Assembly: GCA_003971905.1 (NCBI GenBank)
Contig: RSEE01000036.1
Location: forward strand, 434,001 to 498,000
Direction: 5' to 3'
DNA from: Moniliella sp. 'wahieum'
Taxonomy: Eukaryota
DNA length: 64,000 nt
Shown piece by piece: positions 1 through 64,000 of this stretch; positions within the stretch are counted from its first letter, which is position 1, and every line of letters begins with the position of its first letter. A program made the position numbers and the translations under genes. The notes beneath the pieces were generated by a model. That model did no database searches and was not told where the DNA came from. It saw only the letters and a program-made list of their open reading frames with translations.

Positions 1-701
1 TCTTTTTTGACCCGCGCCCTGGCGACCGGGTGGTGCCCTACGCACCCACATCGCCCCCGCCTCAACCTTCGTCCTTACCCATGCCGTGGCCTGGGCACAC
101 CAGCTCTCACCTCCCCGTCAGCTTCTCCGACCCGGCCGACCTGGCGGGCAAGCTGGACCACGTCCCCTCTCTTCGCACATCCATCAGGGCTCCCGCACCG
201 ATTCGGGCAACAGCCATTCCGACCGGACCGGACCCAAAGTGGGGGCAGTGGGTTCGCCACGCTAGATACGGTTCGCCGCCCTTTTCGGCGCTACGGATGC
301 CCACCACCACCGCGCTTCCACACCTCTACCACCGCCACCAACGCCCACCACGCCCTGCTCGGCCGCGTCGCGCAAACCGGGCTGGACCAAGATCAAGATC
401 TTCCATTCGGCCACTGACGAGTTGGTCGCCGTGCGTGTCGATCCGGCTACCATCACTACGCCGACTTGTTGGCCAAAGCGCGCGAACGACTGGGCAGCCA
501 AATTGTGTGCTGCGCTACCCCGAGTCGCTCGGTGCGGGCGATACCGCCGCCGCGGCCATCGCGGGCCGCCGAGGCGGCGTGCCCTACAACGCCAACTCGA
601 CAGGACGCATGGTGATGGTGCGCTTGTTGGACGATGACGATCTGCGCGAATTGGCTCGAACATGGCGGGGTAAGGCAATGCTGTTTGCCGCGGCGCAGTA
701 A
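1..701 (+). CDS. BEM1: 3' end of a Bem1/Scd2-like polarity scaffold (C-terminal PB1 domain); frameshifted
   Basis: Joining frames from about 383 gives WTKIKIFHSATDELVAVRVDPATI..ADLLAKARERLGSQ..LRYPE...VRLLDDDDLRELARTWRGKAMLFAAAQ*, a PB1-type pattern after a Pro/Ser-rich linker. The 5' part lies outside the window. Confidence 0.6.
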   Translation, partial: FFDPRPGDRVVPYAPTSPPPQPSSLPMPWPGHTSSHLPVSFSDPADLAGKLDHVPSLRTSIRAPAPIRATAIPTGPDPKWGQWVRHARYGSPPFSALRMPTTTALPHLYHRHQRPPRPARPRRANRAGPRSRSSIRPLTSWSPCVSIRLPSLRRLVGQSARTTGQPNCVLRYPESLGAGDTAAAAIAGRRGGVPYNANSTGRMVMVRLLDDDDLRELARTWRGKAMLFAAAQ

Positions 702-1631
702 CTCCCCCCCCCCCCTTGCCCCTCCAAAGTCTCGAGAGCCCCGCTGCTGTGGCCTTTGAACCAACCTCGTTTTTCGCTTGACTAGGGGGTCCTTGATTGT
801 GTGAACGCCGCGCTTAGCTCGGACCCCGTTTCGCTTTGCCGCTCTCGTTTGGCATGGACTTGACTGCTTTCTTGCCCTTTTTCTTATCTGCCGAGACGGA
901 GGCGGGTTGCAGTGGGCTTAGAGGTATACGACCTGTCGGTCTGTCGGTCTGTGGTTCTGTCAGTTTGTATGTCGGTTTCTCTGTTGATCTGCATGCGGAG
1001 AGGACCTCTTGGCCGCTGTCCCTGCCTTTCCCCTCTCCCCTTCCCCCGCCTGGACGCACACCCCGAGAGACTTTCGTTCGTTGTATACTTGCATACCCTT
1101 CTATTAGCTCGAAGAATATTATAACGAAAGTACAAGCGGTCCAAACAGGGTTTGTTGTAGTGCGAGGGGTCGAAACCTCGACAGGGCTGCCTACACGCCA
1201 AACGGAGAGAGATGTAGGGCGGGTTTCAATCCAAGCGACTAAGGGACTTGGTCGTTGCCTCTTCCAGAGTGGATGTGCATATGCCCTGCCGAGAGGGAAG
1301 AGTCACTGACTGAACTTAGGCGACCCTCTCTGCCTGTGTAGTTATGCCGATTCAGGCAGTGGCTGCTGCTTCGACTATAATACCACAATCAGGGGAGGAG
1401 AGAACCAAAGGAAAACAAAAGAGAATAGACAAGAGTAACAGGCGATGTGGAGATGGCATGAATCAAGAGAGTTGAACCACCCGAACAACATGGTCGGCAG
1501 AGACAAAAGGTCATGTTTGTTGCGGGGAGAGAACGACGAGGAAGGATGGGCCGGCTCCCAAGTACTTCAATCCTTTTGCCGATCGAAACAAAAGGAACCC
1601 AAGGTCCGGCAGGGGGGGGCGGGGTGCACTT

Positions 1632-4600
1632 TTAGTAGGGGGGAGGGCTGTACGGCCGCTGCGCGTCGTCGGGCATGTTGCCTTCAGGAGGGAGGGAGAG
1701 GTGCAAGCCAAGGGCGCGGTTGAGGATCGAGTAGGCCACCAAACCGGTCCATCCGGTCTGGTGGGACGCGCCCAAACCGCGGCCCGTGTCCCCATCAAAG
1801 TACTCTGGCACCGAAACGAGGGGGGAAAAGTACGGGTTAAAGTCCAAGAGGTCGGTGCCGCCATTGAGCGGACGTCGGCCCTGGGCGTCAGGAGCAAACA
1901 GGCTTATCAGCCGCCGCTCCAACTCGGACGCTACCTCGGCGAGGGTAAGGTACTTGCCCGATCCGGTGGGCAACTCAATGGTAAAGGAAGAACCATAGTA
2001 GGCATGGAACTTGAATAACGACTCGATCAACAAAAAGTTGGTCGCAATCCAAATCGGACCGCGCCAGTTCGAGTTGCCACCAAACATGCCCGATTTGGAG
2101 TCGGCCGGCCAGTACTGCACACCAAAGGACTGGCCATCGATCCAGACTTGCCACGGATGGTCCAGGTGGTACTTGGACAGGGACCGAATGCCATGATCCG
2201 ACAAGAACTCGGTCTCGTCCAGCATGCGGCGCAAGATGCGCTCCAGCCGCTCGCGCGACACGAGCGCCAACAGCCGCTTGTCGCCTTGGCCTACTACACG
2301 CATGTTGGCCATATTGCGCTGGCTGAGCGCAGGACGGTTGTCGACAAACCATTGGAAGCGCTTGGCAAACGAGGGGAAGCGTTCGAGCGCAGAAGGTTCG
2401 ATGGTCAACACGGAAAAGATGGGGATCAAACCGACCAGAGAACGGACATTGACGCGGCGGTATCCAGCCTCGGGCGTCGCGCCGAGTTGAACGGCATCGT
2501 AGTAAAAGCCTTCCTCTTCGTCCCAGAGCGTCAGACCTTGGTTGTCGGCGCCCGGGTAGGTAAGCGCATCGGAAATGAAAAGTGCTCAAAGAACTTGGAT
2601 GCAATGTCCTCGTAGTTGGGGTTGAAGCGAGCCAGCCTAGGGGGAAAGTGAGCCGCGAGGAGAAAGAGAGAAAGAATGATGTTAGAGGAGGCTTTTCTTC
2701 TCCTTGATGGAAACAGAAAAAAAGGGGGGAAAGGACAACGTACTCCAATGCAATGGTAAGCATCGTCAGTGCATAAAACGCCATCCATGCGGTCCCGTCC
2801 GACTGGCGAAGAGTGCCTCCGCCCGGCAACGGCTCGGAGCGGTTGAAAGGTCCAATGTTGTCCAGACCAAGGAAGCCACCTTCAAATACGTTCATGCCTG
2901 AAGCGTCCTTGCGGTTTCTGGGAGAAGAGAGGTCATGTCAGAGTCAAGACAAGAGAGAGTCCCACTCAACTTGTTGGTAAGACGAACGAGGGAAAGATAC
3001 GTACACCCACCACGTAAAGTTGATGAGCAACTTTTGGAACACGCGTTCTAAAAAGTCCACGTCGCGAGTGCCATAGATTTTCTCTTCGATACGATAGACG
3101 GAAGGTGGCCCAAGCGTGTACGGGGGGATTGACATCGTCAAAGTTCCACTCGTAGGCAGGCATAGCCCCATCGGGTTTCATGTACCATTCTCGCGTATAC
3201 ACGTCCAGCTGCGACTTGGCAAACGCTGGATCGACCAAAGCGAGCGGAATGGTATGGAAGGCCAAATCCCACAGCGCTGGGTACGGGTACTCAAACTTGT
3301 CTGGGACCGAGATGACATCGTACATGTACAGGTTGGTCCAGGACGCATTACGGTTGTTGGCCCGATGGGGCGGCGGCGGCGGCTGGCCTGGGTCGCCGGT
3401 AATCCAAGGACGTTGGACAAAGTAGTAAAACTGCTTGCTCCACAACATGCCTGCCAACAATTGACGAAGCACATTGGCCGAGTCGCCGGTCACTTGCTTG
3501 CCCGACAAGCGATCGTAAAATTCGTCCGCCTCGGCCCGGCGCTCATCCATCGTCGCATCCAACGCATCGTCATCGTCAATTGACTTGTCCGTTGCAATCG
3601 TGTGCGGGGTCAACTTGAGCCGCATCACGACACAACCGCCTCGAGCGGGCACTTGTTTGAAAAAGTAGTGAGCGCCCACTTTTGTTCCTGTTAGGTTGGG
3701 ATTGACATAGTTCGTGTCCGGTGCTGCGCCTTCGGGACGGTGGGAGGGGATGAGGTGGTCATGAAAGGCGTCCTTGGAATAAATGTGGGGGTTTTCACCC
3801 TGATACAGACGGGCATAGTTGGTGTCGTTCTCGGTAACAAAAATGTCGGTTTCACCTCTTCCTCCGACACAAGCTTGGGGTAGGACTGGCCGTCCCATGG
3901 TTCCGCCGGGGCCGGGGACGAGTGCGCATACCAAAAGTAGCGGCCCAACGTGGGGTGATCCAGCTGCACGGCTCCCTCGGCAGCTAGGATGAGCGAGGGC
4001 TTGTCCTCTGGCTCGTGGACCGACCAGGCCCACGTGTTGCGAAACGTGGCCTGAGGCACCAAGTGCAGGTCGGCAGGTTCGGGCCCACGGTTGAAGGCGG
4101 TGATGCGCATTGAGATGGCATTCTCCTCATCGGCATCCTTGGCATACTCGACCAGAATGTCCCAGTACTTGTTATCCTCAAACGCGTCCGTGTCGGTGAT
4201 CTCAAACTCGGGTACCTCGCGCGAGCGCTGGCCATTCTCACGGAGCAACTCGTCGTACGGGTACGCGCACTGCGGGTATTTGTACATGTACTTCATGTAC
4301 GAGTGACTCGGCACATTGTCAAGGTAATAATACAGCTCCTTGACATCTTCACCATGATTGCCCTCTTGATTGGCAAGGCCAAACGCACGTTCCTTGAGGA
4401 TCGGGTCCTTGCCGTTCCACAGTGCGAGGGTGATGGCAAGTCGACCATGGTTGTCAGAAAGTCCACCCAAGCCATCCTCCACTCCCCAGCGGTAGGCACG
4501 CGAGCGTGCATGTTCGTGAGGGAAGTAGGCCCAGGCATTTCCGTCTTCCGAGTAATCCTCGCGCACCGTGGCCCACTGGCGCTCCGGAGTATAGGGCCCC

Positions 4601-5109
4601 CAACGACGCCAGTAGCGCTCTTTGGCGGCTTCTTCGCCCATGCGCAGTTCTTCCACCGTCTTGTCTTGAGCATCCTTGGGTAGTGGCTTTCGGAAGACAT
4701 GGGGAGGCTCGGTGGCGGACAGGGTGGCATCCGCTAGCGCATCTACCATGCTAGCCTCCTTGGTGTCTTGCACCTCATCGGATGTGGGGCCGAGCTGAGG
4801 CTCGGCGTACGAGTAGCGGCGACGCGGGCGCGCCGAAGCCCCCGAGCTGGCGCGCTGAGCACGTGTGCGGACGGCAGCTTCGGATCGATGGGCCGCTTCA
4901 GACAAGCTGCCGGGCGACTGGCTGCGAAGGCGACGGAGGGCAGCGAGCCTGTGGCTGGCGGCAGCACTGAAGGAGGAGGTGATGCGTTCGGCAGGCTTGG
5001 CGGGCTGAAGCGCGGCGAGCTGCTGCAGGCGGGCCGAGTTGGGGCTGGGCCGAGAGGCGCGCGTGGGGAGGTCGTCGAGCTTGCTGGCGTGCGTCTCGCG
5101 AGCGGACAT
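1632..5109 (-). CDS. Glycoside hydrolase family 63-like protein (YMR196W / mannosylglycerate hydrolase-like)
   Basis: Motifs [80 protein letters not shown] and [26 protein letters not shown] introns at 2918-3004 and 2637-2743. Alternative ATG near 4749. Several frameshifts. Confidence 0.9.
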
Positions 5110-6018
5110 GACGGCGGCCTACTGCAGTCGAGGGGGGGAGGCACAGGCGAGCCGGGCCAAGGGAAGCGAGACGGATGGTATTTGTAGGAATGAATGGCGT
5201 GGGCAGAGCTGAGCCGCTGGGCTGCGCCAGGCTGAGCCTGGCACGGAGCGAGTCGGGGCCAGACGGGCCCCATCTCGGGGCAACGCAGGTGGAAGCAGGC
5301 CCAGCAGGCCCAAGCGCAGGCAGTCTCATCAGCAGGCTCAGCTGGCAGCCTAGCCCATACCCCAGCATCACCCATGGCCCATGCGACACGGGAGCCCCCA
5401 GCGGCTCTTCGCGAGCTCACGAGGCTGACGTCACATGTCGCAGTGCCACCCATACCATAAGCGCGTGTTGCGTTAAGTGGCCTCGTGAGTTACTCCGGGT
5501 TTCCTCTGCCGATCCTCCTTTTGCCCGTCCAGCCGGGAGTGGCGGGGCGCTGGGCACTGGCGGCCCTTCACGCTTCTCACCCCCGCACTCACGCACAAGA
5601 CGCTTGGCGGGCTGGCGCTGAAGATTGGCTTTGGGGAGTGCATATGGAGGCCAGCCCGAGGCGCCGTGGCCTACAGCAGGTGTTAATCCTGCGATTGATT
5701 GGGTCTGCGCGGCTGCAATAGTCGATAGGCGAAGACGGGCCTGTGGAGGGTATGAAATGCTGACATCACGTACCCACTCTCCCCCGCCTGGGTCCGATGG
5801 GCGATGCATGAGCGCATAGCGCTGTGCGACGCATATTCCCCGCGGGGCCAGGCGAGCGGTGACGGTGGCCGGTGACTCTCGACTGGCGCTGTGTACGCCC
5901 CGCGCACAGCCGAAATTGAAAGAGGCAAGTCGTTGCCCTGGGTGACGTCACCCTCAGCAGGCACATCTGCATCCTGCTTGATCTCATCCCATCCCATCCC
6001 ACCCCCACCCCACCCGCC

Positions 6019-6821
6019 ATGCCGACCAGCAAGCGCATCCCCGCCACGCCCCATTCGCCTCCGCCTTCCCGAAAGCGCCCCCGCCCCGCCCCCGTCCCGC
6101 CCCCAGCACCGCCACCGTGCCTCCGCCACTCCCTCGCCTGCGGCTGCGCCGCCCTCGACGCATCGGCCTCAGCAGACGTCCTTGGCGTCTGCCGGCCCAT
6201 CCACCGACGCCCAGCGGCTAGATGCTGCAGCACGGATCCTTGCTCTCCGCCTTTCCCTTGCTGCTTACAAGGTGCAACGTGGGATGGCGCCTTACCCATG
6301 GGAATCAGTTGCTGCCCTTGTCCGTCTGCCCGGGTACGATGACGAGCGCACACTGGCCAAAGCTGCTGCTACTGCTGCTGCTGCTGCTGCCGCCACCGCT
6401 CCTTCTGCTCAGGGCGCCGCACATGCTTCTCAACCCTATGCTCGATCCCAACGCCGAGAACTCCCTCGCTGTCGGCATCGTGCAATCATCCCCCTACTTC
6501 GCTCCCCACCCCGCATACAGCCAAGTCCTCCATCCTCACAGCTCCCCTTGGCTCGACCCTGCGTTGGTAGTTGCCGGTCTTGTTACGCCTCCCGCATCAC
6601 CAAGTTACCGGGTAGAGACCACGAGACGCAGAGTGAGCTTTCCTCAGCGATCGCCCTCCCCTCTTCCGCCTGGGATGAAGCGTGCGGCATCGCCCCCGAC
6701 CCCCACTCCAATTGGGTTGGCTCACCATGGGGACGATTGCCGAACCCTAGTCCCCCATTCCACCGCTTCACTCAATGCTACAGCCAGAGGAGAGTCCGCG
6801 GCCACCTCGGCTGTCCGCTGA
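6019..6821 (+). CDS. Whi5/Nrm1-like G1/S transcriptional repressor (putative)
   Basis: AARILALRLSLAAYKVQRGMAPYPWESV at about 6214-6310 fits the LxxRLxxAxxK Whi5/Nrm1 motif. The protein is small, disordered and has many SP/TP sites. Frameshifted, C-terminus uncertain. Confidence 0.55.
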
Positions 6822-7356
6822 CTGCCTCGAACCTGCCCGATGGACCTACCACATTCAGCTCTGCTTCGGCGGCACCCGCCTTGCCCTCGCTTCAAACGGT
6901 GGGCCGCCGGGACCCAAGTCATACGAGGACTTTTGGCACCGCCTCTCCTCTACCACGCTCCGTGCCAACTCAGCGCTCCCACGCTTACCGGCCTCGTTGG
7001 ACTGGCAAGACCCAAATCCCCCTCGACCCGCTTAGCTTTTTTTCTTTTTTTTTTTTCTCGTCCCACCTCTGCCACACTTTTTCCTGGCGGCCCATCCCCA
7101 CTCGCACTCCCCCCCCGACCTTCCCCCCCCATTCCCCTGGTTGTTGTTGTCATATACCCCTCCTTCCCCCTTTTCCGTCGACTACGTCGGACGGCGTTGC
7201 CCATTGTAAACTGAACATCAATTGGATTGGTCACGAGCGTCGGTCCCATTGACCAGCTGGCTCATCGATTGCCGCCAACGCACACACCCGCCGCATACAG
7301 GGTCCCGCCCTTGTTCGAATCCACTGCATAGTCGTACCGAGTGACCACTTGTGTTC

Positions 7357-9487
7357 TTATCGTCGGCCTGCCGCCTTGGTAGCCTTGGTAGCCTTGGCAC
7401 GCGGCCGCGACCCGGCCGCCAACGGGTTGGCGGGCACACCGCGAGCTCGTTTAGCCTGGCTTGGACCAGGAGCCGAGGAAGCGGCGGCCGGTCGTTTGCC
7501 TGGAGCGGTCAAACGGGTTCGAGCGCGGGGTGCGGACGTGGACATGTCCCCTACCCCTGGGGCGGCAACAGCACCTGTCATGTCCGCTTCCGTCCTGGCC
7601 AGTCTCGGTGGTGGCAGCACTCTGGGCCTCGGCGGCCTGGTTGGTAGCCCGGGCAGCTTGCATCGCCCTGCGCACAGTAGCGCGTTGGGGCTCGACGCGC
7701 GCCACGTCGATCCAATCGGACAGTTCACGCGGGAGGAGGGTGAGAGCGGTGGTGTACACGTCGTGGCGGGCATCCACATGACCATGCGCGACCAACGCGG
7801 CCAACAAGTCCGTCTCGGTAATCGTCACGGCCCTTGTTGAGCTCGTTTCGTTCGGGCGACGCAACCGAGCCCGAGCTGCCGCCGACACGTCACGCGCTAA
7901 CGCACCAAAAAACGCATCGGACGCATCCTGCACCGCTGTCAAGGCTGCCGGGTCCAAGCGATAGTTGTTTCCGGCCACGGCGGAAAAGAGACGCGTGACC
8001 AGCGTCGCTGGCACCCGATCTCGATCTCGTCGGGTAGGACGACGGGTCGGATTGCGGCGCGCAAGTCGTTGCCTCAACACCCCTCCCACCGATTGATCCG
8101 ACGCCCACGAGCCGTCCGAATCGACTTCGGCTTCGGCTTCCGCTCCTGCTTCCCCTTGCTCTCGTGACTCGCCTTCGGGTGGGTAAAGCGTGGTTGCCCC
8201 AGGCGCTTCGTCTTCATCGACTTGGTCAAATTGACCCGGTTCCTCCTCCCCTAGCTCTCCTTCCACCTCTTCAGCCCCCACCCCAGCGGAGAGATCAAGC
8301 ATCCGAGTGGCGGATGCAGCCGTCGCATCTCCCTCGCCCACCGACCTTTCGCCTGAGGTGGCACCTACCCCAGTCAACTGATCGTGGGTGAGGGAGACTT
8401 CCTGTCTGGGATACAGCATTGATGGGTCCTCTGCTTCGCCAAATAGATCCGGAGCATCTTCCAACGCGGGCATTTCGTCTCCCAGTCCATAGAGGTCCGC
8501 CTCGGTAGGTTGGCCTGCCAAACTGGCACCGAGACTGGTGCGTGGCGGAGCGGCGCGGCGGGCCATCTCACTCCCGTCTGCCGTATAGTCGGATTGGGCA
8601 GGGGTTTGTGCCCCTGCACGGGCCGGCACGGCATCTGAGCTGGAAGAGAGGGTGGGAAGAAAGAGGGGGGTGCGGGGCGACCCGACTGGCATCGCCGCCT
8701 CCCAACCGGACTTGCATGGAAAGACGCCGGGAGAGAGCAGCGGACATGGTGCTCAAGTCGGTAGGATCGACGGCCAAGAGACGGGTAAGTTCCTCTTCGG
8801 CCAGACGGTCCCTCTCTCGTTCAGCCTGCTCAGTTGCCTCTTCCTCCTCCCCTTGCTCCCTCGTCTACCCAGCGCACCACGCGGCGAAGTGGACGCCAAC
8901 ACGCGTTCCAGCGCTTGGCGAGCCAGGAGGGAGAGGGCAGATTGAGTTGATCCAACTCCGCCGCCCAGTCGTCCTCGTCCTCGTCCTCGTCTTCGTCTCG
9001 TCCTGGTTGGTGCCCCTCCTACCGGTTCGGCTCCGGTCCAAGCTGAGCCCGGGCCGAGCGGTATGAGTCAAGTCACCGGGCACAGGTGGGCCGGGTGGAG
9101 AAGCGGTGGTCCAGGCTGGATCAACGTTCCGCCAAAGGTCGTGTCCAGCTCGGTTTCCAGCCCCGGCTGCTCGGTGGTTGTTTCCAAGAGACTCAGGTCT
9201 GGCCGCGGAGGAGCTGGAGGCGGAAGAGCAGAGTGTTGGTTAGCCAACCACTGGTAGCAACGAGCAAAAGGTAGGTACGATACGCACGATGGGCCAAGCG
9301 CCACAGTAGGTCAAATGGACTCTCCACTCTGCCTGCGCCGGCACGGAGGGTAGACCGACGGGCGCGCGGCCGCCGTGACTCGGATGCACGACGGATCGCA
9401 GAGCGGGTCAGGGGCGTACGCGCCGTGCCGGGCGTGCGGGCAGCAGGAGTACGGTGTGGGGTGCGGGCGTGGAGGGGCAGGACGCAT
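7357..9487 (-). CDS. CENP-T/Cnp20-like kinetochore protein (long disordered N-terminus, C-terminal histone fold)
   Basis: VPATLVTRLFSAVAG..RLDPAALTAVQDASDAFFGALARDVSAAAR..RAVTITETDLLAALVAHGHVDARHDVYTTALTLLPRELSDWID matches the CENP-T histone fold plus its LPxEL extension. Start and stop are approximate. Confidence 0.65.
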
Positions 9488-9679
9488 CGATCTGCAGGGA
9501 AGGATCGGCTGGCTGGCCTTCAGGCGCTGCGGATGGCGGGAAAATATCGCCAAGGGTGCTATCAATCGACAAACGGCTGGCACGCGGACCCAGACGGGCA
9601 GCGGTGGCGAGAGAAGCGGCCGGTTGCGCTGACGCGCGAAGGGGGGTGCCTCCCACGGCGGCGGTAGGTCGCGACGGAT

Positions 9680-9730
9680 GCCCCCCTCGGCGGGCGGAGG
9701 CGCTGCAGCGCCTCCGCCCGCCGGGGGGGC
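9680..9730. repeat. Perfect 36-bp GC-rich palindrome (9688-9723) extended to about 51 bp with one bulge
   Basis: cggcgggcggaggcgctg|cagcgcctccgcccgccg is self-complementary with no spacer. It is flanked by g-cccccc-t on the left and gggggg-c on the right. Confidence 0.95.
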
Positions 9731-10219
9731 GCGCGCGCGGGGGCTGCGGTGTGGCGCTCGAGGCGCGCACCGAGGGGGTTCGTGCGGTGGAGGGCGGGGG
9801 CGCGGATGCACGGCCATCGGCTCCGTCGGGGCGGACAAGGCTCTGGCGAGTGCGGCGGCGGGCGTGGCCGGGTTGGAGGCGGGGTGGTCGCGGTTGTCGT
9901 TGGCTCGGCCAGCCATGGCAGCGGTGTGGGGTGAGCGCAGCGAGGCGTGCTGCGGCCAGCCCACGCGTCGGCGAACGCGACACGACCAGCGCCCTGAAAT
10001 ATTGCACCCATTCGGGGGCTGACGTCAGCGCGGCCTGGGGTGTGCGCTGGTGCCCACTGGGCGCCTCGGAGGCGCTCATCGGCGGTCGATCCTGAGCCCT
10101 GAGCGGTGAATAGGAATGGAACATTGAAACCACGCTCTCCGGCCAAGTCGCGAGCCGAAGACAAAACAAAGTACCCGCGTCACGCGCAGTGTATCGACAC
10201 GCCGTAGCCGGATTAATGA

Positions 10220-13200
10220 TTGGTGCGCCACGCGCTGATGGGGCGGCCACCACCGCTCCGCTTCGTGTGCGTCGCCACCAGCTGCCTGCTCTGCCCCCCG
10301 GCCGGCGTCCTGTCCGCAGCCCCCCGGCCAGCCCCTCCCCACGACGGCCATGATCCGCGCACGCCCGCCAGCCACGCCGCCCTCCTGCACGTCAGCCCCG
10401 CCTTCCGCGACACGTCCTCCCGACCCTGCGTCGCTGCCTCCGCCGCGCTCCTCCACCCCCGTCTCCCGCCCACATCCGCCCCGCCCGACGCCCCTCCTCC
10501 TCCACCGTCCCGAGCACCCAGCTCCTTCCCAGCCCTCTTGCAGCCGGGGCGCCAGCATCCCCCTCTCCCCCTCTCCCCGCCGCAGCTCCCATCGAGCCCG
10601 GCGCCCTCCCCCCCTCTAGCCCGCACGACCGCCCCTACCGACACGAGCACCCACCACTCCTGCTCCCTCATCATGCGGTAGCAGAGATGGACGCCGGAAC
10701 CATGCTCCTGGCTTCCGCGCCCGCCGCGAGTCCAGCCCGCCAGACCACCATGCCTCCAAGCAGGATATGGAGGCGTACCGGCGGCGCCGTTCCCGATCAC
10801 CCCCGCATCGTCGCGCGGAGAACTCCTCCCTCCGGATTTGGGTAGAACGGACGCAAACAAGCACGCATCCACCCCACCCATTCGCGGCTGGCGTACGCGC
10901 TCTCGCTCGCCAGATCGCTACTCACATCGTCGGGAACGAGAGTTGCGCTGCAGGCGCGAGGAGCGTCCCGACTCTCTCAAGGATGCCGGACATGATCCGG
11001 AGCAGCGAGCCAGGGCGCGCACGCCGGAGGGGAGGTGGGTGGAGCGAACCCGTTGTCGCTACGCCTTCTGGTGTTTCCAAGGCTCCCAGTCCTCCTCTTC
11101 GTGACCTGGGAGGGGACAGAGTCAGCGAAAGGGAAATGGGAAGGGAGGGGAAACGAGATGGAGAGGAAAAGGAAAGGGGCAGGGAAAGCGAAAGGGAAAG
11201 GACCGAGAGAGGGACAGGCGGGATCGCCGACTCGGGGACTGGGATTCGGGCGGGGGCGACGATTGTCCCGCCTAATCACGAACTAATATCGCCCACAGTC
11301 GGGACCCCAGCTGAAGAACGAAGCAGCCGTTACTCTCAAGCGAACTGCCTCTGACGATGATCTCGATTGTGCTCGACCTCAAACCCGACCCCGTCTTGCC
11401 AGTGACGCAATGGAGCCCGCTATGACACGCCATCGCTCTTCACGCCCTGGCCGTTTGGACAAGGACAATGGCTGGTCACCCTTCCCTGCAGATGATCATT
11501 CTTCTGTCCCCCCCCCCCTGCCTCGCTTAGTGGCTCGGTAAACCGCGTTGTTTCTCCCTCAGTTCGCTCGGGAGAATTTCTTCTTCCGAAGACCTATCTA
11601 ATGGAGGCATACCCATCCGCCGATCTGACCTTTCTCCCACCTTGACCCAGGTCAAGAAGTCAGAACTACCCCTGGTGAGTACCTTTTTTCTGTGTATTGC
11701 ATGCCAACCCCCCTAACGGTTTGATGTCTCAACAGAATAAGCCGCATGAACGACCTGCTGCGTCGTATCCCCCATCTCCTTGCTCGGCTTCTCCCTCGAC
11801 TCCCTATCCAAAACACACGAGCTGGACCCTCTCAGATTTAGTTGATGAGGCCTCTGCCCGATTGTATCGCAGCTAAAGCAACGTTTCGTGGCCGACATTG
11901 GCCTGCGCTTCTGCCGACCCGAGCTGGCTGTGGCGTTGAAAAACAGACAAGAGTTGTCTCTTCATCCGTTCGTGTCAGAGACTGTACTGGCGTCGTCGTC
12001 CGCGCCTTCCCCGGCGGGAGAAGCAATTTCGACTGCTGGCACGTCTCCTGTCACAGCTGCGTTGACACCCACCGTGCCCACTCTTGGTGATGGGGACAAT
12101 CCCGATTCGTTCCCCCCTCTGATCACCATGGACCGTCCCCAATCCCAATCCCAGTCCGAGTCCCAGTCCCACTGCCCCAATACCATTAAAACGGGGATTG
12201 TCTGCGTTTGGGGGCAAGTTGCCCTCGATTCCGAGGGTGCCCAAGATCCCCACGCCTCTGCCCCAGCTGGAATGCCCGAACACAAGGTGGGCCCACTACC
12301 CTGTTACCCAAGGAGGAGAGGCGGACGACTCTCCCCCCCAAGCAAGGCTGCTGAGAGAGTTGCTCCAAGCGGGTCAGGCATCAAGAGCAAGGACGTTGAG
12401 AGCGTGCGGTTTCGGACGAAGCGCATTTCCTTGTCGGAAGGGGAAAAGAACGAAGATGAAAGTGAAGGTGAAAATGGAGCGTCTGTCGCACGCAAACAGT
12501 CATCACCAAAGTCTACTATCAAAACGGATGTCATTCCCCACGCCCCTTCCCTGGGCTCTGGCATGGACTTGCACGGTGGCGAGCATGATACATCGCGGTC
12601 GATCAAGATGCGTTTCCAGGGTATGGCTCGTAAGCCTTATCCCCAGCATATTCCCGAGCGCACCGACTCGGAACCTAGACTGGATGAGAAGCTGGCCAAG
12701 GCCGGATCTGCCTCAAGGTCTCATCGTCGCCGCCCTTTACCTGACTTTAGCGACTCCGACTCCGATTCCGAACCCCCAAAGCCCCAAGAAAACGTCCAGG
12801 AAGTGCGCCCTGCCTCAGCCGCAACTGCTGCGGATGATGAAGCACTGCTTCAACGTTTGGCCGCAGTTGCCGAACCTATGAACGCGGCGTTGGATCCATT
12901 GTTGCCTGGATGCAGTGGCGCTGAAGCTACAGTCGATATGGAAGAGGCGGCGACCGTGAAGAATGTCCCTGGTCCTTCCGATGTTGTTTCCACGCTCACC
13001 GTGGTGCCCCGTACAAAGAAGACGGGGCGCGCCTCCAATAAGAACAAGGAGACAACAACCGTTCCATCAGGCGCATCCAAGAGTGGGCTCTCTGCCTTAC
13101 CTCCTGTGAACTCGTCCAAATCGCACATGGATCAAGTCCCGACCCCCCTCCATCGTGCCTCGGCCTGCCAAGAAGACTGCACGCCGACGCGTATCGCGAA

Positions 13201-14068
13201 CAAACAATGCAGCGACTGACCTGTACGCCCACGGCATCATCGAGGACGATGACGACCTGTATTTTGCCAAGCGGGCCTTGGAGCAACTCAGGTCCGTTGA
13301 CCTCGGCACTTCCTGGGGTAGTGCTGAGGCCGTGAGGGAGGACGGGGAAGAGGATGGAACAAAGATGAAGAATGAGGAGGAAGAAGATGAGTTGCCTCCT
13401 CTGAGGTCCGGTCGGCTCGGTCGGAAGGCATGTTCCGTTGGCACCCACGACATAAAGCTCTGCACGAACCCGACCTCCATCACGATTCTCCTGACGGGGC
13501 CAAGGTTGCTGCTGGTGTACTGGCGAGCGCGCGGGAGGCTCGTGCGGACGGCCGTCGTTGGGTGGCCAACCTGGAGCTTCAAAAGCGGGGCTCGACAATT
13601 GATCCGGACCTCTTGACATCAATCAGCTTGGCACACGCAAAAAGCACTTCGGTTTGCGCGCTCGCCAATTCACGACTGGGGGCTGTATGCGCTCGAGTCG
13701 ATTGGCCCGGGAGATATGGTGATTGAGTATGTTGGCGAGGTGGTGCGGCACCAAGTGGCCGATGAGCGGGAGAAGGCGTACGAGCGCTCGGGTCAGTTCT
13801 CAACGTATCTATTCCGCGTCGACAATGACCTGGTCGTCGATGCGACGCGCAAGGGCAACATTGCTCGGTTGATGAACCATTGCTGCACACCCAACTGCAA
13901 CGCCAAGATCTTGACTGTCAATGGGGACAAGCGGATTGTGTTGTTTGCCAAGGATTGGATCGAGCCAGGGGACGAGATCACGTACGACTACAAGTTAGCT
14001 GCCAATGCCAATGACGAGGACGCGATTCCGTGTCTGTGTGGTCGGAAGGATGCCGTCACTTCCTATGA
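10220..14068 (+). CDS. SET1: Histone H3K4 methyltransferase Set1 (N-SET, SET, post-SET)
   Basis: Joined frames read LLDINQLGTRKK.LRFARSPIHDWGLYALE..GDMVIEYVGEVVR..YLFRVDNDLVVDATRKGNIARLMNHCCTPNCNAKI..GDEITYDYK..PCLCG(SEG)CRHFL*. Intron at 11675-11735 (GTGAGT..CTAAC..CAG). The 5' boundary is uncertain. Confidence 0.85.
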
Positions 14069-14840
14069 GATGCGATGATCCTTTCCCCCAGCCCACATGC
14101 TCCCGTTCCCTGTCCACTGCTCTGTTGGGTGTACACCCGACGGCCTGGTGCATGTAAGCAGGCCTCTGTCCTACACCCATGTACGACCCTCGGTTATCTT
14201 ATTACTGCTACTCTTCCCCTGCCCAGTTTCGGAATCAACATTGTGTGGCGCTGCGACTGGCATCAGGCAGCACGAGACGCGTGACGGGCCGTGGGAACCA
14301 TAACCACTGCGCCTCCTGCGCACCAACCTGCCCCACCGCCCCGTAGCTGTAGCCGAAGTGGCAAGTCTCTTTGGCCCGGCGGAGGTCTTCCAGTGTGGTA
14401 CAGTACTAGGGTGGTATGGCAATATAGAGGTGCCCTCAACTCGGATGCTGCCTCGGGAGTTTTCCTCGTTGAACGATGAGTCCTGCGTACGTTTGGCCAC
14501 GAGTTGGTCTGATGCGTCTGGTACGATCGCGTGTCCTGTGAACATGTCTGCCGAGTTGTAGCTGGTCGAGACGGCAGCAGATGCAGGGACGCGTGCGACG
14601 CCATCGTCCCAGGGAGTCACGTAAGGCCTAAGGCTTAGGTCGAAATACAACAGGAAGGCGTAGTAGGTGTGAAAGATTCAATTGGGATCGGTACAACTTA
14701 TTGGCCAGCCTCCGCAACTTTTTTTGCTGCAGTGACGCGTGACGCGTGACGAGACGAGGGTTGGAAGGAGCAAGAGCCAGGGAGCAACAGTAAGAAGGCA
14801 GGGACCGTCTCTCTTGCCTTCGACATCGACCAGGACCATC

Positions 14841-16620
14841 ATGACGAGCATCATCTCGTCTGTCGCCTGGATTGCCCAGGGCAAATCTGCCCAACACCCG
14901 CACCGCAACCAACCTCACCGACGATGATGAGATTGCGCGTATCTCGGCCCTGACTGGCATGCACTTCCAAGACGCCCAGGCGCAGGTAGGGAGATGAAGA
15001 AGGCGGCGGAAGGCATGGGCCAAGACGATGATGGGTGGAAGATGCGGATGGCAGCGCGACGAGGCGATGAGTGAAGAGGGATCGGCTCTGAAGGTCCTGC
15101 CAAGCCCTCTGGGGGGGAGAGGTCCAGATGGAGGACCCGGATGATTTGTGCCCGGTACCATCTCGACACGTACGACGACGAGCAGCCGCAGGCACGCTGG
15201 GTGCCTTGGGCAACATCAAGGGTCTCACCTTTTACCGTCAACAACGATGAGGACCCCTACGTGACTCTCAAGGACGATGAAGATGCTAACTCGGAGGCGT
15301 CGCGGGAGGAACTGGAATTTACCCTTCGGACAATTTGATTGTCGTGGCCAAGGCCGAAGATGAGGTGCCGCAATTGGATGCGTATGTGTATGCGCCCGAG
15401 GATGCCAATCTGTATGTTCATCACGACCTCATGCTCCCCTCCTTCCCGCTCTGTCTCGAGTGGCTCGACTTTAAGCCGGCCATTTTCTCCGACGATGGGG
15501 AGGAGCCCCAACTGTTGCCCAACGGGCAGCCGGGCGCCCAAGGGAGCTACATGGCGGTAGGCACATGGACCCAGAGATTGAAATTTGGTCCATGGATGTG
15601 GTGGAGGCGGCCTTTCCCGACGCCATTTTGGGAAGGAGGGATTTGACCAAAAACTTGGACATGCCCCTCGGTACGGGCAAGAAAAAGCGTCGTCAAAAGG
15701 CGCAGCGGGTGGCCACCGCGACCCACCATGTGGACGCTGTGCTGGGCCTGTCGTGGAACCGGGTGGCTAGGTCCATCCTTGCCTCGGTCAGTGCGGATAA
15801 GACGGTCAAGCTCTGGGATCTGACTCGCCCCACCAGTGGAAAGCATGGTTCGGCGCTGCGTTCCTACGACAATGTGCACTCGGACAAGATCCAAGCGGTG
15901 GCATGGACACCTCGGGCTGCTCGGTAGGATTGATGGGCGCCGAAGCGGCGGCAACGCTCCTGACTGGTTCGTTTGATGGATCGTTGCGAGTGTTTGACAC
16001 GCGTTCGCCAGACGCAGGTGTGTTTGCCAAGGTGGCATCGGACGTGGAGAGCGTACAATGGGACCCCTGGCACCCAACCAATTTTTGGCTTCGATGGAGA
16101 ACGGATTGGTGCAAGCGTTTGACAAGCGCAATCTCCGCACTGGCTCTGCGGCCCAGGCCAAGTCCCTCGCACCAGGCGCTGGGACAGAGGCACTGTGGAC
16201 ATTGTCTGCGCATGAGTCGGCGTGCACGTCGATCCAGATGAACCCGCGTGTGCCTGGATGTCTGTTGACGGGAGGTGCTGACCGACAGACCAAGATCTGG
16301 TCCCTGTCGGACGCTGTGGGCACAGGCAACGCTACTCCCCAGAGCATCAGCATCGTCACAAGCCGCGACTTGGATGCCGGCCCGTCTTTTCAGCCTCCTT
16401 CTCTCCCAATGACCCCATGACGATCGCCTGTGCTGGGTCCAAGGGGGTTCTACGGATTTGGGATGCACTCTCCAACGTTGGTGTGCGCAAGACGTTTGGC
16501 GATCGGTTGCAGCAAGTGCTCACTCCCCAGCAGCGTCAACGTCTCGAACAAGGCGGGGCCCAAGGCGAGATTATTAAGGTTGCGGACGAAGGCGTAGACG
16601 AGGAGGAGGACGAGGAGTAA
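14841..16620 (+). CDS. PWP1: Periodic tryptophan protein 1 (WD40, ribosome biogenesis)
   Basis: MTSIISSVAWIAQGKSAQHP; NLIVVAKAEDEVPQLDAYVYAPEDANLYVHHDLMLPSFPLCLEWLDF; DPEIEIWSMDVVEAAFPDAILG; HVDAVLGLSWNRVARSILASVSADKTVKLWDL; acidic C-terminus. Confidence 0.9.
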
Positions 16621-16763
16621 GCTTGGGATAGCTTGCTATATGGATGTTCTCCTTGTATACTAGGAGGGTGGTGTAGTAAAAATGACTAGGATAGATGCAG
16701 CGCCAATGCGTACATGACATGAGCAGGAGGAAGCATGCGGATGACTAGAAAGAAAATGTTTGT

Positions 16764-18220
16764 TCATGGGTAGCCCTTCTGCGTACCGTTGGCGCCCAGG
16801 CTGGCGAGGGAGGAGCGGCGATTGACCGTTGCACCGCCCCGTCCTGACCCGAAACGGGCTGGATGGCCATTCAGTGCCCGTCCCATTTGGGCGCCCAAAA
16901 CGCAGACGAACTGGCTGGCCCTGCTCGGCCACGGAGCGCATGAGCAATGAGGGTGCGGTACTGAAGCAGATCGTGCGAACGGGACACAAATGCCGCCGAC
17001 TGGGGACGGGCAGCCAAGGGCATACACGTCGCCCGTGGAGCCTGGGCGGAGCGACGCAATGCAGTCAAAACAGCCGATAATTCTGCGTCCACCTCGGCAT
17101 CTTTGGCCCCGAGGCAAACATGTCGGCATCAGGATCATTAGGGTCGCGTGAGCCAGGACCAAACGAGGCATTGTTCGCGCCATGTTCTCGTTCCCAAGCG
17201 TCGGCGTCAGCCTGGACCTGGGCGGCTGCTTTGGCTGCTGCTGCCGCTGCCGCTTGTTTCTGCCTTCTTCTGCTTTTTCTTCAACGCCTTCTCTGCCGCC
17301 GCGGCAGCACGGGCTGCAGTGGCAGCGCGCTGCAGCACGCTCCTTCTCCTCCTGCTTGGCCGCAAATGCGGGGTTGGTGGCTTTTTGCCAATTGAGCAAG
17401 AGTTCGTCATAAGGCGCACTTCGCCCCGGTACAGCTCGTTTGGCCCCATGCTATGCGACTTGCACGTCAAGCTGCGCAAACAGGGGCCCTTGTCTCCAAT
17501 CACACCACAATGCCGGTCCACGTCCACAGGCCTGAGCGTAAACAGAGCGAGGTAAGTTTATACTGAATACTGAGCAATTGGGGAGAAAGCCACGCACCCT
17601 TGTGGGCTCGGACAGGGAGCGCTTTGGTTTTCTTAGAAGATTTGTCATCTCCGTTTGCCTCTAGCTTGCGCTTCTTGGTTGGCGTACCGGAGAAGAGAGG
17701 CTTGTCGTCCTCGTCCTCGTCCGTGGCAACGTCGGCTGCATCGAAGAGGTCAGCCTATACCACAAAAGATCATGGGGAAGCAACCTACGGAGTTCGACTT
17801 TGGGAACGATTGCTTCAAGCACTGAACTGGGCGTCTTGGCTTCCTTGATGTCCAGTACAAGGCGGCAGTTTTCTGTGCGAACAAGGTGGGTCAGGCATGC
17901 TGGGCACAGGCATCGAGGAAGACAAGATACGAACTCTGATGAAAAGAAGTGGCTTCAGGCAGCATAAGACGGGAGCAGGTTGGACATCGGAGCACGGCCG
18001 TCTCGTCGTCCAACGCCGTCGGCCCAAAGTCGGCTACGTCTTGTTCATGCGTGTCCCAGCCAGGCAGTTCGGGAGGGCTGGGGGAGGCGTCTGGGGCACA
18101 AACGGGGGGGGAGGGAAAGGGGGAACACAGGGCCAGCCGTCAGTGGAGCAGCGCAGACCAAGGGAAACACACACCATACTGGACAGCGTCAAAGATATCC
18201 GACCAGGACGGCAGCGACAT
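16764..18220 (-). CDS. SGF73: SAGA deubiquitination-module subunit Sgf73 / ataxin-7 homologue
   Basis: SCA7 domain PVDVDRHCGVIGDKGPCLRSLTCKSHSMG..YDELLLNWQK. N-terminal zinc finger LRCPTCSRLMLPEATSFHQ/ENC is split by an intron. Several short introns. The 3' end is uncertain. Confidence 0.85.
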
Positions 18221-19342
18221 GGCGGAGGCGTGGCGCGAACGAGGTCGGATCGGGACAGACGGCGATTGGGTAACGAACTCATTAGTGGCGACGAGCAAGG
18301 CGTCTGGGATGCTAGGCCTTAGGTAAGACGATCCCAGATTGCAGGCTCCAGCAGCTGCCGCGTGCAGATTGCAACATTGCAATTCCTGTTTATCGCGCAG
18401 GCTCACTAGCGCTCATTAGCCTCCTCTGCCACCACCACCTACTAGGTGGGCACCGTCGGTCGGTGTAAGTCACTACCACAGCAAATCTGCTGGTAGGTCG
18501 GTCTGGCGCTCCATCGTTGAGAAGGGTCCTCCCGCCCCCAGTGCCTCCCTCAACCGTCGATCCTTCTTCCATTTCTACCCACTCCCGCATGGACGACAGA
18601 CATGTTTCCCTCGCAAAAAGACTCGAGCCTGGACCAGAGCCAGATCCATCTGTTGTAAGCGGCCGAGGTCATTGGCCCCAGTATAGCGGTATTGGCATTT
18701 TAGTCAGTCTCGCACCTGTATTATCAAGGAGTGCAATCTGTTCCCACCCCCATTGCCGCCCGTACGTTGTATCTTTCTTTCATCAAGCACTTCCTACTAG
18801 GATTCTTGCCGCTTCATCCAACCAGCAGCTGAGCCACAAATCAGACATCGACCTGCGTACGTGCCAAGACTGCATTCGTCGCAGGTATGCGCGGCATCCG
18901 AGGGGCGAACCAACAAATGGCAAAATGGGGCACCTGCCGTCGCACTTTTTCGTACAACCGCGCCTAATTGATACCGCGGCCATCTTGCGTCACATGACCA
19001 GGTCGGGATTGTGTCTGCCGTGCAGAAACCGGATCACTATACAGCTGGGCCAGGAGTACACAATGAAGAGGCCCGTACTTGAACATGGCGCGGAATGAGT
19101 GCGATAGAGTCGGCGACGGAGTAAATCCAGTGAAGCAATAAATGCCCCCTTCGACGTATATACTCTTGGCCAAACGTAAATGATGCAGCTGGCGCATGCA
19201 TTAAAGTGACAGGACAATTCCGCGGGCGGAACAGGTGCCGCCGTCGCTGCCATTCCACAGAAGGGCTCCCTTGCGCCATTCAACCTTTTTACATCTACCA
19301 TCGCTTCGCCTTTTCTTCGCGTGAGCAGCACCACTTGCAGGC

Positions 19343-19619
19343 ATGTCGCGGGGGAACCAGCGTGAGAAGGACCGTGCCAAGGCCCAAAAGAAGGCAGCAG
19401 ATGCCAACAAGGGCAAGCCGAAGCAATCTGCTACCTCGCTTGCCCAGCGCCGCGAACAGGATGCCGAAATTGTTCGCCAAAAGATGGCGGTATGTGCATC
19501 CGTTGCTCCTCTGCCCTTCTGGTTTTCGTTCTGACTCGTGCTTTCTTTGTAATCAGGCGAAGGCTGCACGACTTGCGGAGGGCGGAGACGACTCGCAAAA
19601 CAAAAAGAAGGGCAAGTAA
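19343..19619 (+). CDS. SERF/4F5 family small protein
   Basis: MSRGNQREKDRAKAQKK..SLAQRREQDAEIVRQKMA | AKAARLAEGGDDSQNKKKGK*. Intron at 19490-19556 (GTATGT..CTGAC..CAG). Confidence 0.9.
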
Positions 19620-20932
19620 AGGCGGACGCGTGGGGCCTGCGCTAGCTATCTGGCGGGCTCCATTACACCTCTTTTCGGTCAAGCTATGGTGGCGGCACAT
19701 CACAATGCACCTGTGCCAGCTCCCTTTACGTTTAGAGCTTTTGAGCTTTGTTAACGGAATCCATGATTCGCAACGGGGGATCTGCAGTAAGCTGCAAGAC
19801 GGCATGACTGGCGACCTGGTAGGCACGTTCAACTCGGAGATTCAACTCGGATTTATAGACGCCTCTGCATCCGCATGTGGACACCAACTCCTCAAACACA
19901 TGCCACATACCTCTTGACGTTTGAATATTGACGAGAATGCATCCGCATCCTTTGGGCAGGGCGGCGGGATAGGCGGCGGGATAGACGGCGGGATTGGGGA
20001 GCCGGCGGTGCTGATCTGAAGCCTGGCATGTCTCCTAGGACAGTGGCAGGACAGCTTGTTCCATCGCCTATTGTTCGCTCAAGCTTCGAGCTTCAAGCGG
20101 GAAACAAAGGGGGAAGGCAGGGGAGCCGCGGGAAGCCGCAGGGTTGCGACACCATCATGCAGCGTGGATCAGAGGATGGATGACATGATCGGTGTGCTCA
20201 AATTGCTCCAAGCTGCTGAGCCTCAGCGCTGAGCCGCTGAGGCTGGAAGGCCAGGAGTGGATTTCAATATTGAAGCAGCAGCATGATTCGTTGTCACGTG
20301 TCGGTCTTTGAAATCGGAAAACAAAGGCTCGCCGCCTCCGAAGGGCAGGCGTGGCCGGTGGGGGGGGGGAATGCTCGCATAATCGACAGGTGGGACGTTG
20401 GATGTTCGTGCGTGGGCTTCTGCATAGTGTACCCTCCGGGAATGCTGGCGGGGGGCGAGACGCCGAGAAGCCGCTGGGCGTAGTAGGGGCACTGGGAGGG
20501 AGGCTGGGCGTACATACAGGTGTTTGGATGGCTGTGTTATAGGTGGGTGTCTCTGCCAGGAGGCTGATCCCGCCGATCAGCGATCCATTGTCACCGACCA
20601 GCAGGGTCCACCCAGGGTGCTGCTGCAGCGGGCAGGCGCAGAGAGGCAGGAACGCAAGCCTGAAAGACATGATGCACAGACGATCTACCTACGCAGACGT
20701 CGCTGGGGCTGGCATATATCTGTCCGCATCAGCCCCTCTTCCGCCCCACGCCAACCCCCCCACTTGCATCCCTCGCGCCGCTCCGTCCGAGCGCTGGCCG
20801 CCTGCACCTTCTCGTGCTTCACCCCTTTCGACACCACACCTTCTTTGCCCCCCCACACTCTCTTTCTATTGCCAACAGCAGCACACACCTGTTGTGGCCA
20901 ACAGCGGCTTGTTTTGCAGCGCCACATACAAA

Positions 20933-23525
20933 ATGCGCACATTCGCCATCATGACCCCCGCCATTGGTGGTGGCCTTCACCATCCTCTTCGCCCCTGGCC
21001 CAGCCCATAGCGCTGCCTTGCCCCATCACGTCCCACATTCCTCCGTGGCTGCCTCCTCATCAGCCTCTCGCCTCAACCCAATCCGCCCCACCACCGCCTT
21101 CGCCGCACGCGCCCTCTGTGAAATGCTGCCCCTCCAGCTCCAAGCTGCGGCCTCACCTGCTTCGTTGAATGTTGAGTCGGCCTTTTCCCACTGGTACGAT
21201 GCTGGCTCGCATCCATCCCTCGAGCTCCTCACCAGTACCTACCCCAGTGGATGGATCCCAGACGACGTGGACCCCAACACCATTCTCCCAGGCGTGGGTC
21301 CCGACATTGACCTTACCGCCGAGGCTGGGTATGGTCGCAACGGCCAAAACCTCAACGTGACTAACCATGGTCCTCTGGGTGGTCTGCCTTCGTTCTGTCG
21401 GTACGTACATGATATGGACGAGAAAAAATGTGTTGTTATTACTTTGCGGCTCTCAACTGACGATCCTTTCTGCTCTATAGGTTGGGCGCCAACATTCGCA
21501 CTTCTCAGTCGACCACGGTACTGTCGGAAGTATGGCTCCCCCTGGCCGACGGTTTTGCCTATGGCCATTCCAGTGGGAATCAAGGCTTCTACCCCTTGGC
21601 TCCCATCAACACGTCTGACTACCCCACCGACTCTACGCCCATCGAGTTTGCCGTGGATAAGGCGACATTTTTGCGTCCGAATTGGGAAAGTCTGTATGGG
21701 AATCGCACCGTGTACGACCAAGATGACCCCGCAACCACGTTTCAGTACAACAAGAGCCCGCCCAACCAAGAATCCATTCCCAGCAGCCTGGTCCGTGGCA
21801 GCATTAAGAACGCGTGGGCGAACATTGAGCAACTAATGAACGGACAAGCGGAACGGAAGAGGAACGTGCATGCTCGCCACTCTACCTCTCGCTCCCCCTC
21901 GCGACCCCCAGTTTGACTGGAGACAAGGTGTTGGCAACGGCGAATCGACGGCTTGGAATGGGAGGATCCTGTTCTTGGCCAATGGCGGACAACGGGGGTG
22001 GGTGCCATGGCCCGATATGGCCCAAACTCTCTCGTCACCGCTTTGTTACCGCCGGTACGACCACCGGGCACTTTTCCAACACCAATGGCGTTACTTGGAT
22101 GACTGGCTCCTCTCAGCATCGGGAAGAATTGGCAAAGGACTGGACTTCTCGTGCTTCGCACGTCACCATCGAATTGGCTCGGGCCAGTGTAGATTACTTT
22201 TACGGGTCACGGGCTGGTGTAAGGGGCGGGACTTCCCCCTCGAAGCCGGCACACCCCAAAGTCAACGTGTACGCACCTATTTTGCCGATGCAGTGTGGGA
22301 GGTCGCAACGCGCTTGCTTCGGCCCAGGTGTACCCAGGAGACGTGGATGGCATCTATGCTGGATCACCCGCCTATTCATTCAATCGGATGAACGCCGGTC
22401 AGATTCATGTGAAATCTGTGTTTCATCAAGCGTTTGCCGGCCAGGCAACCATTCATATGCCTAAGGTTTGGGCCGCGCTGCACGCTACAGTACTCAAGCA
22501 ATGCGGAAACGACGAGGGCATAGTCGTTGATGAGCTTTGCGCTCAACACACCCTGACCTTAAGAAGGATCTGCTGTGCGCTTCCAACGGTACCTCTTACC
22601 CCTCATCGCTGTTTGGACAAGACCCCGACCAGTGCCTCACCTTGGCCCAGGTGACCAATCTTGAACGCCTCTTTCAGCCAGCTGTGGTACCATCTATCAG
22701 CCAGGGTAAAAACGTGACAGTCTATCCGGCCTATCTGCCTGGGAGTGAGCGTGCTGTGGCCACAGCGACGGGCTCAGCAGCCAAGGCCATCCATTGGTTC
22801 GAACTCGCCGTGTTTGAGTGGGCCAAGCAGGATCAGTATCCCTGGGACGCCTACGCCAATCTGACGTGGGAAGACGTGGAGATGGGTCAGAAGAAAAATG
22901 TGGGAGGAAGCAATGCGGATGTTCAAGTAAGTGTCCCTCTGGTCGGACCCTCTCCTGTTTGTTTGGCGATGCTCGAATCTTAACACCTTTGGCGTTGAAC
23001 GTGTCTCATCAGGACTTGACCCCTTTCTTTGCGGACAAACATCGCAAGTTGATTATGACTCACGGTCTTGCCGATCTAACCATCTCCCCGCTCGCGTCGC
23101 GCGAGTACTTTGAGGGCGTCCATGCCCATTCAACCCACCCATCCGGCGACGTTTCCAAAAGCTACCGGTACTTTGAGGTGCCTGGTATGTTACACTGTCG
23201 CGATGGCGATGGTGCTTGGCACTTTGGCTCGCCCACCCAGAACGATCCGGGCAACCGTCCACTACGGTGGGACACAGAGCACGACGTGCTCCTTCGGCTT
23301 GTGGCGTGGGCGGAAAAGGGCAGCAAGTACTTGCCGCACTATCAAGTGGCGGCGGGCTATGCCACGCTCGCTGGTCAGACGGCAGGATCCCCGCCGACGT
23401 GGTACGAGCGCTACTCGTGGGGGGTGCGCCTGACGCGCAAACTGTGCCCCTATCCACAACGGGCCACGCACCATAGCGGCCCCACAACGGGCAAGCATTC
23501 CCACCAGAGCTACTCCTGCGCTTGA
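20933..23525 (+). CDS. Secreted tannase / feruloyl esterase family hydrolase
   Basis: Hydrophobic N-terminus; LPSFCR; EVWLP; WNGRILFLANGG; (G)CSVGGR nucleophile motif near 22288; HGLADLTISP; VPGMLHCRDG; TRKLCPYPQRA. Introns at 21401-21480 and 22927-23012. Confidence 0.9.
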
Positions 23526-26110
23526 GAAACGGTCGGTTTGGTGTATCTCGCCGCTCTCGGGGGCTGTTGGGCAATGGGCCTCACTTGAATTTCCTTGGTT
23601 TCATCGCTGCGTCACCTCAACCCTCAACAGTTAACTTAACCTCCGGGGAACGATACATTCTGGATCACTAGGTTCACTCTCTTCTTTGGGCTCCCTTCCC
23701 CCCCCCTGGCCCACACCACACGGTGTTTAGACTATCGTTTGATATATCCTGCCTGAGCTCCTCGTCGTTACGGTCCCGTAGTTCTCGCACGCTTCACGCA
23801 AAACAAGATACGTCCTTCTCATTCATTGACAGTAAGTACAGTAAGTGTTATATGGCTGGTGACGTCACCCATAAGGCCTCTTGGCGCGGGTAGCGCGTGA
23901 GATTCCAGTGTGCCGTCATGACCGGCAAGGTATCCTCAAGGTCATCCGTTCAAATCGGGTAGGGGTCATTAAGTTTTTTTAGGAAAGTGGTCGATTGGGG
24001 CACCCTCTGCTGCCAACACGCTGAAATCCCCATGGGTAGTACTTTTAGCAAGGCATTTGGGGCGTTGTCCGGTCCAGTTTCGTGAAGTAAGTGGGGAAAA
24101 AAGGAGGGTGATGAGAAGAGAAAACCCCACACATAGACGAAGCGTCCGTCTGGAAAACGTAGTATTGCGCCTCATAATAGAAGCAACACGAACACCAAAC
24201 CGTTCCAGCCCAAGTTGTGGGCCCATCACCTGCTTTTTGGAAGGAACATGCCAAAGTCACTTGTGTCCCAGAGGGACTCGCGCCTCGTCTGGTAAAGGTA
24301 TAGGTACACTACCGACCCCTTTCTGACATCCATGACTATCATGACGATCATGACTGTCATAGTTTGAGGACCTTTACTTTGATGTCATAGACATCAAGTA
24401 AATAACGCAGGTGTTCTCGAAGACGGGGACGGTAGTGATGTCCATGATGTCAGATACGAAATGGATGTTAGTTAACACGGACGAGACGCAGCTGTTGTCA
24501 TATATATCCAGGGTGGCACGTTCTAGGATCCAATCGCGCTTTGACCGTGTGGTAAAGAGAGAGATTACACGTAGTGGTGCCCGGCACAGGGCGTTACTGG
24601 ACGACACCTGGTCGACCACAGTAACTCTGCAACCCACCGGCGCCAGGGGAAGGAGTAAATAAAGTCCGTGACTGTCATAGTTTGGCTGATCTCGCTCCTA
24701 TTTCCAATTTTTCGTCTCGAGCGTCTCGCTCCTTCCCTGTTCCTTCCACTTCGCACCACTGGGGTCACGGGGGTTGTCGTGGGTCGAGGACATCTCTGGT
24801 CGGGCTCGCCTGTTGACGGTTAGAAGAACGATAGTGTCACAGTGACGGCAACCTATAATCGCAGTCCCAACCTGGAGGGAAAATGATGTGGCCCGCGACG
24901 GGCTTCAATGAGGGAGCATATTGCTGACCAGAAGACCGGCCACACAAGCGGATCCTGGTGTGTGTTCGGTCACAGTTTTGGACCTTCCTCCTTTGCATGA
25001 GGGAAGCGACGTTTAGGGCAGGGGGGTGTTAATGCTGTTGCTGGCAAAGAGAGAGTCTCACCGGCAGGACGCGAGATAGCTCCCCAAGCAAAGGTGACCG
25101 AGAGTCCCTGGCATAGGACAAAGGAAGCAGCGCTAACGAGTCGAAAGTGCAAGAGCATCAGCCAACAGCGATGTGCGACGAGCTCAGGCAGGTATATGCA
25201 TCCCATGCGCAAGTATCGAGAGAAATCAAAAGGAGCTGGTAGGAAAGCAAAAAGGCACGGTGGGTGATCAACACTTCTTTTGGTCGGGAGAGAGTCTCAG
25301 TGTTTTGGGTGTGGTCCTGTTGGGCGTGCAGAGGTAGCCGCGGAGGAGAGCGCAAACAACGGGGGTTACCACTGATGGTAGTTGGAACGTCATACCTGAT
25401 TGCCAGAATATGAGTGGTGGCGCTGGCTAGAAGAGCCAGGTGGTTGGTAAGCGATGCTGGATGCTGGATGGCCTCCTCGATGCTCGAAGCGCTCGGGGGA
25501 TGGATGGACGAGTGGAGATGGCATGTCGAGGGCGCTGACGAAACCAGATGAACGGGACACAGCGCAGGCGGGATGATCGATGATCAGCATCATGCATCTT
25601 GCGGCGGCGGCCGAGCAACGCACGCGGGAAGCGGCGTGGGGCGGCAGGGGGGGCATGTCACCTTGTCAGAGCGCAGCTTCAGATCCCAATCCCAGAGACG
25701 CAATCAGCATGACAGCCATGAAGATGACGGATGCAGTGATTAGTGACGCACACCGCCGCGCTCCGCCGTGCTCAGCCGGGCTGGCCCCCGTGTCGCCCAT
25801 CCAGCCGCCGCTTCAAACCACCCCGACACACCCCTGCCTTGTCATCGTCATCGCTCCTCGCGGTCTTGTCGTGTTCCTGTCCTTGCATCCCCGCCCCCGC
25901 CCCCGCGCGCGCCTCGCCCGCCTCCCTCTCCCCACCACCACATGCCCTCTGCGCCATACCCCCCCTCCCAACGCCCGCCCAGTGCCCCCCCTCCCGCCTC
26001 CCGCCCAGCGGCCCCCCCCACGCCGCCCGCACCTCCTTCACTCTGCGACCAGCTCTCACTCCTTCGCCGCCGAACGCTCACACAGCCCGCCGTCTCCTTC
26101 TCCACCTCCA

Positions 26111-27424
26111 ATGGCCGCCCAGCGGCAGTATCCGCCCCAGCGGCGAAGCCATCTCTGCCATTTCCGTTGGCGGCGACTTCCTCTCGGCCCTCGTGCACCC
26201 CCCAAACCCCATACTGCCCGTCTGCGCCAGCCCGACGCCGAGTCCATCCCCTCGCCCGAACCCCATCTCGCTCCACCGCCGGTACGCCCAGCGCCGTCTC
26301 TCCCACCTCATCGAATCTTTCCGCCACCTTCATTCCCCGCGCACGTACCCGCAGGACTCTCCCGAGCCCAGCAACAGACCCTCCGCTTCACTACCCCTGT
26401 TCCTAATTCCGTTGCCACAACCGGGCCCAGGCCATCCTTAGACTCAGCACCGACCTAAGCTTGATAAGGCAGACCAGCTCGAACAGAAGAACAGTGCGCG
26501 CAAGTCCTGGACCCGGGCATGTCGGCCGCGTCCCGCAAGGCTCGCTCTCCCTGCGCCATTTGTCTCTGCGCGCTCCTGCCAGCTTCAACGTTCCGCCTCC
26601 CAACCATGTGGCTGCCAACCACACGCATCCAGTCGAGACGATTGCAGAACGAGTGGCGCCCCCCCGTGCTTCGCAAGGTCCCACTCGAGCGGCCACCACC
26701 GGAGGGGCATTTCATCGCCGCTCACGGTCCAGGCAACAAGGCGAGAGGCCATCCACCCGCGCTTCGTCCGCCCGGCCCTCGGGCGAGAAGACCCGCCCCC
26801 ACAGCCAGCAAACTGACCGTGCCCATAGCGAGCAAGTTGGAAAGGAGCGGGGGAGATCGATCAGGCATGTAAGGATCTGCAAGTCGAGGTGGTGGAGATG
26901 GATGCGGATGGGCACTGCTTGTACGCGGCTGTGGCGGACCAGCTGAATGTGCTCGCCGCCTTATCGGGCGAAGAAACGGAAGGCAAGAGCCTATTAACCT
27001 TCAAGGACACACGCAAAGCTGCCGCGGACACTATGCGTGCCGATCCCGAGACCTACATGCCTTTATTTCGGATTCGGACGAGAAGATGGCGGGGATCACG
27101 AACAATCTTGCTGGCTCGACGGCGGGCGGCGACCAGAGCAAATTTTTTCTATCCTATTGTGATGCGGTGCAGAACACGGCGTTGTGGGGGGGGCAGCCGG
27201 AACTCTTGGCCTTGGCGCGCGCGTACCATACCCCTGTGTTCGTCATCCAGGCCGGCACCTCGCCCCTCAAGTTTGGCGAGGAGTTTGCCCCCAAGTCAGC
27301 GGCCCAGCTTGCGTATTATCGCGTATCCTACGGCCTGGGAGAACACTACAATTCGCTGCGACCCTACCAGTCCACGCTGCCTTTACCCGCTGGTGCTAGG
27401 CGGGCCCGCAAAGGGGCCCATTGA
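26111..27424 (+). CDS. OTU-domain deubiquitinase (Otu2/OTUD6-like)
   Basis: VEMDADGHCLYAAVADQL (catalytic Cys loop), ALWGGQPELLALARAY, YYRVSYGLGEHYNSLRP (His loop). Start approximate. Confidence 0.85.
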
Positions 27425-27721
27425 CCAGCTCGATCACATCCCATCTCTTCGGCGCCTCTTCATGCAGCGTGCTGCGCCTCCATGGTACCCATTGACCCTT
27501 ATTTGACACGGTGCTGGTTCCTTTCCAATGGACATATTTCCTCACTTGCGACTCGATACCGGCGTCTTGCATCTGATAGTTACCCCGGACGGCGGGCATT
27601 GGGAGATTGAACGACAGGCCAGGTGGAGGAGAAGGAGGCTAGATCGGAGGTTCGCTAAGGGACAGCGAAATACAGTTACGGTGTGTGCCTGTGCACCACT
27701 ATGCGGCGAGTTAAATTAATT

Positions 27722-28711
27722 ATGGGCGCAGTAGTAGCTGTAGTCGAGGTAAATATTTCAGGCGGGCAGTGCGTCCAGCGTCCGACGTCCGACCACTTCA
27801 GGAAGTCCTAAGCTTGTTAACCGCTGACCACCACCGCGCTTGGCGCCCCCCTTCCTCCCTCCCTTGCGTACGAAGTGAAGCAGCACGAGTTGCTGGAGCA
27901 GGGACTGCCGCATCCACTCTTCCTCCCGCATTGCCCACGGCTGAGACCAGTCTCCCTGCTTCCGCCCCGCTCGCCATCCCTACACGTCACGTCCAGGCCC
28001 AGGTGGCTGGGGTGGAGACGCATGTCCTCTGCCAGCTTTTTACCGACCGTTTGGTCGTGCTCATCTCTCAAGTAGGCAAAGTGGGCACATTGGTACGTGT
28101 CTGCCTCTACGGGAGCAAACGTAATTGGACTGACGTACCCCCCTCCCTCGGCAGATGCAAGCTTCGCTTGGCAGCTCCTCCACCTCCAGCTGGGGCAGGA
28201 ACAAGTGCTGGCCATGTTGAGTGATGCGGTGGCAAGTGAGACCGAGGCGGGGCTGGACGACGACCCCGATGCTCCCGAACCTAGCGGCGCGGATGAACCT
28301 CCATCTCCATCACCCTTGCCCGAATGGCTGCCGCCGCCATTGGTGTCGGCAGTCAATGCGCGGCACGCTGTGTTGGTCGGCACGCCACCGCCCGGACAAG
28401 GTATGCTGTACAATTTGATTTGCAGCCAAGTTTGAGCTTGATCCTGTACGAAGCGAATGGGTATGCTCCGGCACCCCCCGGCTCGGTCCGGGCGGGTCGG
28501 TGGGTGCGGAGGGGCGGGGCGGGAGGCTCTGGCGTGGTGCCCCCCCGTGGTGGTCGGGTTGGGCCTGCGTTCGCTGCCGGCGGCCGCTGCCCCATCTACC
28601 GAAGAGGCCGAGGTGGCCGAGATGGATTTCTTTGCATCGGACGAGGCGGAAAAAGAACAGGCCCGCCTCTGTGGGATCTTACGGTTGGTAAGCCAGGCTA
28701 GGGTATGGTGA
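27722..28711 (+). CDS. Proteasome assembly chaperone 3 (PAC3/PSMG3)-like protein
   Basis: GVETHVLCQLFTDRLVVLISQVGKVGTL|MQAS..LVGTPP..LYNLICSQV..PVVVGLGLR. Intron at 28093-28154. Start uncertain. Confidence 0.65.
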
Positions 28712-30219
28712 GCGTGAGTCCTTCCCGAGCCCGAGGAAATTGATTCTTTTGCTTCGGCCAAACACCCGGTAGGAATGACGCAGAAAGCCAAATGTAAGAG
28801 GGAGATTGCTTCGGATGCCGACAGGTATTCATTCAGGCTGCATGGAATGGCGCCTTATATACCAGAGGAGAAGGAGAAGCTATCACACGGTAGACCACGC
28901 GTGATGAGGGGAAGAGACACAAAGGGGTCAAGGAAGATCTAGAACAAGGATCATACCCACATCCTTTGGGAATGTGTGTGTGATCCGTCACCAAAGACAA
29001 TGCCGAAGGGAGAAACAGGCCGGGATGGGAGAGATGGGCATGAAAGCTGCCGTCACCCCTTGATGGTCCACATTTGATTCGACGTGAAGATGGAAAACGA
29101 GGAGTGGGGAGGTGGGACAGAGGGTCAAAAGCAAATTGGACTCCCGAGTTCCTCTCAAACAATTCCTCTACGACTGCGAAGGTAGTACTGAAATTCAGGG
29201 TGGCGCTGACGGGAACGTCAATGGGCGGTTCGTCACACTGGCGATGTTTGGCGGGACGTGAAGGATTCTTTTGGTGGACCTGGAGCACCTAATAGCTTGG
29301 CTCGTAGTCCTTTTGTTTCATCAGAAGTTAGCCCCTATCCTGAGTCATTTGCCCACTTGAACGTGGATTCCCAATCCAAGTTACGAAAAGCCTTCAAAGG
29401 GAAGATCGGATGAAAAAAACAAGGACGAGAGGGGACATACAGCGAGCTTCAACGGCCACCATATGGTAGGAGGGAATCGGGACGAAAACAGCTGGCTCAA
29501 ACGGTCATAACATACCACGTTGATCGCCTCAGGCTCTCCAAGTCAACGACGGTAGGAAAGCGTGGCCCAAACACGCTTGTTCAGACGCCAACTCAAAAAC
29601 GATTGCCTTGCTGATGAGTTCGAATTGCTGGCCATCATCAGCTTGATCGGAGTGAACAGACCTTCTCATTCCGTCCTTCTCACACGCAGGCCCTTTGGGC
29701 TACACAGCTAACCGTTCCCTACCTTGGCGTTGGTGCTCTTGATCGATCATAATCTGAAATCTCTGGATCTCTCATGCTGGCTCATGTTAGGCAAAAGCTG
29801 CCTGAAAGGTGAGGGGATGCCTTCAGTCCAGCCCGCCTATTCCATCTTGCCCCAGCCTGGTGAAGTCAACTACGTTATATACTGTAACGCAGTTCTTCTA
29901 TGAAGGCACCACAAATGCTCGTCGCACTAGCGATTCGAATTACAACGCCCCAACAACAAAGGCACAAGGGCTTTGAGCAGGGCGCTCACCATGCACGACC
30001 AGACTGGAGAGGGAATCTACCGGGCCAGGCCACAAAGCAGGGTAGTTTTGTGCAGGGGTGCAGCAGGAGGGGCCATAACCGCAGAATGCAGAGGCCAGTA
30101 CACGAGCGAAATAGGTTCGACTCAGGGAAGTAAGGAAGGAGTAGATGTCCGAGCGCAAGGAGCAGCGAGAACAAATGACAACGCATGACGAAACATGAAG
30201 CGCATCGCTGCGGGCACGT

Positions 30220-30655
30220 TTAGTCAAACAGACCGAAGCCCATGTCGTCGTCCGACTCCTCCTCCACCTTCTCCTCCTTCTTCTCCTCCTTCTTCTCCTC
30301 GGCCGGGGCGTCACCAGCGGCGGCGGGGCCAGCAGCGGCAACGGCGCCACCAGCGGCACCACCACCAACCGAAGTCAGCAAGTCCTGCACGTCCTTGCCG
30401 GCAAGGGCCTTGGCGAGGAGGTTGGCCCAGATGGGCTCAAGGTCAACGTGGGCAGCCGAGGTGAGAGTGTGAATCTTCTCCCCCTGCAACAATCATGGAA
30501 AGAAGTCAGATTGCCAGAATGTCAATAGGCGAGGCAGATTGGCGCGCTGAACGCGCATCAACCACGGTTAAGGGTGGGGTACGCACAGTGATCTCGACCG
30601 ACTCGTCCGCGAGGATGAGGGCGGCGTAGGTGGCAGCAAGCTCAGTAGAGGCCAT
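30220..30655 (-). CDS. RPP1: 60S acidic ribosomal protein P1
   Basis: [23 protein letters not shown] | [32 protein letters not shown]...[14 protein letters not shown]. Intron at 30484-30586. Confidence 0.97.
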
Positions 30656-30732
30656 CGTGACGATGAGTTGACTTGACAGGTAGGTGGTTTGCGTGGACGT
30701 GGGCGCCATGCCGAAGCACGAGCTGGAGCATA

Positions 30733-30755
30733 CAACCCTAGTCAGACAACCCTAC
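30733..30755 (-). promoter_or_regulatory. Two telobox-like AACCCTA/TAGGGTT motifs upstream of RPP1
   Basis: caaccctag (30733) and caaccctac (30747) lie 80-100 bp upstream of the RPP1 ATG. Telomere-like motifs are known from ribosomal-protein promoters in some fungi and plants. Confidence 0.4.
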
Positions 30756-30900
30756 TAAAAGACGGGTACGGGAGGCACAAGGCCAGTGGTGCCTTGGCGC
30801 AAGTAATAATTATTCGAGCTACCGTCAATCTACCCTATTGACGTAAGTGCTGCTGAATTAGCCGGGAAGGAATATCCAGGGTCTTACAAATTGTCACACG

Positions 30901-30998
30901 GGCGAGATAGCGAAGTGGTCTAACGCGCTGTGTTAAGGCAATTCGTTCTTGTCTAACCGCAGTCCTCCGGGGCGTGGGTTCGAATCCCACTCTCGTCA
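30901..30998 (+). tRNA. tRNA-Leu(AAG) with 18-nt intron
   Basis: Acceptor stem GGCGAGA/TCTCGTC; anticodon arm CTGTG-TTAAGG[intron]C-CGCAG; long variable arm; T arm GTGGG-TTCGAAT-CCCAC; TTTTT terminator at 31001. Confidence 0.93.
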
Positions 30999-31592
30999 CA
31001 TTTTTGGGTCAACCGTCACAGGTTACCAAGAAGTTACCAAGGTGCCCGCGAAGTGGGAAGTTTTCAGCGGGCCCAAATAATCAAGTTGGGCCTGAGCACC
31101 ATGGAGAGGAGGCCAAGATCCGGTAGAGAGTAGGGTAGTACTAAGAAGATGAGACCTGGAGTCTGGTGGTCCACCAGGATGATTCAATAGCACTAGTGTT
31201 GGTGGTGGTCTACGCCTACGCCATCAGCAAAACACCTACTACAGAGGAACATCAGGCAGCCATCCACCACATTCACGGCCTTGGGGCTTATGGCCATGGA
31301 GTTAACATTTAACGCTTAACCAATGCACTAGGTCCGTGGAATCTTTGGTTGAACACGGAACTCCACTGACGTTCAACGATCTCAATTGCTTACCAAAAGC
31401 GGCCCAGAAGCTCTCGAATATCGCACCTCCTACTGGTTCAGACTCCTCCTTATCTCCACTCACAGCCGCTCCTCGCCTAAGCTATATAAGGCCCTGCCCG
31501 CTGTACGCCTTCGCAGAACCGCCTCCGCCAGTCACGCCTTCACCCCACATTGCTAGTTCGACCGTCCTGCTATCAAACCCACCACCAAAGCT

Positions 31593-32150
31593 ATGTCTCT
31601 ACTACCTCCCTTCACCGTCCTTTCGCCATCCAAAAGGTTAAATTCAACCCGTCTTCTGAGCTTGGGAGGGACACTTTTCACCATGCTGACTCTACTTGTT
31701 GCGGGTTGTCCAGGTCAAAGCAGCGCAGCGGTTGTGGAACACCCGTGATCCCAGCAAGGTCCCAGGCGTACACGCAAGCAGCATCTGGCGCAACCGAGAC
31801 CAGTTTCTCGTTGGGCACAAGCAGATTGAAGCTTTCTTACATGCAAATGGGCAAGAGAGACATCTTACATCCTGAAGAAACAGTTGTTTGCCTACGACAC
31901 ACACAAGATCGCTGTGCAATTTTGGTATGAATACGCCCGTCCTTCTGGCCAGATTACAAGAGGGACGGAGGAGGTTGAGTGGTGGCGTTGTTACGGGTTG
32001 GAACACTGGACGTTTGCTCCCGACGGCCGCATGTGCAAGCGTCACATGAGCGGGAATGACGTGCGCATTAGCCTGGAAGAACGTTGGTTCTCCTCTGCCA
32101 TGTCTGACGACGAGCTGGATGCAGTCGAGATTAGCGATAAACACGGGTGA
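31593..32150 (+). CDS. DUF1348 / SnoaL(NTF2)-like protein
   Basis: LPPFT..AIQK|VKAAQRLWNTRDP..SIWRNRDQF..LFAYDTHKIAVQFWYEY..WWRCYGLEHWTFAPDGRMCKRHMSGND. Intron at about 31637-31713. Confidence 0.85.
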
Positions 32151-32255
32151 AGCCAACCAGACCAGAACAAAATGAGAGAGGCAACCCATGTGGCAGCTCA
32201 AAGCTGGTGTGCTTCAAAGTAGTCCCATAACAAGTAAAAGAGGAAAGGGGAAGCA

Positions 32256-34327
32256 TTACAGCATCCGCTCAGTTCCTGACAAGCGTTCTCCCGACGCCCT
32301 CTCCTGCTGGTACACATCCTCGGGGGTCTGAGTGGGTGGAGAGGAGGACCGATAAAACCCAAACGCGACCAAGATCGTACCCACCAGCACCCAGAGAGCG
32401 GTTCGGCTGGAACGCGATTTCGGCGTAAACTCGTCTGTCTCAATGGGGCCCGCATCGGGAAGACGCCTTGGCGTTTGAGATCTTCGAACATGGTGGCCAT
32501 TGGGCTGGAGGGATTGTCAACCTTGCGGAATGTCTCCTTGCCATCAGGGCCAACGACTCGCTCGTACGCACGCGCCTTGCCATTCTCGTATACGTAAGCC
32601 CGCTCAACAGTTGTAAATCCGTCTAAATCAGAAAAGGGCGGGGAGGGGAGAGGGGTGGTTAGTAGAGTGGAGATGGAGCTATGGCATGGTAGGACGTACC
32701 AGACGAAGTTTCCTTGCGGAACGCGGTCGCCCCAGGAGGAGGACCTCTGGAGGAGTTGGGCTTAGATGCGCCATCCGACCTGGCCGACTGACTGGATTCG
32801 GAGCTTGGCCGGGACGAAGAAAAGGATGGAGGAGCTCGGCCCCTTCCTTCATACTCGTTGGCCATATTTTCCAACACCTCCTTTGTTTCGGTCAGGTCTC
32901 GAGGTGTACCAACCTTGAAGATAACCTTGAGATCACCCTTGGCTCGGATAAGGTAGAGCCGACGTGGCCACTAAAATCGAGGATGGGATCCCACGACCGG
33001 GAACAATAACTTCGTCCGAGGCCTGGGTTCCTGCAGGAACACGAACATCGACATCCCATCCAGGACGGGGACCTTAACGGTCCACCCAACACGGCCGTGT
33101 AAAAGGGGAGAGTGGTTTCGTACACTAGTGTGTCCCCCTCCCGACGCCAGGTCTTTGACGGAAGTACCTCAATGTCGACCAGCAGGTCACCCCGTTGCCC
33201 TTCGCCATCGCTCGGCTCATGGCCCCATCCTTCCAACCGCATCGTTATCCCGTCCTCTACCCCGGCCGGGATGGGACCGCCTGGGTCACCTTCTCGCGCA
33301 ACCGGCCCGTTCCATGGCATACGATGCACATATCGTTAGGGCGGACAACGCGACCGACGCCATTGCAGCTGGTGCACACGGTAGCCACACGGGTCCGGCG
33401 ATGGATGGCCCAAAAGGTGGTACCAGTGCCACTGCAATCCGGACAGACGAGCGAGTCGCGACCGGGACGGACACCAGATCCGTAACACTCCCAACAAGAT
33501 ACCGAGATGGACAGCGGTGCATCTTTGGTGGTACCCAGCGCCGCCTCTTCAAAGGTCAAGGTCACTTTGGTATGGATGCTTTCGCCAGGAGCGGAGGCTT
33601 TACGAAAGGGAGTGGCGCGAGGCCCCATTGCTCCATACATCTCCTCGAACAATGCGTCCGAATCAAAGCTGCTTCCCAATGGATCCACATACCCTTGGCA
33701 GCGCCGGGTGGGCCCTTGGGCCCGCCAAAGGACGAAGCCTGCGTCACTGTATCCGACGCAGAGGGGCGGTGCCGTCCAGCGTGCCAAAACGGTCGTAGGC
33801 AGCACGTTTTCGTGTGTCCGACAGAACCTAGGAGCAGTGACATCAAGTTAGTTTACTACTAGAGCAACAAAAACAAAGATAGGCCAACGTACATCGTATG
33901 CCTTTTGGATTTGAATAAAGCGCTCCTTGGCCGATTCGTCCGGGTTGGTATCGGGATGGTACTTCTTTGCCAGACTATAGTAGGCCATCTTGATGTTGCT
34001 GGCGGAAGCAGTGGGATCGACGCCGAGCAAGTCGTACAGCTCCAGATGCACCCAACCAGAACCGGGCGGGCGGCGTGGGGGCTCAGAAGCCCACAGATGG
34101 GCAGAGGAAGAGAAAGGCCGGGTGGATGGGACACCAAAGTGCTTCAAAGTTCTGCCAACTGCGCCAACTTGGCAAAAGGAACGTGCATCACCAGCCCTGG
34201 CCATCGGCCGAGACGCGTATGCTGCCGCCCAGGGAACCCCCCAGCGCACGCCCACAGCTGAGCGCGCTGCTGTGCTGGAGCCGGCCAGGAGACGGTGTGC
34301 AGAAGCCGGAAGTGGTGAGGGAAACAT
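32256..34327 (-). CDS. MDJ1: Mitochondrial type-I J-protein (Mdj1-like DnaJ)
   Basis: Arg/Ala/Ser-rich presequence; J domain [26 protein letters not shown]; four CxxCxGxG motifs; C-terminal domain [22 protein letters not shown]. Introns with donors at 33892 and 32699. Confidence 0.8.
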
Positions 34328-34917
34328 GGCACCAATCTGGGCCTGAAGCAGACAGCAGGCAGTGCGGGGGCGGGGGAGGAACGGGGTGGCGGCCCAGTGG
34401 GCAAACGAGAGATGGTTGGGGAAGGACCGTGGCTGCCGCCACAACGGCGAGGAAGTACGCACTTTGGATTGGCAATCAATATTCACTGGCCAACAAACTG
34501 GGTCGCCGTGGCCGGCGGAAACCGGAGGAGCTCAACACCACTGGCCCAGTGCCTTTCTTCGCACCGGCGGAACTAGCCGCCATTTTATAACTTTCACCGC
34601 CCGCATCGTGGAAACCCCCCAGTGTGGCGCACCTTCGGGACCGTTCCCAACGGCTACTTGGAAGCAAGTTCTCGTTACTGCTGGATACTTGTCGATGCTC
34701 CCGTCCTGGCACCCTCTCTACCTACCCCATTCGTACCAAGCTACTGACGAAAACGCAGGTATCACAAGAGCATCATGTAAATTATGCGGACACAGCAAAT
34801 GTAAGGTGCGTGGGAGACGAAGCGAGGGCAACTCAACACGGATTGAAGCTCAATAGCCACGTTCCCACAAGTGACGGCAGATGGCCGCCCAAAATCGTTC
34901 CAAACGCTCCTCTTCGC

Positions 34918-37126
34918 TCAGTGTAGACAACGGGACATCCGGGTGATGTCCGCCGGGCTCATCAAAGGGCGATAACGGGAGCGACTTCTCGGGTACGGTG
35001 GGAGACGCAGAAGGTGCCCCCGTCCCCCATGTCGGAGCGGAAGAAAGGACGGTGTGCACCGCAGCCGATGTCTGTTCGTCTTTCCCCCCTGCCTCAGTAG
35101 GAGCAGGGTGCAAGGGTGCAAATGCAGAGTGGGCCCGTCCAGGTGCAGGTGCTGCAGTGTCGGGTAGACGGTCTGAGATCCAGTTGGCGACCTGGGCGGC
35201 AGCGGGGGCGGGGGATGTTGGCTGTAGTGATGCGGATGGAGGAGTGCGAGTCTAGGCGCTGGGAGGAGAGGGATGATGTAGACGCTTCCGAAGATGGAGG
35301 GGAAGGTAAAGGAGAGAAGAAAGCCGACTGGGTTGCTGGTCTAGTCCGAGATTGCTCTTGGGGGTGCTTGAATCTGAAGGGGAAGAGCGTCGTAAGGCGC
35401 GCAAGATGCGATTGATACCCAACCATCCTTGGTCGGCGCCAGTGTCAGGTTTATCTGACTTTGGACGAGCATGTGGGGCTTCGGCATTTGTTTCAGCCTT
35501 TGTCTTGGCCTTGGAAGAGGTGGGGAGCGGGCGTCCTGTGATAGGGTCTTTCTTCGGAGCACGGAAACGGGGGGCCCCTCCCCCTCGCAGGTCCCAATGA
35601 TCCGCCTGCTCCACCACGCCCAGAAAATGACCCCAGATGGCCGAATGAACAGCAACAATGCCATCGTTTCCGCGCTCGGCCTGCTCGGCCTGAGCCGAGC
35701 CGTCGCGAACACTTGCTGCCGTCCCACTTGCAGCGGATGCATCGAGCACCAGCTTGGGTAGCCAAAGCGGGTGCCACATGGGCAACCGATCAATCCGTGC
35801 CGCCACACTAAAGTAGCTTACTCCGCGTACATTGGGCACCGTAGGGTTGAAGAGGAGTGTCATGTAGCGAGTTGACAACATTGCGTACGCTGGCTGGTCC
35901 AGTAACCCCAGCATCCATTCGCTAAATCCGCCACCAACCGAGTCGAGGGCGCGGGTAAATAAGGAAGTGTCCCAACCGCTCGTAGCTCGAGGCGACTCGC
36001 GTGGCGAACTGCTCTTGTCCTTCGGATTATCATTATTGTCTGCCGGAGGAGGAGACGTAGGTCGATGTCGGGGAAGTAGTGTTGAGCTTGGCATCTGCTC
36101 GAGAAGCCAAATTGCCTTCTGCTGGCTCCCTCCTGACAAAAAGAGGCGATTTGAGTGAATAAGGTAGGCTGGGTATTGGATCTTCCAGCGCGGGCACTGA
36201 AGAGTCGGGATCATGGTGGGGATGGCGGTGCCGCGAACGAGTGTGGGCGGGTGGAATGATGCCTTGTCTTCGTGCCGTAGCAATCTCAGACTCAACCAAG
36301 TCGCGGCCGATGCCAATATTGGCATTGCACCAGTCCATAAAAGGGGAGCCGCGATGGGGAGTGCTGATCGTCGTCAGGGTTAAGGGGGTGTACTGGTCTG
36401 GGGTAGGACGAATTCGAGTAATGAGATAGCGAGCATCCAGACCGCCCATGGAATGGCCACAAAGTGCACTTTTCGTCCGCGGATCCCAGCTTGCGGAGAG
36501 CAGAGGTATGCATGCAATGCCTCGGCTCGCTCCTGGATCGAGCCCATGGGGGGCACGCCTTTCATTATAACCTCAACGCCGAGGCGCTCGCGCAGCACAT
36601 CCATAATGCCAGCCCAGTAGTGCATCTCGACACCCAAGATGGCACGCACATCGTACCCGTACAAGCCGTGGCAGAGAACGATGGGGTCCCGCGGCAAGCG
36701 AGGCGGGGTGAGCAGGTCGGGGAGGGCCATGAGCTCGGTGATGGAGCGGATGCGGCTCACCCGCGGGACTGGTGGCTCGGGCGGGGGGGGGGGAGTTTGG
36801 GCCAGCTGTCGACGGCCGCATGGGAAGCAGTCCAGAGCGACCGGGGCCGTGTGGGAGATGGGGAGCGGGGGGCGCGGGAGCGGGAGCGGGGGCGGGAGGC
36901 ACGAGGAGGAGGGTGCCATAGTAGCCGCACACAGCACGGGCAGCCCGTCCTGCACGCATGAACGGGCGGCCCAGGTGGGGCGGCATGCCGGGCAGCGGCA
37001 GAGGAGAAGTGGGTGTGGTGGTGGCGGCAGTGGCGGGGCGAGGCGGCGTGCTGCCCAGCACGGCAAGCATTGCCTGAGAACGGGCTGGTTGAGTTGGGGA
37101 GCCTGTTTCATGCACACAGTGCTCAC
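34918..37126 (-). CDS. TGL2: Triacylglycerol lipase, Tgl2-like
   Basis: PIVLCHGLYGYD, GSIQERAEAL, VHFV(GH)SMGGLDARYLI (GxSxG across a frameshift), LTTISTPHRGSPFMDW, NDGIVAVHSAIWGHFLG, DHWDL. Ends approximate. Confidence 0.8.
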
Positions 37127-37630
37127 CCATGGCGTGCGGGTGATGCATGATGCATGATGTGTGCTGGGTGCTGGGTGCTACGTTCAGCCACCTGCGGCTG
37201 GGGCAGACGGGTGACATCACACGTGGCAGCACAGGGGAGGGCTGCGATCCAGCAGCCATGCCACCGTCCTCCGCCATCGGCCGTGTGAGAGTGGGCAGAC
37301 TGGGGGCACCCCCACCCTCCGCCCCCACCATCCGTGCGAGAGCGAGTTGTGCCCACGGGGCGCATCGTCATCGGCCAGCGCCAGCTGCATGCATTCGTTG
37401 CTCAGTCTGAGCACTCAGTATGTGGATCTGGACTGATTAATGATTGATGATTGCATTCAGGCCGAATGGAAGCGTCCGATCGTCTGATCGCCCCCGGATC
37501 GGCTGGGGGGCTTGGGCGTGCTGAGGTAAGCAGCCTCTTTTTTTTCGTGCGTGCCCCTTCGAGGAGCGCGCAGGCCGCGTGCGCAATGCCGTCCAGGATG
37601 CTTGCCAGCACCATCCGCGCACGCACCGCC

Positions 37631-38598
37631 ATGGCAGGCACGCGCTGGGCCTATGTGCGTGCGTTTGAGCAGCCCGACCCTGTCCTTCCGCACGCCTACA
37701 TGGTCGTTCGCCTCGACGGCAACGGCTTCCACCGCTTTGCCAAGCGCCACCACTTTGCCAAGCCCAATGACCCGCGCGCCCTCGAGCTGATGAACGCCGC
37801 GGCGGGGCGGGTGATGACGGCCCTGCGCGGCGATGCGCTGCTCGCGTATGGCGAGAGCGACGAGTACTCCTTCCTCCTCGACAAGCACTCCCAGCTCTAC
37901 TCACGTCGCCAAGCCAAGATCACGACCCACATTGTATCCATGTTTACCGCGGCCTATGTCCACCTCTGGCCTCGTTTCTTTTCCCACCCGCTCGACAGCC
38001 TTGACGCGCTGCCTTCCTTTGACGGACGGCTGGTCGTCTATCCCACTGCGCGCGAGGTGCGGGACTACTTTGCCTGGCGCCAGGCCGATACACATATCAA
38101 CAACTTGTACAACACTACGTTTTGGTCCTTGATCCAGCACGATGGCCTGTCGGAGCCCGAGGCGCACAAGGCACTGGAAAAATCCGTTAGTGCCAACAAG
38201 CACGATATGCTTTTTCAACGTGGCATCAATTACAATACTGAGCCAGCAATGTTCCGCAAAGGATCCATCCTGTTTTGGTATACCCCGCCGCCGCCCACCC
38301 TCACCCCGACCGACGCGGCTCCGGCACCAGGGTCCACCCCTGTTGCCCCGGTGCAAGGACGGAAGAAATTGACCAAGGCCGAAAAGAAGGCGTTGGAACC
38401 TCGGAGGGCAAAAGAGTTGCGCACGATGCACGTCGATCTGATTGGGGAAGAATTTTGGTCTGCCCCCCCCACGGCTATTTCCCGCTCCCGCTCCCGCTGA
38501 CAGAGACAGCACCTGTCGGTGCTGAGGGTGCTGCGGAGCCGTGGTTGGATGCGAGGCGAGTGGACCCGTTGGTAACGGCCTATGATATTTTCGAGTAA
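37631..38598 (+). CDS. THG1: tRNA(His) guanylyltransferase
   Basis: MAGTRWAYVRAFEQPD..MVVRLDGNGFHRF..KPND..AYGESDEYSFLL..PSFDGR..DYFAWRQADTHINNLYNTTFW..MFRKGS..HVDLIGEEFW. Confidence 0.95.
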
Positions 38599-38871
38599 AC
38601 AAGTGCGATATGAGAGCAGTAGATAGGTAAAAAAGAGTGAAGGCTTGAAGTGCCAATAGAGCCCAATCGGACGCGCTGTGCCCGCGCGGGTATCAGACGT
38701 ACACAGTGGAGGGCCCTCCCCACACAAGGACACTTGAGCGAAGCAACAACGAGCTCCCCGCATCGGTCGTAACAGAGATCTGTGGTTAAAACCACACCCC
38801 TCCCACCACGAGGCGCAGTAACAAGAGACCAGAGATGGACAAGGAGAGAAGGAAGGAGAAGTGGTATTTCC

Positions 38872-40400
38872 CTAGGAGAGCATTACCGACACCCTCTGTG
38901 TTCCCGCCGAGGTGCCATGGGTGAGTGCCCAGGCAGTCCAGTGGACAGGACAGAGACGCTGGCCCTGCACTTGGTAGAATGTATCCATGGCCTGCCCAAA
39001 CGAGACGGCATCAGTAATCATGAATCAGTACCAGCAGTAGTCATGCGTGGTCAGGGGTGGGGAGCCAAAGGAGCACATACTGCCTTGCATCCGGGGGACT
39101 GACAAGTAAAACAGGTCGGATGGAAGAGAGAACCATCAACAACGGAGCGAGCCGGGCCCTCGATTCCCTCCCCACATTCACCACACACCGTGCCTGCCAG
39201 ACGGTGGTAGTGCTGCACACAGACAAGCTGGCCACGAAAGACACAGTGCGGTGCATTGACCAGCCTCACGCCACAACCAGGCGAGGAACAGGCAAAGCAC
39301 ATACGGTGCCAGATACCTGGCAATCCTGGATCTTTGCTTCGCACCCCGCGTTCCAACGCCTCCCCACATCCTTTGCACCGCGTGCACTGCGAACACTTAC
39401 CGTGCCGGTCCAGCCCGGTCCGGCAAACTGCACAGGTACGCCCCATGGGCGCAGTCTGTGCCCGCGCCAACTCCCCGCGCGGCTTGTCCAAATGAAGCGT
39501 TGGCTCTGTCCCACGACGCTGGGGCTGGGGCCATGTGTCGGAACCAAAGCGAATTTCACGGTTGTCCTCTTGATCTTTCGGAGACAAAGCCAGTCGAGCT
39601 GCTCGACGTTGCTCCTCGATCCGCGCCCGACGAGATGCAGCAACTGCATCCTGCCCCGACAAGGGGGGAGTGGGAGTGGCGTGTGACCGTGGGCTAGGAG
39701 ACCGATGCTGAACTGGCCTCGGCCAAGGATGGGGCGAAGGGTGCAAAGTGTGGGGGGTGGGCAGGGTAGAGCATGAATGTGGGTATTGAGCCGGTGTTGG
39801 CGTTGGCGTTGACGTTGGCGTTGGCGTTGGCTTCGGAGACGGTCTCGGGTTCTGGGTCGGTCTCGACACGCAAGGTAGTCGACCAACACGTCCCAGATTG
39901 TCTAACGGGGATTCGGTAAACCGCCAGTCATCCGCGTCCCCCTGAGAGGTGCTGCAACGGTGTGCCTCGAGCTGATCCAGGGTGACCAGCTCACCACAAT
40001 CGGCACATTTAGCCCGATGTTCCGGAGCGTGGGAGGGCGTAGTAAGGGCTGTCTGGGCCCGCATGCGCGAGTGAGGTGGCGGCGGGTGGGGCACTGATGA
40101 AGCAGAAATGTACGGAGCGGCGGGGGTAGGTTGGGACGCAGTAGAGGCATTGTAATGCAGACGGAGGAGATGCTGCTGATGCGCAAACTTGCGAGCGCCA
40201 AAACCAGCCATGTTGACGTCTTGGTGTGACAGCGCCTTAAACTCCACATGTGGCGGAGGCGGAGCAAAAAAGGACGGTTCTTGAGGCACGGCAGAAGGGA
40301 GCAAGCTGCCAATGCGTAGGGGGCGTGTGCGGGCACCGTGGGCCGATGCATAGGCAACGTCGGCAGGTGTGGGGGCGGGAGGGAGGCGGAGGTCGTGCAT
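38872..40400 (-). CDS. LIM-domain (paxillin/Pxl1-like) protein
   Basis: CKGCGEAL..WHRMCFACSSPGC..VCVQHYH and CGECGEGIEG..FHPTCFTCQSPGC|..LCPVHW. The intron at 38992-39080 completes the second LIM domain. Confidence 0.8.
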
Positions 40401-41014
40401 GGGGTGATGGGCAGGGATGGCGCAGAAGGAAAACGAAGGCACGTGGTGGAGGTCGAGTGGGAAAGGCAGGGAGCGACAGAGGCAGATGGATGGCCCCGCG
40501 ACGAACGGCGTGAGGCACCAATGGAAGAGGGGTGGTACACAATCCCTGTTGGGGGTGGGCGACACTGCACTCGTGCTGCTGTCTGGGCGCCACACGCGGC
40601 AAAAACGAGAAGCGGGGCAAAGCGCTGTTTGCGCCGCTTGGGCGTGCGGGACAGGTGGCAGCGTTGGGTGGGTGCCAGTGCGGCCGGACCAGAGCTCCAT
40701 ACGCCTCCGGGACGAGCAGCAACCTCAGCCACTCTGGCCTCTTACATCGTATTGGCCGTAGGCCCCAGGATGCAAAACGACGCCTCGCCGACACTCGCAC
40801 CCACGTCGATGCAAACATGTCACCACCGGCGGCTTTGGAGATGGCTAATAGAAGACGGGGCTGCCATTGAGATCTGTGATGCACTGGTGCCGCTGCGCTT
40901 CCAGTTGCCCTGTCTGCATTGCTATCACTGATGTTCCGTTTCTGTCGCTCGTGTGGACACGATGGATACAAACGAGGTATACGTGGGCTTCAAGCAAAAA
41001 CAGAAGTAAAAATT

Positions 41015-41093
41015 TGGCGCGACGCGGGTTCGAACCGCGGACCTTCTCCGTTCACATGTAAAGGAGACGTGATAACCACTACACCATAGCACC
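41015..41093 (-). tRNA. tRNA-Val(TAC) with apparent 6-nt intron
   Basis: GGTGCTATGGTGTAGTGGTTATCACG TCTCC TT TAC A[TGTGAA]C GGAGA AGGTC CGCGG TTCGAAC CCGCG TCGCGCC A, followed by a T5 terminator. One T.C mismatch in the acceptor stem. Confidence 0.85.
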
Positions 41094-41239
41094 TTGATGT
41101 GAAGTTCATAACCGAAAATGTCACCATTGGATGCATGCGCGCCTTTAGCACGATGTTCTCTGCCGGCCTGAGCCTCCGAAGTGTTATAAAAGTGCTACCA
41201 CCTGCCGAGCCAACAGGTTGCCTTGGATGCGTGCATTCT

Positions 41240-43641
41240 CTACGTCTCCTCCCGCACCAACGCCAGCTCCACAGACACCCCCCACATACACAGCAGATCG
41301 ATCCACCGTCGCTGGTTCTCCCGCAATTGATCCCCGGGGCCCTTGACTTCCACCAGCTTGATGCGCGGTCGAGCCACGCCGTCCTGGGCAGGATGCTGCC
41401 AGACAAGCAGGTCTGGCAGACCGGAACTGCTGATGCTCCAATCCTCGGCAAACGCGCGGCACAAGTGGGCCAGCGCCTCGCCCCCCAAGGCCTCGGCCAC
41501 TTGACCACGTCATCGTGGGAATAGGTGTCCCACTGGCACCCCACCACCGCAGCACTTCGGGGTCGTTCGCGTTCGTCGGTTGTGCTTACCAGTTCGGGCC
41601 CCCGCAGCTCGACCTGCTCCAGCACTGCAGCCAGCATCTCGGACCGCGAACGGGCAAAGTCGGGCGTACGCAAGTCCAATGGCGCGGCCTGGAACGGCAT
41701 CTGTAGCACCCCTGCTACCGGCGCAAACAGTAGATCCCAGAGTAATAGACTTACCACCATCTGGATCAGCCCGCCTTCACAGTGGTAGCCACGATAGCCT
41801 CGGCGAACATAGTGCTGCAGCACCAGTTCCTCCACCCGACATGCCTTTCCATCCAATCCGCGCCAGACTGTGCCCATGGAAAGACGGGTTTGGGTGTGGT
41901 ACGTTTCCGGTTGCTGGTCGGTGAGGGTGCGCTCGAGCCGGACGCGTTTTTGGGGTGGCGGCCGGTCTTCTGGGGTAGAAACAGGTTGGCTCGCGGCCGG
42001 GTCCCAGACCCCACGACTGGTAGGCGCAGCCATGCGGTCCAGTCGAACAGCAGTAAAGTGGACAGGCGTAGCTTCGCGCACCACCAGGTAGGAAAAATCG
42101 TGCTTGTCCCCAAAGGGGATGCGGAGCAGGCTTTCTAACCGTGTCACCCTGCGTTGAAGGGCGGGGAGAACGAGGGGGTGGGTACGCGGGTCCTCGATTG
42201 TCTCGACGCACAGTCGCAGCGCTTTTTCCCGACAAACCTGAATCGCTTTGGACGAGCGAGCGGGATAGGGGCAGGAGGAAAGTGGGTGGGAGCATATTGC
42301 ATCCAGATCAGCGCCAAACGTTCCGCCCATTCCCCGCGTTTGGTCTGTCGAAAATGACGCTGAGAGAGGAGTGCCTGCCACACTTGCGCTTCTTGCTCGT
42401 ACCGCTTCAAGCGGCCGAGACACGCAGCCGCTTTGTACAGCACCCGCGTCTGGACATGAGCCGGGATAAAGCGGGTGTACCATCCCGGCACGGTGGGAAG
42501 TCCCTCGACTGCCTCTACTGTGGCTTTCCAGGTAGGAAGCAAAGCCAACCCCATCTCGGCGCCGCGTTCCCATTCACCCACTTCGAACCGGTAGCTAATC
42601 TCGCGCTCCATCTCCGATGCATGGTGGTAGGCCACCACTTCTTCCCGCGAAGTCCACAGTGGGGTCCGCTCCACAGTATACCCCACAAACTTGGTTCGTC
42701 CACTTCGAGCCAAGATGGCAGTTGTCAGGGCATCTTCGCCTCTCCCGCTCAAGTTAGGACGCGACCACGGCCCCGCGCTGAGAGGTTCGGGCAATTCACG
42801 ATAAAATAGGAGGGCCACCCGGTCAACCAGCTCCCGTACCGAGTCGGGTACCTTGACACTTGGGCCCACTAGCGCGCTCGACTCGCGGGCGCAGATGGCT
42901 GCGAGCCAGAGACGGGGTTGGGCAAGTTGGGGCTGAGGAAGCCAGAGCAGAGAATGTGCTGGTGGGAGATAGGTGTGAAGGTACAGGAGATGCAGTGGGA
43001 GATGCAGTAGGAGATGCCAATTTGGGAGAGGGAGTTGGTGGAGCAACTCGCGGGTTGAAATGGAAAAGTGTGAGCTGACGAGCCTTGGGCTGAGCTTCCT
43101 TGGGTTGGGGGTTGGGGCGTGTGGGGGGTTGGAGCGTGGACGAGCCTTGGCGGGATCGTTCTTTTCGACAAGGGCTTGAATTATGGCCGCCTTGGAAAGA
43201 GAGTTGCTGTTGGGCACCAAGGTGCGCAGGTCATTGAGCGATAGTCGGTTGAGCAACTCGGGCCAATCGAGAGCCGAGCGGGCTGAATGGAAATAAGATT
43301 AGCGAGTGCAAGCAGGCAGCTGCAGCTTGTGGGTCGAGAACATCCTTGTAGGATAATAAGCCGGAAGAAAGCCATCGGTCTTGCGCTGGAGTAGATGAGC
43401 CAGCAGGGCACGAGCAGGACGTGGTACCGCGAGAATGGCTTGCAGTAACTCTATCTCGGATGGAAGAAAGATAAGCCTCATCAGCCAGCACGGTGGAGAC
43501 GATGTCAGACAAGATGGATGAGTAAAAGTTGCCCGAACTGTGGGGGCTGTTGGTGCCGGGGTCGGGAGCGAGGGTGGGCCCAAAGTCGACGCTCTGCTCC
43601 GCCCGTGCTTCCGGCAGCGTTTCGAGTGGGGCGGGAGGCAT
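41240..43641 (-). CDS. FAN1: Fanconi-associated nuclease 1 (VRR-NUC domain)
   Basis: LLSQRHFRQTKRGEWAERLALI; CRVEELVLQHY..GYHCEGG; PFQAAPLDL; SGLPDLLVW..IKLVEVKGPGDQLRENQRRWI (PD-(D/E)xK). Confidence 0.9.
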
Positions 43642-44103
43642 GTGAGCAGCAGAAACGCCGGCTGGATGGAACTGGTCGCTGTAGCTCCACCGCTCTCCCG
43701 CGTGGTGGGGTTGGGCTGGCGTGCAGGGGGGGGGGGGCAAGGCCAAGCTGACGCTGGCGACGCGCAATGCTAATGATGGCCGTCGAGGCAGGGCCCAGGA
43801 TCGGGACCGGGACGAGGCCGAGGGCGTGCCGGGAGCAGGGGGCCCCGCCGGGTGCACGTGACCCGACTTGAAATGTTGCGGGCTTGTCGCAGAGCGGGTG
43901 GGGGCCCGCCGGGCGGCGCGGACACTGCCCCTGCGGCGGGCCTCGACAACCGGCCCACTTTCTGCTGGCCGACACCATGGCGCCGTCCAGGGCCAAGACG
44001 TGGTCCGTTGCTCAGGCATCGACTCATACTCATCCCCCCTGGCTAGTGGCTCCGGCCGCCGCCGAGAGGCCTCCGAGCAAGGGGGTTCTCTCGTCTCAGA
44101 TGA

Positions 44104-46661
44104 CATGGCACGCCCGCTCTTTCTTCCCCTCCACCACCCCATGTCTTCCTCGCTCAGCGGCCGTGCTGGCGCTGTGTCCGACGCCGCCGACCCGCGCTCC
44201 AAGACCAGCCGCCGCGACGAGGCCATCCGTCGTCGTGTCGAAGCCGACCTGCTCCGCAAGCGCGCCGCCTCCGACACCCCACCCAGCCCCACCCCCGGCC
44301 GTGGCTCGCCCCACCACCACCACCACCGGCGCTCCTCTCGTCGCCGTGGCTCTTCGGCGTTGGGAGCTGCCCAGGCTGCCGCCGACGGCCGTGCGCAGGT
44401 CGGCACGGTGCAAAACCTGCGTCCGTTGCCTGCGCTCACTGTGCCCCAGAGCATCAGTGTGGCCGATGCCAGCCAGTTGTGCGCAGCCAAGCGGACGGAC
44501 TGTGTTCTCGTCGTCGACGATGATGAGCACTTGGCCGGTATCTTTACCGCCAAGGACCTGGCCTTTCGCGTCGTAGCCGCCGGATGGGACCCGCGCATGA
44601 CCCCTGTCAGTGCCATCATGTCGCGCAGCCCCGTGGTTACCCGTGACACAACCAGTGCCACCGAAGCGCTCAATCTCATGGTTACCCGCGGCTTTCGCCA
44701 TCTGCCCGTGTGCAACGAGGAAGGGGACGTGGTGGGCCTCCTGGACATTGCGCGTGTCTTTTACGGGGCGCTTACCAAGCTCGAGCGGGCCCATACTTCC
44801 TCCCAAAAGCTCTATGCTGCCCTGGAGGGTATGCAGACCGAGTGGAACGCACCTTCGTCTCAACAGGCTCAGCTGATCGAGTACATTGGAGCCTTGCGCG
44901 AACGCTTGGCTCTGCCCGATTTGGCTTCCATCCTCGACAGTCGGACCACTCCCACGACGGTCAGTGTACGCACCACAGTGCGTGATGCAGCGCGGTTGAT
45001 GAAGCAGCACCGCGTCACGGCGGTCTGCGTGATGGATACCAACAATAACTACCAAAGCCATGGTGCCACGTCGGCCAAAATCGCCGGCATCTTCACCTCG
45101 AAAGATGTGGTTTTGCGTGTGATTGCCGCAGGCCTGGACCCACGGACGTGCAGCGTGGTCAGGGTCATGACTCCCCATCCCGACACGGCGCTGCCCGAAC
45201 TCTCCATCCAGGAGGCCCTGCGCAAGATGCACGACGGTCACTACCTGAACCTCCCTGTTGTGGAAGACGGCCAGCTGCTCTCGCGTGGTCGACGTGCTCC
45301 GTCTGACTTGGAAGACGCTCGAGCAGATTAACAGTATGAACGAAGACGCCTCTGTTGATGGTGATGACAGCATGGCTCTCTCGGCGGATGGAGACGTAGC
45401 TGGGCCGATGTGGAACCGGTTCTGGAACTCGTTTGCCCATACCGGCTCTTACATTGGCGACGAAGCGGACGACGCCGACGAGACCAGGAGCATGTCGGCC
45501 TCTGGGATCAGCAATTCTCTTTCTCAACGAGGAACTCCTAGCCGGTCGGGCGATGCAATCCCAAGCCGCATCCCTCGCCCCATCAGTCGCACCAGCGGCG
45601 GATCCGCTTCCCGCTCCATCCAGGCTGCTGGCAGCGGGCCCCGGTCATCCTCTGGTGTCGCTCTAGGAGGTGCTTCTCTCCCAGTGGGTACGTCGGGAAC
45701 CAATCTTAGCACGGATCTGTTCCCGGGAGACAGCGCGAGCTCTGCAGGATCTCGACGCGAAACCTTCGACGCCCCTGGGACCAAGGGGGCACAAGGCTGG
45801 ACCGCGGTGCAACGTTGGACCCCGTTGCGGCGGTGACGCAAGCGGCAGGATTCGCACCCATGTCTACCAACTCGGTTGAGACGTTTCAATTCAAGTTTAC
45901 CACGCCGAGTCGACGCACGCACCGGTTTGCTGCGCCGGTTAATGACTTGGGTTCGTTGCGCAAGGCGATTGTGCAAAAACTCAAGGCAGATGAGTTTTGC
46001 CATCCCGTTGGTGGTGAGGATGATGGGAGCAAGGGCGAGGTGCCGGATCCAGCCGACTTTACCATTGCCTACGAAGATGATGAAAAGGATGTGGTCGTGA
46101 TCATGTCCGATGAGGACTTGCAAGAGGCTGTGCGCATCGCTCGGAAGATTGGGGGGGCGGGTGATGCTCCTACTCAGGGGGGCTTCCTGGGAATCATACT
46201 TGGCCACAGCTCATGCCGCACGCTCCCGGAGACGCGACACACTCTCCAAGAGGCAGCTCTCACCGCTGTGGCAGAAGAAGACGAGGCCCGGTCTCCTTCC
46301 TCCACTGGCCCTGCCCGCTCCCTTTCCCCAGCTTCAGTCGGCGCTCGGAATCGAACCCCAGTGTGGCAGCACCGGTACACGTTCACGTCGGTACAAGCGA
46401 TTTGCGACCGAGCCTGCGCAGGATCCCCGTTTCGCTTCCGAATCCGAGTCCGAGTCGGAAGACGATGACGAAGAAGAAGAGCAGTTGCACCGTCACCGCA
46501 AGCGCGCCAGCCTCGTCGCTCCCGTCGGCCCGGGCGCAAGGCGAGCAACGACGATGGCCTCCTGATGGGCATTCTTCCCAGAGATTTAGCCTTGCCGGCC
46601 GCTATCGGATTTTGGGTGTGTTCTACTAACTGCTGTCGTCGCCGCTCGACCCCAGCAGTAA
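44104..46661 (+). CDS. CBS-pair + PB1 domain protein with C-terminal TM helix (Mug70-like)
   Basis: RRDEAIRRRVEADL; ASQLCAAKRTDCVLVVDDDEHLAGIFTAKDLAFRVVA; GIFTSKDVVLRVIAAGLDP; PB1 FQFKFTTPSRRTHRF..IAYEDDEKDVVVIMSDEDL; hydrophobic tail. Confidence 0.9.
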
Positions 46662-47382
46662 GTCTCTTCCCAACTCACCACATTCTCTCCTCCATCGCGG
46701 TGATCATCGTCTCATGAAACGGTCCCCCTCCGCTCTCTGTTCTTCCTCTGTTGAACAGAGGCGAGGGTCGGTCCAGCAACGGCCCTGTTTCATTGCGCTC
46801 CACAGTTCACTTGCGTTTTCTACTTTTCTCCTTTTTCTATCGTCTCTTTCTCTACTTTTTGTAGCCCCCCATGCCTTGCTCGCTCTGCTTGCTCTGCTTG
46901 CCGTGCTTGCTCACTTTACGAAACATTTATTACTCCTCTCTCGCCCCCCCTTCCCCCCCCAGGCCCCAGGCTCATCATGCGTCTGGCTGTGGGCTCATCT
47001 ATATGTTCTGTTCTGTCGTGTTGCTGCAAGCGGGAAGACCGAGTCCGTTTATCATTGAAAGGTATGCTGGTGTGCATTGTCCAGACGATGATCTCGAGGT
47101 TGAGAAAAAGACCCAGCTGGCAGATAGTACTACTGCATCCTCGCGATGTAGGTGCACGATCCTTCGGTCCGAGCGAGGAGGCTACTCGCGAGGATGCTGC
47201 TCGCGAGGTGACTGCTGCGGACTGAAATGTTCAGGTGCCAATGCCGGCGTCGCGGTGGCCAGAGGGCCAGAGTGGGGCGGCCATGGCTTGGGGGCTCCGA
47301 CCACCTTCTGCTCGCTATGGATGCCTGGGGATTGGACCCCGACGGCCATCCCCCGGGCTCTGGGAGCGACAGCTCCACTGAC

Positions 47383-49134
47383 GATGGATGCTCCGACGCT
47401 AGCCTCGACGTCCCGGTGCGGAGTGCCTTTTGGCCCCCTCCTATGCATTTACCCAGTTCTCAACCCCCCGCCGCGCTCCTGGGCCATTTGTGGGCCGCCG
47501 TCGCCGTCTGACCTTTACGCAGCGCATTTGGGTCGGAGGCGTCCTGCTCCTCATCAGCTCTCTCTGCGGGAGCCTCGAAGCCCTCGTCGTTCACTACTTT
47601 TACACTGCCCATCGCAGGGTCTTTACCCCCTGCGTCGCGCCTTAGTGCATTCCATCGGTCCCCTCACCATCAGCATTGTCGCCCTGTATGCCAGCTACCT
47701 CAGCTGTGTCCTGAGCGATCCGGGACGAATCGATGCGCGCGGATGGACGCCCCGGTGACTGCCTTCCCCGAGGTGGTCTCGCCCTCAACGCGCTGCCGAG
47801 CACAGATCAAATGCCTCCCCCCGCCGAGACTAGTGTTGACCCAGGCGAGGAGTCGGACACGTCCAACGGGGACAGCTCCGCTTCCCACCCTTTGCCCCAT
47901 TCGATTGCCCTAGCCCAGCGCGTCAGCTCTACCGCCTATTGCGAGAAGGCGGGGCAAGGTGGTGCACGCGCTGTCGCTGGTTCCAGCCTCCGCGTGCGCA
48001 TCACTGTCGTGTGTGCGGGGTGTGCATTGCGCGGATGGATCACCACTGTCCTTGGCTGGGCAATTGTGTTGGTGCGCGCAATTACGGGATTTTCTCCGGT
48101 TCCTGGTGGCGGTGGATGTGTCTGTTGGGGATCTGTATTTATTGACCAAGGTGGCACTTGACGCGTGGCATTCGCCATGGTTCTCCCACCTCCTTTGTCA
48201 TGGGGGTCCTTTTTACCAACATGGCCGTTTCCTCCTTGGTCCTTCTCCTGGTGGGAGGGTTTTCGTTGTACATGTTTACCTCACCATGGTCAATCAAACC
48301 TCGATTGAGTCGGCCGAGACCGGTCGGGCGGCCACCATGGCGCGCCGGGGGCGCATCCCAGCGCCGACGCACAGTACCCTTTCTCGCTGGGCATTGCACC
48401 AATCTGCTCGTCACCCTCGGCTCTCGCCCATGGCTCTGGTTCTTGCCTACCTTGACCACCTACCCAGCTGCATGCCCACCCCGCCCCCGCCCCCACGCCA
48501 TGTACCACATGTCTTGCGTGCTGTTTTGCCCCATACCCAGGAACAAGCTACGTTGGCCGCTGCGGCAACCCAGTCGGGATGGTCCTACCCTACTGCCTTG
48601 GATCCTCTCGCGCAATACCGTTGGCCCCCGCGCGATCCTCTGCGCGTGATGGAGCGACAGTATCGCCGCGAACACTTGGCACGAGAAGCACAAGCTGGAA
48701 ACGTACCCCCATCCCGGCCTGTGCGCTTGGTGCGTTGCCCCCATCGGCCGAAAATGGCCTTACGTCCGATAGCAGCGATGCCGATGAGGATGTCCCCCTT
48801 GCGCAGCTGCACAGGGGGGCGTTTCTCTCCGTCGTCGCAAGCCCGCCACCTCGATCGGTCCAGCGTCGGCACCGGCCCGGCGAACGGCTCAACCTGGCGC
48901 GCCCAAGGTACCCTACCTCACCACGGCATCCTGCACCCTCCTTCTCCGGCCATGGGCCATGTACGAACGCGACGTGGTTCCGAGGGGTTGGAAGTACGTC
49001 CGGTTCACCAGGCCACCCAGCTGGCTACGACGCCGTGGGCCAACTCGGATCCGATGGCAGGCGAACCAGGGCGCGCCAGGGCTCCTCCGCTGCTTCCTTC
49101 CCAGGTGTTGGCGCGGCGCGCCGCCGCAACCTGA
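47383..49134 (+). CDS. DHHC palmitoyltransferase (Pfa-type)
   Basis: YLSCVLSDPGRI; RWCTRCRWFQPPRAHHCRVCGVCIARMDHHCPWLGNCVGARNY; NQTSIE motif; TM segments. Ends approximate. Confidence 0.85.
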
Positions 49135-51140
49135 TGCGCGACATTGACATGATGATGCATGATGGCAAGCTTTCAAGCGAATCAAGGTCGCCAACAAGGG
49201 AAGGCCATTTTTCTAGCTGCCGGCTTTGGTGGTGTGCATGTTCGTGTGCCCTAGTCTGTTAGGATATAGGTACAGTGGTCGTTTGTGCCAGTGGCGCCTC
49301 CTCTGTCTCCTGTCCTCTCGAAGGACGCGTCATGCTTTCGTCGTCGTTGCACTGGCACACGGGGTAGACGCCGATCTGTAGTAGTAGAGTGGGAGTCGGA
49401 TGAGCGGGTGCATGTTTTGTCGGCGCGCGTGCATGACTGATGGTGGATTGCTGACCTACTGTGTGCGGGGACCCCCTTTTCGGGCAACACACCCTTCACC
49501 CAACATGCGTTCATTACTCTCGCCTCGGAGGATTACGCAGATCCTTGTTCGCTGCTGGCTCGGTGGAGAGGAGGGGTTGCTGGGGGGGAGAGGGTGGTGG
49601 GGCAGCTGACATGGTGATAAGGAAGAGAGAGCTGTCATGCAATCATTAAAAGCTGTTGCGCGGCGGATGCATCGTGAATTCCACAACCAGACCGACGTGG
49701 TCACGTGGGCCTAGCCCAGAGCTGGACAGAGGATGGAGGGGATGCGGGTGTGCGTACTCGGCATGCGGCCAGGTGATGATCGGTGGTGCAGCTGACTCTA
49801 CCGAGTTGTGGATTCTGCACCCCAACAAGGGCCAAGGTGGGAAGGAGGACTGATTGGTGGCTGTCGAAGGCGAAGCATCTGGGAGCTTCAAGTTGAAGCT
49901 TGAAGCTTGAAGGCCAGGTTGAAATGTTGAACAAGCCAGAGGCGCGAAGAATGGTGGCGAGGTCCCAATGTCCAGCAGCAGTACCACCGGGTAAGCTAGC
50001 GTCGGGTATTCCCCAGGGCACCTGCACTGCGAGTGGGACCTGTGACCTGTGGCACGTGACTGGCACTACGCCCGCGGCGACACAAATGGCCGAGGGGTAG
50101 CGGGTGTAGCGGTGTACCATGTACACCCAGCTGACTCAAGGGCTGTGCTAGTGGGCATGATGCATATGCATGATGCATGATGCTTGTCCGTGGAATTTGA
50201 AAGGGGCCGCGGCCCCTGGCGACGGCGCAGGGTCAGTGAGTGTGGTGTCGGCTTCAACCCTCAGATCGTCGATCGGCCATCTTGCCTTCCTCGCTGGAAA
50301 GCGGGCACCTGGGACGGTGGACGTGGGTGGTGGACAGTGGGAGAACTGAAGGATGATCGATGATCGATGGTGTGAGGCATGCTATGCACGGTGCGTTATG
50401 TGATGTGTGACGTGTGATGCGTGACGTATGCCGTGGTTTTCAACCAAATGGAAAACAAAAAAAATCCCCGTGCCACACCCCACACGTGCGCATTGCCCCT
50501 TTCAAATTTTGCTGATCACCGGTCATCGGTCACCACTCATCGATCATCAATCATCCAAGCCACCGCCGGGCATCGGCCACCGCTCCAAGACGGCACTCAC
50601 ACGTCACACGTCACGTCACGCGCAATCATAATCACCTAACCTTCTCGTGCTCCGCCATCCGCATCATCGACATCATCCGTAAGCGGAACACACCTTGCGC
50701 TCTCTTCGCGAGTGCATGGCTGCCCGCGCCTGCGCCCTCCTCCCTCGTGCCCTTCCCTTGCCGTCCCGGCTCTTCTCCTGCTGGCTCACGTCACGCGGTC
50801 ACCGAAGGACGCCGCTCCCGCGCTCGCACTCCCGCGGTGCTCCTCGAGGTGGCAGTTGCCGGCGTGTATCCATTCAGTCCGACCCGCGCACTAGTACCCA
50901 CCCAGCCAGACTCAGTTTGTCAGTGCCGGTCACAGGTACAATCGCTCGCGCCCCACACTCGCCACCTGCTGCCCCCGCAATTTTTTCTGCATCTTGCCCG
51001 TGTACCATCCCAGCCGGGCTCTGCTCTCCTTCGCGTCTGCCATGCCGCCACCGCGCCTTCTTAAGCGCCCGCACTGGCCACCCCTACCCGCTCGTTCTGC
51101 CCACCACCTTTCCCCTTCTCCCGCACCCCTCTTGTTCGCC

Positions 51141-52281
51141 ATGGCCGCCCCCCCAACAAGCGCCTCTTCCAACCTGTCAGCCCGACCCCGGTCCTGCGCC
51201 ATGCTGCCTCCGACAGTCTGCTAACGGTGGGCACCACCACACTGTCCAGGCCCTCCGCGTTGCCCGAGTGCTGGGGCCACCGCGGTGCCTCGGGTGCCTT
51301 CCCCGAAAACACCATGGCTTCGTTTGATGCCGCTGTGCGGGATGGTGCGGATGGGATCGAGACGGATGTGCACATTACCAAGGACGATGTGATTGTCATG
51401 TTCCACGACTCGGTCCTTGGCCGCACGACGAACGGGTCGGGCAAAATCTCGGCGCAAAACTATGTCGACGGCATTGACCAAGTGCGCACGGTGGAGGAAC
51501 CGGTACAAAAGATTCCCACGTTCAATGAGCTGTGCAATTTCCTCATGCTCCCCGAAAACCGGCACGTCAAGGCCAACATTGATGTCAAGCCCGACAACCA
51601 ACCGGACCGGCTCTTTCGTCTGATGAAGGGCGTGGTGAGCCAGCATGAGGGTATGAGACGGAGCTGGCGCCTCGGTTGGTGTTGGGTCTGTGGCATCCCA
51701 AGTTCATTGCAGCTGCCATTGAGCACGTCCCCACCCTGCGCCGCATCCACATTGGTGGCAGCCCTTCCAAAGCGCGCAAATACTTCTGGGGAAGGATGTG
51801 ACGGCTTTAGCATGTCTTTTGCCTCGCTCGTCGGAGCGGAGGGCCAGCGTTTCCTTCGCGACGCTCAGGCCGAAGGGAAGGACGTGTATGTCTGGACGGT
51901 CAACCGGCCCGACGAGATGGTCGAGGCGACTCGGTGGGGCGTCAGAGCCGTCTTGACCGACAACACAGACCTGTTCCAGCGCTTGCGCCATGAGATGCGG
52001 CAAGACTTTAAGAAAATTTACAAGCGGGATGTGTCTGCTCTCTTCCGCTGGACCACCTGGCAGTACTATGGGTGTGCCCCAGTTCCTTATTCAGCGCAAC
52101 TGGCATGCGGACGCCGAGCAGCGGGCCGGGAGACGTTTGACGAGGCCCAAGCTCGCGATCATCAACGCTCTACCAATGCGTCCCCCGTTCCTTCCGAGGA
52201 TACATGCATTGGCACTCCCCCACCAAGGCCATGGCCGAAACCAACTTGCCTATGCCCTCGGCAGTGCCGTTGGCGGCCTAA
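51141..52281 (+). CDS. PGC1: Glycerophosphodiester phosphodiesterase, Pgc1-like
   Basis: LPECWGHRGASGAFPENTMASF..GIETDVHITKDDVIVMFHD..LGRTTNG..VYVWTVN..AVLTD. Confidence 0.8.
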
Positions 52282-52605
52282 TAGAGCCCCATCCCCTTCC
52301 TTGTACCCCCAAACCCCAGCCTCGTTATTTTTCCTTGACCCTATACCATAACCCTCCCTAATTCTCGATCCCCTCCTCAAGGAAACCGCATGTACTTCAA
52401 GCCCACTGTCCGTCAAAAGTCGTGAACATACCGTACCGTCTTTCCTCTCATTCTGTCCACACCTCTTCAAGGCCATATAAGCTGTCAGGCAACTGCATAG
52501 CAGCGAGGGAGCCCCTTGGCCTGCGACAAAAAAATATAGTGTACAGTACATTCTGCACAGCAGTCTGCTTGGCACCGTGAGGTTGCAGAAGGAAGACGAG
52601 GCGAA

Positions 52606-53404
52606 TTATGATCCTCTGCGAGCGAGCGCTTGGCCCCCAGATGGATTTGTCGGGCTTCCAGCGCGGGCCACGACCTTCTTTTTGCGTGGCGGTGCGCCCT
52701 CCTCGCCAGCGGCAGCTGAAGGGGGGCGACGCTTCTTGGGGTTGGTTGCGCCTTCTGGTTGGCCAGGCCGTTTGGGGTCGAGGTCGAAGGTGCGGGGGAA
52801 GATCGAGCGGAAGTGGTAGGGCTGCCAGCTCGAGGGGAGCCACGAGAAATGGTGAGCTTTGTCCCCGATCGTTCGCGCACCGATTCGTGCGGCGAGCCAG
52901 CTCGAGAGGCAGTGAGGGAGGCACGGGCGGCGCGTCGTCGGCCAACCGAGCCTCCTTTTCTTTCTCTTTCGCCGCCTCGGCATCCGCTTTGCGCTGCGCC
53001 ACGCTCGCCTCGGCGGTAGAAGAAGAATTGGAAAAGACACGCTGAACCAGGTCGGGATCTTCCTCGTCCCCGCCGGACACGGTACGATCCCCACCACGGC
53101 GGTCGCGGCGTCCATGCGCATGCACGGGCGCCGGCTTGAGATAGGCATCGAACCCGCGCACCACAGATCCTGTTCCGCCATGAGCAGCCGAGGTGGAACT
53201 GAGATACGCACCCTCGGCGTCCCACAGCTCGCACTCTAATGCCAACAAGGCGGTTTCCAGCTGTTTCTTGCGGGCCACGCTAGCTGCCAGCTTGTTGCGC
53301 GCAGTGAGATACTCCTCGCGCGCCAGAGGCGGAACGTCGGCCGCAATCGGGACAGCTGGCATGTTGAGGCTCAAAGGCAAACGCGGCTTGGAGTTGGCTG
53401 CCAT
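52606..53404 (-). CDS. EAF6: NuA4 subunit Eaf6
   Basis: EYLTARNKLAASVARKKQLETALLALECELWDAEGAYLSST..GSVVRGFDAYLK..RVFSNSS. Confidence 0.8.
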
Positions 53405-54015
53405 CGTCGACAGCACCTGCAAGATGGTGGTTGAGATGCCGAAAGCGGTGCGCCTGGCAGGTGCGATGTTCAAGAGGAGGCGTCGGGTTTGAAATGTTAC
53501 ATCGACGCCTAACGACGCTTATGCAATGGCTGGGTTTCAAATTTCATGCATCGTGCATCGCCGACATATCGATCTCCTCATCAACGTGGCGCATATCAAT
53601 ACCAACCAGGCCAAAACCGCCGCAAGCTCAGGTTCAACCGCCATTCCACAGCGCTCTTCACCGCCGCCACCCTTTTCTGTGGGCTGCCTGACGCACCAAC
53701 AGGGCAGCCATACGTTATCGACCATGGATCATCGACGTGCATCGCTCTCTTCTGAGACGCTATTCCTCGCCGTCCTTAACCTCATTCTCCCCCGCCCCCA
53801 ATCAGGACGTATTTATCTTGTGTAGAAATACTATAGTTCCTGTGAGCCTGAGCCCAATCTCAATCACTGTGAGGCTTCTCAGGGGCCTCAGGTACGGAAG
53901 TGATGGAGACCGCCACAGTGTGGGCCTCGACCACATCGACCGTGTCATACGACACGTAGGGTGGCTTTGCAGGGGTATAAGCACTGTTCCATTGGGTTAG
54001 GGTGCCCCTGTGGTT

Positions 54016-54827
54016 TCAATCCATTACCAGACCACCGTCAACCACCAAGTTTTGGCCCGTCACGCCCCGAGACCAGGGGTGAGCGAAAAAGAGGCAGGCG
54101 TCGGCCATTTCCTCTGGCGTCGTCACCTGGCCCAGGGGCTGCTGGCTGCAATGGCATCAAACACAGCTGCGGGGGTAGCTGAGGAGGCATCGGTAGTACG
54201 AAGCAAGCCGCCACTGACCATGTTGACGGTGATGTGGTCTGGGCCCAGGTCCTTGGCCATGGTACGTGTCAGGGCAAGCAACGCGCCCTTGGCCAGGACA
54301 TAGTCGTGGTACGGTACGACCGGGTTTTGCAGCAGGTTGGTGCCAATGTTGATGATGCGTCCGTACCCGGCTTGTCGCATGCCCGGTAAGGCAGCCTGCA
54401 CCACATTCAGTGCCCCCTGCACCGTTCCGTCCAGTTGCAATTGCACCTGGTCCCACTTCAACTCGTCGATGCGAGGGCGAGCGTCGCCATTGAACGTAAA
54501 GCGGGGCAGAGCACTGTTGACGACCGTTGTGATGGGCCGGCCGAGGTGCTGCTCGACACGAGCAAAGAGTGCCTCCACCTCGTTCTTTTTCGACACGTCG
54601 GCTCGCTGGATTAAAGGCGGACCTGTCTCGCCCGCTTGATGCGCTTGGTGCATCTGTTCATACAAGCCAAAGGCCATTTCACTGTTGTGAGCAAAGTTGA
54701 TCACCACCGTCGCACCCTGAGCCAAGAAGGCCTTGGCAATCGCGCGTCCCAGACCGCGAGAGGAACCGGTGACGAGCACCACTTGCTCTGCCAGTGCAGG
54801 CGAGGTGGAGGGGGCGGGGTGTGTCAT
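54016..54827 (-). CDS. Short-chain dehydrogenase/reductase, bacterial 3-oxoacyl-ACP reductase (FabG)-like; intronless
   Basis: VLVTGSSRGLGRAIA; RIINIGTNLLQNPVVPYHDYVLAKGAL (YxxxK); VNMVSGGLLRTTDAS. After frameshifts it reads VTTPEEMADACLFFA..VTGQNLVVDGGLVMD* (TGA at 54016-54018). Confidence 0.9.
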
Positions 54828-54829
54828 GC

Positions 54830-55057
54830 CTATGAAAGGGAGCAGGGATGATGGTGGTTGCTTCCAGAATATTCGGCAGCTTTTGCACGGCGGTTTTTAA
54901 GGGTGCGGCAATCATTAATCAGCTGTGGCGTGTCCCGGCCGGTTGTGGAAATTGCAGTATTCCGAGCCCTCGGCTTTGGGCACTCGCACGCGCTTATGGG
55001 GCTTGGCTGCCGGGGGCGCGGGTGCGAGTACCTTGTCATCGTAGCACAGGTTGTCCA
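54830..55057 (-). pseudogene. 3' part of disrupted gag with CX2HX4HX4C zinc knuckle
   Basis: (L)DNLCYDDKVLAPAPPAAKPHKRVRVPKAEGSEYCNFHNRPGHATAD[7-nt insertion]CRTLKNRRAKAAEYSGSNHHHPCSLS*. Confidence 0.8.
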
Positions 55058-55410
55058 TGTTAGAGGGTACTGCTAGGGTTCTCCTGCACGGCCCTCAATG
55101 GATCGGTGACGCTCGCCTAGCCGAGCGGAAGCGTTCCGCTCGCAGGCCGCGCACGCCCTGCTCGCTCCATCTCCCTTCTCTCTCTCCTTTCTCCTTCCCT
55201 TCAGACGTTGCTTGAAGACTTGTGGCTCACCACTTTGCCTTCACGCCTTGTCTGAAGGTACGCCTCTGCTTCCTTTCTTGACCTGTTGCTCCTCACAATG
55301 AGACGTTGCTTGAAGACTTGTGGCTCACCACTTTGCCTTCACGCCTTGTCTGAAGGCTGCTTTGCAGCTGATCCATAGGATCGCGAGTGCTCTCAAGTCG
55401 CACTCTAGCA
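55058..55410 (+). repeat. 5' LTR (353 bp) with internal 56-bp duplication
   Basis: TG...CA ends with imperfect terminal inverted repeats. 55203-55258 is repeated at 55301-55356. Confidence 0.95.
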
Positions 55411-55414
55411 GGTT

Positions 55415-57808
55415 ATGTCGCCCTTATCTTCTGCCTCTGCGCATTCTGCGCACCCGGTTTCCTCGCCTCGCGACATTGTGGAAGCGTATGTTCGTCGTGG
55501 CGAGTTTGACCCCAACTCCCAAGTCGAGATAGCCCCTGGCACGACAGCGAAGTGGCCGGCTTTTCGCATCAAGGGCACGACTTATGCTTGGGCTCAACTG
55601 AGCGTCGTTCTTTCGGACGTTGACGAGGACGTCGCTGCCAAGTTCATCCTGGAAGTCATTCCTACCATTCGCCACTGGGGTATGCCGATGAGTGGCATCG
55701 CCTCCCCGCTCCCTGGTTCTGCAGTGGCAGACAAGGACTCTATTGTGGCTGATATCATTACCGACTACAATAAGGGCCATGGTGGCGAAAACTTCTTGCT
55801 CACACCGACCGACTTCTATGTTGCCTACGTCTTTTATACCAAGTCTCATCGCTTCTCCACTTTTGAGGACTTGCAGAAGGCAATCTTTCGCCATATCAAG
55901 GCAGTGCGTAATGCTTGGAAACTGTACGAGGACAATCAGGCTTCCAAACACCGTGTCGATCTGAAGCGTCGTGCCATGCGTGACATGCTCCTCGACCCAG
56001 CGGACTGTATCAGAGAGCCCCAAGGTGTGGTCGTGTCTGGCCCCAAGGATGTGGATTGCTCTCGTGATTGCACTGGTGGAGAGGGTAAACCTCTGGTTGC
56101 AGCACCACTCGTTGACGAGCCTTTCCCGGCTCGTGGTGCCAGCGAGCCAGCGGAACACCTTGCTTCGCCCGCGTGTGAGCCAGTTGCTGTCGCCCATGAG
56201 CCTCTGGGCAAGATGCCACGCGTTGGTCCTGATTTACTGACGATGCATTCCGCTAGTCCCAAGTCCGGGGCTGAGTTAGCTGCTGTTGGGTATGACCCTG
56301 TTGCAGCAATGGCATCTGTCGGCCCGGACTTACCCCCAGCGGGTGGTGACTATGTGTCACGGGAGGTGCATTCCCCCAGGTCCACGCCAGCTGCTATCGC
56401 CAAGCTGGATCCTGTGGCTGCGATGGCATCTGTCGGCCCGGGCTTACCCCCAGCGGGTGGTGACTATGTGTCACGGGAGGTGCATTCCCCCAGGTCCACG
56501 CCAGCTGCTATCGCCAAGCCGGATCCTGTGGCTGCGATGGCATCTGTCGGCCCGGGCTTACCCCCAGCGGGTGACTATGCGTCACGGGAGGTGCATTCCC
56601 CCAGGTCCATGTCAGTTGCTATCGTGGCTCAGGATCAGACAACCGATCAGGCGCTTGGTGGCCCGGTACCCGTTGCAGTCCCGGCGCCTCGTAAAGGGGG
56701 GCTGATTACGCTCGGTGCCTTTGCACCCGATGAAGGGGAAACAATGGCTGACTTGGCACCCGATCAAGGGGGGCCGGTGGCTGGCCTGGCGCCTGATACA
56801 GTGGGGACGGTGGATGGCATGGCACCTGATCAGGCGCTCGGTGGCCTGGTACCTGTTAAAGTCCAGGCGCCTGGCCAAGGGGGGCCGATGGCGCTTGGTG
56901 CCTCTTCACCCGATGAAGAGGAAACGATGGCTGGCCCGGTACCCGATGAAGGGGGGCCGGTGGTTGGCCTAGCGTCTGACAAAGGGGGGCCGGTGGTTGG
57001 CTTGGCACCCTATCAAGGGGGGTCGGTGGTTGGCCTAGCGTCTGACAAAGGGGGGCCGGTGGATGGCATGGCGTCCGACCAGGCGCTTGGTGGCCCGGTT
57101 CCCATTGACGTCCATCAGGCACCCGACCAAGGGGGGCCGATAGCGTGTGGCACTATTGGCCAGGCGCCCGACAAAGGGGGGCCGACCGCGTGTGGTGCCA
57201 TTGGCCAAGCGCCTGACGAAGGGGGGCCGATAGCGTGTGGTGCTATTGGCCAGGCGCCCGACAAAGGGGGGCCGACCGCGTGTGGTGCCATTGGCCAAGC
57301 GCCTGACGAAGGGGGGCCGATAGCGTGTGGTGCTATTGGCCAGGCGCCCGACAAAGGGGGGCCGATGGCGTGTGGACGTGTCGGCCTGGTGCCTGACCAA
57401 GGGGGACCGATGTCGCGCGCTGCTATTGGCCGAGCGTCCGATCAAGGGGGGCCGATGGCGTGTGGCGGTGTCGACCTGGCGGCTGGACATGGAGAATTAA
57501 CGGTCGCCGAGCTTGCGGACAAGCTTTGCACGGTCGGCCTAGCACCATACGCAGGGAAGGCGATTGCCGCTGTGTCAGAGCTTGCGGCCATCGACGGGAT
57601 GCGGGAAAAAGGGGGGCTGCCCCCGTCCTTCCGCACATGCATTTACGCGCCCGGACCACCTTGCCTTACTGTTCCCTCCCCCACCCACCCTTTTCAGCGA
57701 TACTCACCATGTGTTGGCAGGCCTGCCTGTTCCAAATTGCGTATGGGCACGGTACCGATCCTCAGGCACACATTGTCATGTCGGGAGAGAATATCGATAC
57801 TGACCTGA
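55415..57808 (+). CDS. Element ORF1 (797 aa): ~190-aa unique N-terminal domain plus 38-aa, 11-aa and 15-aa tandem repeats
   Basis: The ATG lies inside the PBS. 114-bp units start at 56294, 56408 and 56522; 33-bp DxGGPVxGLA units span about 56730-57080; 45-bp QAPD(K/E)GGPxACGAIG units span about 57116-57480. No pol motifs recognised. Confidence 0.75.
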   Translation: MSPLSSASAHSAHPVSSPRDIVEAYVRRGEFDPNSQVEIAPGTTAKWPAFRIKGTTYAWAQLSVVLSDVDEDVAAKFILEVIPTIRHWGMPMSGIASPLPGSAVADKDSIVADIITDYNKGHGGENFLLTPTDFYVAYVFYTKSHRFSTFEDLQKAIFRHIKAVRNAWKLYEDNQASKHRVDLKRRAMRDMLLDPADCIREPQGVVVSGPKDVDCSRDCTGGEGKPLVAAPLVDEPFPARGASEPAEHLASPACEPVAVAHEPLGKMPRVGPDLLTMHSASPKSGAELAAVGYDPVAAMASVGPDLPPAGGDYVSREVHSPRSTPAAIAKLDPVAAMASVGPGLPPAGGDYVSREVHSPRSTPAAIAKPDPVAAMASVGPGLPPAGDYASREVHSPRSMSVAIVAQDQTTDQALGGPVPVAVPAPRKGGLITLGAFAPDEGETMADLAPDQGGPVAGLAPDTVGTVDGMAPDQALGGLVPVKVQAPGQGGPMALGASSPDEEETMAGPVPDEGGPVVGLASDKGGPVVGLAPYQGGSVVGLASDKGGPVDGMASDQALGGPVPIDVHQAPDQGGPIACGTIGQAPDKGGPTACGAIGQAPDEGGPIACGAIGQAPDKGGPTACGAIGQAPDEGGPIACGAIGQAPDKGGPMACGRVGLVPDQGGPMSRAAIGRASDQGGPMACGGVDLAAGHGELTVAELADKLCTVGLAPYAGKAIAAVSELAAIDGMREKGGLPPSFRTCIYAPGPPCLTVPSPTHPFQRYSPCVGRPACSKLRMGTVPILRHTLSCRERISILT

Positions 57809-58665
57809 GGTCCCAAGGCCGGGGCCCACCGACGCAAGCCACCCTAGCTGCCCTTCTTACTTGGTTAGCTAGGGAGGTAATGTGCGGACTCGTTGGCCCT
57901 CTTGTGTGCTCTGCTTTAACGTCTCGCTCTCCCATTGCATCCAACATGATGGGCGGTTCTGACGGTTTCCTATCTGACCCGGGCGGGTGGTATTTTGATC
58001 GTTCCAAGACCACAGGCACCGTTTACGATTGGGGCTACACGGGCGGCTGTGGCAGTTTCTTACATGACTCGGACCAGTGGTACTTTGACCGATCCATGAT
58101 GGGGGACACCGTTTATGTTTTGGGCTACACGGGCAGCGGTGGCACTTTCCTATCTGACCTGGGCGGGGGGTCCTTTGATCGTCCCAAGACAAGTGCTGCT
58201 GTTGACAGTTTCGGTTACACTACTCGATGTGGTAGTTTCCTACTTGACCCGGGCGGGGGGTACTTTGACCGTCTCAAGAGCAGTGGTGCGGTTGACGGTT
58301 TAGGTTACGCTAATGGTTGTAGCCGTTTCCTGTCTGACCCGGGCGGGGGGTACTTTGACCGTCTCAAGAGCAGTGGTGCTGTTGACGGTTTAGGCTACAC
58401 TAATGGTTGTGGCCGTTTCCTACCTGACCCGGGCGCGGGGTACCTTGACCGTTCCAAGATTGGCGGTGCTGTTAACTATGTGGGCTGCATGGGCGGCTAT
58501 GGTTTCCTTTCTGGCCCAAATGGGAGTTTCTTTGGCTGTCTCAAGACGGGAGGCACTGTCTCTAGTGTACGCTACATGGGCAGCCGTTGCACTTTCATCC
58601 CTGACCCGGGCCCGGAAGACTTTGGTCGCTCCTTTGCCAGCGGTGCTGCTTGCGAAGTGTACTGA
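57460..58665 (+). CDS. Element ORF2 (-1 frame relative to ORF1): hydrophobic segment plus about eight 30-aa Gly/aromatic repeats
   Basis: Unit FLSDPGGGYFDRLKSSGAVDGLGYxNGCGR repeats about 8 times at about 57967-58660 with a 90-bp period, and the frame is preserved despite divergence. Confidence 0.7.
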   Translation: MWRCRPGGWTWRINGRRACGQALHGRPSTIRREGDCRCVRACGHRRDAGKRGAAPVLPHMHLRARTTLPYCSLPHPPFSAILTMCWQACLFQIAYGHGTDPQAHIVMSGENIDTDLRSQGRGPPTQATLAALLTWLAREVMCGLVGPLVCSALTSRSPIASNMMGGSDGFLSDPGGWYFDRSKTTGTVYDWGYTGGCGSFLHDSDQWYFDRSMMGDTVYVLGYTGSGGTFLSDLGGGSFDRPKTSAAVDSFGYTTRCGSFLLDPGGGYFDRLKSSGAVDGLGYANGCSRFLSDPGGGYFDRLKSSGAVDGLGYTNGCGRFLPDPGAGYLDRSKIGGAVNYVGCMGGYGFLSGPNGSFFGCLKTGGTVSSVRYMGSRCTFIPDPGPEDFGRSFASGAACEVY

Positions 58666-58799
58666 TCACCTACAAGGTACTTTCGAACCATCGTTGACGC
58701 TGGTCCTCGTGACGGTTGGACCAGTCGTCATCCTTTTTCTGTCCTGAATTTGGTCCTTTTCTCCTTTTCATGGCTGTGCCAAATTTGACTTGTTGGTTT

Positions 58800-59175
58800 C
58801 TTTTCAAGTTGAATTGCCTTCTATGGTTCTACTCGACTCGACCTCCAACTCTACGTTTTTACTGTTCGACTTTGGCTTCGGTTCGACTTGGCATATGTTG
58901 TCTATATCTCCAAGTTGCATCGATCTCTATGACTTTCACAGCTTCCTTACCTGCACACGTTCAACATCCTCTTTCGGCTTGGAACATGTTGTTTCTACCT
59001 CCAAGTTGAATCGACCTCTATGATTTCTTACGCTTCCTCCCTCATCCGTTGAACATCCTGTTTCGACTTGGAACATGTTGTTTATACTTCCAAGTTGAAT
59101 TGACCTCTGTGACTTTCTACGCTTCCTCCTTACCTCCATGCGTTGAATATACTGTTTCTCTTCCCTTGACTTGGC
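58800..59175 (+). repeat. Non-coding ~90-bp degenerate tandem repeat in the element 3' region
   Basis: The anchor CAAGTTG occurs at 58805, 58911, 59002 and 59091 (spacings 106, 91, 89), within the unit gacttggaacatgttgtttatacttccaagttgaattgacctctgtgac... Confidence 0.8.
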
Positions 59176-59313
59176 AACATCGCTTGCCAATTATGTTTTC
59201 CTTTCACTTTTTGACCAGAGGCGTTGGAGACATCCTTTCTTCTTTCATCCATGCCTTGGCCCTTGGCCGAGGACCACCACCACCTGTGGTCTGGCGAGCT
59301 CACCGAGGGGGGC

Positions 59314-59665
59314 TGTTAGAGGGTACTGCTAGGGTTCTCCTGCACGGCCCTCAATGGATCGGTGACGCTCGCCTAGCCGAGCGGAAGCGTTCCGCTCGCA
59401 GGCCGCGCACGCCCTGCTCGCTCCATCTCCCTTCTCTCTCTCCTTTCTCCTTCCCTTCAGACGTTGCTTGAAGACTTGTGGCTCACCACTTTGCCTTCAC
59501 GCCTTGTCTGAAGGTACGCCTCTGCTTCCTTTCTTGACCTGTTGCTCCTCACAATGAGACGTTGCTTGAAGACTTGTGCTCACCACTTTGCCTTCACGCC
59601 TTGTCTGAAGGCTGCTTTGCAGCTGATCCATAGGATCGCGAGTGCTCTCAAGTCGCACTCTAGCA
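59314..59665 (+). repeat. 3' LTR (352 bp)
   Basis: Identical to the 5' LTR except for one missing G in the second internal repeat copy (gacttgtgct vs gacttgtggct). Confidence 0.95.
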
Positions 59666-60755
59666 GTCCAGGGCCTCCAGCATGAGCGCACCGTTGCGCT
59701 GCTCTTGGGCCAGGCTCGAACGGTTGCCATCGGTCGGTAGGGCTTCTGCTAAGGTAAGCCACGCGAGCGCCTCGAGATCGACCCCTGCCTGCTCGCCCAT
59801 GGACACGAGCCGATCAATGCGCATGGCATACTCCCGGGCCGTCTCACTGGGCGCAGGGCGCAGCGCTTTCATTCGGGAGGTGACTTCTCTCTGGGCACGA
59901 AGCTTGTTCATACCGAACTTGGTGCGTAAATTCTTGTATACACCGGACGCTGTCCCACACGCAACCGAGCGTATGGTGTCAACGTCACACCGAGCCATCA
60001 AGACGCGCGCAAGGCGCGCGTCGAGTGTGCGCTCAGCCGGCGTGCTGGGTCCCTTCACGACCAAGTCTTCTAGTCCGAAGCCGGTAAGGATGCTCCGCAG
60101 GTCCATGTCGAAATCAATCCACTTGACCTTCTTCGCGTCAAATGCAGGGATGCACCCGCTCTTGGCAAGGGTCTTGACCAACTCCTTGTGTTCGTCCGAA
60201 ATGGGGGTGGGAGATGCAGTGGTCTGCCCCGGCTGGCTGATCATGCTTGGACTGCCAACTTCGGTGGGGGTGACGTGGCACCACTCGGACACCAAGGACA
60301 ACTGGTTGGGGAGGCGGTGTGCCAAAACGAACTCGGCGAAAGTGTCAAGGTGATCAATGCTGTGGAGGTTGGCGCGCAACTGGGCTTCGCCCCATTCGGG
60401 GAGTGCGCGCTTGAGATGCACCGCGAAGAGAAGCTCGACTCGGCTCTGGTCCGTGTCGGCGACACTGGGGGTGCGGCGGACAGTGTCCGTATCGGCCTTG
60501 GTAAGCTCAGTGGCTACGTCGGTGGTGGGGGGGTGGGCGGCGATGTGGGCGGCCGGCTCGGGGGCGGCGGCGGCTTCGGGTGTTTGCGGCATGGTGGGTG
60601 GCTTCTTGGGGGTTTTGGTTTGGGGACGGGGAGGGCGTCTGTGGAGGTACCGCCGCGGGTTTCGACCATGCGCTGGTTGTGGTTGGGGAGTGGCTGGGCT
60701 CAGGCGGGCAGGCGAGGTCGGCAGTCTCGCTTCTGCACAGAGATAAGGTGGGCTC
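59666..60755 (-). pseudogene. 5' part of copia-type gag (Retrotran_gag_2/UBN2-like), truncated by the LTR insertion
   Basis: IPAFDAKKVKWIDFDMDLRSILTGFGLEDLV..TASGVYKNLRTKFG..MKALRPAPSETAREYAMRIDRLVSMGEQAG..LAEALP is a copia gag pattern. Confidence 0.8.
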
Positions 60756-60929
60756 AACCTATGAAAGGGAGCAGGGATGATCGATGATGCAGATGGTAGT
60801 TGCATTCCAGAAGAGGAGCCCGTAAGGATTAGGCTCTTTCTGTAGTGGATATGGAGGTAGAACTTGGCAGGTCGAAATTAAAAAGGGTGGGGTTGATTAT
60901 CCCATCGGCTACCGGAGACACTAAAAAGA

Positions 60930-61034
60930 TGGTCGAACCCGGGATCAAACCGGGGACCCTTTCGCGTCTCAACGAAACCTGTTGCTTCAGGATGTGAAGC
61001 GTACGTGATAACCAACCAACTACACCACGATGCC
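60930..61034 (-). tRNA. Degenerate tRNA-Val(CAC) or pseudo-tRNA with 26-nt intron
   Basis: Val-type D arm GTGGTGTAGTTGGTTGGTTATCACG, anticodon CAC, T5 terminator. The acceptor stem GGCATCG/TTCGACC is largely unpaired, the anticodon stem has an A.A mismatch, and the T loop reads TTTGATC. Confidence 0.6.
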
Positions 61035-61262
61035 TTATGATTGCAAGTAGAAAAAGTGTCGTGACCCTATATATTTGCCGGCAAATCGTTCTGACAGGAT
61101 TCCCACCTTCTATGGTTACTGTTGTTGCAAGTGGACGCAGGCCGAGTGAAACGAAGCAGCTCTGGCACCCGAATAGCCGGCCCATCGTTTGGACTATGGC
61201 ATGAATCATGAGATATTTGGTATGGGAATGACGCTGTAGATGGGTAGCTTGTCCGGTAGCAC

Positions 61263-62108
61263 CTAGATCCGGACCGACAGGTTCGCACGGTTGGCAAGTG
61301 CGTTCTTGTGGGCCTCGAGACGTTTCTGCAGCACACTCGAGCGGCCTTCGACAACAGCGAGAAGTTCCTTGGCGATACGGTCTTCGTATCGCTTGTCTGT
61401 CCTGCGGAAGGCGGCTCTGAGAATGGCTTTGATTCCCTTGTGGGCCGAGGCAGATTCCGAGAGCGGACGCGGGGTGTGAATGACTTTGGCACCACGCTTG
61501 GTAGATACTGTATCGACATTGGGACTGGCCTGCTTCACTGCCTCAACAAAGAGCGGAAGAGGAGAATCGTTGGTGGCAATGGCAATCCGTTGCAACGCAG
61601 CGGCCACGACGCGCTCTGCTTTGGTGCGGTCGCCGCGTTTGGTCATCATCCCAATCATCTTATTGATGAGTGGGTGCACATCGGGCGCACGTTGAGCCTT
61701 GTGGTCAAACAACGATGGATCCACCTCGTACACCTCCCATGGCAGCGTCGCGACCGCCGGCTGGCTCGGGCGGGCCCAGGCGCCAAAGTCGGCGGGTGGC
61801 TGGCCCAGGTGGTCAAACGCATCGGGGGCAAGACCATCGGCAAAGCTAAGCGGTGCACTCGGATCTTGCGATGTGCGCAAAATCTCCTGGGCCTGGTCGC
61901 TGGCCTTTCGGTCGACAGGAGGAAGGTGCGGGTCACTGTCGGGGGCAACGCCTGCCTCGGCACGATGGCGGCGCTGCGGGCTGGAGTCGTCCGAGAGCAG
62001 GCGAGCAGGGGCGGAGATGTGCAGCGGGCGGAGAGCAGCAGCGCGAGGGACGGCACGCGCGGACGCGGCACGTGGAAACACTCGCCTCGCAGCAAGGCTG
62101 GCCAGCAT
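61263..62108 (-). CDS. RSM7: Mitochondrial ribosomal protein uS7m
   Basis: Presequence MLASLAARRVFPR; HPLINKMIGMMTKRGDRTKAERVV..AVKQASP..RIAKELLAVVEGRSSVLQKRLEAHKNALANRAN. Confidence 0.9.
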   Translation of the reverse strand: MLASLAARRVFPRAASARAVPRAAALRPLHISAPARLLSDDSSPQRRHRAEAGVAPDSDPHLPPVDRKASDQAQEILRTSQDPSAPLSFADGLAPDAFDHLGQPPADFGAWARPSQPAVATLPWEVYEVDPSLFDHKAQRAPDVHPLINKMIGMMTKRGDRTKAERVVAAALQRIAIATNDSPLPLFVEAVKQASPNVDTVSTKRGAKVIHTPRPLSESASAHKGIKAILRAAFRRTDKRYEDRIAKELLAVVEGRSSVLQKRLEAHKNALANRANLSVRI

Positions 62109-62439
62109 GGTGGGGATGGTGGAGCTAGCAACCACGCGGGTGGTGCCGGACACGGCTTGCTCTGAGATGCAACCGGCGGCCCAGCTAGTCAGCTGCGGTG
62201 ACTGCGTGACTGCTTGCCGCCGCCAAGAAGAAATCGGCGGGGTCCGTTACGTCAGCAGCCACTCTCCGTCCCGTCATGGATCATCGATCATCACGCATCG
62301 CGTCACGTGCGGGGTCTTGGGGGGCGCCAGTGAACATTTCACACCCTGGGCCTCCCTGTCCCCCAAGCGGTGCGGGCGCTGGCTGGGCTGCGGCTGGGCC
62401 GCCCCTGTCGCGCCACCACCTCTCGCCACCAACCGCACC

Positions 62440-63226
62440 ATGCATCTCCCGCCCTCACCGCCACGCTCACCGTCCTGCTGGCCGCCAGCACGGCCGTCTT
62501 TGCCCTCCCCTCCGCCCAGGACCAGGGACAGGACCAGCTCCGGATCGCTGTCCCCTCCCTCCAGCCAGAGCCGGAGCCAGACTTTGTCGATGTGCTTCAA
62601 GCCGAGGCCGACAAGGCGGGCATCAGCATTGATTGGGGCCTGGACCATGTGGCGCAGAAGGCGAACGAGGCTGCGTTCAAGCTCAACAAGGCGTCCGTTC
62701 TTGCGTCTGATTCTGGCTCCAGCTGGGTTTGGGCCTCGTGCGAGCTCGATGGCGATGCGTTGCGCGTGGACCGGGTGGACGTATTCCCCAACCCCCCTAA
62801 GCCCGGTCAGTCGCTAACTGTCAAGGGCGCCGGCCTGGTGCGGTCCTTGGTAGACGTATGTGTATCTTCTTTCCTCTTCTCTTCTCTTCTCTTCCCTGCC
62901 TGGGTGGTTTGCACTCCTACGAAACTTACCTGGACCTTCTGTCTCACGAAACAAACACACGCTAGGAAGGGACGTATGTCGATGTGGTCGTCAAGCTGGG
63001 CCTTATCAAGTTGCTGAGCAAACGGTTTGACCTCTGCCAGCTGGCTCGAGAAAACAATGCCGAGCTCCAGTGCCCACTTCAGCCCGGATTCTATGAGATT
63101 GAGCACACGGTTCAGCTTCCCCGCGAAATTCCGCCGGCCAAGTTCAACGTCCACGTTGGTGGTACGTCCCAGGCCGAGCAGGACCTGGTCTGCCTCGACT
63201 TGAGCATTGACTTCCTTCGTCGCTAA
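62440..63226 (+). CDS. NPC2: ML-domain lipid transfer protein (Npc2 / PG-PI transfer protein)
   Basis: Signal peptide; WVWASC..LRVDRVDVFPNPPKPGQSLTVKGAG | EGTYVDVVVKLGLIKLLSKRFDLC..QCPLQPG..LPREIPPAKFNV..LVCLDLSIDF. Intron at 62856-62965. Confidence 0.9.
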
Positions 63227-63321
63227 GATACCCGTTATCCTCGTGACGTATGGCAAGCACATCCCTTCCTTTTCTCCAATGTTCATGCACCCCAGTTGTC
63301 TCTCACCTGGTCCTGTCCTCT

Positions 63322-64000
63322 CTACTCGTTTGTGGCTCTCTTTGGCTCTACATTCTGTTCCCCCGGGGAATGCACAGTGTAAATATGCGCGTTCAGTTGG
63401 ATTCCATAGGGATAATGACAATGACTACCTTCTCCACCCTGCGCAGTACCATATCGGTCGTTAGCAAAGCGCCGCTCCAACGCCAACCGGGGTAACGTAC
63501 CTGAACCATATCCGTTTCGACTTTGGTACCCATTCGTCCCGTACCGCCCCGAGCCCGAAGGCGCCGACCCATACGCATTGCTCGGGCGGCCATCATACCT
63601 CGGACCTCGAGGCGCACGGGGCCCTCCCGCTCGGCCGATTCCCCTTCTGCCCCAATCACCCTGGTCGTAGCCACGGCCATCCCGCCACCCGTCCCGGCCA
63701 TCTCGTCCGTCCCGGGGCCAGGGGGGCCGGTCCCGTGGTCCAGCCACTCCCGGGGGAGCGTGCGCGCGACAAGGAGTGGTCGCCCCGGCCCGGGTCATGC
63801 GCTGGACCAGGCGGTGCCTCGCCAAAGGCTCTTCCAGAAGGAGGGGGGCGAGGGCTTCGCATGCTGGCACGGGGAGGACGAAGGGAATCCGTCCCGGGTG
63901 AACGGCGTTCAGGAATTGGGGAGCGCCTTCGCTCGAGTACCATGTCGGTCCCAGACGGACCAGCAGGCGGGTGCTGAACGGCATCGGATGGGAGAGTAGG
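63322..64000 (-). CDS. 3' end of an unidentified protein with an RG/RDG-rich tail
   Basis: An open frame runs from the window edge and ends in RDGRDGRDGWRDGRGY..GRYGTNGY low-complexity sequence. The family was not recognised and the stop is uncertain. Confidence 0.45.
   Translation of the reverse strand, partial: LLSHPMPFSTRLLVRLGPTWYSSEGAPQFLNAVHPGRIPFVLPVPACEALAPLLLEEPLARHRLVQRMTRAGATTPCRAHAPPGVAGPRDRPPWPRDGRDGRDGWRDGRGYDQGDWGRRGIGRAGGPRAPRGPRYDGRPSNAYGSAPSGSGRYGTNGYQSRNGYGSGTLPRLALERRFANDRYGTAQGGEGSHCHYPYGIQLNAHIYTVHSPGEQNVEPKRATNE

Follow-up and report, generated by a model that had tools for sequence, protein, structure and literature searches.

A very recently inserted, pol-less LTR retrotransposon of a basidiomycete with a probable orphan coding domain and internal tandem arrays

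What does an LTR retrotransposon carry when it has no recognizable pol gene? This question is raised at positions 55058..59665 of the 64-kb stretch of DNA analyzed here (the window), where a first-pass annotation had placed a young, pol-less element whose cargo is tandem-repeat proteins. The element, 4,608 bp in length, is a real and structurally intact LTR retrotransposon, and it was inserted very recently, since its LTRs are identical except for one indel. The 5' LTR (353 bp; 55058..55410) and the 3' LTR (352 bp; 59314..59665) both lie on the plus strand and both run from TG to CA. They are 99.7% identical over 353 positions, with a single G indel at 55322/55323 and zero substitutions, and they align as one exact block of 265 nt and another of 89 nt, which share 1 base in the 3' LTR. 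An internal 98-bp duplication in the 5' LTR involves 56-bp copies at 55203-55258 and 55301-55356. Direct reading of the sequence gave GTCCA on the left side (55053..55057, plus strand) and a perfect match to it on the right (59666..59670, plus strand), and a purine run, GAGGGGGG, at 59305..59312 (plus strand) lies 1 base 5' of the 3' LTR as the PPT. Thus, the one-base difference between the LTRs, the perfect TSD, and the PPT that the first-pass annotation had claimed were all borne out.

For the PBS claimed for the element, a candidate sequence is present. GGTTATGTCGCC begins at 55411, immediately 3' of the 5' LTR, and includes the complement of the Met anticodon; this PBS-like sequence (55411..55423, plus strand) starts with GGTTATG, abuts the LTR edge, and contains the ATG of ORF1 (55415-55417). 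GGTTATG may be a half-tRNA(iMet) priming site, given a 7-nt match to the PBSs of Ty5 and copia. The sole tRNA gene in the window is a tRNA-Val gene.

The insertion interrupted an ORF on the minus strand, whose 5' part lies at 59671..60805 and whose remainder runs from 55057 to 54918. With the element taken out, this target ORF has 425 codons in all, with a codon score of 0.17-0.19, and the element sits in its 3' part. It is located between a short-chain dehydrogenase gene and the gene for mitochondrial ribosomal protein S7, and no homologues of it were found. The surrounding genome is GC-rich and basidiomycete, and the neighboring genes appear closest to those of Ustilaginomycotina. The window itself has 58-60% GC and holds 149 open frames of at least 150 codons in 64 kb.

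Although the 64-kb window contains one copy only of the element and of its LTR, the LTR family has integrated at least two times, as indicated by a solo LTR with a different 5-bp TSD (GCTTC versus GTCCA) in a DNA metagenome. In this run (contigs; share, 0.07), pieces were placed at 85% likeness and need not derive from the same species. The first record holds an LTR without the 98-bp internal duplication, with 10 other letters in 253 aligned. We read it as a solo LTR at another site because GCTTC stands on both sides and the flanks are neither PPT nor PBS; a distinct TSD, which had been sought for this LTR family, was thereby found. A second record links a PPT region to a shorter variant of the LTR, to the PBS, and to the start of ORF1, and two others match the interior at 55663-55890 (10 other letters in 228) and at 58278-58429 (0 other letters in 152). 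This run had no cover at 54300-55057 or at 59682-60500, nor over the greater part of the interior.

We then consider the enzymes. None of the 42 frames of the element (stop to stop, at least 50 codons, both strands; Pfam, E ≤ 0.1) matched an RT, integrase, protease, RNase H, or gag family, and whole ORF1 and ORF2 gave no relevant family even at an E value of ≤1. The claim of a young element lacking pol was therefore confirmed, with 0 relevant Pfam families in 42/42 frames, and the case named as refuting it, an ordinary decayed gag-pol, was checked in the same way, with no gag or pol family matched. An Rfam search of 54900-59800 (E ≤ 1) returned nothing, including no embedded small-RNA gene of the Cassandra/Helenus type. 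Likewise, no RT or integrase was found among 42 long ORFs scanned in the window (i.e., 44 long ORFs minus the antisense ORFs at 48579-49262 and 59682-60353). Since pol is not recognizable, the element must be mobilized in trans. A pattern combining the LTR end and the PBS had 0 matches in metagenome contigs. A shorter 18-mer of the same junction had two matches in prokaryote genome contigs, which we read as chance because both are in bacterial records; about 17 were expected by our own arithmetic.

Within the interior, the first ~200-290 codons of ORF1 (797 aa; 55415-57808, plus strand) look truly coding, judging from codon usage and frame openness, and they are the sole gene-like part. The non-repeat N-terminal part covers aa 1 to 293 (55415..56293, plus strand), and coding support is best in codons 1 to 200. 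Our codon model, trained on nine Pfam-confirmed ORFs with leave-one-out scores of -0.054 to 0.241, gave 0.284 bits/codon for aa 1 to 200 and 0.108 for aa 201 to 293. The former value exceeds those of all 149 open frames of at least 150 codons in the window (maximum, 0.262), and the off-frame score pattern is the same as that of the training genes. Besides, the 883-nt non-repeat stretch was fully open in 0 of 2,000 dinucleotide shuffles. The amino acid makeup of the ORF1 N-terminal part is gene-like, whereas that of a 269-codon antisense ORF overlapping ORF1 includes 13% Arg.

Searches with this part were uniformly blank. No homologue was found for aa 1 to 215 by phmmer against 1.84 billion representatives; PDB sequences gave only PilT noise (E value, 0.4) for aa 1 to 290; and neither the 187 pattern matches of aa 1 to 290 in metagenome contigs nor the 223 in prokaryote genome contigs yielded a confirmed one. 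The ESM Atlas offered no usable match (best, 0.87; recognition, 1936), and an AF2 single-sequence model of aa 1 to 215 was unusable (pLDDT, 44.8). The ORF1 translation has no CCHC motif and no similarity to the interrupted target ORF, and the 59 kb of the window outside the element contain no ORF1 paralogue. As a coverage control, Thg1 of the same window retrieved 1,925 relatives, of which the best named ones were 52-55% identical and the best unnamed one 80%. Because the named relatives of Thg1 are only this close, the database blanks say little on conservation in close relatives.

What might this domain be? Our preferred reading, held tentatively, is a particle-associated protein of a diverged Gag-like kind, produced in cis as in TR-GAG elements; position and analogy are what this reading rests on. 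A host gene fragment captured by template switching in reverse transcription, as happens with gene-carrying LTR elements, is a possible, somewhat less likely origin. Its codon usage is as host-like as that of the most typical genes of the window (0.284 versus a maximum of 0.262), and ORF1 has no gag, zinc-knuckle, or other retroelement domain. However, ORF1 is in the sense orientation and begins right at the PBS, at the position of gag; in addition, the remainder of the window holds no paralogue, and no homologue was found elsewhere, though the Thg1 neighbor finds 1,925 and such blanks are weak either way.

Downstream of the candidate Gag-like domain, acidic Gly/Pro-rich repeats add ~500 codons to ORF1. 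Three arrays stand in the ORF1 frame (together 56294..57520, plus strand): 114-bp units in three copies (56294-56624; codon score, 0.117), 183/33-bp units (56640-57114; 0.043), and 45/90-bp units in eight copies (57116-57520; 0.005). The tail with the stop codon (57521..57808, plus strand) scores -0.123 in the ORF1 frame and appears to be noncoding. A fourth array, with eight 90-bp units (57955-58636, plus strand), lies inside ORF2, and a fifth, with three units of 89-91 bp (58867..59129, plus strand), is outside any long ORF, in an AT-richer noncoding 3' interior where all six frames score negative (58663-59313). The four repeat families first assigned to the ORFs are thus confirmed as repeats, although the tandem arrays number five and the last of them is in no long ORF.

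Could both long ORFs encode functional tandem-repeat proteins, a cargo kept by selection? We consider this improbable, although several observations speak for it. The periods of the arrays inside the ORFs (114, 183, 33, 45, and 90) are all multiples of 3, both unit-length indels in them are 3 bp (114 to 111 and 90 to 87), and only the array outside the ORFs has an 89-91 period. Substitutions by codon position show a third-position excess in the 45-bp array (67/58/120) and are 0/2/4 in the 114-bp array, and of the six frames, that of ORF1 scores highest over the 114-bp and 183/33-bp arrays and that of ORF2 over its own array. On the other hand, over the 45-bp array an antisense frame outscores the ORF1 frame and three or more of the six frames are open, the substitution counts are 11/13/9 in the 183-bp array and 40/27/36 in the 33-bp array, and the scores of the ORF1 repeats range from only 0.005 to 0.117. 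The coding status of the ORF1 repeat part is ambiguous.

The case against a protein cargo is clearer for ORF2, an open frame of 422 codons on the plus strand (57397-58662; 57397..58665 in the feature list), with 342 aa from its first ATG at 57637. This frame is -1 with respect to that of ORF1, and the two ORFs share 409 nt. Among the six units of the ORF2 array that were compared, substitutions are spread evenly over the codon positions (131/124/124). ORF2 as a whole has a codon score of -0.01 (parts of it, 0.05-0.06), and in a neutral simulation the frame stays open in 11% of 20,000 runs. No homologue was found among 5.8 billion proteins limited in length to 188-599 aa, the PDB gave designed propeller repeats at an E value of 0.007 with no stretch passing, the language-model recognition in the ESM Atlas was 1033 versus the 2300 typical of real families, and an AF2 single-sequence model had no confident fold (pLDDT, 33.0). 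Furthermore, nothing supports a link from ORF1 to ORF2: there is no frame-restoring intron of 41-300 nt with a GTRNGY donor and a CAG/TAG acceptor, and the overlap holds one CCCTTTT heptamer, with ~0.5 expected by chance and a downstream RNA fold no better than shuffles (z = 0.10). From these features, ORF2 is probably not a gene. Of the 797-aa ORF and the overlapping ~400-aa ORF originally described, both exist as open frames, but the second lacks coding support, and the notion of a tandem-repeat protein cargo is not supported.

That the whole interior is noncoding, as in a classical LARD, with the coding look of ORF1 a relic or chance, is equally hard to credit: no frame has homologues, long open frames are common at this GC content, and the antisense ORF overlaps ORF1, but aa 1 to 200 outscore all other open frames of the window with the off-frame pattern of real genes, none of the shuffles was fully open, and a single LTR indel makes the element too young for gene decay since insertion.

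The ORF1 arrays also have a nucleotide-level feature in common. They share a conserved core, AAGGGGGGC, that is similar to the PPT of the element itself and is read as K/Q/E-G-G-P in ORF1; it occurs in 15 copies in one codon phase, 14 of them in the arrays and the 15th at 57611 in the ORF1 tail. G6 runs are also present in the ORF2 array, and the RNA strand carries 19 G6 runs and no C6 runs. The G-run columns are less variable than the others (1/48 versus 42/312, P = 0.028; 0/24 versus 18/108, P = 0.043). The same test at third codon positions alone is not significant (P = 0.30 and 0.32), which makes selection on the G6 motif at the nucleic acid level no more than a lead. It is conceivable, at rather long odds, that the arrays have a cis function at the RNA or cDNA level, where they would provide multiple internal primers for plus-strand synthesis or G-rich sites for packaging or dimerization, by which the pol-less parasite would outcompete its autonomous partner, while the same sequence would form a disordered K/Q/E-G-G-P tail on the orphan Gag-like protein.

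Taken together, the explanation that we favor, and consider likely, is that the element is a non-autonomous, LARD-sized LTR retrotransposon with an orphan coding domain, whose arrays represent the internal tandem-repeat expansion known from LTR retrotransposons and not a dedicated protein cargo. The element would be transcribed from its 5' LTR, and its RNA would be packaged, reverse-transcribed using the PBS and the PPT, and inserted at a cut with a 5-bp stagger. An unseen autonomous partner, possibly of the Ty1/copia type with half-tRNA priming, would provide RT, RNase H, and integrase in trans; the 5-bp TSD is not specific for a copia partner. Under this explanation, the interior would comprise a real-looking coding domain of ~200-290 codons starting at the PBS, ~1.2 kb of arrays in frame with it and with the PPT-like G6 motif as their core, a 0.7-kb array of 90-bp units open in one frame (ORF2) and most likely noncoding, and a noncoding 3' stretch with another array.

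This locus provides a clean and apparently still mobile non-autonomous LTR element, in a poorly sampled basidiomycete branch, that has just disrupted an ORF. Should the N-terminal domain turn out to be a Gag-like protein that lacks detectable similarity to known Gags, the range of gag-only parasites would be widened to fungi, and a probe for the autonomous partner would be at hand. A cis-acting role of the G6/PPT-like arrays, if real, would be a rare functional account of the tandem repeats found in many LTR elements. At present, the finding opens no long-standing question.

Comparison with known systems places the element as follows. As in the half-tRNA(iMet)-primed Ty1/copia elements Ty5 and Drosophila copia, its PBS-like sequence lies against the LTR and includes a complement to the CAU anticodon, and the 5-bp TSD fits, but only the first 7 nt fit the PBSs of those elements, and there is no pol for classification. 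Anticodon-loop priming is reported only for the Copia superfamily (PMC10886601 and PMC5371799). Non-autonomous LTR families range continuously from those with ORF remnants to those that have none (PMC13570524). By the LARD definition quoted there, the element is LARD-like in having LTRs, a PBS-like site, a PPT, a TSD, and a length above 4 kb with no RT, integrase, protease, or RNase H; however, LARD interiors are described as noncoding, whereas here ~200-290 codons after the PBS look coding and the rest of the interior is dominated by five tandem arrays. It shares with TR-GAG elements a single sense ORF directly 3' of the PBS, the lack of pol, and a young mobile copy, but ORF1 differs in having no detectable gag/capsid family or zinc knuckle and in its ~500 added codons of repeats. 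Arrays of short tandem repeats in LTR-element interiors are family specific, and their origin and function have been called unknown (PMC11963269). In the plant Retand and Ogre elements, as here, arrays are placed after the coding part and before the 3' LTR (PMC11963269). Those are mostly autonomous plant Ty3/gypsy elements with the arrays 3' of pol, whereas the present element is fungal and pol-less, and most of its arrays, unlike theirs, are in frame with the only coding domain, and each unit has a PPT-like G6 motif. The element is an unusual-looking member of a known parasitic class and not a new kind.

The LTR retroelement proposed by the first-pass annotation proved real and occupies 55058-59665 (4,608 bp) as annotated. 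A direct-repeat search resolved its LTR pair into two exact blocks (55058-55322 matching 59314-59578, and 55323-55411 matching 59578-59666), so the LTRs are 353 and 352 bp long and one G indel is their only difference, substitutions being absent; BLASTN gave 99.7% identity over 353 positions, and the one-base difference claimed earlier thus holds. Both LTRs start with TG and end with CA. The perfect target-site duplication GTCCA was likewise read from the sequence, at 55053-55057 before the 5' LTR and at 59666-59670 after the 3' LTR, and the annotated PPT, GAGGGGGG, lies at 59305-59312, 1 base upstream of the 3' LTR. A PBS-like sequence, GGTTATGTCGCC, follows immediately 3' of the 5' LTR. It may be a PBS of the tRNA(iMet) anticodon-loop type, such sites beginning with the heptamer present at 55411-55417; no tRNA(iMet) gene was found in the 64-kb window. 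Both LTRs also carry an internal 98-bp duplication containing two 56-bp copies (55203-55356 and 59459-59611). By BLASTN, LTR and interior are single copy within the 64-kb window.

The interior was described as lacking pol, and this was borne out by a Pfam scan (E ≤ 0.1) of all 42 stop-to-stop frames that the element contains on its two strands at a length of 50 codons or more: none of the 42 matched reverse transcriptase (RT), integrase, or any other known domain, the output being limited to five sub-threshold matches, scattered and to families unrelated to these enzymes. The entire ORFs gave no relevant Pfam match at E ≤ 1, and Rfam gave none over 54900-59800. We also scanned 42 of the 44 window ORFs of at least 200 aa against Pfam, that is, all except the antisense ORFs at 48579-49262 and 59682-60353. 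Outside the element, the ORFs with a clear family match were ordinary fungal genes (GH63, CENP-T-like, Thg1, LIM, CBS, PB1, GDPD, NuA4 subunit, SDR, and mitochondrial S7), and the majority had no such match. None of the 42 encoded RT or integrase, and therefore no autonomous partner is in view. The first-pass interpretation is supported in part: the element is young, pol-less, and mobile in trans, while the copia partner that the annotation proposed is at most possible.

Both long open frames of the first-pass annotation are present: ORF1 (55415-57808, 797 aa) and, overlapping it in the -1 frame, ORF2 (57397-58662, 422 codons, or 342 aa counted from the first ATG). Repeat arrays are present in the interior as well, although we found five tandem arrays in the element rather than four. 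Coding potential was evaluated with a codon log-likelihood model trained on nine Pfam-confirmed window ORFs, with the five wrong frames of each ORF as the contrast; in leave-one-out runs these ORFs scored between -0.054 and 0.241 bits/codon, with eight of nine at 0.098 or higher. Codons 1 to 200 of ORF1, the best-supported portion of its nonrepeat N-terminal domain (aa 1-293), scored 0.284 bits/codon in frame with the off-frame pattern of real genes, which exceeds all 149 window open frames of at least 150 codons, the best being Thg1 at 0.262; codons 201 to 293 scored 0.108. The 883-nt nonrepeat stretch after the LTR is open throughout (294 codons), as happened in none of 2,000 dinucleotide shuffles (maximum, 275), and its amino acid makeup is host gene-like, whereas that of the overlapping antisense ORF is Arg-rich. 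We therefore read the ORF1 N-terminal domain as a gene. The antisense frame (55427-56233, minus strand, 269 codons), which runs in the same codon register and scores -0.045, is a shadow ORF of the kind that real GC-rich genes usually have.

The repeat-bearing parts scored lower in frame: 0.117 bits/codon for the 114-bp array, 0.043 for the 183/33-bp arrays, 0.005 for the 45-bp array, and -0.123 for the ORF1 tail. Parts of ORF2 reached 0.05 to 0.06, with -0.01 for the whole frame, and all six frames of the 3' 650 nt of the interior were negative. In favor of coding, the periods of the in-ORF arrays are all multiples of three and both unit-length changes are of 3 bp; the period is 89 to 91 in the sole array that lies beyond the ORFs. 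Differences among units at codon positions 1, 2, and 3 numbered 0, 2, and 4 in the ORF1 114-bp array, 11, 13, and 9 in the 183-bp array, 40, 27, and 36 in the 33-bp array, and 67, 58, and 120 in the 45-bp array, where the counts are nonindependent owing to a 90-bp higher-order repeat. The coding status of the ORF1 repeat tail is ambiguous. The six in-frame units of the ORF2 90-bp array show 131, 124, and 124 such differences, without codon periodicity; three of the six frames of the consensus unit have no stops, and the ORF2 frame stayed open in 11% of 20,000 neutral simulation runs started from that consensus. ORF2 is thus most likely open by accident, its repeat unit happening to be free of stops, and the proposal that the element carries tandem-repeat proteins as cargo finds little support. 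As for a connection between the ORFs, the 409-nt overlap contains one frameshift-type X XXY YYZ heptamer (CCCTTTT at 57688), about 0.5 being expected by chance according to our own arithmetic, and the 106 nt downstream of it fold no better than shuffles (z, 0.10). A scan for introns of 41 to 300 nt that run from a GTRNGY donor to a YAG acceptor and restore the frame between ORF1 and ORF2 found none.

The arrays share a feature with the PPT. The plus strand of the element has 19 G6 runs (4.1 per kb versus 0.59 per kb in the remaining window) and no C6 runs. Fifteen of the 19 have the form AAGGGGGGC(C/T)G, which is the best-conserved core common to the 183-, 33-, and 45-bp arrays; all 15 share one codon phase and translate as K/Q/E-G-G-P. 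The motif resembles the element's own PPT/LTR junction, and GGGGGGCTG is common to that junction and two internal copies. Within the motifs, GGG is used for all 30 Gly codons, whereas it accounts for 45 of 192 in the host genes used for training and for 2 of 19 in the nonrepeat part of ORF1. G-run columns were less variable than other columns (P = 0.028 and 0.043); at third codon positions only, the constraint was not significant (P = 0.30 and 0.32). We regard a nucleic acid-level role of these motifs as a lead and not a result. Most interesting is the combination of these PPT-like G6 arrays with the N-terminal domain to which they are fused, an orphan that occupies the gag position and is strongly gene-like.

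In silico removal of 55058-59670 restored a 425-codon host ORF on the minus strand (60805 down to 54918), implying that the element cut off its last 45 codons, which fits a very recent insertion. The codon usage of this target ORF is host-like (0.17 to 0.19), and it has no known Pfam family. As interrupted, it comprises 54918-55057 and 59671-60805, and its restored C terminus contains a degenerate zinc-knuckle-like CNFHNRPGH. An orphan gene is one possible identity for this ORF, and an old gag, domesticated or solo, is another. Elsewhere in the window, a tRNA-Val(TAC) gene (41015-41093, minus strand) lies inside a mechanical 527-aa ORF (40990-42573), which has no Pfam match, scores -0.021, and is probably not a gene.

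Pieces resembling the element were found in a public DNA metagenome (run X1), whose contigs were matched at 85% likeness and may come from a different species. Its first record is an LTR flanked on both sides by GCTTC and by neither PPT nor PBS, and hence a solo LTR that integrated independently; since it lacks the 98-bp duplication that both window LTRs have, the LTR family is polymorphic for it. A second record runs from a PPT region through a shorter LTR variant (59 nt, 176 unlike nt, and 11 nt) and the PBS into the interior, of which it covers the first 50 nt; it aligns to window positions 59278-59372 and 55400-55460 and includes the ORF1 start. This order is expected of a one-LTR circle or of tandem elements with an LTR in common, although an assembly-graph path could also produce it. 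Of the remaining two, one matches 228 nt of ORF1 N-terminal sequence, its 10 differences being grouped at one end of the contig, and the other matches 152 nt of the ORF2 array without any difference. Protein and contig searches found no homologues of ORF1, ORF2, or the target ORF. The control, Thg1 of this window, had 1,925 relatives; among those with a name the closest, all from Ustilaginomycotina (Tilletia, Tilletiaria, Jaminaea, Testicularia, and others), were only 52 to 55% identical, and the best unnamed one was 80% identical. Close relatives of the organism are missing from the databases, so failure to find a homologue says little about an element protein that evolves fast.

Tandem arrays inside LTR elements are well described, their origin and function being called unknown in PMC11963269, and tRNA(iMet) anticodon-loop priming is reported, in PMC10886601 and PMC5371799, for Copia-superfamily elements only. 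PMC13570524 describes nonautonomous LTR families as a continuum in which some retain ORF remnants and others do not. Assignment to TR-GAG would call for a gag family match in ORF1, and none was found. By its structure and size, the element belongs with the nonautonomous LTR retrotransposons of LARD type, but it departs from that class in its interior, which is not the noncoding one that defines a LARD.
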